From the NCBI GenBank assembly GCA_963663035.1, contig OY760074.1, positions 2,272,001-2,336,000 of the forward strand: a stretch of 64,000 nucleotides of DNA, given 5' to 3'. The notes below the pieces were generated by a model, which had not been told where the DNA came from, did not search any database, and saw only the letters and a program-made list of their open reading frames with translations. The position numbers and the translations under genes were made by a program. This DNA is from Acidobacteriota bacterium. GTDB lineage: Bacteria; Acidobacteriota; UBA6911; RPQK01; JADFOI01. The stretch's first letter is position 1. Each line of letters starts with the position of its first letter. Positions 1 to 64,000 of the stretch are shown here, piece by piece.

Positions 1-89
1 CTTGAGTACGTTGAGGAGGCTGATCGAGTGCAACGCTGGCAGGGCGGATGATTTCGCTGCTGCAGTAGAGAATTTATGCATATTCCGGG
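1..89 (-). mobile_element. Partial copy of MITE family 1 (IS1380-like end), truncated by window edge
   Basis: The reverse complement of 31-89 matches the left end of the 26912-27117 copy (CCCGGATTATG..AAATTCTCTACTGCAGC..GAAATCATCCGCCCTGCC). Positions 1-18 match the CTCCTCAACGTACTCAAG core. Confidence 0.85.
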
Positions 90-108
90 CAAACAGACAC
101 GGCCCTGA

Positions 109-1089
109 ATGCACACCTATATCATCCGCCGTATTCTGATTTCGATCCCCCTGCTCTTCGGACTGCTCACCATCAACTTCTTTCTGATCCACGCCGCCCC
201 GGGAGATCCGACAGATATCTTCTTCAACCCCGATATGGATCCTGAGGCCCGCGAGAACATCCGCCGCGTCTATGGACTGGACCAGCCGCTGGGTGTGCAG
301 TATTTGAGGTACATCCAGGGCGTCGTTCTTAAATTCGAGTTCGGCTATTCCATCGCCAAGAAGCGACCGGTCAGAGACGAAATCCTGGATGCTCTCCCCA
401 ACACCATTCAGCTCTCCGCCCTGGCCCTGCTCATCGAACTCACACTGGGAATTGCCCTGGGCATCCTGGCAGCTGTCAAACAGCAGTCCGCCTTCGACAA
501 CGTCACCCGTGTCACGGCGCTGACCTTTTATTCGATGCCATCCTTCTACCTGGGACTCCTGCTGTTGTTTCTCTTTGCGGGCGGCGTTTCTGCCAGCCAC
601 TGGTTCCCGGCCTCGGGAATGATCGACATCGTGCGCCATGAGTCGATGAGCACGCTTGGGCAAATCGGGGACCGAGCCATCCATATCCTCCTGCCCAGCC
701 TGACGCTGGGAGTCGGCGCCGCCGCAGGAATCTCCCGTTACATGCGAGGAGAGCTGCTGGAGGTCATCCGCCAGGACTACATGCGCACGGCCCAGGCCAA
801 GGGTCTGACCGAGAGAGTCGTCGTTTTCAAGCACGGTCTGCGCAACGCCCTGATGCCCATTATCACGATCGTGGGATTGAGTCTGCCCTTTCTCTTCAGC
901 GGAGCGGTCATCGTGGAGCAGGTCTTTGGCTGGCCAGGCATGGGTCGTGTCGCGGTGGATGCGGCATTTCAGCGCGACTACTCCATGTTCCTGGCCGTCA
1001 ACCTGATCTTCGGGACCATGGTGGTACTGGGCAACCTGGTGGCGGACATCCTGTATGCGATTGTGGATCCACGAGTGAGGCTTTCCTGA
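109..1089 (+). CDS. Peptide/nickel ABC transporter permease (OppB/DppB family)
   Basis: N-terminal 'YIIRRIL..APGDP' and EAA loop 'YMRTAQAKGL..HGLRNAL'; multiple TM segments. Confidence 0.95.
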   Translation: MHTYIIRRILISIPLLFGLLTINFFLIHAAPGDPTDIFFNPDMDPEARENIRRVYGLDQPLGVQYLRYIQGVVLKFEFGYSIAKKRPVRDEILDALPNTIQLSALALLIELTLGIALGILAAVKQQSAFDNVTRVTALTFYSMPSFYLGLLLLFLFAGGVSASHWFPASGMIDIVRHESMSTLGQIGDRAIHILLPSLTLGVGAAAGISRYMRGELLEVIRQDYMRTAQAKGLTERVVVFKHGLRNALMPIITIVGLSLPFLFSGAVIVEQVFGWPGMGRVAVDAAFQRDYSMFLAVNLIFGTMVVLGNLVADILYAIVDPRVRLS

Positions 1090-1092
1090 ATC

Positions 1093-2247
1093 ATGTCACC
1101 ATCTGACTGGCTTCCAGGTTTGGGTCATCGGCGTCTGGGCCAGCCCCTCAAGGGGGCAACGGTTCTGGGTCTCTTCGTCCTGTTTTTGGGCATCGCCGGC
1201 TGGCACGCTCCTACCATGTGGGCATCGCTCTCCCACACACTGGAGAGGCTGTGGGGAACAAACATACCCTACAATTCACGGGACCTGGATTTTCTGGTCA
1301 GTACCCTCTTTGTCCTGGGGATGCTGGTCGCCATCCCGCTCTACTCGGGCATTTCCTGCCGACGGAAGCAGCAAGCCGACCGCCTGACCCGGCTGCCTGA
1401 AAGTCAGTGGTCCATCGTCAAGCGGCAGTTCCAACGGAACCGGTTGGCCGTTGTCGGGGTAGTCATTATTCTGGCACTCTATCTGGTTGCCTTCCTATGC
1501 CCTTTTCTGGCGCCCTATGATCCGGTAGAGCAAGGCGACCGGGTGCAGGAACGCTTGCTCCCTCCCTCGCTTGATCACCTGCTGGGAACGGATCGCTTCG
1601 CGCGAGACGTGTTCAGCCGTGTCATCTATGGCTCGAGGATCTCTCTGCTGGTCGGCTTTCTGGCCATGGGCCTGGCGGTGACCATTGGAACTCTGGTGGG
1701 AGCGGTGGCCGGTTACTACGGCGGCTGGGTGGACAGCGTGATCATGCGCTTCGTAGACATGATGCTCTCCTTTCCCACGCTCATCCTGATCATCACGGTG
1801 ATCGCCCTGTGGCGGAACCAGTCCATCTGGATCATCATTACGGTCATTGGACTGATGTCGTGGATGGGAGTCGCCCGGCTGGTGCGCGGGCAGTTTCTGG
1901 CGCTCAAGGAGCGCGAGTTCTTTCAAGCGGCGCGGGCCCTGGGGGCAGGAGCCGGGCGCTTGATCTTCCGCCATTTGCTGCCCAATTCCCTGACCCCCAT
2001 CATCGTTTCGGCCACGCTGCGAGTCGGCAACACCATCCTGCTGGAGGCCTCGCTGAGCTACCTGGGTCTGGGAGTCCAGCCTCCAACTCCCAGTTGGGGA
2101 AACATCGTGTACGACACCAAGGGAAACCTCTTCACCGAGTGGTGGATGCCCCTGGTCGCGGGACTGGCGATCGTTGTGACGGTGGTGGGGTACAACCTGC
2201 TGGGCGATGGTCTGCGAGACGCCCTGGATCCGCGGCTCAGGAAGTAA
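1093..2247 (+). CDS. Peptide ABC transporter permease (OppC/DppC family) with extra N-terminal TM segments
   Basis: 'HLLGTDRFARDVFSRVIYGSRISL', 'AARALGA', 'PPTPSWG', 'GDGLRDALDPR'. Confidence 0.93.
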   Translation: MSPSDWLPGLGHRRLGQPLKGATVLGLFVLFLGIAGWHAPTMWASLSHTLERLWGTNIPYNSRDLDFLVSTLFVLGMLVAIPLYSGISCRRKQQADRLTRLPESQWSIVKRQFQRNRLAVVGVVIILALYLVAFLCPFLAPYDPVEQGDRVQERLLPPSLDHLLGTDRFARDVFSRVIYGSRISLLVGFLAMGLAVTIGTLVGAVAGYYGGWVDSVIMRFVDMMLSFPTLILIITVIALWRNQSIWIIITVIGLMSWMGVARLVRGQFLALKEREFFQAARALGAGAGRLIFRHLLPNSLTPIIVSATLRVGNTILLEASLSYLGLGVQPPTPSWGNIVYDTKGNLFTEWWMPLVAGLAIVVTVVGYNLLGDGLRDALDPRLRK

Positions 2248-2279
2248 CACAAGTGAAGAAGTCTGCCGGAACAGCAACC

Positions 2280-3299
2280 ATGACCCAAACCCAGGACCAG
2301 AGCTCCCCTCACATGGAAGTCCGGAATTTGAAGACCTACTTCTACACTGAGGACGGCGTGGTTCGCGCGGTCGACGGTCTCAGTTACGCGCTGAGCAAGG
2401 GTGAGACAGTTGGCCTGGTAGGTGAGAGTGGGTGCGGGAAATCCGTCTCTGCCCTGTCTGTGATGCGGCTCATCGCCTCGCCCGGCAAGATCGTGGAAGG
2501 CGAAATTCTGCTGGACGGGCTCAATCTGCTCCAATGCTCCGAGCCGGAGATGCGTCAGGTGCGCGGAAACCGCATCTCGATGATCTTTCAGGAGCCCATG
2601 ACATCGCTCAATCCGGTGTTCACGATTGGCAACCAGATCATGGAGGCGATTCGCGTCCACCAGGACGTCTCCCGCAACGAGGCCCGCGATCGGACCATCG
2701 CCATGCTGGGCAAGGTGAAGATCTCGGCCGCCCAGACACGCATAGATGAATACCCGCATCAAATGTCGGGCGGAATGCGGCAGCGGGTCATGATCGCCAT
2801 GGCTCTGGCCTGCAACCCTGAGGTACTCATTGCGGATGAACCGACCACGGCCCTGGATGTGACTATCCAGGCCCAGATCATGGAGCTTCTGGCCGAATTG
2901 CAAAGCGACTTCCAGATGTCAATCCTACTGATCACCCACAACCTGGGGTTAGTGGCGGAAGTTTCAGACCACGTGGCCGTGATGTACGCCTCCAAGGTGG
3001 TCGAAAGCAGCAGCACGAGAGAGCTCTTCGCCTCGCCTCTCCACCCCTACACCCACGGCCTCTTGACCTCCGTGCCCACCCTGGGCATGTCGAAGGATCA
3101 AAAGCTGAATGTCATACCCGGCCAGGTACCCAACCCTCTACAATTCCCAGCGGGCTGTAGGTTTCACCCTCGCTGCCCGGTGGCCGAGCAGCGATGCCGG
3201 CAGGAGGAACCGCCACTTCGCCAGGTTAAGCCGGGACACTGGGCAGCCTGCCACCTAATCGAAAACGGAAAGTCCCCCATGAAGGGAGCAGAGCGGTGA
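2280..3299 (+). CDS. Peptide ABC transporter ATP-binding protein (OppD/DppD)
   Basis: Walker [16 protein letters not shown] signature, ADEPTT, C-terminal GCRFHPRC. Start placed at ATG 2280 (GTG 2253 possible), not at the ORF-track 1809. Confidence 0.93.
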
Positions 3300-4294
3300 G
3301 CCCACAAGCCCTGTTACGAGTGGAACACCTCAAGAACTATTTCCCGGTCCGCCAGGGAGTGTTCTCCCGCGTTGCCGCCTACGTGAAGGCAGTGGATGAT
3401 ATCTCCTTTGAAGTCGGGGCTGGTGAAACCATGGGGCTGGTGGGAGAAAGCGGCTGCGGCAAAACCACCGTGGGTCACTCGATTCTCCGCCTGATCGAGG
3501 CCACCGGGGGAACAGTGGAGTTTGGAGGAAAAGACCTCGCGAAGATGCCTGCCGTTGAGCTGCGCGCCATGCGACAGCATATGCAGATCATTTTCCAGGA
3601 TCCCTTCAGCTCGCTGAATCCCCGCATGACCGTGGGTGCAATTATCGGGGAAGCTCTGGCCATTCACGGTCGAGGCAACCGCAGGGAACGGGCCCAGAAG
3701 GTTCGTGAAACGCTGGAGAAGTGCGGCTTGAATCCAGCTTATGTCAACCGCTTCCCTCATGAGTTCTCGGGCGGCCAAAGGCAGCGCATCGGCATCGCTC
3801 GGGCACTGGTCCTGAGTCCAAAATTTATCGTCTGCGACGAACCGGTTTCCGCCCTGGACGTGTCGATCCAGTCACAGATCATCAATCTACTGGCTGACCT
3901 CAAGGAACGCTACAACCTGGCCTACCTCTTTATCGCTCACGATTTATCGGTGGTCGAATACATCAGCGATCGGGTTGCGGTAATGTATCTGGGAAAAATC
4001 GTCGAGCTGGCGGACAGCAGAGAGCTGTATGGCAACCCGCTTCACCCTTATACTCAAGCTCTGCTGTCGGCCGTGCCCGTTCCTGACCCAACCAGGCGGA
4101 AACAGCGGACGATCTTGCCTGGCGACGTCCCATCTCCACTCAACCCTCCCTCGGGATGCCGCTTTCATCCCCGCTGCCCACTGGCGGTCGATATCTGCAA
4201 GAGAGTGGAACCGCGGGAACTGGACGTGGACGGGCACAAGGTTTGGTGCCATGTCGTGGAGGAGCAAATCACGGGCTCAAAGCCTGAATCTTAG
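3296..4294 (+). CDS. Peptide ABC transporter ATP-binding protein (OppF/DppF)
   Basis: [33 protein letters not shown]. Confidence 0.95.
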
Positions 4295-4343
4295 CCGGGA
4301 TTTCGCATGACAAATCAGAGATCTTCGGTATACTACGGCCTTC

Positions 4344-6770
4344 ATGTTTGGCCCGCACTTCTCACACCTGCTCTACTGCATCGGCGAAATGATCCGACCT
4401 GACTACGTTTCACGACCCGCAAGCGGGTACCCCTCGGCTCCTCAACGTACTCAAGAGTACGTTTGCGGGGGCCGACCCGTGGCGGGTGCCCCTCGCGCGC
4501 CAGTCGGAGCCGCAGGCTTTAGCCTGCGGGCCCGTGGGCTAAAGCCCACGGCTCTGTTTTCCGTCCCTTCCGCCGCTTCGCGACGACCTGGTGTGAGAAA
4601 TGCGGACTTTAGCGGCTGGACTCAAAAAGTACACCTGCTCCTGGGGATAGCGCTGCTGGGATGCTGGTGGACACAGGATATCTTTGGCGCCGACGAGGAG
4701 AAGACACTCACCGCGCTCTACATCACCTCTCCAATTGTGGTTGACGGAACCCTCGACGAGGCGGAGTGGAGCCTTGCACAGCCAGCCACTGATTTTATTC
4801 AGACCGAGCCCAGAGAGGGAGAACCGGCCACAGAACCCACCGAGGTACGGCTTCTTTATGACGATGAGTACCTCTATGTCGGGGTCTATTGCTTTGACTC
4901 GGCGGGTCAAGAGGGTCTCGTTGTGACCGACGTGAGAAGAGATTACCCCCCTGCTCAAACTGATCACTTCGCAATGCTGCTGGATACCTTTGACGATAAT
5001 CGCAACGGCTTTCTCTTCGGTACTAACCCGGCAGGAGCCATGCGCGAGGGTCAGATAGGAGGAGACGGTCAGACTACCAACTTTGATTGGGACGCCGTTT
5101 GGTCCGTGAAGACCAAACTCACAGACTCGGGCTGGCAGATTGAAATGGCGATTCCCTTCAAGACCTTACGCTTCCGGGACAACGAACGCCAGACTTGGGG
5201 AGTGAATTTTGTGCGACGGATTCGTCGCAAGAACGAAGACACCCACTGGACACACATTCCACGTCCTTACCGAATGAGCAGGGTCTCACTGGCGGGTGAA
5301 CTGGACGGCATTAGCGGTATCCGTCAAGGGCGTAACCTTTATTTCAAACCCTACCTCTTAGCTCCTGTCTTGCGCCGTGAAGGGGATGACATCGATTTTC
5401 TTCCCGATGCGGGTTTTGACGCCAAATACGGAGTCACTTCAGGCCTGACCCTGGATTTGACTGTCAACACCGACTTTGCCCAGGTTGAAGCGGACCAGCA
5501 ACAGATCAATTTGACTCGATTCAGCCTCTTTTTTCCCGAGAAGCGCGAGTTTTTCCTGGAAAACTCCAATATCTTTGGGTTTGGCACCCCGGCCAGAGGG
5601 TTTCGCGCTTCGCGCGACCTCATTCCTTTTTTCAGCCGCAGGATTGGCATCTCCGGAGGCGATCTGGTGCCCATCCTGGGAGGCCTCCGCCTCAGCGGAA
5701 CCGCTGGCAAATATCGTGTGGGCGTTCTTTCCATGCAGACCGATGAATTCGAAGACACTCCGACCACCAACTTTTCCGTGGCCCGGGTTCGCCGAGATCT
5801 CTTTCTCAACTCAGACATCGGTGCCATCTTTGTCAACAAACAGGTCAGCGGCGGCGAGTTTAATCGCACCTACGGCCTGGATACCAATTTGAGCTTCTTT
5901 CGATATCTGGACATTTCTTCTTTTCTGCTGAAAACCGCTACCACCGGGGAGCAAGGCAAGGATGCGGCTGGGAGTTTCCGCATCAGTTGGAATGACCGGC
6001 TGTTCGATATCCATGGTGATCATCTCTCCATCCAGGAGAACTTCAATCCCGAAGTGGGCTTTGCGCCCCGCAAAGGGATTCGAAAAAGTACAGGAACATT
6101 CACTGTTCGACCAAGACCTGGGGAGAGGATCCCCTGGATTCGGGAGTTTCGACCCAACATTGGAATTGAGTACCTGACCAACCAGGAGAACTTGCTGGAG
6201 ACTCGAATCATTACCCAAAATGTGCAGGTTTCATTTGAGAACAGCAGTAGCCTGTGGTTCACCCGCCGGGAGAACTTCGAACGTCTGGACGAAGCTTTCG
6301 AGATCCGGGATAATCAACTCATCCCGGCCGGTGACTATTCAACCACGGACTACAACTTTTCCTTTAACAGCGACAGGAGTCGCATGTTCAGAGGCAATCT
6401 CACACTCAGGACAGCTAGTTTCTGGGATGGCGAAAAGGATTCCCTCCAGCTGGGATTTGGGTTCCAGCCGGGCTACCAGTTTGGAGCCGAGGTCTCCTGG
6501 GCCCATGACGACATCTCTCTGCCCTCAGGGAACTTCAAAACCAACCTGGTAACGACACGCTGGCGCTATTCCTTCAGCCCCATTATGTTCTTGAACGCGC
6601 TGATCCAGTACAACGATACCAGAGAGGAAATTGCCAGCAACCTCCGCTTCAATTTTACCTACAAACCCCTCAGTGATTTCTTTCTGGTCTACAATGAGAG
6701 GCGCAGCACCACCGGAGAGGTCACGGAGAGGGCCTTGATCGGGAAGCTCACCTACGTCTTTGACTTCTAG
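4344..6770 (+). CDS. DUF5916-type outer-membrane protein with N-terminal CBM9-like domain; carries an in-frame repeat insertion near the N-terminus
   Basis: 'VDGTLDEAEW', 'EMAIPFKTLRF', 'NTDFAQVEAD..NLTRFSLFFPEKREFFLE', aromatic C-terminal F. The start is either ATG 4344 or GTG 4593. Confidence 0.8.
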   Translation: MFGPHFSHLLYCIGEMIRPDYVSRPASGYPSAPQRTQEYVCGGRPVAGAPRAPVGAAGFSLRARGLKPTALFSVPSAASRRPGVRNADFSGWTQKVHLLLGIALLGCWWTQDIFGADEEKTLTALYITSPIVVDGTLDEAEWSLAQPATDFIQTEPREGEPATEPTEVRLLYDDEYLYVGVYCFDSAGQEGLVVTDVRRDYPPAQTDHFAMLLDTFDDNRNGFLFGTNPAGAMREGQIGGDGQTTNFDWDAVWSVKTKLTDSGWQIEMAIPFKTLRFRDNERQTWGVNFVRRIRRKNEDTHWTHIPRPYRMSRVSLAGELDGISGIRQGRNLYFKPYLLAPVLRREGDDIDFLPDAGFDAKYGVTSGLTLDLTVNTDFAQVEADQQQINLTRFSLFFPEKREFFLENSNIFGFGTPARGFRASRDLIPFFSRRIGISGGDLVPILGGLRLSGTAGKYRVGVLSMQTDEFEDTPTTNFSVARVRRDLFLNSDIGAIFVNKQVSGGEFNRTYGLDTNLSFFRYLDISSFLLKTATTGEQGKDAAGSFRISWNDRLFDIHGDHLSIQENFNPEVGFAPRKGIRKSTGTFTVRPRPGERIPWIREFRPNIGIEYLTNQENLLETRIITQNVQVSFENSSSLWFTRRENFERLDEAFEIRDNQLIPAGDYSTTDYNFSFNSDRSRMFRGNLTLRTASFWDGEKDSLQLGFGFQPGYQFGAEVSWAHDDISLPSGNFKTNLVTTRWRYSFSPIMFLNALIQYNDTREEIASNLRFNFTYKPLSDFFLVYNERRSTTGEVTERALIGKLTYVFDF
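4351..4607. mobile_element. MITE family 1 core with a different terminal inverted repeat pair and a nested REP-like doublet
   Basis: 18-bp TIR GCCCGCACTTCTCACACC / GGTGTGAGAAATGCGGAC (2 mismatches); flanks TTTG/TTTA. The internal ACCCGCAAGCGGGTACCCCTCG and AACGTACT-AGTACGTT hairpins are shared with the 26912 and 45466 copies. Confidence 0.8.
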
Positions 6771-6779
6771 TCCGGCAGG

Positions 6780-8261
6780 CTAGTCACCCAGCAGGTCATG
6801 CCATTTCTTCTTGAGCTTCTCTTGAAGCTCGGGACTCGCCTCTGCCACGGGGGGGAAGACGTCCAGATACTCATAGGCCCGGCAAGCATCGATGATGGCA
6901 CGCGTGTTATAGGGCACCTTCTGATCGAAGGTCACGTTCTGGGGATCGCCTCTGGAACCCCAGGCTCGAGTGATGATTTCAATATCACGGGCTGGATCGG
7001 AGCGGGTCACCACGGCCCACATGACATTCTGAAGATCGGAGGGGTCGATGTCATCATCCACCACGATCACATAGCGGCCAAGATAGGCTCCGACATGGCA
7101 CTGGGAAGCCACCAACCCAGCCTGGCGGGCATGACCCTGATAGCCCTGTTTGATGGAGACCACCAGCAGCATGCGTGCTCCACCCACCTCATCGGCCCAG
7201 CAGCCGACCACTCCAGGAACTCCAGCCTTCTCCAGCGCTTCGTGGAGCAGAGCGGAACGCATGATGGTCTTGGAGTATGAGTAATCGTGGGGCGGGCGAG
7301 CGGGAGGCGTCCCTAAAAGAATGGGGTCGTTACGATAGTACACGCGTTCCACCTCCAGCACCGGCACTCCCTTTTCGCTGCCGGAGTAATAGCCGTGGAA
7401 CTCACCTAAGGGACCTTCCATCTTGAAATTACCAGGCTGACACCAGCCTTCCAGCACCAACTCCGATGCGGCAGGCATGGGCAGACCCGTGACTTCGCCC
7501 TTGATGACCTGCACCGGCTCACCCAAGACAGCGCCCACATAGTTGTACTCGGACAGTCCGTAGGTCACCTCCAGACCAGCGAACAGGAATAGAAGCGGAT
7601 GGTGGCCAAGAGAGACTACCACGGGAAAAGGCTTCCCGGCGTTGAAGTAGCGATCAATCTGCTGGCGTCCGTGCTTACCGGCCACCATGTTGAGAGCACA
7701 GGTGCGCTCATCGTGCACCATCATGCGATAGGCACCCAGGTTGATCCACTCCGAATCCAGATCCTGGGTGACCACCACACTGCCAGTGCCAATGTACCGT
7801 CCTCCGTCCTTCTCATGCCACTTGGGCACGGGAAAATCCAAAAGGTTGATCTCTTTTCCGGCTATGACGTTCTCAAGGACCGGCCCATCCTCCACATACT
7901 GCGGAGGAAATTCGACGGACAAGGCTTCCCATTGCGGGGGCTTACCTCGCAGAGCCTGAACCAGCTCCGCACTGCTGAGATGAGTGGGAAACCCCAGTGT
8001 CGCGGCCAGGCGCGCTGGGCTGCCCGTGCTGCCCGTCAGCACCCGATAGCCGGAGGGGTAATCGACGATGTCGTCGAAGAGCAGAGAGGAGCCGCGCTGG
8101 CGATTGTTGATCTCGGTGATGCCGCCCAGTTCCAGATCCCAGTGGGCACCGCTGACGTGTTTGAGCTCACCGAACTGCTCGACGGTGGACAGCCAGCTGC
8201 GCAAATCCCAGGTGTTCGACAGGGATGTGGTCTCGGGAACAGCGCTTACTTTCTCAGCCAT
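6780..8261 (-). CDS. UbiD-family (prFMN-dependent) decarboxylase
   Basis: 'DGGRYIGT', 'NLGAYRMM', 'EGPLGEFHGYY', 'VVDDDID..VMWAVVTRSDP'. Start ATG 8261 (ORF extends to 8291). Confidence 0.9.
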   Translation of the reverse strand: MAEKVSAVPETTSLSNTWDLRSWLSTVEQFGELKHVSGAHWDLELGGITEINNRQRGSSLLFDDIVDYPSGYRVLTGSTGSPARLAATLGFPTHLSSAELVQALRGKPPQWEALSVEFPPQYVEDGPVLENVIAGKEINLLDFPVPKWHEKDGGRYIGTGSVVVTQDLDSEWINLGAYRMMVHDERTCALNMVAGKHGRQQIDRYFNAGKPFPVVVSLGHHPLLFLFAGLEVTYGLSEYNYVGAVLGEPVQVIKGEVTGLPMPAASELVLEGWCQPGNFKMEGPLGEFHGYYSGSEKGVPVLEVERVYYRNDPILLGTPPARPPHDYSYSKTIMRSALLHEALEKAGVPGVVGCWADEVGGARMLLVVSIKQGYQGHARQAGLVASQCHVGAYLGRYVIVVDDDIDPSDLQNVMWAVVTRSDPARDIEIITRAWGSRGDPQNVTFDQKVPYNTRAIIDACRAYEYLDVFPPVAEASPELQEKLKKKWHDLLGD

Positions 8262-8278
8262 TTTCCTTCGCGGCCCAA

Positions 8279-8920
8279 TTACTCTTGCCAATCGATTTGT
8301 TTGTAATAAGCGCGGCGTCTTTCCTCTTCCTCCCAGGTCAGGGGCCCCTGGAATCCGGCTACATCCCAGCCAGTCTTCAGCCGCTTCGTGTTGGGGTTGG
8401 TAATCTGGTGGGTGTCCCCAGACGACAAAACGGGAACATCATCGGCATCTCTGGCAATCCTGTGCTCAGGATAGTTCTGATAGTAGACCGACAGCACCCG
8501 AACCCGCGAGAGCCGATAGATGCTCTGAAGTTTGCTCAACAGCTGCTCATCGGCGATCCTGCTCCCCTCAATGATCAGTCGCAGATAATCGGCCCGCTCC
8601 GATTCGCTCAGTTGAAGAAAGGTCCTGTTCCCAAAAAAAGGAGTCGAACTAGTGTTGAATAGAGCCAGATCCTCATCGGAGATGCCGGTTAACCCTTTCA
8701 TCACTTCCGCCGTGATGTTGTACGGCTCGAGGCTTTTGTAGCCGGGATCGTTGGGCTCAGTGGGAATGAGTGTATCCCCCAGGGCCGCAAAGACGGTTGT
8801 GCGGTCCACTGTAGTCGCTACTGGCACTTGTGCTGCTGCAGCCGCCACAGTGGGAATGGCAGCTGCTCCCATGCCCGTCGTTTTCAGGAAATCTCTTCTG
8901 GATACATCCTTCTTGCCCAT
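8279..8920 (-). CDS. Tat-exported gluconate 2-dehydrogenase subunit 3-like protein (paralog 1)
   Basis: Twin-arginine 'SRRDFLK' and 'LGDTLIP..DPG' motif; adjacent to a GMC oxidoreductase. Confidence 0.7.
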   Translation of the reverse strand: MGKKDVSRRDFLKTTGMGAAAIPTVAAAAAQVPVATTVDRTTVFAALGDTLIPTEPNDPGYKSLEPYNITAEVMKGLTGISDEDLALFNTSSTPFFGNRTFLQLSESERADYLRLIIEGSRIADEQLLSKLQSIYRLSRVRVLSVYYQNYPEHRIARDADDVPVLSSGDTHQITNPNTKRLKTGWDVAGFQGPLTWEEEERRRAYYKQIDWQE

Positions 8921-8922
8921 AC

Positions 8923-9570
8923 CTATTCCCTCCAATCGATCTTTTCAACTATTGCCCTGCGGCGTTGCTCTTCTTCCCAGGTCAGTGGCCCCATGAATCC
9001 GCTAGCATCCCATCCCGTGACCAGCCCCTTGGTATTTGGATTGGTAATCTGGTGGGTGTCGCCTGGGAGAAGAATGGGGACTCCTTTGTCATCGCGCGGA
9101 AGTACGTGCTCGGGATAGTTGCTGTAATAAACCTGGAAGATTTTTTGTCGGACTCTCCTTAAGGTCTGCTGGAGTTTCTCCCCTGTCTCCTTGTCCTCAA
9201 ATTGATCCCCTGAGAAAACGGCATCAAAATAGCTGGCTCGTTCTGATTGATTCAACTGCAGAAAACTCTTCCTCGAGAACATCTCTCCCGCCTGACCGTC
9301 AAACAGCACCAACTCTTCATCGCTCACCTGCAGCTCCTTCAACACTTCAACCGTAATGTTGTAGGGCTCCAATGTCTGGTATCCAGGATCCCCGGGATCG
9401 CTGGGAATCAGGGTATCCCCAATGGCAGCCACCACGGCAGTCCGATCCAGATCCAGGGCGGCCGGTGGGGTCTGGCAAGACTGCAAACTCACCAGAGCCA
9501 CAGCCGTTGCCGTGGCCCCCGAGCCCGATTTCTTTAAGAAATCTCTCCTGGAGACCTTTCGCTTTGACAT
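8923..9570 (-). CDS. Tat-exported gluconate 2-dehydrogenase subunit 3-like protein (paralog 2)
   Basis: 'SRRDFLK' and 'IGDTLIPSDPGDPG'; C-terminus nearly identical to 8279-8920. Confidence 0.7.
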   Translation of the reverse strand: MSKRKVSRRDFLKKSGSGATATAVALVSLQSCQTPPAALDLDRTAVVAAIGDTLIPSDPGDPGYQTLEPYNITVEVLKELQVSDEELVLFDGQAGEMFSRKSFLQLNQSERASYFDAVFSGDQFEDKETGEKLQQTLRRVRQKIFQVYYSNYPEHVLPRDDKGVPILLPGDTHQITNPNTKGLVTGWDASGFMGPLTWEEEQRRRAIVEKIDWRE

Positions 9571-9594
9571 GTCAACTCTACCTTTCATAGCCGC

Positions 9595-11112
9595 CTAACC
9601 TTTGAAGTGACGCTCGATCATGCGGCCTGCCGCAAAGACTGTTACGGATGCCTGTGGCGTGCCGGTGTTTCCAGTGGTCACTCGAGGAATCACGCTCCCA
9701 TCACAAATGAGCAGATTGTCCACATCGTGTGACTCAAAGTATGGGTTGACCACAGACGTCTTGGGGTCGATTCCCGCCCGGCAGGAACCCACCTTGTGCG
9801 AACCGCCGGTTCTGGGTGAGAGGTTTTCGGGGATTTGACCTGATGTGATCTTACTGGCTCCCATCTGCTCCAGAACATCGCGGGCAATCTCAATTCCCTC
9901 TTTAGCCCGTCTGAGGGTCAGGCTGTGGTCACCGCCATAGAGAAGTTGTCCATCCGGGTCGATGTACCAGCGTCCGGTGGCCTTGCTCACACTCGCGGAA
10001 AGGGATCCTGTGCGGAGGACTCCTTTTTCGCGCATATACTGCTTGTGCTCTCGGCCATAGAGCGGCGCATAAGTGTTGAGGGCCGCCGAAGCGGGCATGC
10101 GGTAATTCCCAAACCCGGCCCGGAACAGAAGCCTCCCTTCGCCATCCGTCTGGTCGTCGTGAATCATGTAGTAGCCGCCGATATTTCCCAACTCTCCATC
10201 TCCCAGCGGCTCATCGAATAGTGCGCTGACACCCCCCCCCGCGCGAGGATGCCCATCGATGTGTTTTCCGATGTTGGAATTCTCCACGATGATTGGATTC
10301 CCTTTCCATTCCCGGGGCCCATAGCCAGAGCGCATCAACAGCAGTGGGGTATTCATGTATCCGCCTGAGACGATGATTTTATCGGCCGCAATTTCGTAGT
10401 CAGTGCCCCCTGTCCTACAGTGGAGGCTGCGCGCAATCCCCCGCTCCCCGTTGGCATCGATCTGGATCTTCTCCACATAGGTGTCTGGAATAATTTCCAC
10501 TCCGTGTTTCTCGGCCACCGGGATATAGGTCACCACAGTGCTGGAGCGCGAATCGTATTTGCACATCATGGGGCTGCTGCAGAAGCCGCAATAGATACAA
10601 TTCCGACGGGCTCCCTCCTGACGCTGCGGATCATAGCCCATCTTGCTGGCCACATCATAAAAGAGCCGGTTGCCTTGAGTGTCGATCTGGTCAGGATATT
10701 TATGGACGTTGAATTCGCGGCGGATTTCAGCCACTGCACCGCGAAGCTTGTCTTCGCTCCAGTCCACCCCGGTCTCCTGTTGCCAGTGCAGATAATCGGC
10801 AGGAAAAGGGAGAAAGGCCTGGGCACCCCAGTGGAGCGAACTTCCGCCCACGATTTTGGCCAGACTCCGATCATTGTTCCAGAGGTAGGTCCCAGCATAG
10901 CCGTCCTCCAGATTGGTAAACATTTGGCGCCGCAGGGGAGAACCGTAGCCGGGTCGAGGGGCACCCTTAAAGTAGGGTCCAGCCTCAATCAGTGCGACCG
11001 TAAGTCGATCTCCCGTTTGGGGATTGACTCCTTTTTCTGCGATTTTAGCGGCCAGAATGGGTCCGGAGAATCCGGCACCCACAATCGCCACATCGTACTT
11101 GGCCTCAGGCAT
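9595..11112 (-). CDS. GMC-family FAD oxidoreductase
   Basis: GAGFSG FAD motif, 'VGGSSLHW', Cys cluster CIYCGFC..C, C-terminal 'HKVGSCRAG..SVVN..DNLLICDGSVIP..GNT'. Confidence 0.9.
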   Translation of the reverse strand: MPEAKYDVAIVGAGFSGPILAAKIAEKGVNPQTGDRLTVALIEAGPYFKGAPRPGYGSPLRRQMFTNLEDGYAGTYLWNNDRSLAKIVGGSSLHWGAQAFLPFPADYLHWQQETGVDWSEDKLRGAVAEIRREFNVHKYPDQIDTQGNRLFYDVASKMGYDPQRQEGARRNCIYCGFCSSPMMCKYDSRSSTVVTYIPVAEKHGVEIIPDTYVEKIQIDANGERGIARSLHCRTGGTDYEIAADKIIVSGGYMNTPLLLMRSGYGPREWKGNPIIVENSNIGKHIDGHPRAGGGVSALFDEPLGDGELGNIGGYYMIHDDQTDGEGRLLFRAGFGNYRMPASAALNTYAPLYGREHKQYMREKGVLRTGSLSASVSKATGRWYIDPDGQLLYGGDHSLTLRRAKEGIEIARDVLEQMGASKITSGQIPENLSPRTGGSHKVGSCRAGIDPKTSVVNPYFESHDVDNLLICDGSVIPRVTTGNTGTPQASVTVFAAGRMIERHFKG

Positions 11113-11160
11113 GGCAAACCTTCTTGTCTGTTAGAGAATCAGCCAATGTTAGTTTCCTTG

Positions 11161-11913
11161 TCACACTACACTGGCCAGGACGGCCTCAGACCACTCTGGG
11201 AAAAGGTCCTCGGACAAACCCAGGATGTAGTCAATGATCTCTTTGGAGGAGACCACGTTGGCATATTTTTGGTTCATATCAAAGAGGTTGATAGCATGAG
11301 AAGCCTGTCCTCGATCGAAGGTACAGTCTTCAATCACCGCAACACGATAGTTGTGAGAGAAGGCGTCGATCACAGTGCTTCGAACACAACCACTGGTGGT
11401 GGTGCCGCAACACAGGAGTTGATCGACACCGAGGGTGATCAGGTACTGTAAAAGAGGTGTACCGAAAAAAGCGCTCGGCTTCTTCTTGCGAATGCACACT
11501 TCCCCGGGCTTGGGTGCAATCAAGTCGGGAATGTCATTGGCCTGGAGCCTTGTCTCCTGTGACCTTCCTCGCCACTGATCCACGCGCTTGTTCTTGACGC
11601 CCCAGGAGTGTTTATCCAGGAAGGGATGTTGCTGATCGCCGGTGGTGTAGAGAATGGGTAGACATTTTCTCCGCGCTGCATCAAGCACCGGAACCAGCTT
11701 CTCCATCGCCTGCCAACCTTCCTCACCACAGCTGTTGGGAAACTTAAGGATAGAATCTAGGATTTCCTCTGCACGGTCGCCCACGAAGCCAAAGTTGACA
11801 TCGATGATAAGCAGCGCGGGCCGACCCTTCAGATCGGCCTCGCGCCCATACCCGGCAGCCTCAAAAACCTTCTTGTCTCTATCCGTCAGGAAGACGTCCC
11901 AAATCCTTGACAT
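11161..11913 (-). CDS. Isochorismatase-family cysteine hydrolase (maleamate amidohydrolase/N-carbamoylsarcosine amidase-like)
   Basis: 'PALLIIDV', 'KKKPSAFFGT', 'GTTTSGCVRSTVIDA', 'FDMNQKYANV'. Confidence 0.88.
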   Translation of the reverse strand: MSRIWDVFLTDRDKKVFEAAGYGREADLKGRPALLIIDVNFGFVGDRAEEILDSILKFPNSCGEEGWQAMEKLVPVLDAARRKCLPILYTTGDQQHPFLDKHSWGVKNKRVDQWRGRSQETRLQANDIPDLIAPKPGEVCIRKKKPSAFFGTPLLQYLITLGVDQLLCCGTTTSGCVRSTVIDAFSHNYRVAVIEDCTFDRGQASHAINLFDMNQKYANVVSSKEIIDYILGLSEDLFPEWSEAVLASVV

Positions 11914-11938
11914 CCTGGACCTCCCCTCCGGTTAATTC

Positions 11939-13297
11939 CTATTCGTTTTCATAGGGAGGAAAGATTACCCGTCCACCCGGTGTCTCAAATTCGGGAATCC
12001 AATCCTCCCGCAACAGTTCGTCCGGATTCCCATACTTGGCGGCGGCCCGTCGTACTTCCGGATCATCCAGCACGGTGAGATGTCCACGATCCACCAGCGG
12101 TTGGCCATCAACTTCGAAGGTCACATAGTAGAAAAAGTTCATATCGCGATGGTTGGACGGAAGGGTGGGTGTCTCATCGACAACGCGGTTGAAGCGATCC
12201 GTTCCAAAGGCCATATGCAGCATACCAGTGCGTCTTCGAATCGGGCCGGCGGGACCAATTTTGGGATTCGTTCCCAAGGCAATCTCTTCCATCCATCCGA
12301 TGCCGGGCCCAGGATAGTAGCCGGGAAACTGGATGTTCTTGAAGCGCTCCAGAGCCGTTTTGATGTTTTCTCCTGCCACTCCGCCGCCTTCAACACGATT
12401 CACCGCTCCATTTTCCACATACAATCTGACGGTGGGAATCAAACCGGTTTGAGAGGTCACCATGACACCTTCCGCATCAGGATTGGCTGTCAGATAGGGC
12501 TCGGTGTCAGGATGAACCTCATGAGCGATTGGCCGATCCAGGGCATGTTCGCCATAAGTGGACATCCCGCGAGTCTCCTTAAAGCGCTCACGGTTGGTAT
12601 CGTCCAGGGTAAAGGTCAGATCCGTCCCGAGTGGATCGGTGACGTGAATCGTTTTACCATAGATATACCTCTGCCAGGTCTTGATGGCGATCATTTCCAG
12701 CAATTCATCGGGGTAGCTCACGGCCGGCGAAGCAAATGCTTCAGCCCTTGACCAATCGATGCTGGAGGAACGAACATTCAACTCCTGGCCGATCTGCCCG
12801 TAGTGGGTTCCTCGTGCTTGAAAACCCAGAACCATGTCGTAATCTTCGATCATGGTGGCAAGCCAACTGGGCACCACTCGGGCAATGATACCCCGAACAG
12901 CCATATAGTTGGTCGGATCAAAGTTATCGTAGTCTAGGATTTCACGGCGCTCCCGACTCAGCGTAGCACCGATATTTCTCGAAATGACATCAGTGGTCAC
13001 TCCCATTTCCTGGGCCGCAATCGCCAGTGCCTGAACCACCAGCCGGTCCATTCCACCAGCCGAGATGAGGAGTTTTTCTCCGTCCTTGAGGCCCAATCCG
13101 TATTGGGCACCAATCAACCAACTCCAGGGGCGGCGGACCAAAATTCGCGCGTTGGGTAACAATTGCTCCACGTTTGTCACTCGGTACCGTTTGGGGGATC
13201 GAGGAGCCTCCAAATCTGAACTCTGCGCGGCCAGCTCGCCGAAACAGAGCACCGCAGTAAACAGCACAACTGCCATTGCTGAAAAAAGCCTTTTCAT
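11939..13297 (-). CDS. Secreted M29 aminopeptidase/NicX-like metalloenzyme
   Basis: Signal peptide MKRLFSAMAVVLF...; 'IHVTDPLGTDLTF', 'EEIALGTNP', 'HMAFG' and 'HRD' resemble M29/NicX metal-site motifs. Confidence 0.6.
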   Translation of the reverse strand: MKRLFSAMAVVLFTAVLCFGELAAQSSDLEAPRSPKRYRVTNVEQLLPNARILVRRPWSWLIGAQYGLGLKDGEKLLISAGGMDRLVVQALAIAAQEMGVTTDVISRNIGATLSRERREILDYDNFDPTNYMAVRGIIARVVPSWLATMIEDYDMVLGFQARGTHYGQIGQELNVRSSSIDWSRAEAFASPAVSYPDELLEMIAIKTWQRYIYGKTIHVTDPLGTDLTFTLDDTNRERFKETRGMSTYGEHALDRPIAHEVHPDTEPYLTANPDAEGVMVTSQTGLIPTVRLYVENGAVNRVEGGGVAGENIKTALERFKNIQFPGYYPGPGIGWMEEIALGTNPKIGPAGPIRRRTGMLHMAFGTDRFNRVVDETPTLPSNHRDMNFFYYVTFEVDGQPLVDRGHLTVLDDPEVRRAAAKYGNPDELLREDWIPEFETPGGRVIFPPYENE

Positions 13298-13390
13298 GAC
13301 ACTTCCTCCCATGTACTTATTCTAATGTTGGATCATCCTACTTTCTCTGGACAATCGACGCAAGGACTCTTTTTCCTTGATTTACCGGCA

Positions 13391-15724
13391 TCATCTCTCT
13401 CCAAGAGAGGGAATCCAATCCTCTTGAAGCAACTCTTCCACTGATCCAAGTTGCTCAGCCAATTCCTGGACCTCTGCATCATCCAGAGCTGTGAGATGGC
13501 CCAGGTCAATGAGGATCCTTGGCCCACCTGCGTTCAGGAGGCCGAAGTACATAGCGAGGGGAAGACGTCCCTCGTTTTCGGCCCAGGGCCCCAGCGAAAC
13601 AGAAACAACCCCGGATCGCTGGGTGGCTGCATAGTAAGACCACAACAGAGAAGAAAATCCGCTCACTGCAGCCGGGAGAGGAAAAGCCTTCGGGTTCACC
13701 CCGAAGCTCACCTCAAGAAATCCTCCCTGGGCAGTCGCCGTCCTGACAGCATTCGCGAGCCGGGCGCTTGCATCCAATTCCACGACCTGGCTCTGACCGA
13801 TGTGAATCTCTGTGCGTGGCACCCTCCCCGAGAAGATGTTGGAGGTCACGATGATTCCCTCCACACCCCTGTCCTTGGGAACCATCCGGAAGCGGATGTT
13901 GCCGGGAAATACGGACCAGTTCCTGGCAAAGGGACTTCGCACCACGTCGTAATCGAAAATCAGGCTGGTTCCGATGTTGTTGGACAGAATGATGGTGCTT
14001 TCTGCTTGCAGTTCTTCCTCCACTTTCCGCCCGATGAGCTCCAGAAGTTGGGGAGGGTAGGTGGCCCATTTTGAGGTGAGCAATTCGGGAATAGCGACTA
14101 CCCCAACCCAACGGGTACGGATACTTTCCAGCCAGGAGTCCATGTCCTGACCGTCTATGGTGAGTTGGGGGAGATGAAAATAGGATAGAGAGAGAACGCA
14201 ATCGGCCTCTTCGATGGCCTGTTTCAGCTCTGCGGAAAAGTTTCTCGCGACTGCCTGTTGAAGAAGGGAAAGAGCTTCCGTGTCTGGCTCAGGCACCTGT
14301 GTGCTGATCGTTCTCACCTGAGCGTCGGTTTCTGCAAGCGCTGCCTCCAGCCCTTCCAAACTCAGCAGCGGGACCGAATCGTCGGTGATGATCAGCACCT
14401 TTTCATCCCCGCTAATTCCAGCCACATCCTGGATGAGAAGTTCCAGAGCTGGCAAAAGAGGATCGACTGTCGTGATGGGCTCAATGGTGGGGGCTCTGGA
14501 TTCCGGAAAAGTTCCCGGTAAAACTGTGCACTGGACCACCAGGAGCTCCGTTCCTCCCAGCGCTTCCGCCAGTTGGAGCACCTCAGGGTCTCTGAGGGCC
14601 ATAGGGTAGCCCTCCCGGAAAACCTCTTCGCCGTCTGCCCAGACCGAAGGAAAGTAGACCTGAAGAAAGAAAGACTGTGATGGATCCTCGCCCCAGAAAC
14701 CCATACGCATAGCACCCGCTCTCCCGGCGCTGGACAACTGATTGTGGAGCGCGGCGGAACCTGTCAAGGGCTTGGGAAGACGCACCGATCTGGGATGCAG
14801 GGCCCAACCGACCGTGTGTAGTTGGAAGGACTCCCGATCCTGTAATTTCAGCAGCTCTCCAATTTCTCCGCCTCCCTGAAGCGAAACCATGCGGCCAGCT
14901 TCTATGCCCATTCGCAGCAGAGGCATGAATCCGGTGGAGATGGAGTGACTGACAACCGATCCACGCATGTCCTCGCCGGGTGTGACCTGGACCCAGGCGT
15001 TGTAGGGAAAGGCAAGGGAAGGAGCCGGTGGAGAATGGGTGACGTTCCCGGGCGTAAAGGTGAGAGCTGTGCCAGCAGGATCCGTGACCCGGATGGTCTT
15101 TGCCTGACCGAGTTGCAGCGCAATTTTTTCGGCTAGCAAATCAATGATCTCAGGGGGGTAAAAAGCCCCCGGGGCAGCCAGCAGCTCGGGAACAGCCGTC
15201 ACCGAAATGAAACGGAGCTGGCCGCTCTCAATTTGTCCGGAAAGGAGCGGCTCCTTCAGAAATTCAGGATTGATATAAGCGAGAGCCAAGACCACATCAG
15301 CTGTGCGGACTTCATCCCATGTCTCTTGCGGCCACCAGTCTCTCCAGTGCTGTTCCTGTAAGAGTGTGACCGTGTCTGAAGTGGGTGAAAGAGGGATAGA
15401 ATGCGTCCGGACCTCCGCCTTCTTCTCCAGAGCAGCCTGCTCAAAAACCTGTAGCAGCAGGGGATTGATGCTGGAATCTGAGAGGATTAAAACGTTGTCT
15501 CCGGGTACAACCAGGGCGACCTCACCGATCACCTTCCTGGCCGCTTGCAGCAATGGCTCTGGGCGAAACACCGGCTTGAGGGTAATCGGCTCGAGGTACT
15601 CGGGAAGAGAATACCCCCCTGGCATGGTTGGCAGTTGGGCCCAGACCGGCTCCGGCCCTTGTAAGATCAACGTACTCAAGGATAGAAAGAAAAGCGTTCT
15701 TTTAAAGATCAAAAGACAAGTCAC
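13391..15724 (-). CDS. Secreted protein with two tandem M29/NicX-like domains, apparently lacking metal ligands
   Basis: Signal peptide; internal duplication ('GDNVLILSD..YPPEIIDLL..IRVTDPAGT' vs 'DEKVLIITD..YPPQLLELI..ILSNNIGT'). The C-terminus 'GHLTALDD..LLQEDWIP' matches 11939-13297. Confidence 0.55.
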   Translation of the reverse strand: MTCLLIFKRTLFFLSLSTLILQGPEPVWAQLPTMPGGYSLPEYLEPITLKPVFRPEPLLQAARKVIGEVALVVPGDNVLILSDSSINPLLLQVFEQAALEKKAEVRTHSIPLSPTSDTVTLLQEQHWRDWWPQETWDEVRTADVVLALAYINPEFLKEPLLSGQIESGQLRFISVTAVPELLAAPGAFYPPEIIDLLAEKIALQLGQAKTIRVTDPAGTALTFTPGNVTHSPPAPSLAFPYNAWVQVTPGEDMRGSVVSHSISTGFMPLLRMGIEAGRMVSLQGGGEIGELLKLQDRESFQLHTVGWALHPRSVRLPKPLTGSAALHNQLSSAGRAGAMRMGFWGEDPSQSFFLQVYFPSVWADGEEVFREGYPMALRDPEVLQLAEALGGTELLVVQCTVLPGTFPESRAPTIEPITTVDPLLPALELLIQDVAGISGDEKVLIITDDSVPLLSLEGLEAALAETDAQVRTISTQVPEPDTEALSLLQQAVARNFSAELKQAIEEADCVLSLSYFHLPQLTIDGQDMDSWLESIRTRWVGVVAIPELLTSKWATYPPQLLELIGRKVEEELQAESTIILSNNIGTSLIFDYDVVRSPFARNWSVFPGNIRFRMVPKDRGVEGIIVTSNIFSGRVPRTEIHIGQSQVVELDASARLANAVRTATAQGGFLEVSFGVNPKAFPLPAAVSGFSSLLWSYYAATQRSGVVSVSLGPWAENEGRLPLAMYFGLLNAGGPRILIDLGHLTALDDAEVQELAEQLGSVEELLQEDWIPSLGER

Positions 15725-15841
15725 CCCAAGTTTTAGCCTTAATTTAGGAAGTTGAAAGCCCGAAGATTTTACAACTTTTTTCTCCCAGGATACAATCCTC
15801 CCACGATAGAAGTCTTAAACTGTTGATTAGGAGGCACATCG

Positions 15842-16897
15842 ATGGGGGATACCCTTCCAAAGCTCAAGGCGGCCGCAGTACAGGCGGCGCCCATACTGCT
15901 CGATCGTGAAGCAACCGTTGCCAAGGCCTGTCGGCTCATCGAGGAAGCCGGCGACTCTGGAGCAAAGGTGATCGGCTTTCCCGAGTGCTACATCCCAGGA
16001 CATCCCTATTGGTATGACTTCTACGTAGCAAACGATCCGATCTGTAGCTCCTTCAATCTGGAACTCTTCAAGAATGCTGTGGTCGCGCCAAGTCCCGCCA
16101 CCGAGGCACTGGGACAAGCGGCGCGGCGTGCCCAGGCTTATGTGGTGATGGGCATCGCCGAAAAGGACGCGGGCAGCTACGGCACCCTCTATAACACTCA
16201 GCTTTTCTTCGGGCCCGATGGCACTCTGCTGGGAAAGCATCGGAAACTTGTCCCCACCAGCTGGGAACGTCTGGTTCACACGGGTGGTGATGGGAGTACC
16301 TTGAACACATTTGACACTCCTTTTGGCGGACTCTCAGGTCTCATTTGCGGCGAGAACATCAATAGTCTGGCGCGTACCGCCCTGCTGCTGGAGGGCGAAG
16401 TGGTTCATGTAGCAAGCTGGCCAGCCTTCGCCACTCAGGGCTACGAACGCCAGTTCCACACCATGGATGTCCGAATGCGTTACTACGCTTTCGAAGGGCG
16501 CATCTTCGTCATTTCGGCGGCCTCCGTGTGGAGCGAAGAAATGAAAGATGTGCTTCAACTGGACTCCCACGCCCGCGCCCGCTTTATCGGCGATGGAGGT
16601 CATTCTGGAGTTCTCGATCCGATGGGCGACTACATCGCCGGTCCCCAGGACGAAGGTGAGACAATCCTTTACGCTGACCTGGATTTGGAGCAGGTCACAA
16701 AGGGCAAGCTACTGCATGACGTCACCGGCCATTACCAGCGCTTTGACGTTTTCTCTCTCCAGGTGAATCGACAGGCCTACGGGCCCAATCTCGTTGGGCC
16801 AGGAGCGGAAAAGCAAGTTGGGCCGCTGGAGGGCAGCCCGGAAAGCGAAGCGGACAGCGACGTGCTTGTGCATGACCCAGATCTCGTCCAGACTTAG
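15842..16897 (+). CDS. Nitrilase (carbon-nitrogen hydrolase family)
   Basis: Catalytic triad FPE, HRKLVPT, ICGEN; C-terminal DVTGHYQRFDVF. Confidence 0.93.
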   Translation: MGDTLPKLKAAAVQAAPILLDREATVAKACRLIEEAGDSGAKVIGFPECYIPGHPYWYDFYVANDPICSSFNLELFKNAVVAPSPATEALGQAARRAQAYVVMGIAEKDAGSYGTLYNTQLFFGPDGTLLGKHRKLVPTSWERLVHTGGDGSTLNTFDTPFGGLSGLICGENINSLARTALLLEGEVVHVASWPAFATQGYERQFHTMDVRMRYYAFEGRIFVISAASVWSEEMKDVLQLDSHARARFIGDGGHSGVLDPMGDYIAGPQDEGETILYADLDLEQVTKGKLLHDVTGHYQRFDVFSLQVNRQAYGPNLVGPGAEKQVGPLEGSPESEADSDVLVHDPDLVQT

Positions 16898-16951
16898 TCG
16901 AGAGACCGCCCATCAGCCTAACCGGGCATTTCATCTGTTATACTTCCGTAA

Positions 16952-17281
16952 GTGATGCGGTTAGACATTATCCTTACCAACATCGACTCCGTTCCTGGGA
17001 AAACGGTTGTCGAACACTTTGGGTTGGTCCAGGGAGCCACCATTCGAGCGAAGCACCTCGGCACGGACACCCTGGCCGCGCTGAAAAATCTCGTCGGCGG
17101 GGAACTCAAGGGATACACCAAACTCCTGCAAGAGTCTCGTCAGGAGGCTACCGAGCGTATGGTTGACCAGGCCAAAGAGCTTGGAGCCAACGCCATCATC
17201 AATGTCCGCTTTGCCACCTCCTCGGTGGCTAAGGGGGCCGCGGAGCTCTTCGCTTACGGGACCGCCGTTCGAGTGGAATAG
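16952..17281 (+). CDS. YbjQ-family protein (UPF0145)
   Basis: 'GLVQGAT..LKNLVGGELKGYT..A..LGANAIINVRF..AYGTAV'. Confidence 0.92.
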   Translation: MMRLDIILTNIDSVPGKTVVEHFGLVQGATIRAKHLGTDTLAALKNLVGGELKGYTKLLQESRQEATERMVDQAKELGANAIINVRFATSSVAKGAAELFAYGTAVRVE

Positions 17282-17285
17282 ATCG

Positions 17286-17738
17286 ATGTTTGATCTGGCT
17301 ATTTTCCTCACCCTGATGGCTGTGGGGTACTTTGCCGGTCGAGCGGCAGAGCATCAACACTACAAATCAATCCTGCTCCGTGAAAAGGTTTCAATGCGCC
17401 TGCCAACCGTGACCAGCGCAATGCTTCCGGAAGGGGACCGAGTCGAAAAGACGTTTCTGGTTTCCGGAAGCTGTGTGGTCTCCATCGACTATTTCAAGCG
17501 CATCCTGGCAGGGCTTCGAAACCTCGTTGGCGGGAGAATGACAGCTTACGAAACACTGATTGACCGTGCTCGCCGCGAAGCTATCCTGAGAATGAAGCAT
17601 GAGGCTCTTGGCAGTCATATCATTGTCAATATGCGACTGGAAACGGCCAGTGTTTTCAGTTCCACCGAACGAAACAGCATTGGTAGTGTCGAGGTCTTCG
17701 CCTACGGGACGGCGGTCAAGCTGAAACGGATCTCTTGA
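17286..17738 (+). CDS. YbjQ-family protein with N-terminal membrane anchor
   Basis: Start ATG 17286 (MFDLAIFL...); 'LRNLVGGRMTAYETLIDRARREA..AYGTAV'. Confidence 0.85.
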   Translation: MFDLAIFLTLMAVGYFAGRAAEHQHYKSILLREKVSMRLPTVTSAMLPEGDRVEKTFLVSGSCVVSIDYFKRILAGLRNLVGGRMTAYETLIDRARREAILRMKHEALGSHIIVNMRLETASVFSSTERNSIGSVEVFAYGTAVKLKRIS

Positions 17739-18550
17739 AGTACACTCCCAAGCTGCTGAGCGAAAACATCAACATTTCCCAGACCCATCCGCTCAAAGAG
17801 TTTGCCATCCTCACTGGAGGCATTCTGGGGGCGCTGATCCTGATTTACGTGCTGTCGGGACTTGCCCTGGAGCTGGTGGTGGTCCCACGCATACCGGTCG
17901 GTGTGGAGCGATCCCTGGGTGAGCTGTTTCTGGGGAACTATACCCTCCAGGAATCGGCCGAGACCCAGTACCTTCAGAAAATCCTGGACCGGTTGGTGGA
18001 ACACCTCCCTCCACAGGCGCTCGATTTCCTGCTCCATGTCGAGGAGAATCCGGCTGTCAATGCCATGGCGCTGCCGGGTGGCCATATCGTGCTCTATAGA
18101 GGTCTGCTCGACCGGATCGACTCGGAGAACGAACTGGCCATGATTCTCGGACATGAACTCGGCCACTTTGCCAAGCGCCACCATCTCAGAGGGTTGGGAC
18201 GGGGTCTGGTGCTGCTGGTTCTCTCCACCGCCATGCTGGGGGACCAGAGCGGGATCACCCAGTTTCTCCAGAACAGTCTGGCCACGGTCGAGTCCAAATT
18301 CTCCCAAGGGCAGGAACGAGAAGTCGACCAATACGGCCTCCATCTTCTTCAGAAATCTTATGGCCACGTGGCCGGGGCCACCGACTTCTTCGAACGGATT
18401 CAAAAGGAGGAACCCCGAGGCCACCTGGCCTACTTCTTCGCCTCCCATCCCTCGCCGGCCAACCGCGTCGATTCCCTGCAGGAGTTGATCGCCGCCGCCC
18501 GATATCCAATCAGAGAAAAGACGCCGCTGGCTCTCCCAGAAAGTCCTTGA
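17735..18550 (+). CDS. M48-family zinc metallopeptidase
   Basis: 'NAMALPGG', HELGH (HExxH), 'FSQGQEREVD', 'SHP..R'. Confidence 0.92.
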   Translation: MKYTPKLLSENINISQTHPLKEFAILTGGILGALILIYVLSGLALELVVVPRIPVGVERSLGELFLGNYTLQESAETQYLQKILDRLVEHLPPQALDFLLHVEENPAVNAMALPGGHIVLYRGLLDRIDSENELAMILGHELGHFAKRHHLRGLGRGLVLLVLSTAMLGDQSGITQFLQNSLATVESKFSQGQEREVDQYGLHLLQKSYGHVAGATDFFERIQKEEPRGHLAYFFASHPSPANRVDSLQELIAAARYPIREKTPLALPESP

Positions 18551-18564
18551 TGGCCGCCCAGCTA

Positions 18565-18838
18565 AGTGCTCCCTTCCAAACATACGGTGATGTTTGCGGA
18601 GAGGGCTTGTGAGGCAAGGTCAAGGAGCGAGAAGGAGGCGATGTCCCAGGACATCATCGACGACGAGCGACGAAGAGATTGACCGCAACCCCCCTCCGCC
18701 CAAAGGGTTGCGGCGCTGCGCCTCCATCTTCTATGTTGCTCCTCCTGGGCGATATCCCGTATCGACTCGTCGGAGCGCCTTGAATACGGGGGCGGAGCGC
18801 TAGCAACAAAGATTATCGTATGTTTGGAAGTGAGCACT
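18565..18838 (-). mobile_element. MITE family 2, copy 1 (~274 bp, palindromic)
   Basis: TIR AGTGCTCCCTTCCAAACATACG / CGTATGTTTGGAAGTGAGCACT. The body is the reverse complement of the 19844 and 24217 copies. Confidence 0.85.
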
Positions 18839-18980
18839 ATGACGTGTCGTCACTTGTCGGAGTGTAAACTTCCGTTGACACTTTCGCAGGCCTCGACGGT
18901 TCCAGGTGTATCCCAAGACTCGCCTATAACTCCAATTATTACAATAGCTTAATAGCATTCTACCAGTAATCCTTCATCTC

Positions 18981-18996
18981 TGGAACAGGAATTGCT
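18981..18996 (+). promoter_or_regulatory. Putative sigma54 (-24/-12) promoter
   Basis: TGGAACAGGAATTGCT has correct GG-N10-GC spacing; AT-rich tract upstream. Confidence 0.5.
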
Positions 18997-19197
18997 CTAG
19001 TAAGGAGACTGATGTGTCGTCCTTGAGTTAAACCGGCCATACATACCGATCAAAGCTGCTTTGGCTCGCGAACTGAAATGACAAAAGAGGGAGGTAGAAT
19101 TTGTTTCAACCGATGAAATCAGTCTTGTGGTCTGATTGATGGAGAACCTGCTAGGGTTTCCCATCAATCGAATCCTAAAGACACACGACCGGCAGGT

Positions 19198-19228
19198 GTG
19201 CGCCCTACAGAATCTGTCTAGGGCGCAC
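19198..19228. repeat. REP-like inverted repeat
   Basis: GTGCGCCCTA-cagaatctgtc-TAGGGCGCAC. Confidence 0.55.
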
Positions 19229-19299
19229 GACCCTGTTTTCCTCAGGCCCTCCTACAACTCAGCCCCGATAACTACTAGCCCGGATGACGCATATATTCT

Positions 19300-19830
19300 C
19301 TACTGCAGCGGCGAATCCACGGAAGCGGCTCGTTTGCGCCCTCCTGCCACCAGATAGACTACCGACCCAATTCCCCACAGCAACAAAGTAAAAATCAGGC
19401 CTTCGACCACATGACCGAACATGTGCCCCCAAGTGTTCGCTTCCTGTGGACCCGGATGACGCATATAGTACTGCAGCGGCGTAGCGGCTCGTTTGCGCCC
19501 TCCTGCCACCAGAAGTACCGACCCAATCGATGCCCCCAAGTGTTCGCTTCCTGTGGACCCGTGTAGTAAGTATCGATTCCTCCAAAGTCATCGATGGCAA
19601 TGCCGAGAATCACAAACAGCATGGCGGAGAAAGCAAACAAAGCAGCCAGAACAAGTAGATCGCGAAAAGTCCCCCCCCCGGCGTGCCACTGCCACGGAAT
19701 AGATCAGCATAATGATGGGGAGCAGTATGGTGAGGCTCACCCAGTTCGTCCCTTGCTCAGAAGGAATCTGAAAAAGGGGTTGGAGTAGAAAGCGCACTAT
19801 CGCCATCAGCAGCAGTAGTCCTATTCCCAC
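19300..19830 (-). pseudogene. Small multi-TM membrane protein disrupted by a G9 tract (+1) and a 107-bp internal duplication (may be a sequencing artefact)
   Basis: ORF pieces 19588-19830, 19395-19640 and 19300-19539 join into one hydrophobic protein if one G at 19671-19679 and positions 19454-19560 are removed. Confidence 0.6.
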
Positions 19831-19843
19831 GCGAGCGTCTCTC

Positions 19844-20115
19844 AGTACTCACTTTCATAAATACGGTAACGTTTGTTGGGAGCGCGACGGAGCCCAGATC
19901 GAGGCGCGACGACGAGTCGATGTCGAGACATCGGCGAGGAGGAGCAACACAGAGATGGGCCCGTCCCGCCCCAACCCTTCGGGCGAATGGGGGTTGCGGG
20001 CGATCTCTTTGTCTCTCGTCGTCGTCGATGTCAGGACATCGCCTCCTCCTCCCTTCGCAACCTCGCCTCGCAAGCCCTATCCGCAGACGTGATCGTATTT
20101 ATGAAAGGGAGTACT
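19844..20115 (+). mobile_element. MITE family 2, copy 2 (~272 bp)
   Basis: TIR AGTACTCACTTTCATAAATACG / CGTATTTATGAAAGGGAGTACT; twin internal hairpins CGATGTC..GACATCG. Confidence 0.85.
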
Positions 20116-20160
20116 AAGGTACTGACTAAACGGTTTGTCAAAAAGCTTCATTTGTTCCTT

Positions 20161-22428
20161 CTAAAGAGCTGCTAGAAACGAGACAATCTGCTCCTGGGTA
20201 TCTCCAATATCCTCGTATAGGATTCCATGTTTGTTTGACGGCACCATCACAACGTTCTTTTTGCTGGTACCCAGCTTTTCATGGATGAGTTCGGCGCTTT
20301 TGGGATCAACGGTTGGGTCGTCAGTTCCCTGAATGAGGGTGACAGGACACTGCACTTCGGGCAGACGTTCTTCCAGCTCGTCCAACATGCTCTGCAGCTC
20401 GTACAGACCGCGGATGGGCTTGTTGCGGTAGTTGATATGGGGATGCTCTGGCTTGGTCGGGCCAAAAGGCATGATGCCTTCAAAGGATGAAACCCAGCGT
20501 ACCAGCCGGTTGGCTCGGTGAACAAGTGGCACAAAGATCAGGCTGCGGTCCCGGAACTTCAGGGGCACGGAGATAGCTGCTACTCCAACCAGCCGATCGG
20601 GGCGCTCAGCGGCCAGAAGAAGTGACAGGCCTCCGCCGGTTGAGAATCCGACCAGGCAGAGGCGGCGCGCAAACGCCGACAATACCTGAAAACCTTCTCG
20701 CACCGGCTCCAGCCAATCCTGCCAACTCCTCTCGCGGAGATCCCAGGGAGAAGTACCGTGACCCTTCAGTCGTACTCCCATCACAGGATAACCGAGGGAG
20801 TGCAGTCTCTCACCAAAGGGACGGACCTCGGCGGGCGAGGCCGTGAACCCGTGCACCAGTACGACGCCCAGTTCTTTGCTCTCTTGGGGGAGCAGTAGGA
20901 ACGGCTCCCCGCTCTCAGTAAAAGTCTCCTGCTGGTTGACCTCCTCATAGCGAGGTTTGGAAAAGGACTTCCTGTCCCAGGAGTAAGCAATGAGTTGGTC
21001 ATCAAAGCGCAGCTTGGCCATCGTTTGGGCGTCCAGCAGTGAGGCTTTCTCGATCGACTGCTCGACCGAACGGGAGACCCCGGCGAGGGGCTCAACTTCG
21101 TTGGCATAGACCACCACCAGGTTCTCGAGACGGATCTCGTCGAACTCGTGCTCCTGGCAGAGCTTGGGGAGAAACCGGTATCGTCCCCTGACTTCCTCGA
21201 CAAGATCCATGGAGACGGTGGTGTTTAGAAACTGCTCCAGCCCCGGGCATCGGCCCTGGAGGACCCCACTATAACCCTGTGGGTCTTTGAGACTTCGATG
21301 AAGGTGAAGGGAAGATTCCTTCTGGGCGTCTTTAACCGCCAGGTAGAGGATCTTGCGGAACAGGCCCTGATCAATTTCCGTTTGCCCTTTGTCCACTAAA
21401 GTCAGGATGATCGATGAAGCCAGGTGACTGAGATGAACGGTCACGCCGGTATACATCCTGTGCATGTACTCGTCTCTGATTTTCCGGGCCTTGCCTCCCA
21501 TGCGCCTGGCGATGAAGCGGGCATTCCACCTCCCCCCTTCGGGCATCAGCCCGAAGAATCCATCCAGGGAATCGATCTTACGACCCAGACGAGTCATGAT
21601 CTTCCGCTCCCACCAGCGCCAAAACCTGGGGGGTTGCACCGGTTCACCCAGACGAATATCCATGTCCGTGTCCTTGAGGAGGATATTGCCCTCGATCAAC
21701 AGTTCCTCAGAAAGCCGGCGGCTCAGTCCCCTGCTCAGGAGCTCCCCCACCTTCCGCAGGATGTTGTCGTTGACTCGGATGGGATAGAAGGTGATGGTAG
21801 CGGGTACAATAAGGGTGGGCCGACGCGCCGCAGTCAACAGCGCTTCCTCACTCTCCAGACCCAGGGCCTCAACCCATGCCTCCACACGCCTCATGTTTCC
21901 TGACTTATGGGCCAGCAGGACGGCCGTCTTGAAGGCGTCCAGAGCGAGTGCCAGGACAGCGGCTCCGGTGTGGTGTTTGCGCCTCTTTTTTGCCATGCGC
22001 GAGTAAACTCTATAGTTGCCTCCACTATCTACCACCCGGCGATCCTTCACCATTCCGCCCTCTGGAAAAATGATCACCTTTCGACCCCGCAGGATTTCTT
22101 GGGCCAAAAGCGGGAGAAGCCTGGGATGGTTATTGGGTACTGCTCCCACCTTCAACAGATAGTTTGACAAGGCAGAACCTTCGACAAAGAAATCGCTGGA
22201 GGCCACCGAGCAGCAAAAGGCCCCGGTCTCCTGGTAAATCAGGTACTGGGGAATAAAGGTCTCAAAGCGCGCAAAGTGGTTAAAGAGAAAGATTTCTCCG
22301 GCCTCGACCTGGCCTGTGTGATGCAGCTTGAGATTGACTCGCAGAATCTTCTTCAGGATCTTGAAGATCCGGACGGACCACTCATAAGTGGCCTGGTTGA
22401 TCTGCAGAGGATCCCTTTGTTCTGGCAT
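20161..22428 (-). CDS. PlsC/GPAT-type acyltransferase fused to C-terminal alpha/beta hydrolase (carboxylesterase)
   Basis: 'FNHFARFET' and 'IFPEGG' (acyltransferase); 'HGFTASP', GFSTGG, 'DPTVDP', 'KHG' (hydrolase). Start MPEQRD at 22428. Confidence 0.8.
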   Translation of the reverse strand: MPEQRDPLQINQATYEWSVRIFKILKKILRVNLKLHHTGQVEAGEIFLFNHFARFETFIPQYLIYQETGAFCCSVASSDFFVEGSALSNYLLKVGAVPNNHPRLLPLLAQEILRGRKVIIFPEGGMVKDRRVVDSGGNYRVYSRMAKKRRKHHTGAAVLALALDAFKTAVLLAHKSGNMRRVEAWVEALGLESEEALLTAARRPTLIVPATITFYPIRVNDNILRKVGELLSRGLSRRLSEELLIEGNILLKDTDMDIRLGEPVQPPRFWRWWERKIMTRLGRKIDSLDGFFGLMPEGGRWNARFIARRMGGKARKIRDEYMHRMYTGVTVHLSHLASSIILTLVDKGQTEIDQGLFRKILYLAVKDAQKESSLHLHRSLKDPQGYSGVLQGRCPGLEQFLNTTVSMDLVEEVRGRYRFLPKLCQEHEFDEIRLENLVVVYANEVEPLAGVSRSVEQSIEKASLLDAQTMAKLRFDDQLIAYSWDRKSFSKPRYEEVNQQETFTESGEPFLLLPQESKELGVVLVHGFTASPAEVRPFGERLHSLGYPVMGVRLKGHGTSPWDLRERSWQDWLEPVREGFQVLSAFARRLCLVGFSTGGGLSLLLAAERPDRLVGVAAISVPLKFRDRSLIFVPLVHRANRLVRWVSSFEGIMPFGPTKPEHPHINYRNKPIRGLYELQSMLDELEERLPEVQCPVTLIQGTDDPTVDPKSAELIHEKLGTSKKNVVMVPSNKHGILYEDIGDTQEQIVSFLAAL

Positions 22429-23095
22429 TCTTAACCGTCGCCTCACTGCTCTGGTACTGAACCAGAAACTCCAGGAGTTGGATTTGCTCCCCCTCTTCCA
22501 TCTGAAGGAACTCGAGAGCAACTTCATTGAGAGGTTTTCCGTCGCGTTGGGTTGGATGCGATCGAACCACCCATCCGACGGCATTCAGGGGATGGGAGTC
22601 GGGAAAATAGAGGTTGATCTCCAGCTTATCTCCCGCTTTCAAGAGAAGGCTGGTCTCAAATAACAACCCGCCCACACTGATATTTTCGGTCTCGGAGTTG
22701 ACAACTCTCTCGCCGTTGAGTTGTGGGTCGGCAGCGTCAATGACGGTAAACCAGAAAGGAATGTGCATGTTCAGCCGAGGGGACTTTCTCCGCTGCACGG
22801 TTATCCCTTTATCATGAACTGAGATGGCCAAGTGTCGTTTGCCGGAGGAAGCAAGGTTGACGACCTCGCCCTCCCAGTAATAGACAACAGCCTCTTCATC
22901 CCAGTATTTGAGTCGAACCTTCTCTCCTTCCTGAAACAGGTCCTGTGAGGTGGGTCTGGCAAGCTCCAACCAGATTTCAGCTGGAGAGCTTTCTACGATA
23001 GTAGCGGCGAGAGTCTCCTTCGAGTCCCCCTGGATGGAGATAGCTAGCCCTGCCGTCGGGTACTGGCCGAGGCCAGCAACGCCCTTGTCAATCAT
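22382..23095 (-). CDS. PilZ-domain (c-di-GMP receptor, YcgR-like) protein
   Basis: QRRKSPR (RxxxR) and ENISVGG (D/NxSxxG) motifs. Confidence 0.82.
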   Translation of the reverse strand: MIDKGVAGLGQYPTAGLAISIQGDSKETLAATIVESSPAEIWLELARPTSQDLFQEGEKVRLKYWDEEAVVYYWEGEVVNLASSGKRHLAISVHDKGITVQRRKSPRLNMHIPFWFTVIDAADPQLNGERVVNSETENISVGGLLFETSLLLKAGDKLEINLYFPDSHPLNAVGWVVRSHPTQRDGKPLNEVALEFLQMEEGEQIQLLEFLVQYQSSEATVKNARTKGSSADQPGHL

Positions 23096-23167
23096 TTGCC
23101 CTGCCTTTCAAGGCTCTAGAGTACTCAATACTACCACAGGGGTCTGCACGAGAAGGCGCTTCCTGCC

Positions 23168-24211
23168 CTAGGTTTTGATCTGCAGTTGCACTTGCTCGAT
23201 TCCCGCCACTATCAGGACCCACTGAAGCTGCATCTGGTCCCGAATCGGCATGGCTCTCAAACCTCTCTGCGACGCGTCTTCGCCAACAGCGGTGGACACA
23301 TTCTGCTCGGACCCTAATCTGTCCTTCCATTCTTCAATCAGCTCTTTCCATCGTAAAGCTTCTGGATCGGGAGGACCCAGAGTTTCACCCACTTTCGGGA
23401 GGATAAACAGCGGCATTTCAGTGACAAGGGTGAGCGGATCACCCCCCACAGAACGAATCGTCTCCATCGAACTGGGCCGGAACTTTCTGGCAGTGAGTTC
23501 GTCCTGACGATCAAGAAAAAACTGGGTCATCGCTTTCGAATCAGGGCGAGTGCAAAATCCCTCTTCAAGCCGGCGGAATCCTTTCTCACCCTGACGGTCG
23601 ACGTCATGAAGGCGATATCCCAATTCTTTCACGGCTCGTCTGCATTTGGCTTTCAGCTCTTCACAGCGCGACAACCAGGCAGGTTCGATCAAAAACCAGG
23701 GTCCACCTGCAAATGCTATCCCATGTAAAGAGACATGAAGGTGGAATGAGTCCTCGGCCTTCATCCACCAGGCGGCAACGCTCTTATTCTCGGGCCGCGC
23801 ATCCACATCCCTCCGATCACGGGGAAAACCGAACTCGATGTCATCACCGGGAAGCTCGCGTCTCACCTGACTGAGATATTGAATGAAGTCGATTTGTTCG
23901 TCCCGGTCCCGGTACCATGAACGATTCACCGCTTCTCCGTCAGGGTTAGCATGGGGAACGATCCACCACTGATAATCTTCTAGAACCGGTGAGTGCTTCG
24001 GAAGATGAGAGAGATAGGAGACGAAGTGCCTCAAAAAGCGAGGACCGACTGGCTCGTCGGCATGACATCCAGCGATGAGGCTGATTCGGAATGCCCCCTG
24101 GCCCAAACAATAACCGGCCAAGGATCTCCGCTCCCGGGAGTAGCCGATCAGTTCTCCCTGGGGAAGAGAAGCTGGCGAAGCAGTCACGATTTCTTGGAAA
24201 AGCTCCTGCAT
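23168..24211 (-). CDS. M14-family zinc carboxypeptidase-like protein
   Basis: 'AGCHADEPVG' (HxxE), 'VPHANPDG', 'VSLHG', 'VTEMP'. Confidence 0.8.
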   Translation of the reverse strand: MQELFQEIVTASPASLPQGELIGYSRERRSLAGYCLGQGAFRISLIAGCHADEPVGPRFLRHFVSYLSHLPKHSPVLEDYQWWIVPHANPDGEAVNRSWYRDRDEQIDFIQYLSQVRRELPGDDIEFGFPRDRRDVDARPENKSVAAWWMKAEDSFHLHVSLHGIAFAGGPWFLIEPAWLSRCEELKAKCRRAVKELGYRLHDVDRQGEKGFRRLEEGFCTRPDSKAMTQFFLDRQDELTARKFRPSSMETIRSVGGDPLTLVTEMPLFILPKVGETLGPPDPEALRWKELIEEWKDRLGSEQNVSTAVGEDASQRGLRAMPIRDQMQLQWVLIVAGIEQVQLQIKT

Positions 24212-24216
24212 GCTTT

Positions 24217-24491
24217 AGTGTCTCGTCCCATGAATACCATAACGTTTGTGGCGAGCGCGACGGCAACGAGTTCACGAAGCGACGACGACGCGATGTCTGT
24301 GTGCATCGCGGAGGAGGAGCGACAAAGAAATTGATGCCGTCCCGCCGCCACCCTTCGGGCTGATGGGGGTTGCGGGCGATCTCTGCGTCGCTCGTCGTCG
24401 CCAATGTCCCTGCATCACCTCCTCCTCGCTCCTTGATCTCCCCTCCCAAGCCCCATCAGCAAACGTCATGCTATTCATGGGACGAGATACT
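24217..24491 (+). mobile_element. MITE family 2, copy 3 (~275 bp)
   Basis: TIR AGTGTCTCGTCCCATGAATA / TATTCATGGGACGAGATACT; shared core CCCTTCGGGC..GGGGGTTGCGGGCGATCTCT. Confidence 0.85.
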
Positions 24492-24535
24492 AGCCCGGGT
24501 TATGCACCTCTAAAAAGGATATACTAGTCCGGCTT

Positions 24536-25465
24536 ATGAGAGTCGCCGGGATTCAATTCTCCTGTGAAGAGTCCAAGGAACAAAACATCAGCAAGGCGGG
24601 AGAGCTGATAAAATCTGCTATTGAGCGTTGCCAACCCCAACTCATTTGTCTTCAGGAGCTCTTCACCACACGCTATTTTCCCAGTCAATTTGACTATAAT
24701 TTCTTCAACCTGGCGGAGAGTATTCCCGGGCCCACCACCACCAGAATGGCTCAGCTCGCCCAACAACATGGCGTCTATATTATTGCCCCCGTCTATGAAG
24801 AGGCAGAGCCGAACCTCTACTTCAACAGTGCCCCTCTGATCTCTCCCGATGGCAAGATCCTGGGTGTCACCAGGAAAATCCATATCCCGCTCTTTGACTA
24901 TACCCTCAAAGATGACACCAATGGAGAGATCAGACACATCTCTTCCTATGAAAAGTTCTACTATGCTGGTGGGAACGATGTCCCGATTTTCGATACTGAT
25001 ATCGGCAAGATAGGGATTCTGATCTGCTGGGATAACGAGTTCCCTGAATTGTGGAGACTTCTGGAGATGAAAGGAGTCGAATTTGTATTTTCTCCCTATG
25101 CCATGTCCAGACCCACGGGCGAGTTTTTTAAGGAGCAGTGGCTCTTTGAGGCCAGGTGCTGCGCCTACTACTTCACGACTTATGTCATGAAGGTGAATCG
25201 GGTCGGCCCGGAGGGAGAGATGGTCTATCGTGGGAGAAGTCTGGTTATCGATCCCACTGGAAAGTTAATCGCTGGTCCCGCAAGTGAAGAGAAAGACGAC
25301 ATCCTGTGGGCGGATATCGATCTGAAGACGGTCAGAGAGCTGAGAAACAGAAGACCCAGGCTCATGAACAGGAGACCTGAGGTTTACAGACAACTCTCCG
25401 AACCCCTGGCCAAACTCGAGAACATCTACGGCGGAGAGCCCACCCCCCATGGCAAAACCATCTGA
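24536..25465 (+). CDS. Carbon-nitrogen hydrolase (N-carbamoylputrescine amidase/beta-ureidopropionase-like)
   Basis: LQELF, RKIHIP, EKFYY, ICWD triad motifs. Confidence 0.88.
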   Translation: MRVAGIQFSCEESKEQNISKAGELIKSAIERCQPQLICLQELFTTRYFPSQFDYNFFNLAESIPGPTTTRMAQLAQQHGVYIIAPVYEEAEPNLYFNSAPLISPDGKILGVTRKIHIPLFDYTLKDDTNGEIRHISSYEKFYYAGGNDVPIFDTDIGKIGILICWDNEFPELWRLLEMKGVEFVFSPYAMSRPTGEFFKEQWLFEARCCAYYFTTYVMKVNRVGPEGEMVYRGRSLVIDPTGKLIAGPASEEKDDILWADIDLKTVRELRNRRPRLMNRRPEVYRQLSEPLAKLENIYGGEPTPHGKTI

Positions 25466-25477
25466 CTTTTCGCGGCC

Positions 25478-25533
25478 TGAGGCGGCTCCCACGTGGGAGC
25501 CGCCTCAAATTCGGCACCTGAGGTGCCTCCCAC
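25478..25533. repeat. REP-like palindrome cluster between convergent genes
   Basis: Perfect 30-bp palindrome TGAGGCGGCTCCCAC|GTGGGAGCCGCCTCA, then GGCACCTGAGGTGCC-TCCCAC. Confidence 0.7.
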
Positions 25534-25562
25534 GGACCATAGAATCATTTGAGCAACACGCC

Positions 25563-26900
25563 CTAGGATTTAGGATTTTGACTCTTGAGTCCCCTTTTCC
25601 TGCTTCCACGAAACAGCAAGCGAATCGGGGTGGCATAGAAACCATACTTCTCACGCAGACGGTTCACCACGAAGCGCTGGGTTGAAAAATGCAGTTTTTG
25701 GGAAGCGCGGGTGAAAAAAACAAAGGTTGGCGGAGTCACCGCTACCTGGGCAGCATACTTGACGGGGAACCTCCAGGAACGGCCTGCCGACGACAGCATA
25801 GGTTGAAGGTCCGTCTCCAGAAACTTGTTGAGTTCAGCTGTCGGAACGCGCAGCAGTCGAGCCTTCTGGGCCTCCCCGACGAGCTCAAGGATCTTAGTGA
25901 CCCGCAAACCCGTCTTTGCGGAGACAAAGATCATCGGTGCGTAGTCCAGAAAGCGCATGCGCAAACGAAACTCCGTCTCCAAGCGGGCTGCCGTGTGAGT
26001 GTCCCGAGCAATCAAATCCCACTTGTTGACCACCACGATGACCGATCTGCCCGCTTGATGGGCATAGCCTCCGATGGTGGCATCCAGCTTGGTGGCCCCT
26101 TCCGTGGCCTCGATCACTAATAGAACGACGTCGGCTCGCTCCAGGCTTTTTCGCGCCATCAGAACACACAACTTTTCCGCCTCGAGTTCTGTTTTTCCCT
26201 TGCGGCGAATTCCCGCCGTATCGATCAGACGATAGGACTGACCTTTGAACTGCAAAACGGAATCAATTGCATCACGAGTGGTACCTGGGAGGTCAGTGAC
26301 AATGGCTCGCTCTTGACCCAGGAGGCGATTCAGCAGTGAAGACTTGCCGACGTTGGGACGACCAATGATGGCAACCCTGAGTTCTTCTTCGCTGCTTGAC
26401 TCCGCCGATTCTGGAATGCGTTCCAGGATCTCCTCAACCAGGACCGAAACCCCCAGTTTGTGCTCAGCGGAAACCGAGTAAAGCATTTTCACACCAAAGC
26501 TATAGAATTGCGCCACCTCTGGTTCCAGTTGCGGGACATCCACTTTGTTGACCACCAAAAGAAACTCCCTGCCGCGGGAGCGCAAAAGAGAATTCAAGGT
26601 CTCGTCCAGTGGACTGATGCCCTGGCGGGCATCCACTACAAAGAGAATGAGGTCAGCTTCCTCCATGGCGATTTCCGCCTGCTGCAGGATCCTCTCCGGA
26701 ATGATCTCTTTCTGGTCAGGAATGAGCCCACCGGTGTCGATCACCTCGAATTGCTTCCCATTCCATCGAGCCATTTCGAAGAGGCGATCCCGAGTTATTC
26801 CCGGTTCTTTCCCTACAATGGCCTTGCGTTTACGGGTGAGCCGATTAAAGAGGGTGGATTTCCCCACGTTTGGTCTTCCAACGATGGCGACTCGATACAT
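25563..26900 (-). CDS. der: Ribosome biogenesis GTPase Der (EngA)
   Basis: Two GTPase domains, each with GRPNVGKS, plus DTGG/DTAG and NKVD/NKWD; KH-like C-terminus. Confidence 0.97.
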   Translation of the reverse strand: MYRVAIVGRPNVGKSTLFNRLTRKRKAIVGKEPGITRDRLFEMARWNGKQFEVIDTGGLIPDQKEIIPERILQQAEIAMEEADLILFVVDARQGISPLDETLNSLLRSRGREFLLVVNKVDVPQLEPEVAQFYSFGVKMLYSVSAEHKLGVSVLVEEILERIPESAESSSEEELRVAIIGRPNVGKSSLLNRLLGQERAIVTDLPGTTRDAIDSVLQFKGQSYRLIDTAGIRRKGKTELEAEKLCVLMARKSLERADVVLLVIEATEGATKLDATIGGYAHQAGRSVIVVVNKWDLIARDTHTAARLETEFRLRMRFLDYAPMIFVSAKTGLRVTKILELVGEAQKARLLRVPTAELNKFLETDLQPMLSSAGRSWRFPVKYAAQVAVTPPTFVFFTRASQKLHFSTQRFVVNRLREKYGFYATPIRLLFRGSRKRGLKSQNPKS

Positions 26901-26911
26901 GTCAACGTTAG

Positions 26912-27117
26912 CCCGGATTATGTATAAATTCTCTACTGCAGCAACGAAATCATCCGCCCTGCCTGCGTTGCGCGACCCACAAGCGGGGTACCCCTCGGTC
27001 TCCTCAACGTACTATACAGTACGTTGCGGGGGCCGACCCGCAAGCGGGTACCCCTCGCGCGCCTTGTCAGGTCGGCGCTTTCGTCGCTTCGTGACGAGAA
27101 CCTATACATCATTCGGG
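26912..27117 (+). mobile_element. MITE family 1 full copy (206 bp) with IS1380-like ends
   Basis: Ends CCCGGATTATGTATAAATT / AACCTATACATCATTCGGG; left end 19/21 identical to the IS1380 end at 40911-40931. Confidence 0.85.
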
Positions 27118-28368
27118 CTCATCCACGAATTGCCGATAGCGGCCAAGATCCGCAAGAGGTAAGGAAGCCCGCAGATGAATGCCGTCTTCACGGTATTCCT
27201 GTGAGCGAATGTTCGCTCGCTGCCGCAGCTTTGAAACCAGATCCCCCCGATGCAAGGGGATGGTCAGGTGGACTTCCCGGTAATTTCGATTGATCAAAAA
27301 CTCAATTTTCTGAAGAAGTCGAGGCAACCCTTCTTTGCTTCGAGCCGAGATAAAAGCATGCTCGAGTGAAGTATCGACATGGGGAGCTTGTTTTAACAGA
27401 TCGATCTTATTGAACGCTTCCAGGACAGGAGTGCCCTCCAGACCAATCTCATCTAAGACCTCATAGACGGCTTGCCGCAGTGCCTGATAATTGGGATGTG
27501 AAACGTCAATCACGTGAAGAATCAGATCCGCCTCCAGGGTTTCCTCCAGTGTGGCGTGGAAGGCTGCCACCAGCGTGTGGGGAAGTTTCCGGATGAATCC
27601 GACCGTGTCACTGAGGAGAGTCTCCTGACCCGAATCCAGACTCATCTTGCGAACCAGGGGATCCAGGGTGGCAAACATCCTCCGGCTGACATAGGTTTCT
27701 TGGTCGGTCAGAGCGTTGAAAAGGGTCGATTTTCCTGCATTGGTGTACCCCACCAAACTGATGGTGGGAATGGGCACTCCCTGGCGCTTACGGCGCTGCA
27801 GTGCCCGTCTGGCTTCCAGTCTCTGCAACTCCCTTTTCAGGCGCGAAATCCGCACCCGGATGGTGCGACGATCGACCTCGAGTTTTGTCTCGCCAGGTCC
27901 ACGAGTCCCAATGCCGCCTCCCAGACGAGATAAGGTCAAGCCAGCGCCCGTGAGCCGCGGCAACCAATACTCCATCTGGGCCAGCTCCACTTGCAGCTTC
28001 CCCTCTCGGCTTTGCGCCCTTTGAGTAAAGATGTCCAGAATGAGCTCGCTGCGATCGATGATCTTCGTCTCCAGAAACTCTTCCAGGTGGCGAAGCTGAG
28101 CCGGTGTTAAATCCTCGTTAAAAATCACCAGATCGGCCTGGCAGCCCAATACCGAATTCTGAATCTCCTCCAACTTCCCCCTCCCCACCAGAAAGGAGGG
28201 ATCGGGTTTGGATTTTTCCTGAAGAAAGACTTCCGATACCTCTGCTCCGGCGCTGACTGCCAGCTCCTCCAGTTCCCTCAAGGACTCCTTTTCAAAGGAA
28301 CGGTGGCGGCCATCCCGGCAAACACCGACGAGAACGGCGCGCTCTGGACGCGCTGAGGTTGCTTCCAT
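27109..28368 (-). CDS. hflX: GTPase HflX
   Basis: 'GIGTRGPGETKLEVDRR', GYTNAGKST, 'FATLDP', DTVGFI, NKID. Confidence 0.97.
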   Translation of the reverse strand: MEATSARPERAVLVGVCRDGRHRSFEKESLRELEELAVSAGAEVSEVFLQEKSKPDPSFLVGRGKLEEIQNSVLGCQADLVIFNEDLTPAQLRHLEEFLETKIIDRSELILDIFTQRAQSREGKLQVELAQMEYWLPRLTGAGLTLSRLGGGIGTRGPGETKLEVDRRTIRVRISRLKRELQRLEARRALQRRKRQGVPIPTISLVGYTNAGKSTLFNALTDQETYVSRRMFATLDPLVRKMSLDSGQETLLSDTVGFIRKLPHTLVAAFHATLEETLEADLILHVIDVSHPNYQALRQAVYEVLDEIGLEGTPVLEAFNKIDLLKQAPHVDTSLEHAFISARSKEGLPRLLQKIEFLINRNYREVHLTIPLHRGDLVSKLRQRANIRSQEYREDGIHLRASLPLADLGRYRQFVDEPE

Positions 28369-28407
28369 TTTGTTTGATTGTATCTTAACTCGAGTGGAAT
28401 CAGCTGA

Positions 28408-29415
28408 TCAGCCGGCGCTCACAGGGACACCCTCTTCCGTGAAATATTTGAAGATCTGTTCTCCGTGGAAGCGCCCCGTCTCGATAAAAATGCGGTTGGT
28501 CATCTTCCCACACACAACCGAGCCAGCCAGATAGATTCCCTTTACATTTGTCTCCAGCGTTTTGGGATCGCTTTTGGGAATGCAGGTTTCCGGGTTAACC
28601 TCTATTCCCATCATCTCCAGAAAACTCACCGAGGGATGATAACCCGTCATAGCCAACACAAAGTCATTCTCCACCTTCTTCGCTCCCTCAGGGGTAGAGA
28701 TGAGAATCTCTGTCTCTCCAATCTCCTTCACCGTACTGGAAAAATAGGCCTTGATCTCACCCCGCTTGATGCGATTGTTAATGTCGGGTAAAACCCAGTA
28801 TTTCACCTCCCTGCCCATGGCCTCACCCCGGTGAATCAGAGTCACTTCGGCGCCTCCGTTGCGATATAAATCCAATGCCGTCTCAGCCGCCGAGTTTTGA
28901 CCTCCAATCACGGCTACCTTCTTCTGGAAATAAGGGTGGCAATCAGGATAATAATGGCTGACCTTGGAAAGATTCTCACCAGGAATATCCAGCATATTGG
29001 GGTTGTCATAATAACCCGTGGCAATGATCAGCCTCCTTGACCGATATTCTTGCTTTTGATCAAGGCGATCCTTACTCCGCACCAGAAAGTCATTTTCCTG
29101 GCCCTCCACCGAGATCACTCGCTCGTGGTACTTGATGGGAAGCTCGAAGTCTTCTGCAACACGTCGATAATATTTCAAACCATCCAGCCGCTTTGGCTTC
29201 TCCGAGGAGACAATCATGGGAATGCCGCCGATTTCGAGCAACTCTGGCGTGGTGAAGAATGTCATATTGGTTGGAAAATGGAAGATCGAATTGACCAGGC
29301 AACCCTTCTCAATCAACCAAAAGTCAAGGTTTCTCTGTTTCGCTTCAATGGCACAGGCCAGACCTGCAGGGCCCCCTCCAACGATGATCCAATCCAGTAG
29401 TCGATTCATTGACAC
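28408..29415 (-). CDS. ypdA: YpdA-family putative bacillithiol disulfide reductase
   Basis: GGGPAG, 'LVNSIFHFPTNMTFFTTPELLEIG', 'VKYWVLPDINNRI', 'IFIETGRFHG'. Confidence 0.88.
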   Translation of the reverse strand: MSMNRLLDWIIVGGGPAGLACAIEAKQRNLDFWLIEKGCLVNSIFHFPTNMTFFTTPELLEIGGIPMIVSSEKPKRLDGLKYYRRVAEDFELPIKYHERVISVEGQENDFLVRSKDRLDQKQEYRSRRLIIATGYYDNPNMLDIPGENLSKVSHYYPDCHPYFQKKVAVIGGQNSAAETALDLYRNGGAEVTLIHRGEAMGREVKYWVLPDINNRIKRGEIKAYFSSTVKEIGETEILISTPEGAKKVENDFVLAMTGYHPSVSFLEMMGIEVNPETCIPKSDPKTLETNVKGIYLAGSVVCGKMTNRIFIETGRFHGEQIFKYFTEEGVPVSAG

Positions 29416-29438
29416 AATCTCTCCAGCTTATCTAGAAT
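29409..29438 (+). promoter_or_regulatory. sigma70-like promoter for tRNA-Val
   Basis: TTGACA-18 nt-TAGAAT, ending 10 nt before the tRNA. Confidence 0.65.
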
Positions 29439-29448
29439 AGCGATTTGC

Positions 29449-29525
29449 GGGCGATTAGCTCAGCTGGCTAGAGCGCCGCCTTCACACGGCGGAGGTCACT
29501 GGTTCAAGTCCAGTATCGCCCACCA
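29449..29525 (+). tRNA. tRNA-Val (anticodon CAC)
   Basis: GGGCGAT acceptor paired with ATCGCCC-ACCA; D-arm AGCTCAGCTGGCTAGAGC; anticodon arm CCGCC-TTCACAC-GGCGG; T-loop GGTTCAAGTCC. Confidence 0.97.
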
Positions 29526-29534
29526 AATCCGCCC

Positions 29535-29571
29535 AAAAAAAAGAGGGCAGGAACTGTTCAGGACCCGCCCT
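29535..29571 (-). terminator. Intrinsic terminator for the sucC-sucD-ndk-methyltransferase direction
   Basis: Minus strand AGGGCGGG-loop-CCTGCCCT followed by a T8 tract. Confidence 0.6.
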
Positions 29572-29617
29572 TGCGCCACTTGCATCTTAGCAAAGATTTT
29601 CCGGAGGAACCAGGGCC

Positions 29618-30625
29618 TCAAGAGACCCGGACGTGCTGGACCAGAACTTTCATTGTGTCGGAGATACCGTCTGGAGCCAGGAGCGTCTTGAGACCAAGAC
29701 GTTCTTCTGCTCTCTCCGGGTTGAAGAAACCTTGGGCCTCCTCCTCCTGAAGACGCTGCTCCAGTCCCCGATCGAAAAGAAAGTGCCGCTGGGTCCTCAA
29801 AGGATCGCTCGTCCAGCCCAAGCTGGCGCCTGTATTGGCCATCACTTCGAAGTTAACGTGGGAGGTGATGTCCTGGTGGCCCATATTGATATAGGGGTTT
29901 GGAATCACCTGATGACGGTGATAACAGAGGAGAGTTCCATGGGTTCGATCCACTGAGTTATATTCTTCCCAGTCATAGCCATAATCCACAGTCAGGACAA
30001 CTCCGGACTCAATGCGCCTATCCAAATCCTCCAACACTTCGACCATACGGAGATTGACTTCGTATTCACAACCATCTCGCCACTCCTTGAACCCACTTCT
30101 CATGTACTCAAGGATCCGAGGATCTTCGCTCTCACCTTCCACCTCGGAGATCTCCTCGCCAACCGTGACATAAATCTCCTGCAGCTTCGACCCTCTCACC
30201 CTGACGCGATGCACCGGAAGGGCGTCGAAAAATTCATTAGAGAAGACAATCCCCTGAATGCGATCCGGCAATGCCACCCCCACTTCCACCGGAAGGTACT
30301 CCACGCAATCAAACACTTCAGGATAGCGCTCCTCCAATCGCTTCAGAATATCCCGACCCAGGAATCCCTCTCCCACCCCCAACTCCACCAAATGAAAAGG
30401 CCTGGGCTGGGAAAGCAGCTTGAAGTACTCAACAAAAGCACTTGCCAGGCTGTGAGCAAAGAACCGATGAGTGTAAGGGGAAGTATAGTAGTCTCCCTGG
30501 GGGCCAAAGATCTTGTCCTTGGTCGTGTAATAGCCCTGGTGTGGGTCGTAGAGACAGAAGTCCATGAAGCGTTCGAAGGTGATGCTTTGATGTTTCCAGG
30601 GAAGATCCACGGATGACAAGCTCAA
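29618..30625 (-). CDS. SAM-dependent methyltransferase, NDUFAF7/MidA family
   Basis: 'FMDFCLYDP..GYY..GDYYTSP', ELGVGEG, 'NEFFDALPV', 'DYGY', 'QDITSHVNF'. Confidence 0.9.
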   Translation of the reverse strand: MSLSSVDLPWKHQSITFERFMDFCLYDPHQGYYTTKDKIFGPQGDYYTSPYTHRFFAHSLASAFVEYFKLLSQPRPFHLVELGVGEGFLGRDILKRLEERYPEVFDCVEYLPVEVGVALPDRIQGIVFSNEFFDALPVHRVRVRGSKLQEIYVTVGEEISEVEGESEDPRILEYMRSGFKEWRDGCEYEVNLRMVEVLEDLDRRIESGVVLTVDYGYDWEEYNSVDRTHGTLLCYHRHQVIPNPYINMGHQDITSHVNFEVMANTGASLGWTSDPLRTQRHFLFDRGLEQRLQEEEAQGFFNPERAEERLGLKTLLAPDGISDTMKVLVQHVRVS

Positions 30626-30671
30626 GATGACGCTCTAAAGGAGGACCAGTCCTTTCCCGAATTCAGTCAGC

Positions 30672-31097
30672 TCAGTTCTCCTTCACCACTTCCAGGGAGT
30701 TGAAAAAGAACCCAATCTCAATGCGGGCAGTCTCAGGGTTGTCACTGCCATGAACCGAATTTCGTTCGATGCTTTCACCGAAGCGCTGGCGAATCGTTCC
30801 CTCCTCGGCCTGACCGGGGTCGGTTGCACCCATGATCTTGCGCCAGAGAGCAATGGCTTCCTTCCCACCTAACACCATGACAAAGATGGGTCCTTCAGTC
30901 ATAAATCGAGTCAGGCTCTCAAAAAAGCTTTTGTCTCGATGAACGTGGTAAAAGCTTTCGGCCTGCTGCCTCGTCAGGTGGAAAACCTGACCTGAAACCA
31001 TGGATAGTTGCTTTTCTTCAGCCATGGCAATGATCGATCCGACAAGGTTCCTGCTGAACGCATCAGGCTTGATGATGGCCAATGTTCTTTCCTGCAA
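30672..31097 (-). CDS. ndk: Nucleoside-diphosphate kinase
   Basis: 'ERTLAIIKPDA', 'GTIR', NSVHGSD; TTG start with GGAG SD. Confidence 0.96.
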   Translation of the reverse strand: MQERTLAIIKPDAFSRNLVGSIIAMAEEKQLSMVSGQVFHLTRQQAESFYHVHRDKSFFESLTRFMTEGPIFVMVLGGKEAIALWRKIMGATDPGQAEEGTIRQRFGESIERNSVHGSDNPETARIEIGFFFNSLEVVKEN

Positions 31098-31147
31098 CTT
31101 AGTGACTCTCCACTTCCTGGCTCCCAAACCCTTGGGTTTTCACTCCT

Positions 31148-32017
31148 CTATGACAGAACCGCTTCCATGGTCGCTCCGATCTCAGCAGGACTCTCCACGA
31201 CCTGGATTCCACATTCCGTCATTTTCTTCATCTTCTCTGCTGCAGTCCCCTGGCCCTGGGAAATGATGGCTCCGGCATGTCCCATGCGTCGGCCGGGCGG
31301 CGCAGTCTGGCCTGCTATGAATCCGACCACCGGCTTCTTCATGTGCGCCTTGATGTACTGGGCGGCTTCTTCTTCGGCCGATCCGCCGATCTCCCCGATC
31401 ATCACCACAGCATCCGTCTCCGGATCCTCATTGAAGGCCTTCAGAACATCAATAAAACCGGTGCCGACGATGGGATCGCCTCCAATGCCGATGCAGGTGC
31501 TCTGACCAATATTGCGAGAAGTCAACTGCTGAACCGCCTCATAAGTCAAAGTTCCACTTCGAGAGATGCATCCCACCGTCCCTGCCTGGTGGATCGGCCC
31601 CGGCATGATTCCAATCTTACATTCACCTGGAGATATGATGCCGGGACAATTGGGCCCAATGAGCCTGCTCTCTCTTCCCTGCATAAAGTGAGTCACTCGT
31701 ACCATGTCCAGGATCGGGACTCCTTCAGTAATACAGACAACCAATTGGAGCTCAGCATCAACCGCTTCCATGATCGCATCAGCGGCAAACAGCGCAGGCA
31801 CGAAAATCATGCTTGTATCGGCAGCTTCCTGCTCCACGGCCTCTTTGACCGTATTGTAGACAGGAACACCGTCTTGACTCATGCCCCCCTTACCAGGAGT
31901 CACCCCGGCCACTATCTGGGTTCCGTATTCGCGGCACTGGGCCGTGTGAAAACTTCCCTCCCGGCCCGTGATTCCTTGAACCACCACTCGTGTGTCTTTA
32001 TCTATCCAAATGGCCAC
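31148..32017 (-). CDS. sucD: Succinate-CoA ligase alpha subunit
   Basis: 'VQGITGREG', 'GPNCPG', 'SRSGTLTYE', 'RMGHAGA'. Confidence 0.98.
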
Positions 32018-32033
32018 AATCCCCCTCCGGCGG

Positions 32034-33188
32034 TCATACCCCCTCTACCACCTTTCTGGCGGCGTCGGCCATATCAGTGGCCACCACAAAATCGAGACCT
32101 GACTTCTTCAAAATCTCACGTCCTTCCTCCACGTTGGTCCCTTCCAGGCGGACCACTATCGGAACCTTTACTCCCACTTCCCTGACAGCCTGAACGACAC
32201 CTTCAGCCACGACATCGCAGCGCATAATTCCACCGAAGATATTGATCAACACCGCTTCTAGATTCTCATCCGAGAGCAGAATCCTAAAGGCATTCTTCAC
32301 TTGTTCAAGACTGGCCCCGCCTCCAACATCCAGAAAGTTGGCTGGACTTCCACCGGCAAGTTTAATGATGTCCATAGTAGCCATGGCCAGCCCGGCTCCA
32401 TTGACCATACAACCCACCGTACCATCGAGTTTGATGTAGCTGAGTTGATAGCGTGAGGCCTCGATCTCGGCGGGTTCCTCTTCCAAAAGATCTCGCATCT
32501 CAACAATCTCAGGGTGCCGAGCCAGAGAGTTGTCATCAAAGGTCATCTTTGCATCCAGCGCGTAGAGTTCACCCCCCTGGGTGAGCACCAGCGGATTGAC
32601 CTCAACCAGCGAGGCATCGGTCGATTCAAAAGCCTGGTAAAGCGCACTCATCAAGCGAGAGGCTTTGCCCACCATGGCGGCGTCCAGGCCCAGGCCGAAA
32701 GCGATCTTGCGGGCCTGGAAAGCTTGAAAGCCGATGGCCGGATGAACGTATTCTTTGAGAATCAAGTCAGGACTCTTGCGAGCTACCTCTTCAATCTCGA
32801 CTCCCCCTTCCCGGCTGGCCATGAAAACCGGTCTCTGCTGACTCCGATCAATGACAATCCCCAGGTAGAACTCCTTCTGGATATCGAGACCCTCCTCGAT
32901 CAGAACACGCTGAACTTCTCTTCCTTCCGGCCCTGTTTGAGGCGTCACCAGTTTCGATCCGATGAGGTTGCGGGCAATCTCCTGTGCCTCTTCCGCTGTC
33001 TGGGCGATCTTCACTCCCCCGCCCTTGCCTCGACCTCCAGCGTGAATCTGGGCCTTGACGGCCACCTTCCCACCCAACTGTTTGGCCATCTCGAAGGCTT
33101 CAGGGGGATTCTTGGCTACCCGACCCTCAGGAATCTTGACCCCGTACTCGACCAAGATTTGCTTGGCTTGATATTCATGGACCTTCAT
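32034..33188 (-). CDS. sucC: Succinate-CoA ligase beta subunit
   Basis: 'HEYQAK', '[14 protein letters not shown]', '[11 protein letters not shown]', 'NFLDVGGGA'. Confidence 0.98.
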
Positions 33189-33568
33189 CGTGGTCTACTC
33201 CAACACTATTTATTTAAAAAAAATCTGTAAAGTGTTTGGTTACTTTCATTTAGAACGAATAAAACGATTTAGGAAATCCCTAACCGTGCTGAATCTTGCC
33301 AAATCAGGACCAGAAACGCAACTCAAACGCAAATCGGAACATTGAGCAGCAAGTTACTCAATCAACGTCTGTGAGAGTGGTTGATCCGCTTTGTCCGGTT
33401 GGCTTGAAATCCACAACAACTTCCGACTCACAAAGGATGATAAACTATTACTTTAGATTGATCGGTCACCTCTTTACTCAATAGTCACAGTTTTTCGTTG
33501 CTAAGCAAATTACAATTGGCGTAACATCGGGTAACTTTTACGCACAACCTGGAGTCCTACTGACTAAT

Positions 33569-34688
33569 ATGCCCTTGATTTCCAAAGCCATCCTGACGGT
33601 TCTTCTCATTCACAGTGTCGCCCTGGTTCCAGCTTTCGGTGCCCCTCTTGCTCAAGAATCGTCACAGGAAGGTTTGGAAGAAACTTTAGCCAATCTGCGC
33701 AGCGACCTGCCTGCAGGGGTGATTCCACTGAGCCTGTCGATCGGTGCTAATTCTGAGCTTCTCTACATGGGCACGTCCCGCCACGGTGTTCTTCGCAGCC
33801 AGGATGGGGGTTCTACATGGGAGGACATCAGCCGTGGACTCCCGGAGGGCATAGGCAGATTCTACGGGGCCTTTTCCAGTCTGGCTCTGTCACCGGCAGA
33901 TGACTCTGTGCTGTTGGTCGGGACTGAGCTGGGTGAACTCTTTCGCAGTGCCGATAGGGGGGATACCTGGGAAGGGGCGCAGGGACTTCCGCAACCAGCC
34001 ACCCGTCGCACCCATGTTCCGCTGGTCGTCTTTGCCAGCGGCTTCCCGGAGACCGTGTATGCCATTATCTCACGCCCCGTTCACTCTCATCTCACCACCA
34101 ACACCCTGTTCAAGAGCCTCGATGCTGGCCAGAGTTGGTTTGCCGTTAAGAAGTTAGGGGACAACGAAGAATACTCGGAGTTGAGGGTGGAAGAGGGCGA
34201 ACCGCCCATTCTGATCGCCGTGAGCCCAAACGGCGTCTTGTCCATCGAAGATGTCTTTGCTCCCCCTGAAGTAGATGGCCAGAACTCCCAGATCAATCGC
34301 CTGGAGCCCCTGCTTCTGGGAGACAGGACCCAGCAGACATTTCTCGACCAGGATATGGGGGAAATTGCGATTTTGGTCGCTGATGGGGAAATGATCAAGA
34401 CTTTTGATTTAGATGGAACCACCATTCAGTTTACCCCCAATAGCTCCAGCGGATATGGCATCGAGTCTATCGATTTTACCTTCGACCCAGAGTTGGGTAC
34501 TGACCTCATCCTGGGAGATGATGACTCTTCCCAGCAAAATTTGGGTTTCACTTTCCCATTTTATGGGATGGATTTCAGCGACCTCTTTGTCAATTCAAAT
34601 GGAAATCTGACTTTCGGGGAAAGTGATTTGGACCCGATCGCGTCGCTAGAGGAGTTTGTCGGTGGATCCAAAATGAAGATTGCTCCCA
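33569..34688 (+). pseudogene. 5' part of a secreted protein with BNR/Asp-box repeats and a nidogen-like domain, truncated by IS3
   Basis: Signal peptide; SQDGGSTW, SADRGDTW, SLDAGQSW; 'LGFTFPFYG..VNSNGNLTFG'. The ORF runs into the IS left end. Confidence 0.75.
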
Positions 34689-35955
34689 TGACCTTGCCCC
34701 CTAAAACGAGTCCAGTTTGAATGTTAGGATTTCCGGTTTAGGAAGGAGGCAAGGATGGCAGGGAAGCGGTTTAGGGCAGAACAGATCATCATGAAGCTGC
34801 GTGAGGCAGAGGTGGGTCTGGCCCAAGGACAGAGGGTGGGACAGGTGTCGAAGCAGATGGGGGTGAGCGAGCAGACCTACTACCGGTGGCGCAAAGAGTA
34901 CGGAGGGCTCCGGTTGGACCAGGCCAAGAGGTTGAAGGTGTTGGAGAAGGAGAATACCCGGTTGAAGAAGCTGGTGGCGGATCTGTCTTTGGACAAGCAG
35001 ATCCTGAAGGAAGTGTCCTCGGGAAACTTCTAGGCCCGGCGAACAGGAGACGAGCGGTGATGTGGGTACGAGAGCGATTAGGAGCAGAGCGAGTCTCCGA
35101 ACGTCGGGCCTGCCAAGTGCTGGGACAGGTTCGATCGACCCAGCGAAGGGAAAGGCAAATTCCCGATGATGAGGCCCGATTGGTGGCCCGGATGGTGGAG
35201 TTGGCTACGCAATACGGGCGTTATGGCTACCGGCGGGTCACGGCGATACTTCATGGGGAAGGGTGGAAGGTGAATCCTAAGCGGATGGAGAGGCTGTGGA
35301 GACAAGAAGGGCTGAAAGTCCCGTCCAGACAGCCGAAACGAAGGAGGCTGTGGCTTAATGACGGTTCCTGTGTTCGGTTACGAGCGGCTCGCAAGAACCA
35401 CGTCTGGAGCTATGATTTCGTGCATGAACGGACCCATGATGGGCGAGCCTTTCGGCTATTGACGATCCTGGATGAGTACACCAGAGAGTGCCTCGCCATT
35501 GATGTGAAACGGCAGATGAATCACCAAGACGTGTTGGACCGGCTGGCGGAGTTATTCGTTGATCGGGGAGTGCCTGAGTTTATCCGGTCCGATAACGGAT
35601 CGGAGTTTACGGCACAGGCGGTCCGGGACTGGCTGCAGGCTGTTGGGGTAAGGACCTTGTACATCGAACCGGGCAGCCCCTGGGAGAATGGGTACATTGA
35701 GAGTTTCAACGGGAAACTACGGGATGAGCTGCTGAACATGGAGATCTTCGACACGCTGGGGGAAGCCAAGGTGTTGGTAGAACGCTGGCGGAGGGATTAC
35801 AATCAGATCCGGCCTCACAGCGCCTTGGCCTATCGGCCGCCGGCGCCAGAGGCCAAACTACCTAGGTCGCAGGCACTGGATCCAATCCCTTGGAGTGGAC
35901 TTCAAATGGTCCCGGGTCTAGCATAGAGGGTGGACTCGTTCGTGGGGGCAGGTCA
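34689..35955 (+). mobile_element. IS3-family insertion sequence, copy 1 (1267 bp)
   Basis: TG...CA ends, TIR TGACC(T)TGCCCCC..ACGAGTCCA, orfA/orfB arrangement; no target duplication visible. Confidence 0.95.
34755..35926 (+). CDS. IS3 transposase OrfAB (orfA 34755-35033; -1 frameshift at GGGAAAC 35021-35027 into orfB)
   Basis: HTH orfA; DDE motifs [23 protein letters not shown]; slippery G GGA AAC in the orfA frame just before TAG. Confidence 0.93.
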
Positions 35956-36201
35956 GCAGACCTTTTACTCCATCCAAGAGTTTCACTAGCCGGCGAATAC
36001 GTACCGCGGCTGGCGGGCTTTGGTGGTTTTGGAAACGAACGTTCCACACTTTCCTGGGGTGTGAAACTGCGAACGCGGGGTCATGTCTTCACCATCCTGG
36101 TGACCAACACCAGAGATTTTACTCCCGCCCAGTATGGAGTCAATGCCAAAACCACCGACTTCGCACTTGGATTTGATCTCTATCGGAAGAGTTGGAAGTA
36201 A
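35956..36201 (+). pseudogene. 3' remnant of a beta-barrel protein (DUF5777-like), 5' part missing at the IS junction
   Basis: 'SLAGEYVPRL..WGVKLRTRGHVFTILVTN..LGFDLYR'; no start codon outside the IS. Confidence 0.55.
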
Positions 36202-36211
36202 AGTCGCGCAC

Positions 36212-38116
36212 ATGAGTCAAAGTGGGCAAGAAAAACCATTCGGACTGTGGACAAGCCCACTCACGGCTTCCGATCTGGCCGCTGAACTGCGCTTCTCCGA
36301 CCTCCTGTGGGACACCCATGGGGAGACCCTGGTCTGGCGCGAGGAAAGATCCGATCGGGGCGTTCTGGTGTGTCAATCGCCAGAAGACTCTTCGCCGCGC
36401 GACTTGACCGGAGAACTCTCCGTGCGTGCACGAGTCGGGTACGCCGGCGGCGATTTCACCGTTTCTCATGGATCTGCTTATTTTGTCGCTGAGGGGCGCC
36501 TCTATCAACAGGCCATCTCCGGCGATAAGGCCAAGCCGATCACACCTGCCTGGGGACAGTGCGCAGCTCCAGCCGTTTCACCCAGTGGGAAATACCTGCT
36601 CTACGTTCACTCCGCTGACAGATCTGACATGCTGGCCCTTGTCGACACCCAAGGTGAAACTGAGCCACAGAAGCTGCATCAGGATCACGACTTTTACATG
36701 CAACCGTGCTGGCACCCGCAGGGAAATCGAATTGCCTGGGTCGCCTGGAATCATCCCTATATGCCCTGGGATTCAAGCGCGCTCTACCTGGGAACCATCT
36801 CTTCTGAACAGGGCCTGCCGGTGCTCACTTCCCAGGAAGTTGTGGCCGGTGAGCTGGCGGGAGACACCGCGATTTTCCAACCCGCCTTCTCGCCCGATGG
36901 TCGCTATCTGAGCTATGCCTCAAATGAAAGCGGCTGGTTCAATGTTTACTTGCTCGACCTCAAATCAGGCAAAAAAGAATTAGTTGTAGGAGAAGAAGCG
37001 GAGTATGGCGCTCCTGCCTGGATTCAGGGGCTCAGAAGACACGCCTGGACGTCTGACGGCAAAGCACTCTTCTTGTTGAGATCCAAGGACGGTTTTACTT
37101 CTCTGGTGAGATTTGATCTCGAGACAAGAACACTGCAAGAAATGAAAGGAGACACACAGCAGTACAGCTCCCTTTCTCAAATCGCCTTGAGTCCCAAAGA
37201 GGAAAGCATTGCTCTCATTGCTTCTTCTTCGACGGTCCCCTCCCGCATTATTTCTGTCTCACCAGGAGGCGAGGTTCAAACCCACCAGCGCAGCAGTTCG
37301 AAGAACCTCAGTGAAGGTTATCTCAGCCGCCCTCAAGCTCTCAGTTGGAATGTCGATACGGACTCGCCTGTCACATGCTGCTACGGACTTTACTATCCCC
37401 CCTCTCATCCGGAATTTGAGAACAGTGGACCTCCTGCCACCATCATCAAGATTCACGGCGGTCCCACCTCTCAATACGCAGCCGATTATCATGCTGACAC
37501 TCAATTTTTCGTCAGTCGAGGCTTCGCTGTTCTGGAATTGAATTACCGGGGTAGTTGGGGTTACGGGAAAGCCTATGTCAATGCTCTGAGAGGGACTTGG
37601 GGGGTCATCGACGTGGAAGACACCCGGTCTGCTGCCGAATATCTGGTGTCCAAGGATCTGGCCAACAGAAAGCAGCTCATCTTAATGGGTGGAAGTGCCG
37701 GTGGGTACACCGTCCTGTTGAGCTTGATTGCCTATCCGGGATTCTTCAGAGCGGGTATTTGTCGCTATGGGGTATCCAATCTCTTTACGCTGGCAGCCGA
37801 CACTCATAAGTTTGAGGAACATTATCTGGACTCTCTGGTGGGCACGCTTCCTCAGGACGAGAAGCTGTACCGGGAACGATCGCCAGTTTTCTCGGCTGAC
37901 AAGATCCGCGATCCGCTTGCCATCTTTCAAGGCGAAGAAGATCAAGTCGTGCCTCGAGCTCAATCGGATGAGATTGTCCAGTCCCTGGCTCAGCGCAAGG
38001 TTCCACATCTTTACCGCACTTATGAAGGCGAGGGACACGGCTGGCGCAAGAGTGAGACCATCCAGGACTACTATGAAAGCCTTGAGCAGTTTCTGAGTGA
38101 ACACCTGGGGTCGTGA
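36212..38116 (+). CDS. S9-family (prolyl oligopeptidase/acylaminoacyl peptidase) serine peptidase
   Basis: HGGPT, NYRGS, GGSAGGY, 'GEEDQVV', 'GEGHGW'; start MSQSGQ at 36212. Confidence 0.93.
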   Translation: MSQSGQEKPFGLWTSPLTASDLAAELRFSDLLWDTHGETLVWREERSDRGVLVCQSPEDSSPRDLTGELSVRARVGYAGGDFTVSHGSAYFVAEGRLYQQAISGDKAKPITPAWGQCAAPAVSPSGKYLLYVHSADRSDMLALVDTQGETEPQKLHQDHDFYMQPCWHPQGNRIAWVAWNHPYMPWDSSALYLGTISSEQGLPVLTSQEVVAGELAGDTAIFQPAFSPDGRYLSYASNESGWFNVYLLDLKSGKKELVVGEEAEYGAPAWIQGLRRHAWTSDGKALFLLRSKDGFTSLVRFDLETRTLQEMKGDTQQYSSLSQIALSPKEESIALIASSSTVPSRIISVSPGGEVQTHQRSSSKNLSEGYLSRPQALSWNVDTDSPVTCCYGLYYPPSHPEFENSGPPATIIKIHGGPTSQYAADYHADTQFFVSRGFAVLELNYRGSWGYGKAYVNALRGTWGVIDVEDTRSAAEYLVSKDLANRKQLILMGGSAGGYTVLLSLIAYPGFFRAGICRYGVSNLFTLAADTHKFEEHYLDSLVGTLPQDEKLYRERSPVFSADKIRDPLAIFQGEEDQVVPRAQSDEIVQSLAQRKVPHLYRTYEGEGHGWRKSETIQDYYESLEQFLSEHLGS

Positions 38117-38166
38117 CCCAGTCTCGAACGTGCTAAACTCCGTTGGTAAAGGACTACTAACGGGTA

Positions 38167-39282
38167 ATGAAAACAGATATCGTCATTGTCGGTGCAGGCT
38201 TTGCGGGAGCCTCTACCGCCTTCCATCTGAGCGAAACTTTTTCTGGATCCATTCTCCTCATTGAAAGAGAGGAGTGCCCCGGTTTTCATGCCTCGGGCCG
38301 CAATGCCTCTCAGCTGCGTCAGTCAACCACCGACCGGGATATTCGTCGTGTGTTGGCAGCCAGCCACCAAGCCTATGATCGACTCAGAGAAGAGGTCGGC
38401 TTCCACTCGCATGGCTCGCTGCTTCTTGGAAAACAGGATCACCTGGAAAAGTTTCGCGAGCCAGAGCTGATCCCTTCTGAGTATCGGGAACCCCAAGAGA
38501 TCTCCCGGCAAATACCCCAACTGCAGGGTCACGACTTTGAAGCGGTTCTCTGGACACCTTCGGACGGAGTGATGGATATCTCCCTGCTTCTTCAGTTCTA
38601 TCTGGCAGGGGCTCGTTCTCGCGGTGCCGACCTTTGGTTAAACTGTGAGCTGAGGAGCATCGAGGGAGATGGACCGTTTCGCCTGGAGACCTCTCGGGGG
38701 TCGATCGAAACCAACTACCTGGTCAATGCCGCCGGGGCCTGGGCCCAACAGGTGGCCCGCATGGCTGGAGCCCTCCAGCTACCGCTCACACCCTTCAAAA
38801 GGCATCTCTTTGTGCTGGAGGAAGTCCCTTCCCTGAAGCCAAACCAGCCCTTTGTCTGGAGCTTCGCCAGCAATTTCTACTTTCGACCCGACTCGGGTGG
38901 TCTCCTGATCAGTATTTGCGATGAGGAACAAGCTACCAGCCTGGAGCCCACGGTGAGTCCCGATATCTCCCAATCCCTGGCCGAACTTGTCTGGCAGGAG
39001 CTCCCGGCCCTGCGGGAGGCGACTCAAAGAGAGGTTTGGTCATGCTTTCGAACTAAGACTCCGGACGACTCCTTTGTGATCGGATGGGACTCGGCTGCTG
39101 AGAACTTCTTCTGGGTAGCTGGACTGGGCGGCGATGGCATGGGCAGCAGCTGGGAGCTCGGCCGCCTGGCTGCTGAGCGTTTTCTCAATCCGACTCACAC
39201 AGCCCATCAGCCTTTTGATCCCTCTCGCTTTGAGACAACTTTAGACCCCGAGCTCGCTACCCAGCCCTTGGTCAAAAGTTGA
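38167..39282 (+). CDS. FAD-dependent oxidoreductase (DAO/sarcosine oxidase family)
   Basis: GAGFAG, 'ASGRNA', 'VNAAGAWA', 'TPDDSFVIG'. Confidence 0.9.
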   Translation: MKTDIVIVGAGFAGASTAFHLSETFSGSILLIEREECPGFHASGRNASQLRQSTTDRDIRRVLAASHQAYDRLREEVGFHSHGSLLLGKQDHLEKFREPELIPSEYREPQEISRQIPQLQGHDFEAVLWTPSDGVMDISLLLQFYLAGARSRGADLWLNCELRSIEGDGPFRLETSRGSIETNYLVNAAGAWAQQVARMAGALQLPLTPFKRHLFVLEEVPSLKPNQPFVWSFASNFYFRPDSGGLLISICDEEQATSLEPTVSPDISQSLAELVWQELPALREATQREVWSCFRTKTPDDSFVIGWDSAAENFFWVAGLGGDGMGSSWELGRLAAERFLNPTHTAHQPFDPSRFETTLDPELATQPLVKS

Positions 39283-39292
39283 ATGTTCCTAG

Positions 39293-40931
39293 CCGCAATT
39301 ATTCATAAGTTTGGGGTGAGTGTCGATTTTCTGCGGAAGTTCAGGGCTGAGAGTGTGTTCAGGTGCGATTACAAGGCGTCCAAGCTTGTTGAGCCGAATA
39401 GAGATGAAGCGAGAGCCCCTTCCGGAAACAGCTCGGCCCGCAGGGGGCTGTATATCTGTGTTGGCGCAGGGAGTCAGGGGACCGTCAGGTGGGACACAGA
39501 CGGTGCATCAGTAATGCGAAGAGCTTTTGTTCGGGATAAGACGATGCCAGGTGCACCCAGATGCGACGAGAAGTTTCCCGAACCCGGGCACCGATTTTGA
39601 ACAGGCGGCGGCGGAGCGTCTCAATCTCCAGGTTGTGCCAGGGAGTCCCGCACAGGTAATCCCGCAGGCGCAGGATTAAGACATAGGCCAGGGCGTGGAT
39701 GAAGAGTCGGAACTGGTTGGCCAGGAAACGGTGGCAGCTCAAGCGATCCATGGCCAGATCTTTTTTGAAAGCTTTCACGAAGTTCTCGCACTGGCCCCGT
39801 CCGATGTAGTGGTCATACAGCTGCCCGGCCGTGAGATCCTGGCGGTTGGTGACCACAAAGCGACGGTTGAACCCGCGCTCGCTCACTTCCACCTTGGCCA
39901 CCATGCGCCGCTCCCGGTCCCAACTGTCGGCCTGATAGACGAGCTCGGTGAACTGGCGTTGCTTTTCTCCTGAGTCGTCATAGTCTGCTTGCACCTGCTC
40001 AACCAAGGGCTCGACGGTGGCCGCCAGCCGGGAGTTGCGGGCAAAGCCCACCACATACTGCAGTTTTTCCTCCTCACAGAACTCGTACAGTGCCGGCGTC
40101 GCAAAGCCACTGTCGGCTCGCACTTCGATCGGAACATCGGATCCCAGAACCTGGCGCATCCGGGCCACCACCCGTTTGAGAACCGCCACCGCGTGGGCGG
40201 CCGCCCCCTGGTTGCCGGGCCGCAGTAGCGCACATACCAGATCGCCCGTCTCGCCATCGAATAGCAACAGCGGATGATACATGTGCTCGCGATAATAGCC
40301 GTGGTAAAAGCTGAACTCCTGCTGCCCATGCGTGACGTCATCCGTGCTGTCGATGTCCAGGATGATCTTCTCGGGCCGGCTCTTCTTGCGGTGCTTCAAG
40401 TAGGTCTCCAGCAGCCACTGTCCCAGGCGAGTGAGATCCTTCGAGTCCACCGAGTTCTCCAGTCGCGACAGCGTGGGTTGAGAAGCCAGATCCGGATCGC
40501 TTTCCGGCAGCCGATCACACACGGTCTTGAAGATGGGATCCGAGCGCAAGCTGTCGGCATCGTTGCAGTCCTCATAGCCGGCCACGATCTGAAAGCTGCG
40601 CTGGGTGAGCAGTTCGCGAATCTGGTGGCGGACGTAGCGGCTATCTCGAGCGTCCTTCAGGCAGGAGGCAAAGCCAGCCGTCAGTCCGTGCTGTTGATCC
40701 AGGGCGTACAGACACAGCAGCCCGGCATCGGAGGAGAGCCGGCCTCCATCGAATCGAGCCACCACTTTTCTGTCAGGGTGAGATGGCAAGTTGATCTGGC
40801 AGACTGATGCATCGCTGGGCCGTACCTTTTTGGTTTGGAGTTGTTTCATAACCCCTTTTATATCAAAGAGGTACGGCATCTTTTTGTGCCCTCGATCAGA
40901 CCCCTTCTTCAGAATTTATGAATAATCCGGG
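39293..40931 (-). mobile_element. IS1380-family insertion sequence (1639 bp) flanked by CTAG on both sides
   Basis: Imperfect TIR CCGCAATTATTCATAAGTT / AATTTATGAATAATCCGGG; CTAG at 39289-39292 and 40932-40935. Confidence 0.92.
39485..40879 (-). CDS. IS1380-family DDE transposase
   Basis: 'FDGGRLSSDAG', 'GYEDCNDAD.LR.DP', 'LDIDST..HGQQE', 'RADSGF', 'RGQCENFVK', 'FLANQFRL'. Confidence 0.95.
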   Translation of the reverse strand: MPYLFDIKGVMKQLQTKKVRPSDASVCQINLPSHPDRKVVARFDGGRLSSDAGLLCLYALDQQHGLTAGFASCLKDARDSRYVRHQIRELLTQRSFQIVAGYEDCNDADSLRSDPIFKTVCDRLPESDPDLASQPTLSRLENSVDSKDLTRLGQWLLETYLKHRKKSRPEKIILDIDSTDDVTHGQQEFSFYHGYYREHMYHPLLLFDGETGDLVCALLRPGNQGAAAHAVAVLKRVVARMRQVLGSDVPIEVRADSGFATPALYEFCEEEKLQYVVGFARNSRLAATVEPLVEQVQADYDDSGEKQRQFTELVYQADSWDRERRMVAKVEVSERGFNRRFVVTNRQDLTAGQLYDHYIGRGQCENFVKAFKKDLAMDRLSCHRFLANQFRLFIHALAYVLILRLRDYLCGTPWHNLEIETLRRRLFKIGARVRETSRRIWVHLASSYPEQKLFALLMHRLCPT

Positions 40932-40939
40932 CTAGACCT

Positions 40940-40967
40940 TGTCAGCTGTCAGCTGTCAGTTGTCAGC
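40940..40967. repeat. Heptamer tandem repeat (TGTCAGY)x4
   Basis: Read directly from the sequence; overlaps the stop codon of 40956-41723. Confidence 0.8.
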
Positions 40968-41723
40968 GGTTCTCCCGTAACCGCATTCCATCTGAAAGAC
41001 ACAATCGTGACAAGCAGGATTCTTCTTGCAGGCCTGTTTGGCGTGCTCGACGATCAGAGCATGAAACCGTTTGAAGAGAGCTACATCCACCGGTAACTGT
41101 GATTCGAAAAACCGCTGGACTTCTGGGTAGCTGGCCTTCTCGCTCAGCAGTCCGTATCGAGCAAAGATCCGACGCGTGTAGGCGTCCACCACAAAGTGAG
41201 GCTGGTCGCAGGCATAGAGAAGAATGGAGTCGGCTGTCTCAGGTCCAATGCCTTGAATGGAAAGAAGCTCCTCACGTCGAACCTGGCTGTAAAAATCACC
41301 CGGGTAGGTCAAGATGAATTGAACCAGTCCTTTCAAGCGCCTGGCTTTCTGCCTGTAGAATCCCGCCGATCGAATCGTGTCCTCCAGCAAGGTTTGTGTA
41401 CAACGTTCGATTTGATTGGCTTCCACCAGCTGCTTCTCGATCATCCGGCTGAGGGCTTTTTCCACATTTTTCCAGTTGATGTTCTGGGTAAGAACAGCAC
41501 CCACCACGACCTCAAAACGGTGGGGTTGAAATTCACCGCTCAGCGGCCACTCTCCATTCGGCCAGCCTTTCATGGAAGGATAGGTGTCATCGAGGCCTTG
41601 GTAGATCTTGAGAAGAGGCTGAGGGTTGAGGAATCTCTCCATAGTGAGTGGATCAACGAGTCGCCCAAATGAGGGCAACTCAGGCTCACGAATCCGGTTT
41701 CGAGGCGCCGCCCTGGGAGACAA
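40956..41723 (-). CDS. Endonuclease III-related HhH-GPD glycosylase with 4Fe-4S motif
   Basis: 'GAVLTQN..W.NVE', 'GIGPETADSILLYA', 'VVDAY', Cx6Cx2Cx5C; start uncertain. Confidence 0.88.
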   Translation of the reverse strand: MSPRAAPRNRIREPELPSFGRLVDPLTMERFLNPQPLLKIYQGLDDTYPSMKGWPNGEWPLSGEFQPHRFEVVVGAVLTQNINWKNVEKALSRMIEKQLVEANQIERCTQTLLEDTIRSAGFYRQKARRLKGLVQFILTYPGDFYSQVRREELLSIQGIGPETADSILLYACDQPHFVVDAYTRRIFARYGLLSEKASYPEVQRFFESQLPVDVALFKRFHALIVEHAKQACKKNPACHDCVFQMECGYGRTADN

Positions 41724-43338
41724 TACGCAGACTGGATTGCCGCGATCTTTCAGCTCTTGACTCTTCGTCAGAGGGATAAGCGATTCGTCGATGAACAGAA
41801 CTTTCCAGGAAATCTGTCAGAACATCAATGATCTTTCTTAAGTCTCCGGTCGTCAGCCCTGATTCGTCGAGCTCTCCCCGCTCCGCCTTCCCGTAGGCAA
41901 TTCGACTGACTACTTTGCGAATGGCTTCCTTGTCGCGTTTCTCAATCACTCGAAAGGCGGCTTCACAGGAGTCTACGATCATGACGATACCTGTTTCCTT
42001 GCTTTGAGGTTTGGGCCCGGAATATTTGAAGACCCGTTCTGACTTTATTTGCGATTCCAGTCGTTTTGATTTGTTGTAAAAGTAATGGATGGTGGAGGTT
42101 CCATGATGTTCCGGGATGAAAGCCTCAACGGGCCCCGGCAAACCTATCTTCCGCGCCAATCGGACTCCCAGGATCACATGAGAGCGAATCACCGCCGCTG
42201 AAGCCACCGGCCCTAGTTCATCATGTTGGTCCTTTCCTCCTACCTGGTTTTCAATAAAGTACTGAGGATTGAACATCTTGCCGATATCATGGTGGTAGGC
42301 TCCAACTCGAACCAAGAGGCCGTTGGCACCAATGTCGTTGGCCACTCTTTCTGAAATTGTGGCCACCGCCATACTGTGCTGGTAGGTACCAGGCGCCTTC
42401 AGAAAGAGCTCGCTCAAGACCGGGGAGTTGAGATCCAACAGTTCACTCAAGCGAAAGGGGGAGGCGAAATCAAACAGGAGCTCAAAAGCGGGAAGAAAAA
42501 TGAGGGTAAGCAAACCGGCCATGAGGCCGTTACTGAGGCTGGCCACTGCCTCGGGAAAGACAAGAGAAAGTTGCTGATTGTTCAGCAGTGATTGACACAA
42601 GAACACCAGAGCCATGACCAGCCCGACCAATAAGGATGCAAACATCAGGTCATAGCGTTTGCGGGCTTTCCGCACCCAACTTCCACTCACCAGCCCACCT
42701 GCCAGCAAAACCAGAAAAAGTCCGAAATCAAAGGGTGCCAGCAGCGAAACAAATATCAGCGTTATGAACATGGTCAAGGGCACAATGCGTCGGTTGACGA
42801 GAACCGTGATCACCATTCCCGCCCAAGGCAGAGGAATGAGATAGGGGGAGAAAAGCTCGTAAAAGAGCGCCATCTTGGCGCAAGCCAGGACGCTCAGAAT
42901 CATCACATAGATGAGGACGAGATTTTTGTTTTTTTCTGTGCCAGTGGGATAGAGGATGTTGATGTGGTAGAGCAGAATGAAAATAAAGACACTCAGAATG
43001 AGTAACGTTCCCAGGAGTTGTCCTGGATTAACACGGGCCAGATTCGGGATGAAAAGAATCAGAAACGCACTGGGAATGAACAGAGAAGTGGAGATCCAAG
43101 CCACGTAAGGAATACCGAATAAAGAAGGTCGTGCTGCACAAGGTTCCCCTTCGCGCAGCTCCCTCTCCGGCGAATCCTTCTTTTCCAGATCCCTGAGAGC
43201 GGTCGTCTCCAGGTTTCGGATCACCCCTTGGGCTAAGGCAAGGCGGCGGGTGTGACGAAGACGCATGAGCCCGAGAATGGCTCCGAAGACAGCGACACCA
43301 ACCAAGATGGCAACCGCGTACGTGTAGATCTCAGTCAT
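41686..43338 (-). CDS. Membrane HDIG/7TM-HD phosphohydrolase (PgpH-like)
   Basis: Multiple TMs, 'APGTYQHS', HHDIGK, 'YFIENQ', EHHGT, 'YSGPKPQSKE', 'DSCEAA'. Confidence 0.88.
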   Translation of the reverse strand: MTEIYTYAVAILVGVAVFGAILGLMRLRHTRRLALAQGVIRNLETTALRDLEKKDSPERELREGEPCAARPSLFGIPYVAWISTSLFIPSAFLILFIPNLARVNPGQLLGTLLILSVFIFILLYHINILYPTGTEKNKNLVLIYVMILSVLACAKMALFYELFSPYLIPLPWAGMVITVLVNRRIVPLTMFITLIFVSLLAPFDFGLFLVLLAGGLVSGSWVRKARKRYDLMFASLLVGLVMALVFLCQSLLNNQQLSLVFPEAVASLSNGLMAGLLTLIFLPAFELLFDFASPFRLSELLDLNSPVLSELFLKAPGTYQHSMAVATISERVANDIGANGLLVRVGAYHHDIGKMFNPQYFIENQVGGKDQHDELGPVASAAVIRSHVILGVRLARKIGLPGPVEAFIPEHHGTSTIHYFYNKSKRLESQIKSERVFKYSGPKPQSKETGIVMIVDSCEAAFRVIEKRDKEAIRKVVSRIAYGKAERGELDESGLTTGDLRKIIDVLTDFLESSVHRRIAYPSDEESRAERSRQSSLRIVSQGGASKPDS

Positions 43339-43383
43339 AACCCTCTCATTTTAGCACTTAGAGCAGTGACGGAAGGAGGCAGT

Positions 43384-43432
43384 TGTCAGTTGTCAGGTGT
43401 CAGCTGTCAGTTGTCAGTTGTTTGTTGTCAGC
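43384..43432. repeat. Heptamer tandem repeat (TGTCAGN)x7
   Basis: Read directly from the sequence (one unit degenerate); overlaps the stop codon of 43414-45378. Confidence 0.8.
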
Positions 43433-45378
43433 TGTTTTCCGCCCCGACTCAGCTGAAGCCAACCCATCAGAAAGGATAACAATATGCCCAACTGTAGGGC
43501 ACAGGTTTCCAGCGTAGCCCGGATTTCCAAAACAGAGATGCTCACCATCCAGTCCAGTGGGGTTTCTTTAAGCCAGCCGATTGTCTGCAGTTCGCGCACT
43601 CCGTAACCCGCAAAGACAAACGCCAGCATCCCCAGCAGGACTCCAGTGATGGCAAAGAACGGCTTGAGCGGAACGCGCAGTCCCAGCTTGAACATGACGA
43701 AGACCAATGAGAACAGAATCAGAGTACCCAACGCAAAACCCACCATGATGGCGCCCTGAGCACTTTCACTTCGCATCCACAGTGCCTCGTAAAAGAGGAT
43801 CGTCTCCACCGCTTCTCGATAGACGACTAAAAAGGCAACTGAGGCCAATGTGAGACCACTGCCCCTACCCATGGCTTCTTCGGCCTTCTTCCGAATGTAT
43901 TCCTTCCAGTTGCGGATATCGACTTGGCGAATCACCCAAACACTCACTGAAAAAAGGACCGCGGCAGCCAACAAAGAGGTCAGCCCCTCCAGGGCTTCCT
44001 GTTGAAGGGGAGAGATCCCAAGAGCAAACTGGGTCAGCCACCAGGTGGTGAAACCCAGGAGAATTGCAGCACCAACGCCCATCACAACGAATTTTTGAAG
44101 TTGCTGGTAACCAGCCGCCGCCAGATAAGTCACCATCAGCGCCAAAAGAAGAGCGGCCTCCATACCTTCTCGCAAGATAATGGCCAGTGACTGCACAAAG
44201 GCAAAACCCCAGACAGTCTCAGAGTCGCTGAGAGCTTGTCCCGCAAGCTTTGTCAGTTCCTGCACTGTTTGAAGACGGGCGCCCATTGTCTCCACCGATG
44301 CACCATTGCGAAGATCCAAGCGATAGCCTGCGAATTGACCTTCCAGCTCAGCCGCAAGACTGCGATCCCTCTGCTCCAACGCTGGTTCTACAGGCTCCAC
44401 ACCTTCCAGGTAAGCATCCAGAGCCAAATTGAGTGCCTGGTCCACTTCTCCTCGCCGATAGGCTTCCAGGCTCTGCTGGAGCCTCTGCTCAGCTAACACG
44501 AGAAGATCCTCCAGAGACGCTCCGGGAGGATTTTCTCGATAGTAATCGAGATTTGCGACCTGCGGTTGGACTCCATCGTTCGCTAACTGAGCAATGAGTT
44601 CTTCATTGGAGTGAATCGCTAAAGCCTTTAAGGACACACGGAGAGAATTCGTGGGAGGAACCGGGTCAAAGCCATTCCGGAGCGTCATGACGTAAAAGGC
44701 GATATCCCAGCGCTCCTGATGGCTGAGCGACTCCAGATGGGAAGGCATGTCCGTACCTTCAACTCCGAACGTGAGGGCATTGAAGAGCTGGTGGGGAGAC
44801 AACTGATTCATGCGCTGATCCTGAAAAGATCGGGGCGGGGGATCCAGCTCCGCTGCTTCAGGTCCCTTTCCGTCTCCCTCTAACCCATGACACTTTGAAC
44901 AGCTCTCCAGGAACAGTCTCTTCCCTCGCGATAGACTGGGGACAACGGCTGGGTAGGAGACCACATTCAAGTCCTGAGAAAGCCTGGGAAGAAGACCGTG
45001 GGTAAGGCCTCGAACCTCACTCCAATCGCGCTTTTCCTCAATCAGAGTGCGAATCAGCTGGAGCTCTGTCAGGATCTCCTGCGCCGGGTCGAGTTGCCGG
45101 TACTGCTCCACCAGGAGCTGACTGAAATCCAGCATCTCCTGGTACTCAAATTCGCTGATGACCTGCCCGGCCTGGACCGCAGCAGCGTAGTCCGTTCCAA
45201 GATACTGGAGGAGAAAAACAAGCTTTTCAGGTTCCAGTTGCTCAGGATCTTGCGCTAGCGGGATCGACAGAGGCGATCCCGCCCGCTTCTGAGTCTGCAC
45301 TGGAACAAACAACAGAATGAGTCCAGTGAAAACCGGCAAGAACGTCAGGAAAAATAGCAAACGCCTGTTCAATTTCAT
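43414..45378 (-). CDS. Cytochrome c-fused FTR1-family iron/lead permease (PbrT-like)
   Basis: CSKCH heme motif; two RExxE motifs (REGME, REAVE); C-terminal TM bundle. Confidence 0.9.
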   Translation of the reverse strand: MKLNRRLLFFLTFLPVFTGLILLFVPVQTQKRAGSPLSIPLAQDPEQLEPEKLVFLLQYLGTDYAAAVQAGQVISEFEYQEMLDFSQLLVEQYRQLDPAQEILTELQLIRTLIEEKRDWSEVRGLTHGLLPRLSQDLNVVSYPAVVPSLSRGKRLFLESCSKCHGLEGDGKGPEAAELDPPPRSFQDQRMNQLSPHQLFNALTFGVEGTDMPSHLESLSHQERWDIAFYVMTLRNGFDPVPPTNSLRVSLKALAIHSNEELIAQLANDGVQPQVANLDYYRENPPGASLEDLLVLAEQRLQQSLEAYRRGEVDQALNLALDAYLEGVEPVEPALEQRDRSLAAELEGQFAGYRLDLRNGASVETMGARLQTVQELTKLAGQALSDSETVWGFAFVQSLAIILREGMEAALLLALMVTYLAAAGYQQLQKFVVMGVGAAILLGFTTWWLTQFALGISPLQQEALEGLTSLLAAAVLFSVSVWVIRQVDIRNWKEYIRKKAEEAMGRGSGLTLASVAFLVVYREAVETILFYEALWMRSESAQGAIMVGFALGTLILFSLVFVMFKLGLRVPLKPFFAITGVLLGMLAFVFAGYGVRELQTIGWLKETPLDWMVSISVLEIRATLETCALQLGILLSFLMGWLQLSRGGKQLTTNN

Positions 45379-45465
45379 CCCTCTGAGATCCTAATTGAAA
45401 TCGAATTTCAATTTCAGGATGAAGGCTATCACCCTCAGGGCTGGGTTTCAAGTCGCTCCGGTAAG

Positions 45466-45656
45466 CCGGGATTATGCATAAATTTTCTACTGCAGTGCCG
45501 CAATCATCCACTCTGACTGCGTTCTACTTCCTTGGGCTCCTCGGCGTACTGCATGAGCACGCCTGCGGGGCCCGACCCGCAAGCGGGTACCCCTCGCACG
45601 CCTTGTCATCGCGGCGCCAGCGGCACTTCGTCACGAAAACCTATGCATAGTCCCGG
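45466..45656 (+). mobile_element. MITE family 1 full copy (191 bp)
   Basis: Ends CCGGGATTATGCATAAATT / AACCTATGCATAGTCCCGG, flanks TAAG/CTAG; shared internal hairpins. Confidence 0.85.
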
Positions 45657-45687
45657 CTAGCCGCTCGGGGCTCGGGAGACGGCAGAA

Positions 45688-46251
45688 TTATTGGGGAAGG
45701 TCTTGGGAGCTTTCCATGGCAACACGCTCTGCAAGATCGCTCCATGGCACAAGAAACTCGTCCAGCAGCAGGTGATTGCCGCTCGACTGCAATTCCTCTT
45801 GAGTATCCTTGAACTGAAAGTAATAGAGCGTATAGGACTCGACGCTGTACAACCCGCCACTGCGATTGTAGCTAACCCGGCTTTCGTACTCACCCAGGCG
45901 TTCTCCCGACTGATTAAAAATGGGAAGCCCCTTTAATGTGGCCTCAGGAACCAGTCGCACCAGGTTGTTGGTAAGGGGTATGTAGAGTTCTTCCTTGTCG
46001 GTTCGAAAGATCTCTTGAAATTTGATCTCACAGTCGATCCCTTGAAGATCTTCTCTCAACCCCGTCAGCACTTCATCGATCTGTTCCCATTGGGCCCTTT
46101 GCAGTGGACCCCGGGTTTTGAACTTGGTGGGGAAAGTCTTTCCTTCCAGAAGAGATGCACACGCTTCTGGTCCATGAGGAAGGGAGGAAACCTGAGCCAA
46201 AGCCGATCCGCAAAAACCCCACCAAAAAAGAAATGCTACTGTCCGTTTCAT
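45688..46251 (-). CDS. Hypothetical secreted protein
   Basis: Signal peptide MKRTVAFLFWWGFCGSALA; abuts the hemY stop codon. Confidence 0.7.
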   Translation of the reverse strand: MKRTVAFLFWWGFCGSALAQVSSLPHGPEACASLLEGKTFPTKFKTRGPLQRAQWEQIDEVLTGLREDLQGIDCEIKFQEIFRTDKEELYIPLTNNLVRLVPEATLKGLPIFNQSGERLGEYESRVSYNRSGGLYSVESYTLYYFQFKDTQEELQSSGNHLLLDEFLVPWSDLAERVAMESSQDLPQ

Positions 46252-47712
46252 TTAGTGCCTCCGCTGCCTCTCTTCCGTCACCCCTTCGCTCACTCTCTCA
46301 GCGTGACGAATACAATCAGAGATGCCCACTCCATCCAGGAAGTTGCCTACCAAGTATAATCCAGGCACCTCATTCAAGTCCTGGCTCAGACGTTCTGTCC
46401 TCTCGTGATGACCCACTTGATACTGAGGTAGAGCGTTCTGCCACCGGTAGACCTTCTGGGAAACAGGTTCCTTCTGAATTCCCATGATCTCCACCAATTC
46501 ATCCTTTATCCTACACACCAGCTCCTCAGTATCTGAAGTCATCCACTTCCTGGCTTGATTCCCTCCCACAAAAGAGCGCAAGAGGGCATGCCCCTTGCGA
46601 CAACGGCCGGGGAATTTGTTGCTCATCCAGGTACAGGCCGCCATGGTCTTCTTTTCACCTTGGGTGACCAGAAAACCGGATCCAGTTCGACCAGCGAGGA
46701 TATCTTCATCGTACGCTAAACTCACGATGATCGCCGAAGCATAGGGGATTTTCTCCAGCAGCTGGGCCATTGGAGGAAAGGCTTTCGAGAGAATCTGGGC
46801 TGAGACATCAGCGGGGGTAGCCAGAATCAGAACGTCAAAATCCTCCCAAACTTCCCTTCTGATCCGCACCTGAAATCCGTGGCTCAGCGCCAGCGCATCA
46901 GACACCTTGGCCTCCAGACGCAGATCGACCCGCTTATTGAGCTCTTTCAGCAAAGCCTCGACCAGCTCAGCTGTTCCTCCCTTGAGCGAAAGGAGGGGGC
47001 TTCCCTCTGCTTTCCGGCCTGCCGCCCCTTTTCTGGGAGCGATTCTTTTCAACAGGCTCTTGGTCAGTTGAAATGGGCTCTTCGTCAATCTGCCGTAGGT
47101 GCGCTCAGCCTCATAGAGATGGGGCAAGGTACTGCGGATGCTGAGAGCAGAGGCATCACCTCCGTAAATGCCAACCACCAAGGGTTCCAAGATCTTTTCT
47201 GCGACCTCTCGACCCAATCTGCGGGAGATGAAGTTTGTCACGGATTCATCTTCGATATTGGCAGAGGAAATCAGGGGCTCCAGAGCTGCTCGAAGGCGAC
47301 CCCGGCAGGAAAGGAGAGGCGTTCTCACCAAGCCAAGCTGATCCAGAGGAGGTTTCGCAAACAGACCCGGCGGTAGAGTATGGAGCTTCCCCTGTGAGAG
47401 GAGATAGGATTTCCGATGGTGGGGCTCTGACCCAACCAATCGCCCTTCCAGGCCCAGCTTGCGGCACAACTCAAGAGCCTGCGGTTTGTGTGCAACGAAA
47501 GAATCGGGTCCCCCTTCCAAAACGAACTCCCCGATCCGTTCTGAGAGAATGGTGCCACCCCAGCGGCTGGACGATTCCAAAAGAACGATTTCGGCTTGAG
47601 ACTGACTCAGACGCTGGCTCAAGAAGTAAGCAGTGGAGAGACCAGAGATGCCTCCTCCAACGATGGCAATCCTGGTGGGTGGGGAATGTCCTTTATCTTT
47701 TGCTCTTGGCAT
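46252..47712 (-). CDS. hemY: Protoporphyrinogen/coproporphyrinogen oxidase (HemY/HemG type)
   Basis: GGGISG, 'EGGPDSF', 'GIYGGD', 'LPQYQVGH', 'GVGISDCI'; start ATG 47712. Confidence 0.93.
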   Translation of the reverse strand: MPRAKDKGHSPPTRIAIVGGGISGLSTAYFLSQRLSQSQAEIVLLESSSRWGGTILSERIGEFVLEGGPDSFVAHKPQALELCRKLGLEGRLVGSEPHHRKSYLLSQGKLHTLPPGLFAKPPLDQLGLVRTPLLSCRGRLRAALEPLISSANIEDESVTNFISRRLGREVAEKILEPLVVGIYGGDASALSIRSTLPHLYEAERTYGRLTKSPFQLTKSLLKRIAPRKGAAGRKAEGSPLLSLKGGTAELVEALLKELNKRVDLRLEAKVSDALALSHGFQVRIRREVWEDFDVLILATPADVSAQILSKAFPPMAQLLEKIPYASAIIVSLAYDEDILAGRTGSGFLVTQGEKKTMAACTWMSNKFPGRCRKGHALLRSFVGGNQARKWMTSDTEELVCRIKDELVEIMGIQKEPVSQKVYRWQNALPQYQVGHHERTERLSQDLNEVPGLYLVGNFLDGVGISDCIRHAERVSEGVTEERQRRH

Positions 47713-48730
47713 GTACCCACTGGACCACAGCCTCAACATTTTCCAGCGGGGTTTGAGGCAGGATTCCGTGTCCCAGGTTAAAGATGTGACCAGAACGACC
47801 GCCGGCCTGTTCCAGGACCTGGTCAACTTTTTCTTCCAAATAATCCCGGGGTGCGAGCAAGGCCACTGGATCCAGGTTTCCCTGAAGCGGGGTGTCGCTC
47901 CCCAAGCGGCGCCAGGTCTCCTTCAGACTGATCCGCCAATCCACCCCCATCACAGTACCCCCCGCCTCCTTCATCAACTCCAGAAGGGTCGCTGTTCCAG
48001 TACCGAAATGAATCAAGGGAACGGAGAACGGTTTCAAGCGCGCGAAGATTTTCTGAGAATAGGGCAGAACATAACGCCGATAATCTTCCGGTTCCAGACA
48101 TCCTACCCAAGTGTCAAAGAGCTGTATGGCTTGAGCTCCAGCCTCGATCTGAGCGGTGAGGTACTGCGCCATGACTTCCGAGGCCGTCTCCATAAGTCGT
48201 TTCCAGGCCTCGGGGTGGTGATACATGAGCCGTTTCGTATGAAGGAAATTCCTGGAGACTCCTCCTTCAATCATGTAGCTCGCCACGGTAAAAGGTGCTC
48301 CAGCGAATCCGATCAAAGCTGTTTTTGGATCCAACTCGCTGCGCACAAGTCCAAGGGTCTCCATCACACACCGAAGATCTTCTTCTGGATCTCCGACATG
48401 AAGCCTTTTCACATCTTCAGGACTTCTGATGGGCTGGTGGATCACCGGTCCTTCACCTTTGGAAAACTCGAAGTCTACGCCCATGCTCTTGAGGGGCAGC
48501 AGAATATCGGCAAAGATAATTGCTGCGTCCACCTCAAAGCGGCGGATCGGCTGGAGAGTGACCTCCTTGGCCACTTCCGGTCTCGCGCAGATCTCCAAAA
48601 GAGTGTATTTCTCGCGCAGTTTTCGATACTCCTTCATATAACGACCCGCCTGGCGCATGAACCAGACCGGAGTGCAGTCCACTTCCTCGCCCCGGCAGGC
48701 TTTCAAAAACCGCGAATCTTTCTCTGTCAT
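47693..48730 (-). CDS. hemE: Uroporphyrinogen decarboxylase
   Basis: 'PVWFMRQAGRY', 'FADIL', 'GFAGAPFTVASY', 'QGNLDP', 'FNLGHGI'. Confidence 0.98.
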   Translation of the reverse strand: MTEKDSRFLKACRGEEVDCTPVWFMRQAGRYMKEYRKLREKYTLLEICARPEVAKEVTLQPIRRFEVDAAIIFADILLPLKSMGVDFEFSKGEGPVIHQPIRSPEDVKRLHVGDPEEDLRCVMETLGLVRSELDPKTALIGFAGAPFTVASYMIEGGVSRNFLHTKRLMYHHPEAWKRLMETASEVMAQYLTAQIEAGAQAIQLFDTWVGCLEPEDYRRYVLPYSQKIFARLKPFSVPLIHFGTGTATLLELMKEAGGTVMGVDWRISLKETWRRLGSDTPLQGNLDPVALLAPRDYLEEKVDQVLEQAGGRSGHIFNLGHGILPQTPLENVEAVVQWVHAKSKR

Positions 48731-48773
48731 GCCGCTTTCATCCTATCCCATTTGGATCTCCCACGCAGGTCGT

Positions 48774-48803
48774 TTGACACTGCCTTGGGCTTTCCTCTAA
48801 ACT
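48774..48803 (+). promoter_or_regulatory. sigma70-like promoter; predicted +1 at or next to the GTG of the Cys-rich uORF
   Basis: TTGACA (48774-48779), 18-nt spacer, TAAACT (48798-48803), 7 nt, then GTG 48811. Confidence 0.7.
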
Positions 48804-48810
48804 ACGGGCC

Positions 48811-48999
48811 GTGGATAAAAGCTTGGATTTGAACGACATCGCTCGGTGGGCATGCGGAGATTCCCCTCTGGAGGGGGCCAATTCCTTCTGCACCCCACTG
48901 GACCGTCAGGCCGTGTGTGTCTGCTGCTGTTGTTGTTGTTGTACAAAACTTGTGTCAAGGGAGCAATGCCTGCTGCCGGCTCTTCATCGTAGGGAATAA
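48811..48999 (+). CDS. Polycysteine leader peptide (putative attenuator uORF)
   Basis: 62 codons with 11 Cys, including 7 consecutive (TGC TGC TGT x5 at 48922-48942); directly upstream of a terminator and cysM. Confidence 0.8.
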   Translation: MDKSLDLNDIARWACGDSPLEGANSFCTPLDRQAVCVCCCCCCCTKLVSREQCLLPALHRRE

Positions 49000-49023
49000 T
49001 TCCGAAGCGATATTTGAGACCCG

Positions 49024-49061
49024 AAAGGCCCGCAGGATTGCTCCCGCGGGCCTTTTTTTTT
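49024..49061 (+). terminator. Intrinsic terminator (attenuator) in the cysM leader
   Basis: AAAGGCCCGC-A-GGA-TTGC-TCC-C-GCGGGCCTTT with a T9 tract; its 5' arm and loop are alternatively complementary to 48959-48973. Confidence 0.85.
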
Positions 49062-49100
49062 ACTCTGACGCGAATATGCCATCTTTTTTGGAGATCTCTT

Positions 49101-50057
49101 ATGTCATTACTAGTTCTGTCATCGGACCGTGAGCCGCTCATGGAAGAAGAACGTTCACAGGACGGGGGACTCCTTGCACGAATTGGCAACACTCCTCTCG
49201 TAGAACTTCAAAGGATCTTTCACTCCCCAAGGATCCGCATCTTCGCCAAGCTGGAATGGTTTAACCCGGGGGGCTCGGTGAAGGATCGTGCCGCTTACTC
49301 CATGATCCGAAAAGGAGAGAAAACAGGAGAACTTGGCCCGGGCAAAGTGATTATCGATTCCACCAGCGGCAATACCGGCATTGCCTATGCTTTGATCGCT
49401 GCAACAAAGGGATATAAGCTCTTGCTGGCCCTTCCCTCCAATGCCAGCCTGGAGAGAAAAAAGACCCTGGAAGCTTACGGGGTCGAACTCTTGTTAACGG
49501 ACCCCCTGGAAGGATCCGATGGCTCCATACGGGCCATTCAGGAACTGTACCAGAAATCTCCCGAAAAATATTTCTATCCCGACCAGTACAGCAATGATGC
49601 CAACTGGGAAGCACATTACGATACGACAGCCCCGGAAATCTATGAGGGAACGCACCAGGAGATCACACACTTTGTGGCCGGCCTGGGAACTGGCGGCACT
49701 TTTATGGGCACAACCAGAGGACTGCGGAAAATGAGTCCTGAAATCCAGGCCATTTCCTTTATGCCCAACTCCCCGCTTCACGGGCTGGAAGGGCTCAAAC
49801 ACATGCCCACATCCATAGTTCCAAGTATCTATGATCCCAGTCTGGCCGATGAAAATCTCGAGATTTCCACAGAAGAGTCACAGGAAATGCTCATCCGGTT
49901 GGCTCGGGAAGAGGGCCTTTTCGCCGGCCTGTCCTCCGGTGCAGCCATGGTCGCGGCACTGAAGGTGGCCAAGAACATTGATCGCGGGACCATCGTCACC
50001 GTTTTCCCAGACGGTGGAGACAAGTATCTCTCCGAGGAGTTTTGGAACAGACAGTGA
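49101..50057 (+). CDS. cysM: PLP-dependent cysteine synthase (CysM type)
   Basis: 'IGNTPLV', 'NPGGSVKDR', 'STSGNTG', GLGTGGT, 'GLSSGA'; GGAG SD before ATG 49101. Confidence 0.93.
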   Translation: MSLLVLSSDREPLMEEERSQDGGLLARIGNTPLVELQRIFHSPRIRIFAKLEWFNPGGSVKDRAAYSMIRKGEKTGELGPGKVIIDSTSGNTGIAYALIAATKGYKLLLALPSNASLERKKTLEAYGVELLLTDPLEGSDGSIRAIQELYQKSPEKYFYPDQYSNDANWEAHYDTTAPEIYEGTHQEITHFVAGLGTGGTFMGTTRGLRKMSPEIQAISFMPNSPLHGLEGLKHMPTSIVPSIYDPSLADENLEISTEESQEMLIRLAREEGLFAGLSSGAAMVAALKVAKNIDRGTIVTVFPDGGDKYLSEEFWNRQ

Positions 50058-50473
50058 TCCGACTGAAGTCCAAGGATATCGAGGAAATCAAACGGATTTC
50101 CCAGGAAACCTATCCTCACGAATGTTGCGGCCTGATGGTGGGATCAGTGGAAAATGGCGTGAAAACTGTCACCGAGTGCATTCCCGCAGAGAATCAGCGC
50201 AGCGACAGTCCGGCCAATCGGTATCTCATTTCTTCAGAGTTACTCAATGAGGTAGAGGAGAAGCTGAAAGACACTGGTTTTGCCATCCTGGGGTTTTTCC
50301 ACAGCCATCCGGATGTCCCGGCTCAACCCTCAGCCTACGATCAGGAACATGCCTGGCCCTGGTATTCCTATCTGATCGTTTCCGTACTCAAAGGCAGAGC
50401 CGAGGAATTCCATAACTGGAGACTGAGAGATGATCGCTCTGCTTTTGATCCAGAGAAGGTGGAACTCTTATAA
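50042..50473 (+). CDS. mec: JAMM/Mov34 metalloprotease (Mec, CysO-cysteine peptidase-like)
   Basis: 'YPHECCG' and FHSHPD..PSAYD JAMM motif. Confidence 0.85.
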   Translation: MEQTVIRLKSKDIEEIKRISQETYPHECCGLMVGSVENGVKTVTECIPAENQRSDSPANRYLISSELLNEVEEKLKDTGFAILGFFHSHPDVPAQPSAYDQEHAWPWYSYLIVSVLKGRAEEFHNWRLRDDRSAFDPEKVELL

Positions 50474-50513
50474 ACTAACTTGAGAATCAGCAGAAGATAA
50501 CCAGGAGGCCACA

Positions 50514-50798
50514 ATGGCAGCAACTATTTATATTCCAACCCCATTGAGATCCTACACCGGTAATCAAGAGTCTTTGGAACTGGAAGGAAACACGGTTGGG
50601 GAAGTCTTAAAGAATCTGGCCCAGCAGTATGGAGATCTGAAGAAACACCTGTTCGATGAAGAGGGGAAACTCAGGAATTTCGTCAACATCTATGTCAACG
50701 ACGAAGACATCCGTTACCTCAAGCATGAAGATACGCCCATCAAGGACAAGGACACCATCAGCATCGTCCCCTCCATCGCAGGCGGATTGATATCCTAA
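50514..50798 (+). CDS. cysO: Ubiquitin-like sulfur carrier protein (CysO/MoaD/ThiS family)
   Basis: 'IPTPLRSYT', 'FVNIYVNDEDIRYL', 'IVPSIAGG' followed by a 3-residue extension (LIS). Confidence 0.85.
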   Translation: MAATIYIPTPLRSYTGNQESLELEGNTVGEVLKNLAQQYGDLKKHLFDEEGKLRNFVNIYVNDEDIRYLKHEDTPIKDKDTISIVPSIAGGLIS

Positions 50799-50995
50799 CC
50801 GAAAGCTCCTAGCCCGCCTGGCGAATCCACCGACCTTCTCTTGAGCCGCTTTCCAGGAGACTGTCTCCTGAGAGCGGCCGCTACCACTCCGGCATCCGTC
50901 CTTTCCCAAGGTCCCGCACTCCTAGAATCACATTTCCCTTCGCAGTTCTTGCTGACTGGATCGTTATAGAGGACAAGAGGAATGGGGAGAAGACC

Positions 50996-52549
50996 ATGCT
51001 GTTAAAAGTTCAGAGTGCTTCGGTCTTGGGAGTTGAAGCACAGATTATCGACATTGAGGTGGATCTTTCACTTCGTCGGGGACGCAAGTATCACGTTGTA
51101 GGGCTTCCCGACACGGCGGTCAAAGAGAGTGGAGAGCGGGTACGGGCGGCCATCCAAAACTGTGGCTACGAGTATCCCCATCTGGGCTGTATTACCGTCA
51201 ACCTGGCACCGGCCGACTTCAAAAAGGAGGGCAGTTGCTATGATCTCCCCATTGCCCTGGCCGTACTGGGACTCGGTGGAGCCCTGGAACCCGAACACGT
51301 TCGAGATTGGCTGATCCTGGGAGAGCTCTCTTTGGACGGGCGAGTTCGACCCATCCGCGGGGCACTGCCGGTGGCTTTACACGCCAGTCGGAAAAAATTC
51401 AGCAAACTTCTGCTACCGGTAGACAATACCCGGGAGGCTGCGGTCGTGGGCGGGGTGGACATTTACCCCGCCTTTACCCTTCCACAAGTCATACAGTTGC
51501 TCAATGGAGGATCTGCCAAGTACCCACCTATCAAAGTGAAGCACTGCGACTTGTTCAAGGAGCAGACCACGGGGCGGCTGGATTTTATCGATGTGAAGGG
51601 ACAGGAAGCCGCCAAGCGTGCCCTGGAGATGGCTTGTGCCGGAGGTCACAACCTGTTGATGATCGGCCCTCCCGGCGCTGGCAAAACCATGCTGGCCAAA
51701 TGCATTCCATCCATACTGCCGGAAATGAGTTTTGAGGAGGCCCTGGAAACTACGGCTATTCACAGTGTGTGTGGGCTCCTCAAAGGGAAGCAACCGTTCT
51801 TGACCCACCGCCCTTTCCGTGCACCCCATCACACCATCAGCAGCGCCGGGTTGGTGGGAGGTAGTTCCATTCCTCGTCCCGGTGAAGTTTCTCTGGCCCA
51901 CAATGGCGTGCTCTTCTTAGACGAGCTTCCGGAATTTCATCGCCATGTGCTGGAGGTGCTGCGCCAGCCGCTGGAAGAGAGTGAAATCACCATTAGCCGG
52001 GCATTACGCACTCTGACTTTCCCAGCCCGATTTATGCTGGCTGCGGCCATGAACCCTTGCCCCTGCGGATATTGGAACTCGGTCCTGAAGGAATGTGTGT
52101 GCACGCCTCCCCAGATTCAGCACTACCTATCCAAGATTTCAGGTCCTCTCCTGGACCGGATCGATCTCCATATCGACGTCCCGGAAGTCCACTACAAGGA
52201 ACTCATCAAGGATCCCGCTGGAGAATCATCCAAGGTCATTGCACAACGCGTGAGCAAGGCATGTCAGGTTCAGCTGCGGCGCTTTCGCTCCAGCAAGCCC
52301 TCGATCTTCTGCAATGCTCAGATGGGACCGGCCCAGATCCGCAAGTACTGTGCCTTGGAAGACCACATCAAGAAACTCCTGGAAAGCGCTATTCAAAAGC
52401 TCGGCTTTTCGGCCCGTGCCTACCACCGGATTCTCAAGATGGCCCGCACCATCGCTGACCTGGGAGACTCAAAGGAGATCTCCTCTGAGCACGTCTCCGA
52501 GGCCATCCAGTACCGATCCCTGGATCGCAACTTCTGGAAAGATTTCTAG
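50996..52549 (+). CDS. comM: YifB/ComM Mg-chelatase-like AAA+ ATPase
   Basis: 'VGLPDTAVKES', 'NLAPAD', GPPGAGKT, 'PGEVSLAHNGVLFLDE', 'MNPCPCG', 'SARAYHRILK'. Confidence 0.96.
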   Translation: MLLKVQSASVLGVEAQIIDIEVDLSLRRGRKYHVVGLPDTAVKESGERVRAAIQNCGYEYPHLGCITVNLAPADFKKEGSCYDLPIALAVLGLGGALEPEHVRDWLILGELSLDGRVRPIRGALPVALHASRKKFSKLLLPVDNTREAAVVGGVDIYPAFTLPQVIQLLNGGSAKYPPIKVKHCDLFKEQTTGRLDFIDVKGQEAAKRALEMACAGGHNLLMIGPPGAGKTMLAKCIPSILPEMSFEEALETTAIHSVCGLLKGKQPFLTHRPFRAPHHTISSAGLVGGSSIPRPGEVSLAHNGVLFLDELPEFHRHVLEVLRQPLEESEITISRALRTLTFPARFMLAAAMNPCPCGYWNSVLKECVCTPPQIQHYLSKISGPLLDRIDLHIDVPEVHYKELIKDPAGESSKVIAQRVSKACQVQLRRFRSSKPSIFCNAQMGPAQIRKYCALEDHIKKLLESAIQKLGFSARAYHRILKMARTIADLGDSKEISSEHVSEAIQYRSLDRNFWKDF

Positions 52550-52558
52550 TCGGGCGTC
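52508..52558 (+). repeat. Left copy of direct repeat (comM 3' end plus 12 bp); right copy at 53439-53502
   Basis: 42 bp match 53439-53480 with 2 synonymous changes; TAGTCGGGCGTC is repeated at 53491-53502. Confidence 0.9.
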
Positions 52559-52567
52559 GGTCTTTTC

Positions 52568-53427
52568 GGTGACACGCACGTAATTGACCAAAATGCTCCC
52601 ATAAATCAGCGAGTTGACAAGAGTCTGGCACCAATTGAGACCTCTACGACGGCAAGGGAACTTCAGAAAGGTAGGAAATATGCCTCGACGGCCACGAATT
52701 ATTCTTCCCGGCTTTCCCCACCACATCACTCATCGAGGAAACCGGAGGGAAGCGATTTTCCAGAAGGAAGAAGACCGAACCTTCTATTTGGGACACCTTC
52801 AGGAATATTCACAGCTGCATAGGATTCGAGTTTACTCTTATTGCCTGATGACGAACCACATTCACCTTATTGTTGTTCCGGAAACGAAACCTGGCCCTTC
52901 TCGGTGTTTGCACGACCTGCACGGTCGTTACGCCGCCTATTTCAACCAGCAATACAGTCTCAATGGTCACCTTTGGCAAGAGCGATTTTATGCCTGTGCA
53001 CTCGACAATGAACATCTTTGGAATGCGATTCGTTATGTAGAACTAAACCCAGTGCGTGCGAGGATAGTGCCAGTTGCCGAAGACTATCCATGGTCCAGTG
53101 CCGCCGCCCACTGCGGATTGAAGTCAGATCCGATTCTCGACAGACAATTCCCTCCTGAAGTCTTGCGCCAAGCTTGGAGTGACTGGCTTGCCAAGGGCCT
53201 TCCTGAGGACAATCTGGAGCACATCCGACAGGCCACCTGGAAAGGAATACCTTGTAGTTCGGATTCGTTTTTGCGTCAGGTCGAAACAATGTTGGGCATT
53301 CCCTTGTTACCAAGAAGACCTGGCCGGCAGCCCGGTAACGATCTGCCTGGGTGAGACAATTCCGTGCCAGACCTCACTCAAGTCCCTCATTTACAGGAAC
53401 AATTTCGGGAATTACGAGCGTGTCACC
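52568..53427 (+). mobile_element. Y1 (RAYT/IS200-like) transposase cassette bounded by ~70-bp imperfect inverted repeats
   Basis: GGTGACACGCACGTAATT..GTCTGGCAC (52568-52631) vs GTGCCAGAC..AATTACGAGCGTGTCACC (53364-53427). Confidence 0.75.
52680..53354 (+). CDS. HUH Y1 transposase, REP-associated tyrosine transposase-like
   Basis: 'MPRRPR..HHITHRGN', 'YCLMTNHIHL' (HUH), 'GHLWQERF', 'YVELNPVRA', 'YPWSS'. Confidence 0.9.
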   Translation: MPRRPRIILPGFPHHITHRGNRREAIFQKEEDRTFYLGHLQEYSQLHRIRVYSYCLMTNHIHLIVVPETKPGPSRCLHDLHGRYAAYFNQQYSLNGHLWQERFYACALDNEHLWNAIRYVELNPVRARIVPVAEDYPWSSAAAHCGLKSDPILDRQFPPEVLRQAWSDWLAKGLPEDNLEHIRQATWKGIPCSSDSFLRQVETMLGIPLLPRRPGRQPGNDLPG

Positions 53428-53489
53428 CATTTCCATTTCAGTACCGATCCCTGGATCGCAACTTCTGGAAAGACTTCTAATTTCTTTCT

Positions 53490-55973
53490 TTAGTCGGGCG
53501 TCAAGATCTGGCGGAAGCCAAGGTTCACGATGTCTCGGAAGCGGGGAGTCCCCGGCGGGAGTTTGGAGACATCGAGAAATTCTGTGTCAAACTCGAAATC
53601 GCGGGTCGGAGCTGAGTAAACGGAATAGGGATACTTAAAGATGCCCGTTGCGTACTCGGAATAATACAAGCTCACCAAGGACCCTTTGTAATGGAAGGTT
53701 CTGCTCGTCCAGCGTTCCAGCATACGCAGGAAGTTGTGAGTTCCTCCATCGAGTCCATAGTGCTGGTTACTGGCCCACGATTCCGGGTAGGGCCAGGCGA
53801 TATTTTTTCCCGCAGCAACTGCCACGCGAAAGTAGGAAGTTGCCGCTCGGCGAGCACTTGATCCCTTATAGGTGGGATAACGGAAACTGCGCCAGTCCTC
53901 CCAGTTCTTGGAGAGAAAGGTGGCCGCATCGGCGATGACGGCCGCAGCGGCATGGGGGTCTCCGTATCCGGCACTATCAGCATTGTAGTTGCCCAAGACG
54001 TAGACGGAATTCTCACTGGCCACAGTGAAACCACCGCTACCGTCTGGTTCGGTGGGCAAGTTGCCCAGGGAACCATTGACCAGCTTGAGCCCATGACGAG
54101 GCCCGCTGACGCGATTCTTGCGGCCGATTGTATTGCAGTTGATTCGGATAGTGGGGTCTCCATTGGCTACGCCAAAGGCATCTCCAAGGTGATCGGCGCC
54201 GTAGGTATCCAGCACACCGTTATCGTTCACATCTTCGGGAATCGCGAGGTTACCATCGGGAGCTCCCGATGAGACAGACGGGTTAATCGTGTCTTCAAAC
54301 CCATAGTCGCCGACGATGACCCCACCAGGATTGGGCGACATGCCCCGACGGTCAGAGAAATAAAAGAGATAGCCATTTTGAGAAGCGCTTTCTGTGCTGG
54401 TGCCGGTAGTGCCGGTATCGCCCAGGAGCCACCGCTTCAGGTTGCCCACGTCCAGCTCAACAATATTCATAACACCGCCGATGGCGCAGCTGGTGCTTCC
54501 ACTTCCCAGACTGATATCCCGCACCTCTCCTTCCCGCGTATCATAGAGACCCAGTGGGAGAAGCCTGCTGGGTTCATCCAGGTCGCCGATGACATAATCG
54601 GGTGTTCCATTGCCATCGTTGTCCTTCAGTTGTTGGAACTTCAAAACGGCGTCCGGGTTCTCGCGGGCTATACCAAGATTGAGCCATTCCATCGTGACAT
54701 CCACGTAACTGCCATCGGGTCTGCGAGTCTCGACAAGCAGGTACCCATCGACAAGCGGCCAGGACTGGCCACCTGGCACACCCGGTGGCAAAACAAAGTC
54801 GCTGTCCCACAATTCTTTTCCTTCCGCAAAGGCCGTGTCGGTATCTCCATACATCCCACCAGTGTAGTAGGGATCAACGTTGGCCAGCCGGATCCCTCCG
54901 CCCCCGGGATGCTGGCCTGGATCATCGCTGACGAACACACGAATCTGGGCCAAATTGTAAAGACGCGACCCGCCGATCAAAGAAGTTGGGTCCTCGGCTA
55001 GGGATGGTCGGCGAATCAGCTCAATCGGACGCACCCCGGTCGCAACAAAGGGAAGCTCCATGGGCTTGGCTCCGGTGGCACCGTTGAGAATAAATCCATT
55101 GTAAGCAGTCAAGGAGAGATTCGACCAATCTGGGTTGTCAGGACTGCTCGGCCCGGCCAGCTTACTTCCCTCGTTTTCTTGTAAATCCCGGCAGAGGGGT
55201 GCTCCTCCGTCGCAGCCTCCGGGAGCGGTGGGAATCAAAACGGGCTTATTCCGACCGAGAGAGACAACGTCCAGCCCATTCACCATCTCAGCCCTTATGA
55301 CTTCTCCTACAGTGGTGACTTTGGAGTGGAAAACAAGCCCAGAGGGATTAGAAGAACACAAAAAGAGGTTGCCGTTGCAGTGGACGCGACCGGAAAAGTT
55401 AAACCCCGGGCCTGGATGGTAGGCTAAGTCGGTTCCAGAAAAAACACCAAACTGAAAAACCGGGATCAGCGCCACCTCAATCTCACGCTCCATCTTTACC
55501 TCGGCCCCTCTCGGCCCACGAGCTGTCACCGCTAGGGTCAAGGGAACGATGTAAGCCGTCAGTCCTTCATTGGGCCCGGCACTGATCGATCGAGTTTCAG
55601 TGATGGGTTCTCCATCGACGTTCGGGACCGTGAACCGGTAGGCTGGGTAGGTGATTTCCGAAAGGACGGGCTGATAAGCGGGATCGCTCAACCCCTGGAT
55701 GTCGGCAACCGTAGGAGCCAATAGTGACGTGTACATCGCACTGAGGTCGGACATCATCTTTTCCATGGCCGCCTCAGCGCCGTAGAAAGCCTGAGTATTT
55801 TCCAGATCCGTTGCTACCAGGCGGGTCTCCATGTTGACCAGATACATTGTTCCTACTGAGAACCCGGCCAGCAGCGTAACGATCAGCAGGACTGAGGCCA
55901 GGGCGAATCCTCTCGAGGAATGGGTTAAGGTGCGATGCATAAGCTTCTTCTCCTGTCCTTCTTGTCTCTTCAT
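53490..55973 (-). CDS. Large PilX N-terminal-domain protein (type IV pilus-associated)
   Basis: Prepilin-like 'RGFALASVLLIV' and 'AFYGAEAAME'; C-terminal 'GGTHNFLRMLE.W..YSAPTRDFEFD..LPPGTP'. Confidence 0.7.
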   Translation of the reverse strand: MKRQEGQEKKLMHRTLTHSSRGFALASVLLIVTLLAGFSVGTMYLVNMETRLVATDLENTQAFYGAEAAMEKMMSDLSAMYTSLLAPTVADIQGLSDPAYQPVLSEITYPAYRFTVPNVDGEPITETRSISAGPNEGLTAYIVPLTLAVTARGPRGAEVKMEREIEVALIPVFQFGVFSGTDLAYHPGPGFNFSGRVHCNGNLFLCSSNPSGLVFHSKVTTVGEVIRAEMVNGLDVVSLGRNKPVLIPTAPGGCDGGAPLCRDLQENEGSKLAGPSSPDNPDWSNLSLTAYNGFILNGATGAKPMELPFVATGVRPIELIRRPSLAEDPTSLIGGSRLYNLAQIRVFVSDDPGQHPGGGGIRLANVDPYYTGGMYGDTDTAFAEGKELWDSDFVLPPGVPGGQSWPLVDGYLLVETRRPDGSYVDVTMEWLNLGIARENPDAVLKFQQLKDNDGNGTPDYVIGDLDEPSRLLPLGLYDTREGEVRDISLGSGSTSCAIGGVMNIVELDVGNLKRWLLGDTGTTGTSTESASQNGYLFYFSDRRGMSPNPGGVIVGDYGFEDTINPSVSSGAPDGNLAIPEDVNDNGVLDTYGADHLGDAFGVANGDPTIRINCNTIGRKNRVSGPRHGLKLVNGSLGNLPTEPDGSGGFTVASENSVYVLGNYNADSAGYGDPHAAAAVIADAATFLSKNWEDWRSFRYPTYKGSSARRAATSYFRVAVAAGKNIAWPYPESWASNQHYGLDGGTHNFLRMLERWTSRTFHYKGSLVSLYYSEYATGIFKYPYSVYSAPTRDFEFDTEFLDVSKLPPGTPRFRDIVNLGFRQILTPD

Positions 55974-56007
55974 TCGTAGCGGTCTCTATAGGTTAAGTTG
56001 CGAGGAC

Positions 56008-57274
56008 TGACCTTGCCCCCTAAAACGAGTCCAGTTTGAATGTTAGGATTTCCGGTTTAGGAAGGAGGCAAGGATGGCAGGGAAGCGGTTTAGGGCAGAA
56101 CAGATCATCATGAAGCTGCGTGAGGCAGAGGTGGGTCTGGCCCAAGGACAGAGGGTGGGACAGGTGTCGAAGCAGATGGGGGTGAGCGAGCAGACCTACT
56201 ACCGGTGGCGCAAAGAGTACGGAGGGCTCCGGTTGGACCAGGCCAAGAGGTTGAAGGTGTTGGAGAAGGAGAATACCCGGTTGAAGAAGCTGGTGGCGGA
56301 TCTGTCTTTGGACAAGCAGATCCTGAAGGAAGTGTCCTCGGGAAACTTCTAGGCCCGGCGAACAGGAGACGAGCGGTGATGTGGGTACGAGAGCGATTAG
56401 GAGCAGAGCGAGTCTCCGAACGTCGGGCCTGCCAAGTGCTGGGACAGGTTCGATCGACCCAGCGAAGGGAAAGGCAAATTCCCGATGATGAGGCCCGATT
56501 GGTGGCCCGGATGGTGGAGTTGGCTACGCAATACGGGCGTTATGGCTACCGGCGGGTCACGGCGATACTTCATGGGGAAGGGTGGAAGGTGAATCCTAAG
56601 CGGGTGGAGAGGCTGTGGAGACAAGAAGGGCTGAAAGTCCCGTCCAGACAGCCGAAACGAAGGAGGCTGTGGCTTAATGACGGTTCCTGTGTTCGGTTAC
56701 GAGCGGCTCGCAAGAACCACGTCTGGAGCTATGATTTCGTGCATGAACGGACCCATGATGGGCGAGCCTTTCGGCTATTGACGATCCTGGATGAGTACAC
56801 CAGAGAGTGCCTCGCCATTGATGTGAAACGGCAGATGAATCACCAAGACGTGTTGGACCGGCTGGCGGAGTTATTCGTTGATCGGGGAGTGCCTGAGTTT
56901 ATCCGGTCCGATAACGGATCGGAGTTTACGGCACAGGCGGTCCGGGACTGGCTGCAGGCTGTTGGGGTAAGGACCTTGTACATCGAGCCGGGCAGCCCCT
57001 GGGAGAATGGGTACATTGAGAGTTTCAACGGGAAACTACGGGATGAGCTGCTGAACATGGAGATCTTCGACACGCTGGGGGAAGCCAAGGTGTTGGTAGA
57101 ACGCTGGCGGAGGGATTACAATCAGATCCGGCCTCACAGCGCCTTGGCCTATCGGCCGCCGGCGCCAGAGGCCAAACTACCTAGGTCGCAGGCACTGGAT
57201 CCAATCCCTTGGAGTGGACTTCAAATGGTCCCGGGTCTAGCATAGAGGGTGGACTCGTTCGTGGGGGCAGGTCA
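56008..57274 (+). mobile_element. IS3-family insertion sequence, copy 2 (1267 bp; two substitutions seen vs copy 1)
   Basis: Same TIRs and ORFs as 34689-35955; no target duplication. Confidence 0.95.
56074..57245 (+). CDS. IS3 transposase OrfAB (-1 frameshift at GGGAAAC)
   Basis: orfA 56074-56352 plus orfB with DDE motifs. Confidence 0.93.
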
Positions 57275-57957
57275 AACTCGTCTCCGCCAAAGCGGAAGAT
57301 CCTGAAGCTCTTCCGGAGTCTTTCCCGAAGGAGAATCGCCACGAGCCGGAGGACTCTGCTCCCATAGATGTGCCCATATCGATCGTTGATCTCCTTCAAG
57401 TGGTCCAGATCGACAAAGAGGATGGAAAAGGGATGGCGGTAGCGTCTGGAGCGCTCTATCTCCTCATCCAGGTACAACTCCAAATAGCGCCGGTTATAAG
57501 CCTGGGTGAGATCATCGAAGACGACCTTCTCTTTGAGCGCCAAGTTCTCGGCCCGGAGACGGGCTCGCTCAACACCGCTTCTCAAGGCAAGGTCAAGGGT
57601 CTCTCGTGAGATGGGCTGAGCAAGGTAGAGGTAGGCTCCCCTTTGAAGTGCTTCGCGGCGGGCCTCGGAACTGCTGTCTTTGGCCAGCACGACAACAGAA
57701 ATCCACGGTTGAGCCTTCAAGATCCGATTCAGGAGTTTGTGTCCCTTCGACCGAGACCTCCTGAGATCGAGGAGCAGAACTTCATAGGACTTCTCCTGCA
57801 CCTCTTCGAAGACCATCTCCCCGCTTGTGGTGGCCTCCACCCGATACCCGGTATCGTCCAGGAGATTGACGATTTTCCGGTGAAAGGCCTGTCCCCCGTC
57901 CACAATCAGGATCCCTCCCTTTACACTTTTAAGGAGAGAAACTGGTTTTCGCTTCAT
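57275..57957 (-). pseudogene. Receiver-GGDEF diguanylate cyclase truncated by IS3 right after the GGDEF motif
   Basis: REC-like N-terminus, 'DDLTQAYNRRY', 'DLDHLKEINDRYGH', 'RFGGDEF', then IS sequence. Confidence 0.88.
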
Positions 57958-58130
57958 GGATGAATCCCCACACACTTCAAACAGCACGCTACCCACCAGC
58001 TAGGAGGCCCAGTTGATGGACCGGGGAGAAGAAGTTGGCCGGGTGGGCTTCGGGCTCAACGTCCAGTAGCTTCGCAACCACTAACCATTTAAGCACAAAA
58101 TAATCGCTAGTACCAAGTTTGTTCGGTGGG

Positions 58131-59090
58131 CTAAGGGAACTCATCTGGGTTGGTGGTAAACAGAGCGTCCACGTCCAGAGTGTAAAGGTAGTATGCCATC
58201 TCCACTCGCAGATTGAGGAATCCCTTTCCAACCGCAGACGATCGAAAAAGATAGGGAGTTACAGTCAGATCCGCGTTGTGAGCCCATTCTACGATGGCGG
58301 GGTTGGCCATGAGAAAGTCCTTCTCCGGACCGATGCCGCTGGCAAACTCCCGAACCCTCTGGAAACCGGCCAGGGAGACCCACTGGCTATTGCGTTCTCC
58401 CAGCAGCATCACCAGGGGTAAGGCGACTTTCAATTCCAGCGCCAGTTTTTGCAGACTCTCAGCACTGAAGGCTTGAATAACGACGGGGGTGCGTGGATCT
58501 GCACCTGGCTGATCCAGGTCATTCCTCTCAAGTTCGGTCAAGACCAGCCTTTCTACATCGAATCCATGCAGACCGTAAACCTCAGGAGTCTTGATTTCGG
58601 GAAACAGACCAGCCTTACCACGGATCGCCTGGATCGCTTCCCGCCAAGTAGGAATAAGTGCACCCGCAAATCTCTTATGGAACCAGGAGCCAGCATCCAA
58701 CTGTTTGATCTCCTCCAGCTTGAAGTCGTAAACGAACCACTGCCTTTCAGTTCCTCCAGCGCGGCTGACTTCGCGGTAACGATCCGGAAAAATCTCTTCA
58801 ACGTTGGTGGTACGCTCCAGAGTCAAATCATGAAGGCAAACCAGAACACCGTCCTTGGTGATCTGTAAATCTTGCTCAACGTAGTCAGCGCCTTGTTCGA
58901 TCGCCAAACGGTAAGCCTCCAGGGTGTGCTCGGGAGCAGATTCGGAGGCTCCCCTGTAAGCGACGACCGTCTTTTTGGTGTACTGGGCAAATGCTTGAGT
59001 GGGCAGGAAGACGAGCACAAGCAGCGCCATCATACTGCTTGTGCTCGTGACCACAGACGAGATCATCCTTGTCAGGTTAAATCTTTCCAT
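58131..59090 (-). CDS. Glycerophosphodiester phosphodiesterase (secreted)
   Basis: 'AYRGAS..APEHTL' (Tyr where the catalytic His is usual), '[18 protein letters not shown]', EIK. Confidence 0.85.
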
Positions 59091-59137
59091 ACTCTAACCT
59101 GGACGGATTGAAAGTACCGGATAATTTGAACTGACTT

Positions 59138-59734
59138 TTAGGAGGTAAACCGCTCCTCGGCTGCCTCCCAGTTGATGAGGTTCCACCAGTTATTCACGTA
59201 CTCGGCTCGACGGTTCTGGTACTTGAGATAGTAAGCATGCTCCCAGACATCCAGGCCGAGAATGGGCACTTTACCCTCCATCAGGGGACTGTCCTGATTG
59301 GCTGTTGACACGACTTGCATGTCTTTCAATAACCAGGCCCAACCTGAACCAAATCGTCCGATGGCAGCGGCGGAGAATTTTTCCTGGAGTTGCTCCAAGC
59401 CCCCAAAGGAACTGTTGATTGCTTCACCAAGATTGCCCACTGGCCGACCGCCCTTTTCGGGGGCCATAATCTCCCAGAACAGGGAGTGGTTGGCATGGCC
59501 GCCGCCGCTATTTCTCACAGCTGTACGAACATTCTCCCCAACGGCAGCACAGTTATTGGCTAACAATTCTTCAATACTCTTGCCCTCGAGTTCAGGTGCC
59601 GATTGGACGGCTTTGTTGAGATTGGCCACGTAAGTAGCGTGGTGTTTCCCGTGATGGATCTCCATGGTTGTCTGGTCGATATGGGGTTCCAGAGCCTGGG
59701 AAGGATACGGTAAATCAGGTAGAGAAAATGACAT
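59138..59734 (-). CDS. sodA: Mn/Fe superoxide dismutase (Mn-type signature)
   Basis: [29 protein letters not shown]. Confidence 0.93.
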
Positions 59735-59848
59735 CGTGCCTCCTTTGCGCTCCAGACCATATCAAGCTCGAACAACTTCAGCAACTAGATACTGTCGTGC
59801 TGTGCTGGGAAAGGAGGGGAGGTCCCCCATGTTTTCAGTCTTCTTGGG

Positions 59849-60391
59849 CTAGCTCAGAATATCCCGCAGAGCCACTTCATAGGCAGCATAGGTGGGGTCG
59901 TCGAAAAGGACAAACCGGATGACCGCCGGTTTTTGGTTCTCCTGCAGGAAGGAAATCACCGTGCTGAGAGCGGTTCCGGCAGCCAAGTCCACGGGATACC
60001 GATAGGCTCCCGTCGACAGGGAGGGACATGCCATACTCCCACAACCGTTCTCCACGGCCAAGGCAAGACACTTTCGATAGGCGCTGGCCAGACTCTCCTG
60101 TTCGCCGCGACCCCCGCCGCTCCAGACCGATCCTACGGCATGAATGACATACTGGGCTGTCAGCTTGCCAGCAGCCGTGATAACAGCATCACCCGTAGGG
60201 CAACCCTGAGGATAGGTTTGGCGAGTCTGGGCCATGATGCTCGGCCCTCCAACCCGGTGGATAGCCCCATCGACGCCTCCACCGCCAGCAAGTCGGCTGT
60301 TAGCGGCATTGACGATGGCGTCGCTCTGTTGCTTGGTGATGTCACCTGTGACCAGTTCCAAGGTACAGGTTCCGATCTTGAGTTCCATCAC
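59849..60391 (-). CDS. Macro domain protein (O-acetyl-ADP-ribose deacetylase, YmdB-like)
   Basis: [18 protein letters not shown], 'IHAVG', 'STGAYRYP'. Confidence 0.92.
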
Positions 60392-62655
60392 CGCTCATCC
60401 AACAAGCGTCCCACCACAGCCACATCGTTGGTGGGAAGTTTGCAGACATAGTCTTCGCAGATGTACGCCGTTGCTTTGCCATCAATTTGCCTCAGGCTGT
60501 CCAGAATTTCCAAAGTGGTGACCAGGCGCTGTTGGGCAGGTCCCCCGTCGGCTAGAACGAGTATCTTATTGGGAAGAAATCGCTGATGAACTTCGCGCAG
60601 AATCGCCTTTGTGTCGAGTGAATCTCTCTGACCAGCAATGAGAATCTGCTTGGGCTTGTCCAAGGAAAAATTTAACGCCACCATCATCTGAGGCATAGCC
60701 TGAGGCGAGGTTTTCAGCCTCTCCTCAAAAGCCTGAATCGAACCAATTGCCATTTCTCTCCACTCCTCTTTCCCAGTCATCTGAGAAAGGCGAAGCAGGT
60801 TCAGGACCGCGATGGAATTGGGAGAAGGCTCAACTCCATCGTAGTCTTCCTTCATGCGGACCAAGATGGACGGATCCATTCCAGTTGTGTTGTAAAAACC
60901 TCCCTTGTCGAGGTCCCAGAAAAGTCGATTCTGGATTTCGGTCAGGTCCATGGCCAAAATCAACCAGCGGCCCTCCAGAGAGGTTTCGTACAGATCCAGT
61001 AATCCCTGAATAAAAAAGGCGTAGTCGTCCAACAAGCCTTCGATGGCCGCTTCCCCTTCTCGATAGCGTCTCCTCAAGCGCCCAGATAGATCGTCGTACA
61101 GTTTCTCGGAGATGAGGGTAGCGGCCCCTTCAGCGGCCCTGAGATACTTCTCCTCTTGCAAGACCTGATAACCCTTGGCCATTGAGGAAATCATGAGACC
61201 GTTCCAGGCTGTGAGCACCTTATCATCCAGTCCAGGACGAGGCCTCTTCGAACGGGCTTCCAGAAGTCTCTGCCGGCCTCGCTTAAAAATGCCTTGGATC
61301 TCATCTGGAGATTTTCCAACTTGCTTCGCCTTCTCTTCCAGAACGACCGAAGCATGCAGCAGATTCTTGTTCTTAAAGTCCCCAAAGGCGTCCCGCTCGA
61401 TGTTGCCGTCCCTCTTGACTCCATAGTAATCGAGGAAAAAAGCCTCACCTTCTTCGAGGAGCTGGACAATCTCCTGGGAGGTCCACACGTAGAACGCACC
61501 TTCGGCGTGTTCCTCGGGATGATCATGCCTGACGGGACTGTCGGCATCTTCGGCTGAGTAGAACCCACCTTCTTCCCCCGTCATGTCACGCAGCACGTAA
61601 TCGAGAGTATCAACCGCCACCTCCCGCAAGAAGGGATCGCCACTGATCTGATAGGCCTCCAAATAAGAGACTGCCAGCTGCGCCTGATCGTAAAGCATCT
61701 TCTCGAAGTGAGGGAGGAACCACTGGGTGTCTGTTGAGTAGCGATGGAATCCCCCGCCGATGTGGTCGTGAATTCCACCTCGAGCCATTTTTCCCAATGT
61801 CAGGGTTGTCATTTCGAGAGCCTTGTTCTGGCCTGTCCGGTCATGGTAGCGAAGCAGGAAATTGAAATTGACCGGCCGCGGGAATTTCGGAGCCGCTCCG
61901 AAGCCTCCCTGAGCGGAATCGTAGTTGGCACTGTACCAGTCGTAAGTGCGGTCAAGAAGTTCCTTCTCCAACTTCAGGCTACCTTCCCCCTGAACATCGC
62001 CAAACTCCTTTAACTGGTCGGTGAATCTCCCAGCCGACGTCAAGATCTCTGCACGATTGTCTTGCCACTCCCCGGCAACTCTCAGAAGGAGGTTCTCGAA
62101 AGTCTTGGGAGGAAAGTAAGTACCACCGAAGAAAGGCTGGAGTTGCGGGGTCACAAACACAGACATGGGCCACCCCCCGCTCCCTGTGGTAGCCTGCACA
62201 AAAGCCATATAGACGCTGTCCACATCCGGCCTCTCCTCTCGATCCACCTTGATGCTGACGAAGTGCTGGTTCATGATGGCAGCAATTTGGGGATTGGAAA
62301 AAGATTCACGCTCCATCACATGACACCAATGACAGGTCGAATATCCGACGGAAAGGAAAATCGGTTTGGACTTCCTTTGGGCCTCCCTGAAAGCTTCCGG
62401 TCCCCAGGGATACCAGTCGACGGGATTTTCCGCATGTTGCAACAGGTAGGGACTCTTCTCGTTAATGAGGCGATTTGTCTGAGGCTCCTGCGCTGGCGCC
62501 GAGCTCTGGGCAACAGGTGCAAGGGGGACAGGCGCAAGGCCGGCAGATTGCTGCGGTACTTCAACCGAGGTGACCAAGCGCCGTCGCATCCCCAGTGCCA
62601 CCACCACAAGAATAACGAGTGTAACAGCCACAATTCCGAGTCGTTTAGAGTTCAT
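60388..62655 (-). CDS. Thioredoxin-domain-containing protein (YyaL/SSP411 family) with N-terminal membrane anchor
   Basis: '[21 protein letters not shown]', [12 protein letters not shown], '[13 protein letters not shown]', '[13 protein letters not shown]'. Confidence 0.93.
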
Positions 62656-62757
62656 GGTTATTCCCTTACCCTATCTGATAGTTTAGAATATCAATATTCT
62701 CTGAGAGATTCAGGAGTTTCCTGAGGCCTGGCTCGAGTCTTTTGGACGCAAGGGAGC

Positions 62758-64000
62758 ATGATAAGAATGAAATGGATCTTGCTCATGGCAATCTCACTCG
62801 GCGCCTTCTTTCTTCTCGCCAGGACCTCGTCACCCTCACAAAGCGAGTCCATTTCAGCGGCCGAGCTCCAGCTCCTCGAGTATGTCGACTCCCATACTGA
62901 GGAAGCCATCGCATTACTGGAGCGGGTGGTCAATATCAACAGCGGCACCATGAATCCGGAAGGCGTGCGTGAGGTCGGACAAGTCTTTCGGTCTGAACTT
63001 GAGGCTCTGGGATTCAAGACCAACTGGATTCCCATGGATAGTGTCAACCGGGCTGGCCACTTCATGGCAGAACGAATTGGAAACCGCGGCAAGAGTCTTC
63101 TCTTGATCGGACACCTGGATACGGTCTTTGAAAGAGATAGCCCGTTTCAGCGATTTGAGAGGACGGACAACGTCGCCACAGGTCCGGGCGTCGAAGATAT
63201 GAAGGGCGGAATCGTGGTCATACTCTACGCTTTGAAAGCGCTGTATGCAGCTGGAGCACTGGAGGACACCAGTATTACCGTCTTTTTAACCGGAGATGAA
63301 GAGGATACGGGCGACCCGCTCAGCCTTAGCCGGGGTGATCTGCTCGAGGCGGCACGTCGAAGCCAGGTGGCCCTGGGCTTCGAGGGCGGGGTCGGGGGCA
63401 CCGGCAGTGCCACGGTGGCACGCCGCGGCTTTACGGGCTGGGAACTTCATGTGACCGGGAAGCCTGGCCACTCTTCACTGATCTTCAATGAAGAGTTCGG
63501 CAGTGGCGCCATATACGAAGCGGCTCGCATCCTGGAGGCCTTTTACGAGGAGCTGCGGGGAGAAGAGTATCTGACCTTTAGTCCAGGCATCATCCTGGGA
63601 GGTACCACTGCAGAGCATGATGCCGTACAGAGCCGGGGAGCGGCCTTTGGGAAAACGAACGTGATCCCGGAGACGGTGGTTGTTGCAGGAGACCTGCGCT
63701 TTATATCTGAGGAACAGCGCGAGAGTGCCAAGACACGAATGCGCACTATCGTTGCCCAAAACCTTCCCAAAACTTCCGCCACCGTCACCTTCCAGGACTC
63801 CTATCCAGCCATGAGTCCAACACCCGGTAACTACGCTCTTCTGGGAGAGCTGGATCAGGTGAGTCAAGATCTGGGATTCGGTTCAATCAAGGCTGTGGAT
63901 CCCGGCCTACGAGGAGCCGCTGACGTCTCGTTCGCGGCACCCTTCCTGGACGCTCTGGACGGACTCGGTGTGGTGGGATCCGGTGGCCATACCGTGGAGG
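62758..64000 (+). CDS. M20-family metallopeptidase (carboxypeptidase G2-like), 3' end beyond window
   Basis: Translated by hand: signal peptide, 'VNINSGT', 'GHLDTVF', 'GVEDMKGG', 'GDEE'; absent from the ORF track because no stop lies in the window. Confidence 0.88.
   Translation, partial: MIRMKWILLMAISLGAFFLLARTSSPSQSESISAAELQLLEYVDSHTEEAIALLERVVNINSGTMNPEGVREVGQVFRSELEALGFKTNWIPMDSVNRAGHFMAERIGNRGKSLLLIGHLDTVFERDSPFQRFERTDNVATGPGVEDMKGGIVVILYALKALYAAGALEDTSITVFLTGDEEDTGDPLSLSRGDLLEAARRSQVALGFEGGVGGTGSATVARRGFTGWELHVTGKPGHSSLIFNEEFGSGAIYEAARILEAFYEELRGEEYLTFSPGIILGGTTAEHDAVQSRGAAFGKTNVIPETVVVAGDLRFISEEQRESAKTRMRTIVAQNLPKTSATVTFQDSYPAMSPTPGNYALLGELDQVSQDLGFGSIKAVDPGLRGAADVSFAAPFLDALDGLGVVGSGGHTVE

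Follow-up and report, generated by a model that had tools for sequence, protein, structure and literature searches.

The classical ribosome-mediated attenuators are those of the trp, his, leu, thr, ilv and pheA operons of enterobacteria. For cysteine, related leaders have been described in several other groups of bacteria. The mycobacterial 'Cys ribulon' consists of polycysteine leaderless small ORFs (sORFs) ahead of cysteine-related operons, and in the case that was studied control is translational: an RNA duplex masks the downstream Shine-Dalgarno sequence and, in the accessible part of that report, no intrinsic terminator is involved (Canestrari et al. 2020, 10.1101/834739). The earlier note on the DNA analysed here had named these mycobacterial attenuators as a precedent, and they are indeed published. 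In Rhodobacterales, the uORFC-8-2 motif upstream of cysS was predicted to be a ribosome-mediated attenuator with tandem Cys codons in an upstream ORF and a U-tract terminator (Brewer et al. 2021, PMC8632094). It controls a synthetase gene rather than biosynthesis, has two Cys codons only, which lie inside the first stem, and belongs to alphaproteobacteria; its AUG-initiated ORF is not described as leaderless in the accessible portion of that paper (PMC8632094). In Actinobacteria, comparative genomics yielded candidate Cys leader peptides, encoded ahead of cys operons by small ORFs that contain runs of Cys codons; as far as the available text of that study goes, they have no conserved terminator hairpin, and its authors suggested Rho-dependent termination (Seliverstov et al. 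2005, PMC1262725).

Here we assessed a leader ahead of cysM-mec-cysO in a window of 64,000 nucleotides (the whole stretch of DNA analysed, contig OY760074.1) from an Acidobacteriota bacterium. With a probability of roughly 85%, we consider this leader to be a ribosome-mediated transcription attenuator that senses how much charged tRNA-Cys is available and governs cysM-mec-cysO, most likely turning on the cysteine-making genes only under cysteine shortage. Its features are collected in Table 1.

Table 1. Features of the leader and of the operon downstream, in window positions.
Feature	Positions	Strand	Remarks
-35 box TTGACA	48774-48779	+	Same box 18 nt ahead of TAnnnT in most relatives
-10 box TAAACT	48798-48803	+	18-nt spacer from -35 box; followed by ACGGGCC (7 nt), then GTG 48811
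Leader ORF	48811-48999	+	62 codons, GTG start, TAA stop 48997-48999, 11 Cys; probably leaderless
Predicted stable hairpin in 5' half of leader ORF	48843-48901	+	MFE fold; only in this genome and in G002
Cys run	48922-48942	+	Codons 38-44, TGC TGC TGT TGT TGT TGT TGT; proposed sensing site
Antiterminator 5' arm	48959-48977	+	Main arm 48959-48973; begins 16 nt past last Cys codon
Central hairpin enclosed by antiterminator	48978-49021	+	From fold; TAA 48997-48999 in apical loop
Intrinsic terminator	49024-49061	+	GGCCCGC 49027-49033 with GCGGGCC 49046-49052, inner 3-bp GGA/UCC helix, U9 49053-49061
Antiterminator 3' arm (shared segment)	49027-49045	+	Terminator 5' arm and loop
Shine-Dalgarno GGAG of cysM	49090-49093	+	29 nt past U tract
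cysM, first regulated gene	49101-50057	+	PLP-dependent cysteine synthase, CysK/CysM family; Pfam PALP
mec-like JAB/MPN metalloprotease gene	50042-50473	+	Overlaps cysM end; Pfam Prok-JAB
cysO-like sulfur-carrier gene	50514-50798	+	ThiS/MoaD family, C-terminus ...AGGLIS; Pfam ThiS; NCBIfam SAMP1/MoaD

The earlier note had described a promoter ending 7 nt before a GTG with no Shine-Dalgarno sequence between them, followed by a Cys-rich ORF with seven consecutive Cys codons, and these elements were found where it had placed them. The promoter is sigma-70-like and matches 10 of 12 consensus positions, and no GGAGG-like stretch was found between its -10 box and GTG 48811. Judging from this promoter geometry, the leader ORF probably lacks a 5' UTR. 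Its frame is kept in the related genome G002 (13 of 62 residues differ), its peptide matched no Pfam family, and the leader peptides of relatives have much shorter N-terminal parts. An antisense frame of 131 aa (48797-49192), which overlaps the start of cysM, was treated as spurious. The run of seven Cys codons is the sole one in the 3.59 Mb genome, where about 0.0002 would be expected by chance. Overall, TGY runs of at least three codons number 308 in this genome versus approximately 214 expected, including 15 runs of four, one of five and one of seven. The run of five and 14 of the 15 runs of four were examined, and all lie within frames of at least 185 aa that are open in another frame (the fifteenth run of four is 15 nt away from one of the 14 examined); the run of seven is therefore the only one of these that is intergenic.

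Downstream, the leader can adopt two mutually exclusive folds. The intrinsic terminator was present in every fold computed, and was missed by a simple consensus terminator scan because of its internal mismatch and the scan's loop rule. The earlier note was right about this terminator, and its distance of about 40 nt to cysM needs a small correction, as the U tract ends 39 nt ahead of the cysM ATG (49101-49103). The main antiterminator arm, GGGAGCAAT(G)CCTGC, pairs over 9 + 5 bp with GCAGGATTGCTCCC at 49032-49045, with G48968 bulged, and three further pairs are possible between 48975-48977 and 49027-49029. Folding thus bore out the claim that a 14-bp pairing of 48959-48973 with 49032-49045 excludes the terminator. 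The antiterminator duplex reached -28.3 kcal/mol in this leader, compared with -15.4 kcal/mol for shuffles, and nascent RNA spanning 48956-49045 folds as the antiterminator domain (-39.8 kcal/mol). Once the 3' arm of the terminator is included, the energies are close (-45.0 kcal/mol for the terminator state versus -41.0 kcal/mol for a forced antiterminator state). The minimum free energy of the whole leader (265 nt) was unremarkable (z = -1.62) and was matched by 8 of 200 shuffles.

The gene downstream of the switch is assigned to cysteine synthesis: the cysM product matched the NCBIfam cysKM subfamily (344.9 bits, cut-off 344.15) and a cysteine synthase B in the PDB (E = 6e-70). No promoter-like site was found at 49062-49101, directly ahead of cysM. 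Neither a PAPS reductase nor a sulfite reductase gene was found in this genome. Three RNA-type runs, each with a small share, yielded short contigs that come from relatives and are 90-95% alike; none of them spanned the leader, and such contigs cannot show where transcripts start or end.

We surveyed related genomes with a covariance model (R1) built from the leader, in which gene context played no part. The search recovered 37 full-length homologues of the leader, spread over 25 of the 76 genomes surveyed in the same order, and one more in a second order of the class, ahead of cysH (38 in total), although these counts overstate the support because kin are not independent. Nearly all leaders within the order (35/37) precede cysM-mec, cysH-cbiX or sulfite-reductase genes: six lie ahead of cysM(-JAB), 16 ahead of cysH-cbiX, 12 ahead of a sulfite reductase (~775 aa) and one ahead of DUF4202 plus a sulfite reductase, and the remaining two precede genes without a Pfam family. 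The genome studied here carries one leader of the R1 family, and several relatives have two. No full-length R1 match at E <= 1e-6 was found in 51 of the 76 genomes. Among these, G025 has a weaker match to R2 (37.8 bits) upstream of a PAPS-reductase gene, and in some others, by eye, the region upstream of cysM instead holds a gene for an Rrf2-type regulator. The R1 and R2 searches gave no match outside the class. Three R1 matches were dropped, namely L078 (a 5S rRNA gene plus terminator) and the non-members L080 and L081 (~20 bits). A generic pattern scan for the terminator core included two family members among the 80 matches listed. Elsewhere in the phylum, short ORFs with a run of at least three Cys codons were found upstream of genes with a PAPS-reductase domain at 6 of 30 loci examined, and at two of these six an arm at +18 pairs with a terminator.

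Across the homologous leaders, the design, its spacing and its gene context are conserved, and the peptide is not. Leader peptides range from 29 to 63 codons, their sequence is not conserved outside the Cys cluster, and conserved nucleotides in L041 and L049 are read in a different frame from that of L045. The Cys clusters themselves are kept with synonymous changes. In 31 of 38 leaders the antiterminator arm begins 15-21 nt past the Cys cluster. Measured from the 3' end of the arm, the stop codon falls between -7 and +21 nt in 34 of 38, and an in-frame start follows the -10 box by 6-11 nt in 24 of 38 (by script, which found no promoter-like match in five and placed nine more outside 6-11 nt, and chose the wrong frame for a few). 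A strong stem followed by a U7-U9 tract occurs in all 38 leaders, and 96.6% of terminator cells are paired over the 38 rows, with compensatory changes present.

Conservation of the antiterminator was assessed in several ways. In 32 of 37 leaders the arm pairs with the terminator 5' half and loop better than 95% of dinucleotide shuffles do, and the mean pairing energy over the 37 leaders is -22.8 kcal/mol versus -14.9 kcal/mol for the shuffles. When the alignment had not been fitted to this helix, paired cells made up 74.8%, compared with 43-58% when partners are slid. A fitted alignment has 79.6% of cells paired, and 7 of its 14 pairs show double-sided changes, 20 in all, a level reached by none of 500 shuffles. 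Arm and loop also change together by eye, as in GGGAGCAAU/AUUGCUCCC here, GGAGCGAUC/GAUCGCUCC in L045, GUGUUCCUG/CGGGAAUAU in L052, GGAGGC/GCCUCC in L060 and GAAGC/GCUUC in L061. The earlier note had proposed to test its idea by looking in relatives for conservation of the Cys run and for covarying helices, and both were found, in 25 of the 76 genomes of the order. The central hairpin is kept in the close subfamily (by eye), and family-wide it is 57.6% paired with no excess covariation. MAFFT and RNAalifold applied to 37 leaders cut before the terminator 3' arm gave no consensus pairs, because the alignment across subfamilies is too poor.

In common with the classical attenuators, this leader has a short ORF rich in codons for the end product and an intrinsic terminator before the first structural gene; its antiterminator shares a strand with the terminator, and the position of the ribosome would decide between them. 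It differs from them in responding, as proposed, to cysteine, in probably being leaderless instead of having a Shine-Dalgarno sequence ahead of its start, in having a stop codon 24 nt past the main arm rather than just before the arm, and in the lack of a conserved 1:2 pause/anti-antiterminator hairpin. Only 4 of 38 leaders form a trp-like 1:2 hairpin with better pairing than shuffles (p = 0.32 for this leader). The trp/his geometry proposed at the outset therefore holds for the Cys-rich ORF, the terminator and the exclusive antiterminator, and does not extend to an anti-antiterminator. The leader shows no sequence relation to the Rfam families Trp_leader (18.1 bits, cut-off 41) or His_leader (16.1 bits, cut-off 49).

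From these parts we infer how transcription start, leaderless initiation, stalling, the blocking of the antiterminator by the ribosome and the response to cysteine would fit together. Transcripts would start at GTG 48811 or 1 nt before it, so that the leader ORF would probably have no 5' UTR. Under a shortage of Cys-tRNA, a ribosome would stall on the seven Cys codons with its leading edge short of 48959 (ribosome footprint size was used in judging the spacing between Cys run and arm), which would leave the arm at 48959-48977 free. Once transcribed, 49027-49045 would pair with this arm, removing the 5' strand of the terminator and allowing read-through into cysM. When Cys-tRNA is plentiful, the ribosome would cross the arm to TAA 48997 and occupy the stretch that the antiterminator must enclose; with a ribosome inside that stretch, the local terminator hairpin would form and transcription would end at the U9 tract. 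With TAA 48997 in its A site, the ribosome would have its rear at only ~48982 and, because the stop codon lies so far past the arm, would not cover the main arm at 48959-48973. The earlier note's interpretation is supported overall, with a qualification to its view that a ribosome reaching the TAA disrupts the pairing, since a ribosome there would not itself cover the main arm; blocking would more likely occur while the ribosome crosses the arm, and then through its occupation of the 58-nt stretch enclosed by the antiterminator. Given that no 1:2 hairpin is conserved, an untranslated leader is predicted to read through, unlike that of trp.

Alternative explanations differ in how much of this scheme they retain. 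The same Cys-codon attenuator might not be leaderless, with transcription starting further upstream or translation starting internally, for example at GTG 48913, which lies three codons before the Cys run; there are also in-frame TTG codons at codons 5 and 7. By script, 14 of 38 leaders lack the 6-11 nt geometry, and L050, L054 and L060 have at least 10 nt, or no clear promoter, ahead of the start. We regard this variant as unlikely, given that in subfamilies with otherwise different flanks the distance between TTGACA-18-TAnnnT and an in-frame GTG or ATG stays short and constant, that no Shine-Dalgarno-like sequence precedes any candidate start here, and that the mycobacterial polycysteine sORFs are reported to be leaderless (10.1101/834739). 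Much less probable is a translational attenuator of the mycobacterial type, in which stalling would unmask the cysM ribosome-binding site and the hairpin and U tract would serve only to terminate a separate short RNA. The one polycysteine sORF studied experimentally, according to the same source, acts in this way (10.1101/834739). Here, the GGAG of cysM lies outside the folded stretches (the whole-leader fold ends at 49075), the conserved alternative pairing uses the 5' strand of the terminator and not the Shine-Dalgarno sequence, and the strong stem with its U tract is retained in every leader.

Still a little less probable is a functional Cys-rich micropeptide (e.g., metal- or redox-active) with its own ordinary terminator, and with cysM transcribed from its own promoter. 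The frame is open and kept in G002, and 11 Cys in 62 residues resemble small metal-binding peptides. Against this reading stand the free variation of peptide length and sequence outside the Cys cluster, the different frame in L041 and L049 compared with L045, the absence of a Pfam match, the position of leaders directly ahead of Cys and sulfur-assimilation genes on the same strand (35/37), and the lack of a promoter-like site between the U tract and cysM. Least probable is a switch controlled by a ligand or protein (a riboswitch or a binding-protein antiterminator) in which the Cys codons are incidental. Sequence conservation of the terminator loop and arm is what ligand- or protein-binding sites would produce, but it is explained by the pairing of loop with arm, and the two covary. 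Moreover, unrelated leaders of the phylum also carry Cys clusters, at the same spacing of +16 to +18, and no T-box or riboswitch-like multi-stem core was found. A search of Rfam 15 with 48500-49400 returned no family at the gathering threshold (only sub-threshold, terminator-driven matches), and a search with 13 leader loci returned only neighbouring tRNA genes at threshold. T-box, riboswitch, functional micropeptide and chance were accordingly all considered and rejected in favour of transcription attenuation by a ribosome reading Cys codons.

As a probable attenuator of this kind, the leader can be set against the described cysteine systems. It shares with the mycobacterial sORFs a run of two or more Cys codons preceding cysteine-related genes, and the occurrence of several leaders per genome (here in relatives), through which the ribosome would coordinate operons much as in a regulon, as far as the published description extends (10.1101/834739); it differs in its conserved terminator/antiterminator pair, its phylum and its target, cysM-mec-cysO. 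Relative to uORFC-8-2, cysM, cysH or sulfite reductase genes lie downstream, and the pairing arms follow the Cys run. Unlike in the actinobacterial leaders, the terminator and antiterminator are the best-conserved parts here. While the attenuator principle is textbook, this form seems to be undescribed for the phylum. The earlier note's remark on novelty, which concerned Cys attenuators with an intrinsic terminator in an Acidobacteriota-like lineage or controlling a CysO-type operon, holds in the literature searched, with the qualification that an attenuator combining Cys codons and an intrinsic terminator has been published for Rhodobacterales cysS (PMC8632094).

More broadly, and tentatively, we suggest that a ribosome-read 'Cys ribulon' may govern most sulfur assimilation and cysteine synthesis in Acidobacteriota, a possibility we rate somewhat short of even odds. 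Such a ribulon would take the place of CysB, CymR and similar protein regulators, and would comprise several unrelated, repeatedly arisen and probably leaderless families of polycysteine leaders. In each, the antiterminator arm would lie ~16-18 nt past the Cys cluster, a distance serving as a ribosome-sized ruler, and an intrinsic terminator would follow. The family described here would represent a three-element variant, whose leader would read through when untranslated and would show no super-attenuation. Gene regulation in Acidobacteriota is almost unstudied, and the leader offers a clear predicted signal with a defined regulon (cysM-mec-cysO, cysH-cbiX and sulfite reductase). It also provides independent support for a cysteine-making role of the CysM-JAB-ThiS cluster, and flags unannotated small ORFs that gene callers overlook. 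The conserved spacing of 15-21 nt between Cys cluster and arm is a usable search rule for further leaders. Lastly, leaderless initiation appears to be coupled here to a classical terminator switch, which would carry the mycobacterial 'ribulon' idea beyond translation to the control of transcription, and into a second phylum.

The promoter, 62-codon Cys-rich ORF, terminator and mutually exclusive antiterminator pairing claimed for this locus in the earlier note were all found in the hemE-cysM intergenic stretch. Within 48000-51500, the plus strand had no good sigma-70-like match other than this promoter (10 of 12 positions), and a Shine-Dalgarno-like stretch was not found from the -10 box to the GTG start. 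The terminator hairpin was present in all folds computed and absent from the output of a simple consensus terminator scan. The minimum free energy of the whole 265-nt leader was ordinary (z = -1.62), so the case for attenuation is independent of overall stability.

Coordinates of the leader elements and flanking genes in the window
Feature	Position	Strand	Details
hemE	47693-48730	minus	Pfam URO-D; other flank of the intergenic stretch
-35 box	48774-48779	plus	TTGACA; 18-nt spacer to -10 box
-10 box	48798-48803	plus	TAAACT; GTG seven bases on
Leader ORF	GTG 48811 to TAA 48997-48999	plus	62 codons, 11 Cys
Cys run	48922-48942	plus	Codons 38-44: TGC TGC TGT TGT TGT TGT TGT
Antiterminator arm	48959-48973		Pairs 9+5 bp with 49032-49045; three more pairs possible
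Terminator	Stem 49027-49033 with 49046-49052; nine U 49053-49061	plus	GC-rich; inner 3-bp helix
cysM	49101-50057		ATG at 49101; GGAG at 49090-49093 ahead

Runs of TGY codons were counted on both strands of the whole genome (3,594,683 bases, one contig), where 308 runs of at least three codons were observed versus approximately 214 expected from base composition. Among these were 15 four-codon runs, a single five-codon run and a single seven-codon run, the last being the leader's own (genome-wide expectation approximately 0.0002). Open frames of at least 185 aa in another frame enclosed the five-codon run and all 14 four-codon runs examined (of 15; the fifteenth is 15 nt from one of these), and the leader's Cys run is the genome's only intergenic polycysteine run.

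Comparative evidence, proposed in the earlier note as a search for Cys runs and covarying helices upstream in relatives, supports the interpretation of this leader as a Cys-sensing attenuator. A CysM protein query yielded 30 loci from 41 related genomes, six with a Cys-run short ORF and terminator upstream of the cysM orthologue. A covariance model built from those six leaders (R1), with the terminator alone supplied as structure, matched the window's own genome once and, at E <= 1e-6, gave 37 full-length leaders in 25 of 76 genomes of the order (excluding locus L078). That locus, a 28.7-bit full-length match in genome G074, was rejected as a 5S rRNA gene with a terminator downstream, and shows that R1 matches below approximately 30 bits are unreliable. 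One additional leader (L082, from another order) was found among 61 further genomes of the class. A second model, based on the full set of 38 leaders (R2), had no match in the phylum's other classes (139 genomes). The unpublished genome G017 is counted in these tallies solely as a genome without a match. The leader region matched no Rfam 15 family at threshold, and across 13 leader loci the sole matches at threshold were adjacent tRNA genes.

Promoter-start geometry was kept across subfamilies with otherwise different flanks (e.g., TTGACA-18-TAGAGT-7-GTG, TTGCAC-18-GATAAT-10-ATG and TTGACA-18-TAGATT-8-ATG). By script, which picked wrong frames for a few rows, 33 of 38 leaders matched TTGnnn, 16-19 nt, (T/G)AnnnT, and in 24 the next in-frame GTG, ATG or TTG was 6-11 nt past the -10 box. 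The Cys cluster takes the forms CICCC, CCCC, HCCC, CGC or CMC, with exchanges between TGC and TGT. Its distance from the start varies, as 37 codons precede it in the window leader versus 10-16 in other family leaders. A stable hairpin predicted at approximately 48843-48901, within the first half of the leader ORF, was found only in the window's genome and a same-genus relative (G002), and may be a pause site or an insertion. Peptide conservation was not found outside the Cys cluster, and conserved nucleotides in leaders L041 and L049 are read in another frame than in L045, which points to the ORF serving as a leader and not encoding a functional peptide.

For 32 of 37 leaders, the post-Cys segment paired more strongly with the terminator 5' arm and loop than 95% of its dinucleotide-shuffled versions did (mean -22.8 versus -14.9 kcal/mol for shuffles). 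In the terminator-only alignment, the antiterminator helix in the window leader's register had 74.8% of cells paired, compared with 43-58% for slid partners. A helix-fitted alignment, which leans towards this helix by construction, had 79.6% paired; 7 of the 14 pairs showed double-sided changes (20 in all), and its covariation score was reached by 0 of 500 shuffles. For the terminator, 96.6% of cells were paired. The arm begins 15-21 nt past the cluster's last Cys codon in 31 of 38 leaders (16 nt in the window leader). Relative to the arm's 3' end, the stop codon is at -7 to +21 nt in 34 of 38, and in 34 of 38 it is 24-64 nt ahead of the terminator stem. Those cysH leaders designated g17 have the stop codon inside the arm itself, and are a simpler textbook case.

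The conserved distance from Cys cluster to arm fits a stalled ribosome leaving the arm free. A stalled ribosome should protect roughly a dozen bases past the A site; stalling with any Cys codon of the run in the A site would thus leave the arm just free. With the Cys run masked and the terminator 3' arm not yet made, the nascent RNA folded into an antiterminator domain (-39.8 kcal/mol). Once the 3' arm was present, the terminator state was at -45.0 versus -41.0 for the forced antiterminator, and with only 4 kcal/mol between them, folding order should decide the outcome. When Cys-tRNA is plentiful, the ribosome would pass over the arm and halt at the TAA. The earlier note had this ribosome disrupting the antiterminator pairing; termination is still proposed, but the ribosome would reach back only to approximately 48982, leaving the arm uncovered. 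We infer instead that the terminator would win because the arm is held inside the ribosome while crossed, because a ribosome at termination opens the central hairpin and occupies the 58-nt stretch that the antiterminator must enclose, and because the local terminator hairpin folds faster. The transcription start and ribosome stalling are likewise inferred. A trp-style upstream pause/anti-antiterminator (1:2) hairpin is not conserved, with pairing stronger than in shuffles in only 4 of 38 leaders (p = 0.32 for the window leader), so an untranslated leader should read through, a prediction that separates the present model from a trp-like one.

Gene context was not part of R1, and Pfam annotation of frames downstream of the order's 37 leaders identified PAPS/APS reductase then CbiX (16 leaders), sulfite reductase of approximately 775 aa (12), cysteine synthase (PALP; six, with a JAB gene next in five), DUF4202 then sulfite reductase (one), and no Pfam family (two). 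PAPS reductase also follows L082. In same-genus genomes G001, G003 and G004, the leader is approximately 2.3-2.4 kb upstream of cysM and precedes cysH-cbiX, so cysM comes after those genes there. Several genomes have two leaders, including G002, whose second precedes cysH-cbiX-cobA-sir. The window's genome has one, and neither PF01507 (PAPS/APS reductase) nor PF01077 (sulfite reductase) was found in its single contig (completeness 96.6%). It seems to have lost assimilatory sulfate reduction, keeping only the CysM-Mec-CysO route. The CysO-like ThiS/MoaD protein (50514-50798) ends ...AGGLIS; as three residues follow Gly-Gly, the neighbouring JAB protease may, by analogy with QbsD/QbsE, also need to trim it before use. 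In several order members without the leader (loci L016, L006 and L009), the gene directly upstream of the cysM orthologue resembles an Rrf2-type regulator, judged by eye from the translation (MKITARADYAILAIFELALHP...), and in these genomes control by a protein may stand in for attenuation.

Polycysteine leaders were also sought elsewhere. Of 151 genomes sampled across the phylum, 46 had a PAPS-reductase-domain gene (E <= 1e-25), and among 30 such loci inspected, seven had at least three consecutive TGY codons within 900 nt upstream (approximately 0.9 chance runs expected). One run is in a long frame and probably due to chance; the other six are in short ORFs 250-330 nt upstream (e.g., ...ATCCCCCCCRPTRP... 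in L217). These six (L216, L217, L219, L220, L224 and L226) precede cysH or cysD-like genes and encode runs of up to 7 Cys. L216 and L217 each have an arm, at +18 from the run, that pairs with a terminator's 5' arm. No U-tract terminator was seen in L219, L220 or L226, which may work differently; a tRNA gene is immediately upstream of the L219 and L226 leaders. R2 detected none of the six, hence unrelated sequence families of the phylum seem to share the design. Separately, a weak, terminator-driven R1 match (20 bits; L081 in genome G045, approximately 401-527) was rejected. The gene downstream of it encodes a fusion of chorismate mutase, prephenate dehydratase and DAHP synthase, and short frames ahead of the terminator end ...SCFFS... 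or ...IFLFF*. This locus may represent Phe-dependent leader attenuation within the order.

Previous studies describe mycobacterial polycysteine leaderless sORFs that respond to cysteine (Canestrari et al., 10.1101/834739), Actinobacteria Cys leader peptides "without obvious terminators" (Seliverstov et al. 2005, PMC1262725), tandem Cys codons and a terminator before cysS in Rhodobacterales (uORFC-8-2; Brewer et al. 2021, PMC8632094), and leaders of M. tuberculosis with regulatory cysteine codons (PMC13236596). In the mycobacterial sORF studied, the Shine-Dalgarno is hidden, which its authors contrast with terminator-based attenuation (10.1101/834739). A full-text literature search, with subscription journals largely outside its reach, found no description of a cysteine leader-peptide attenuator in Acidobacteria. 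The present leaders are a new sequence family, with a new operon target (cysM-mec-cysO), within a known regulatory kind; a probable leaderless start and the lack of a 1:2 element are the family's own traits, and the leader is predicted to respond to cysteine.
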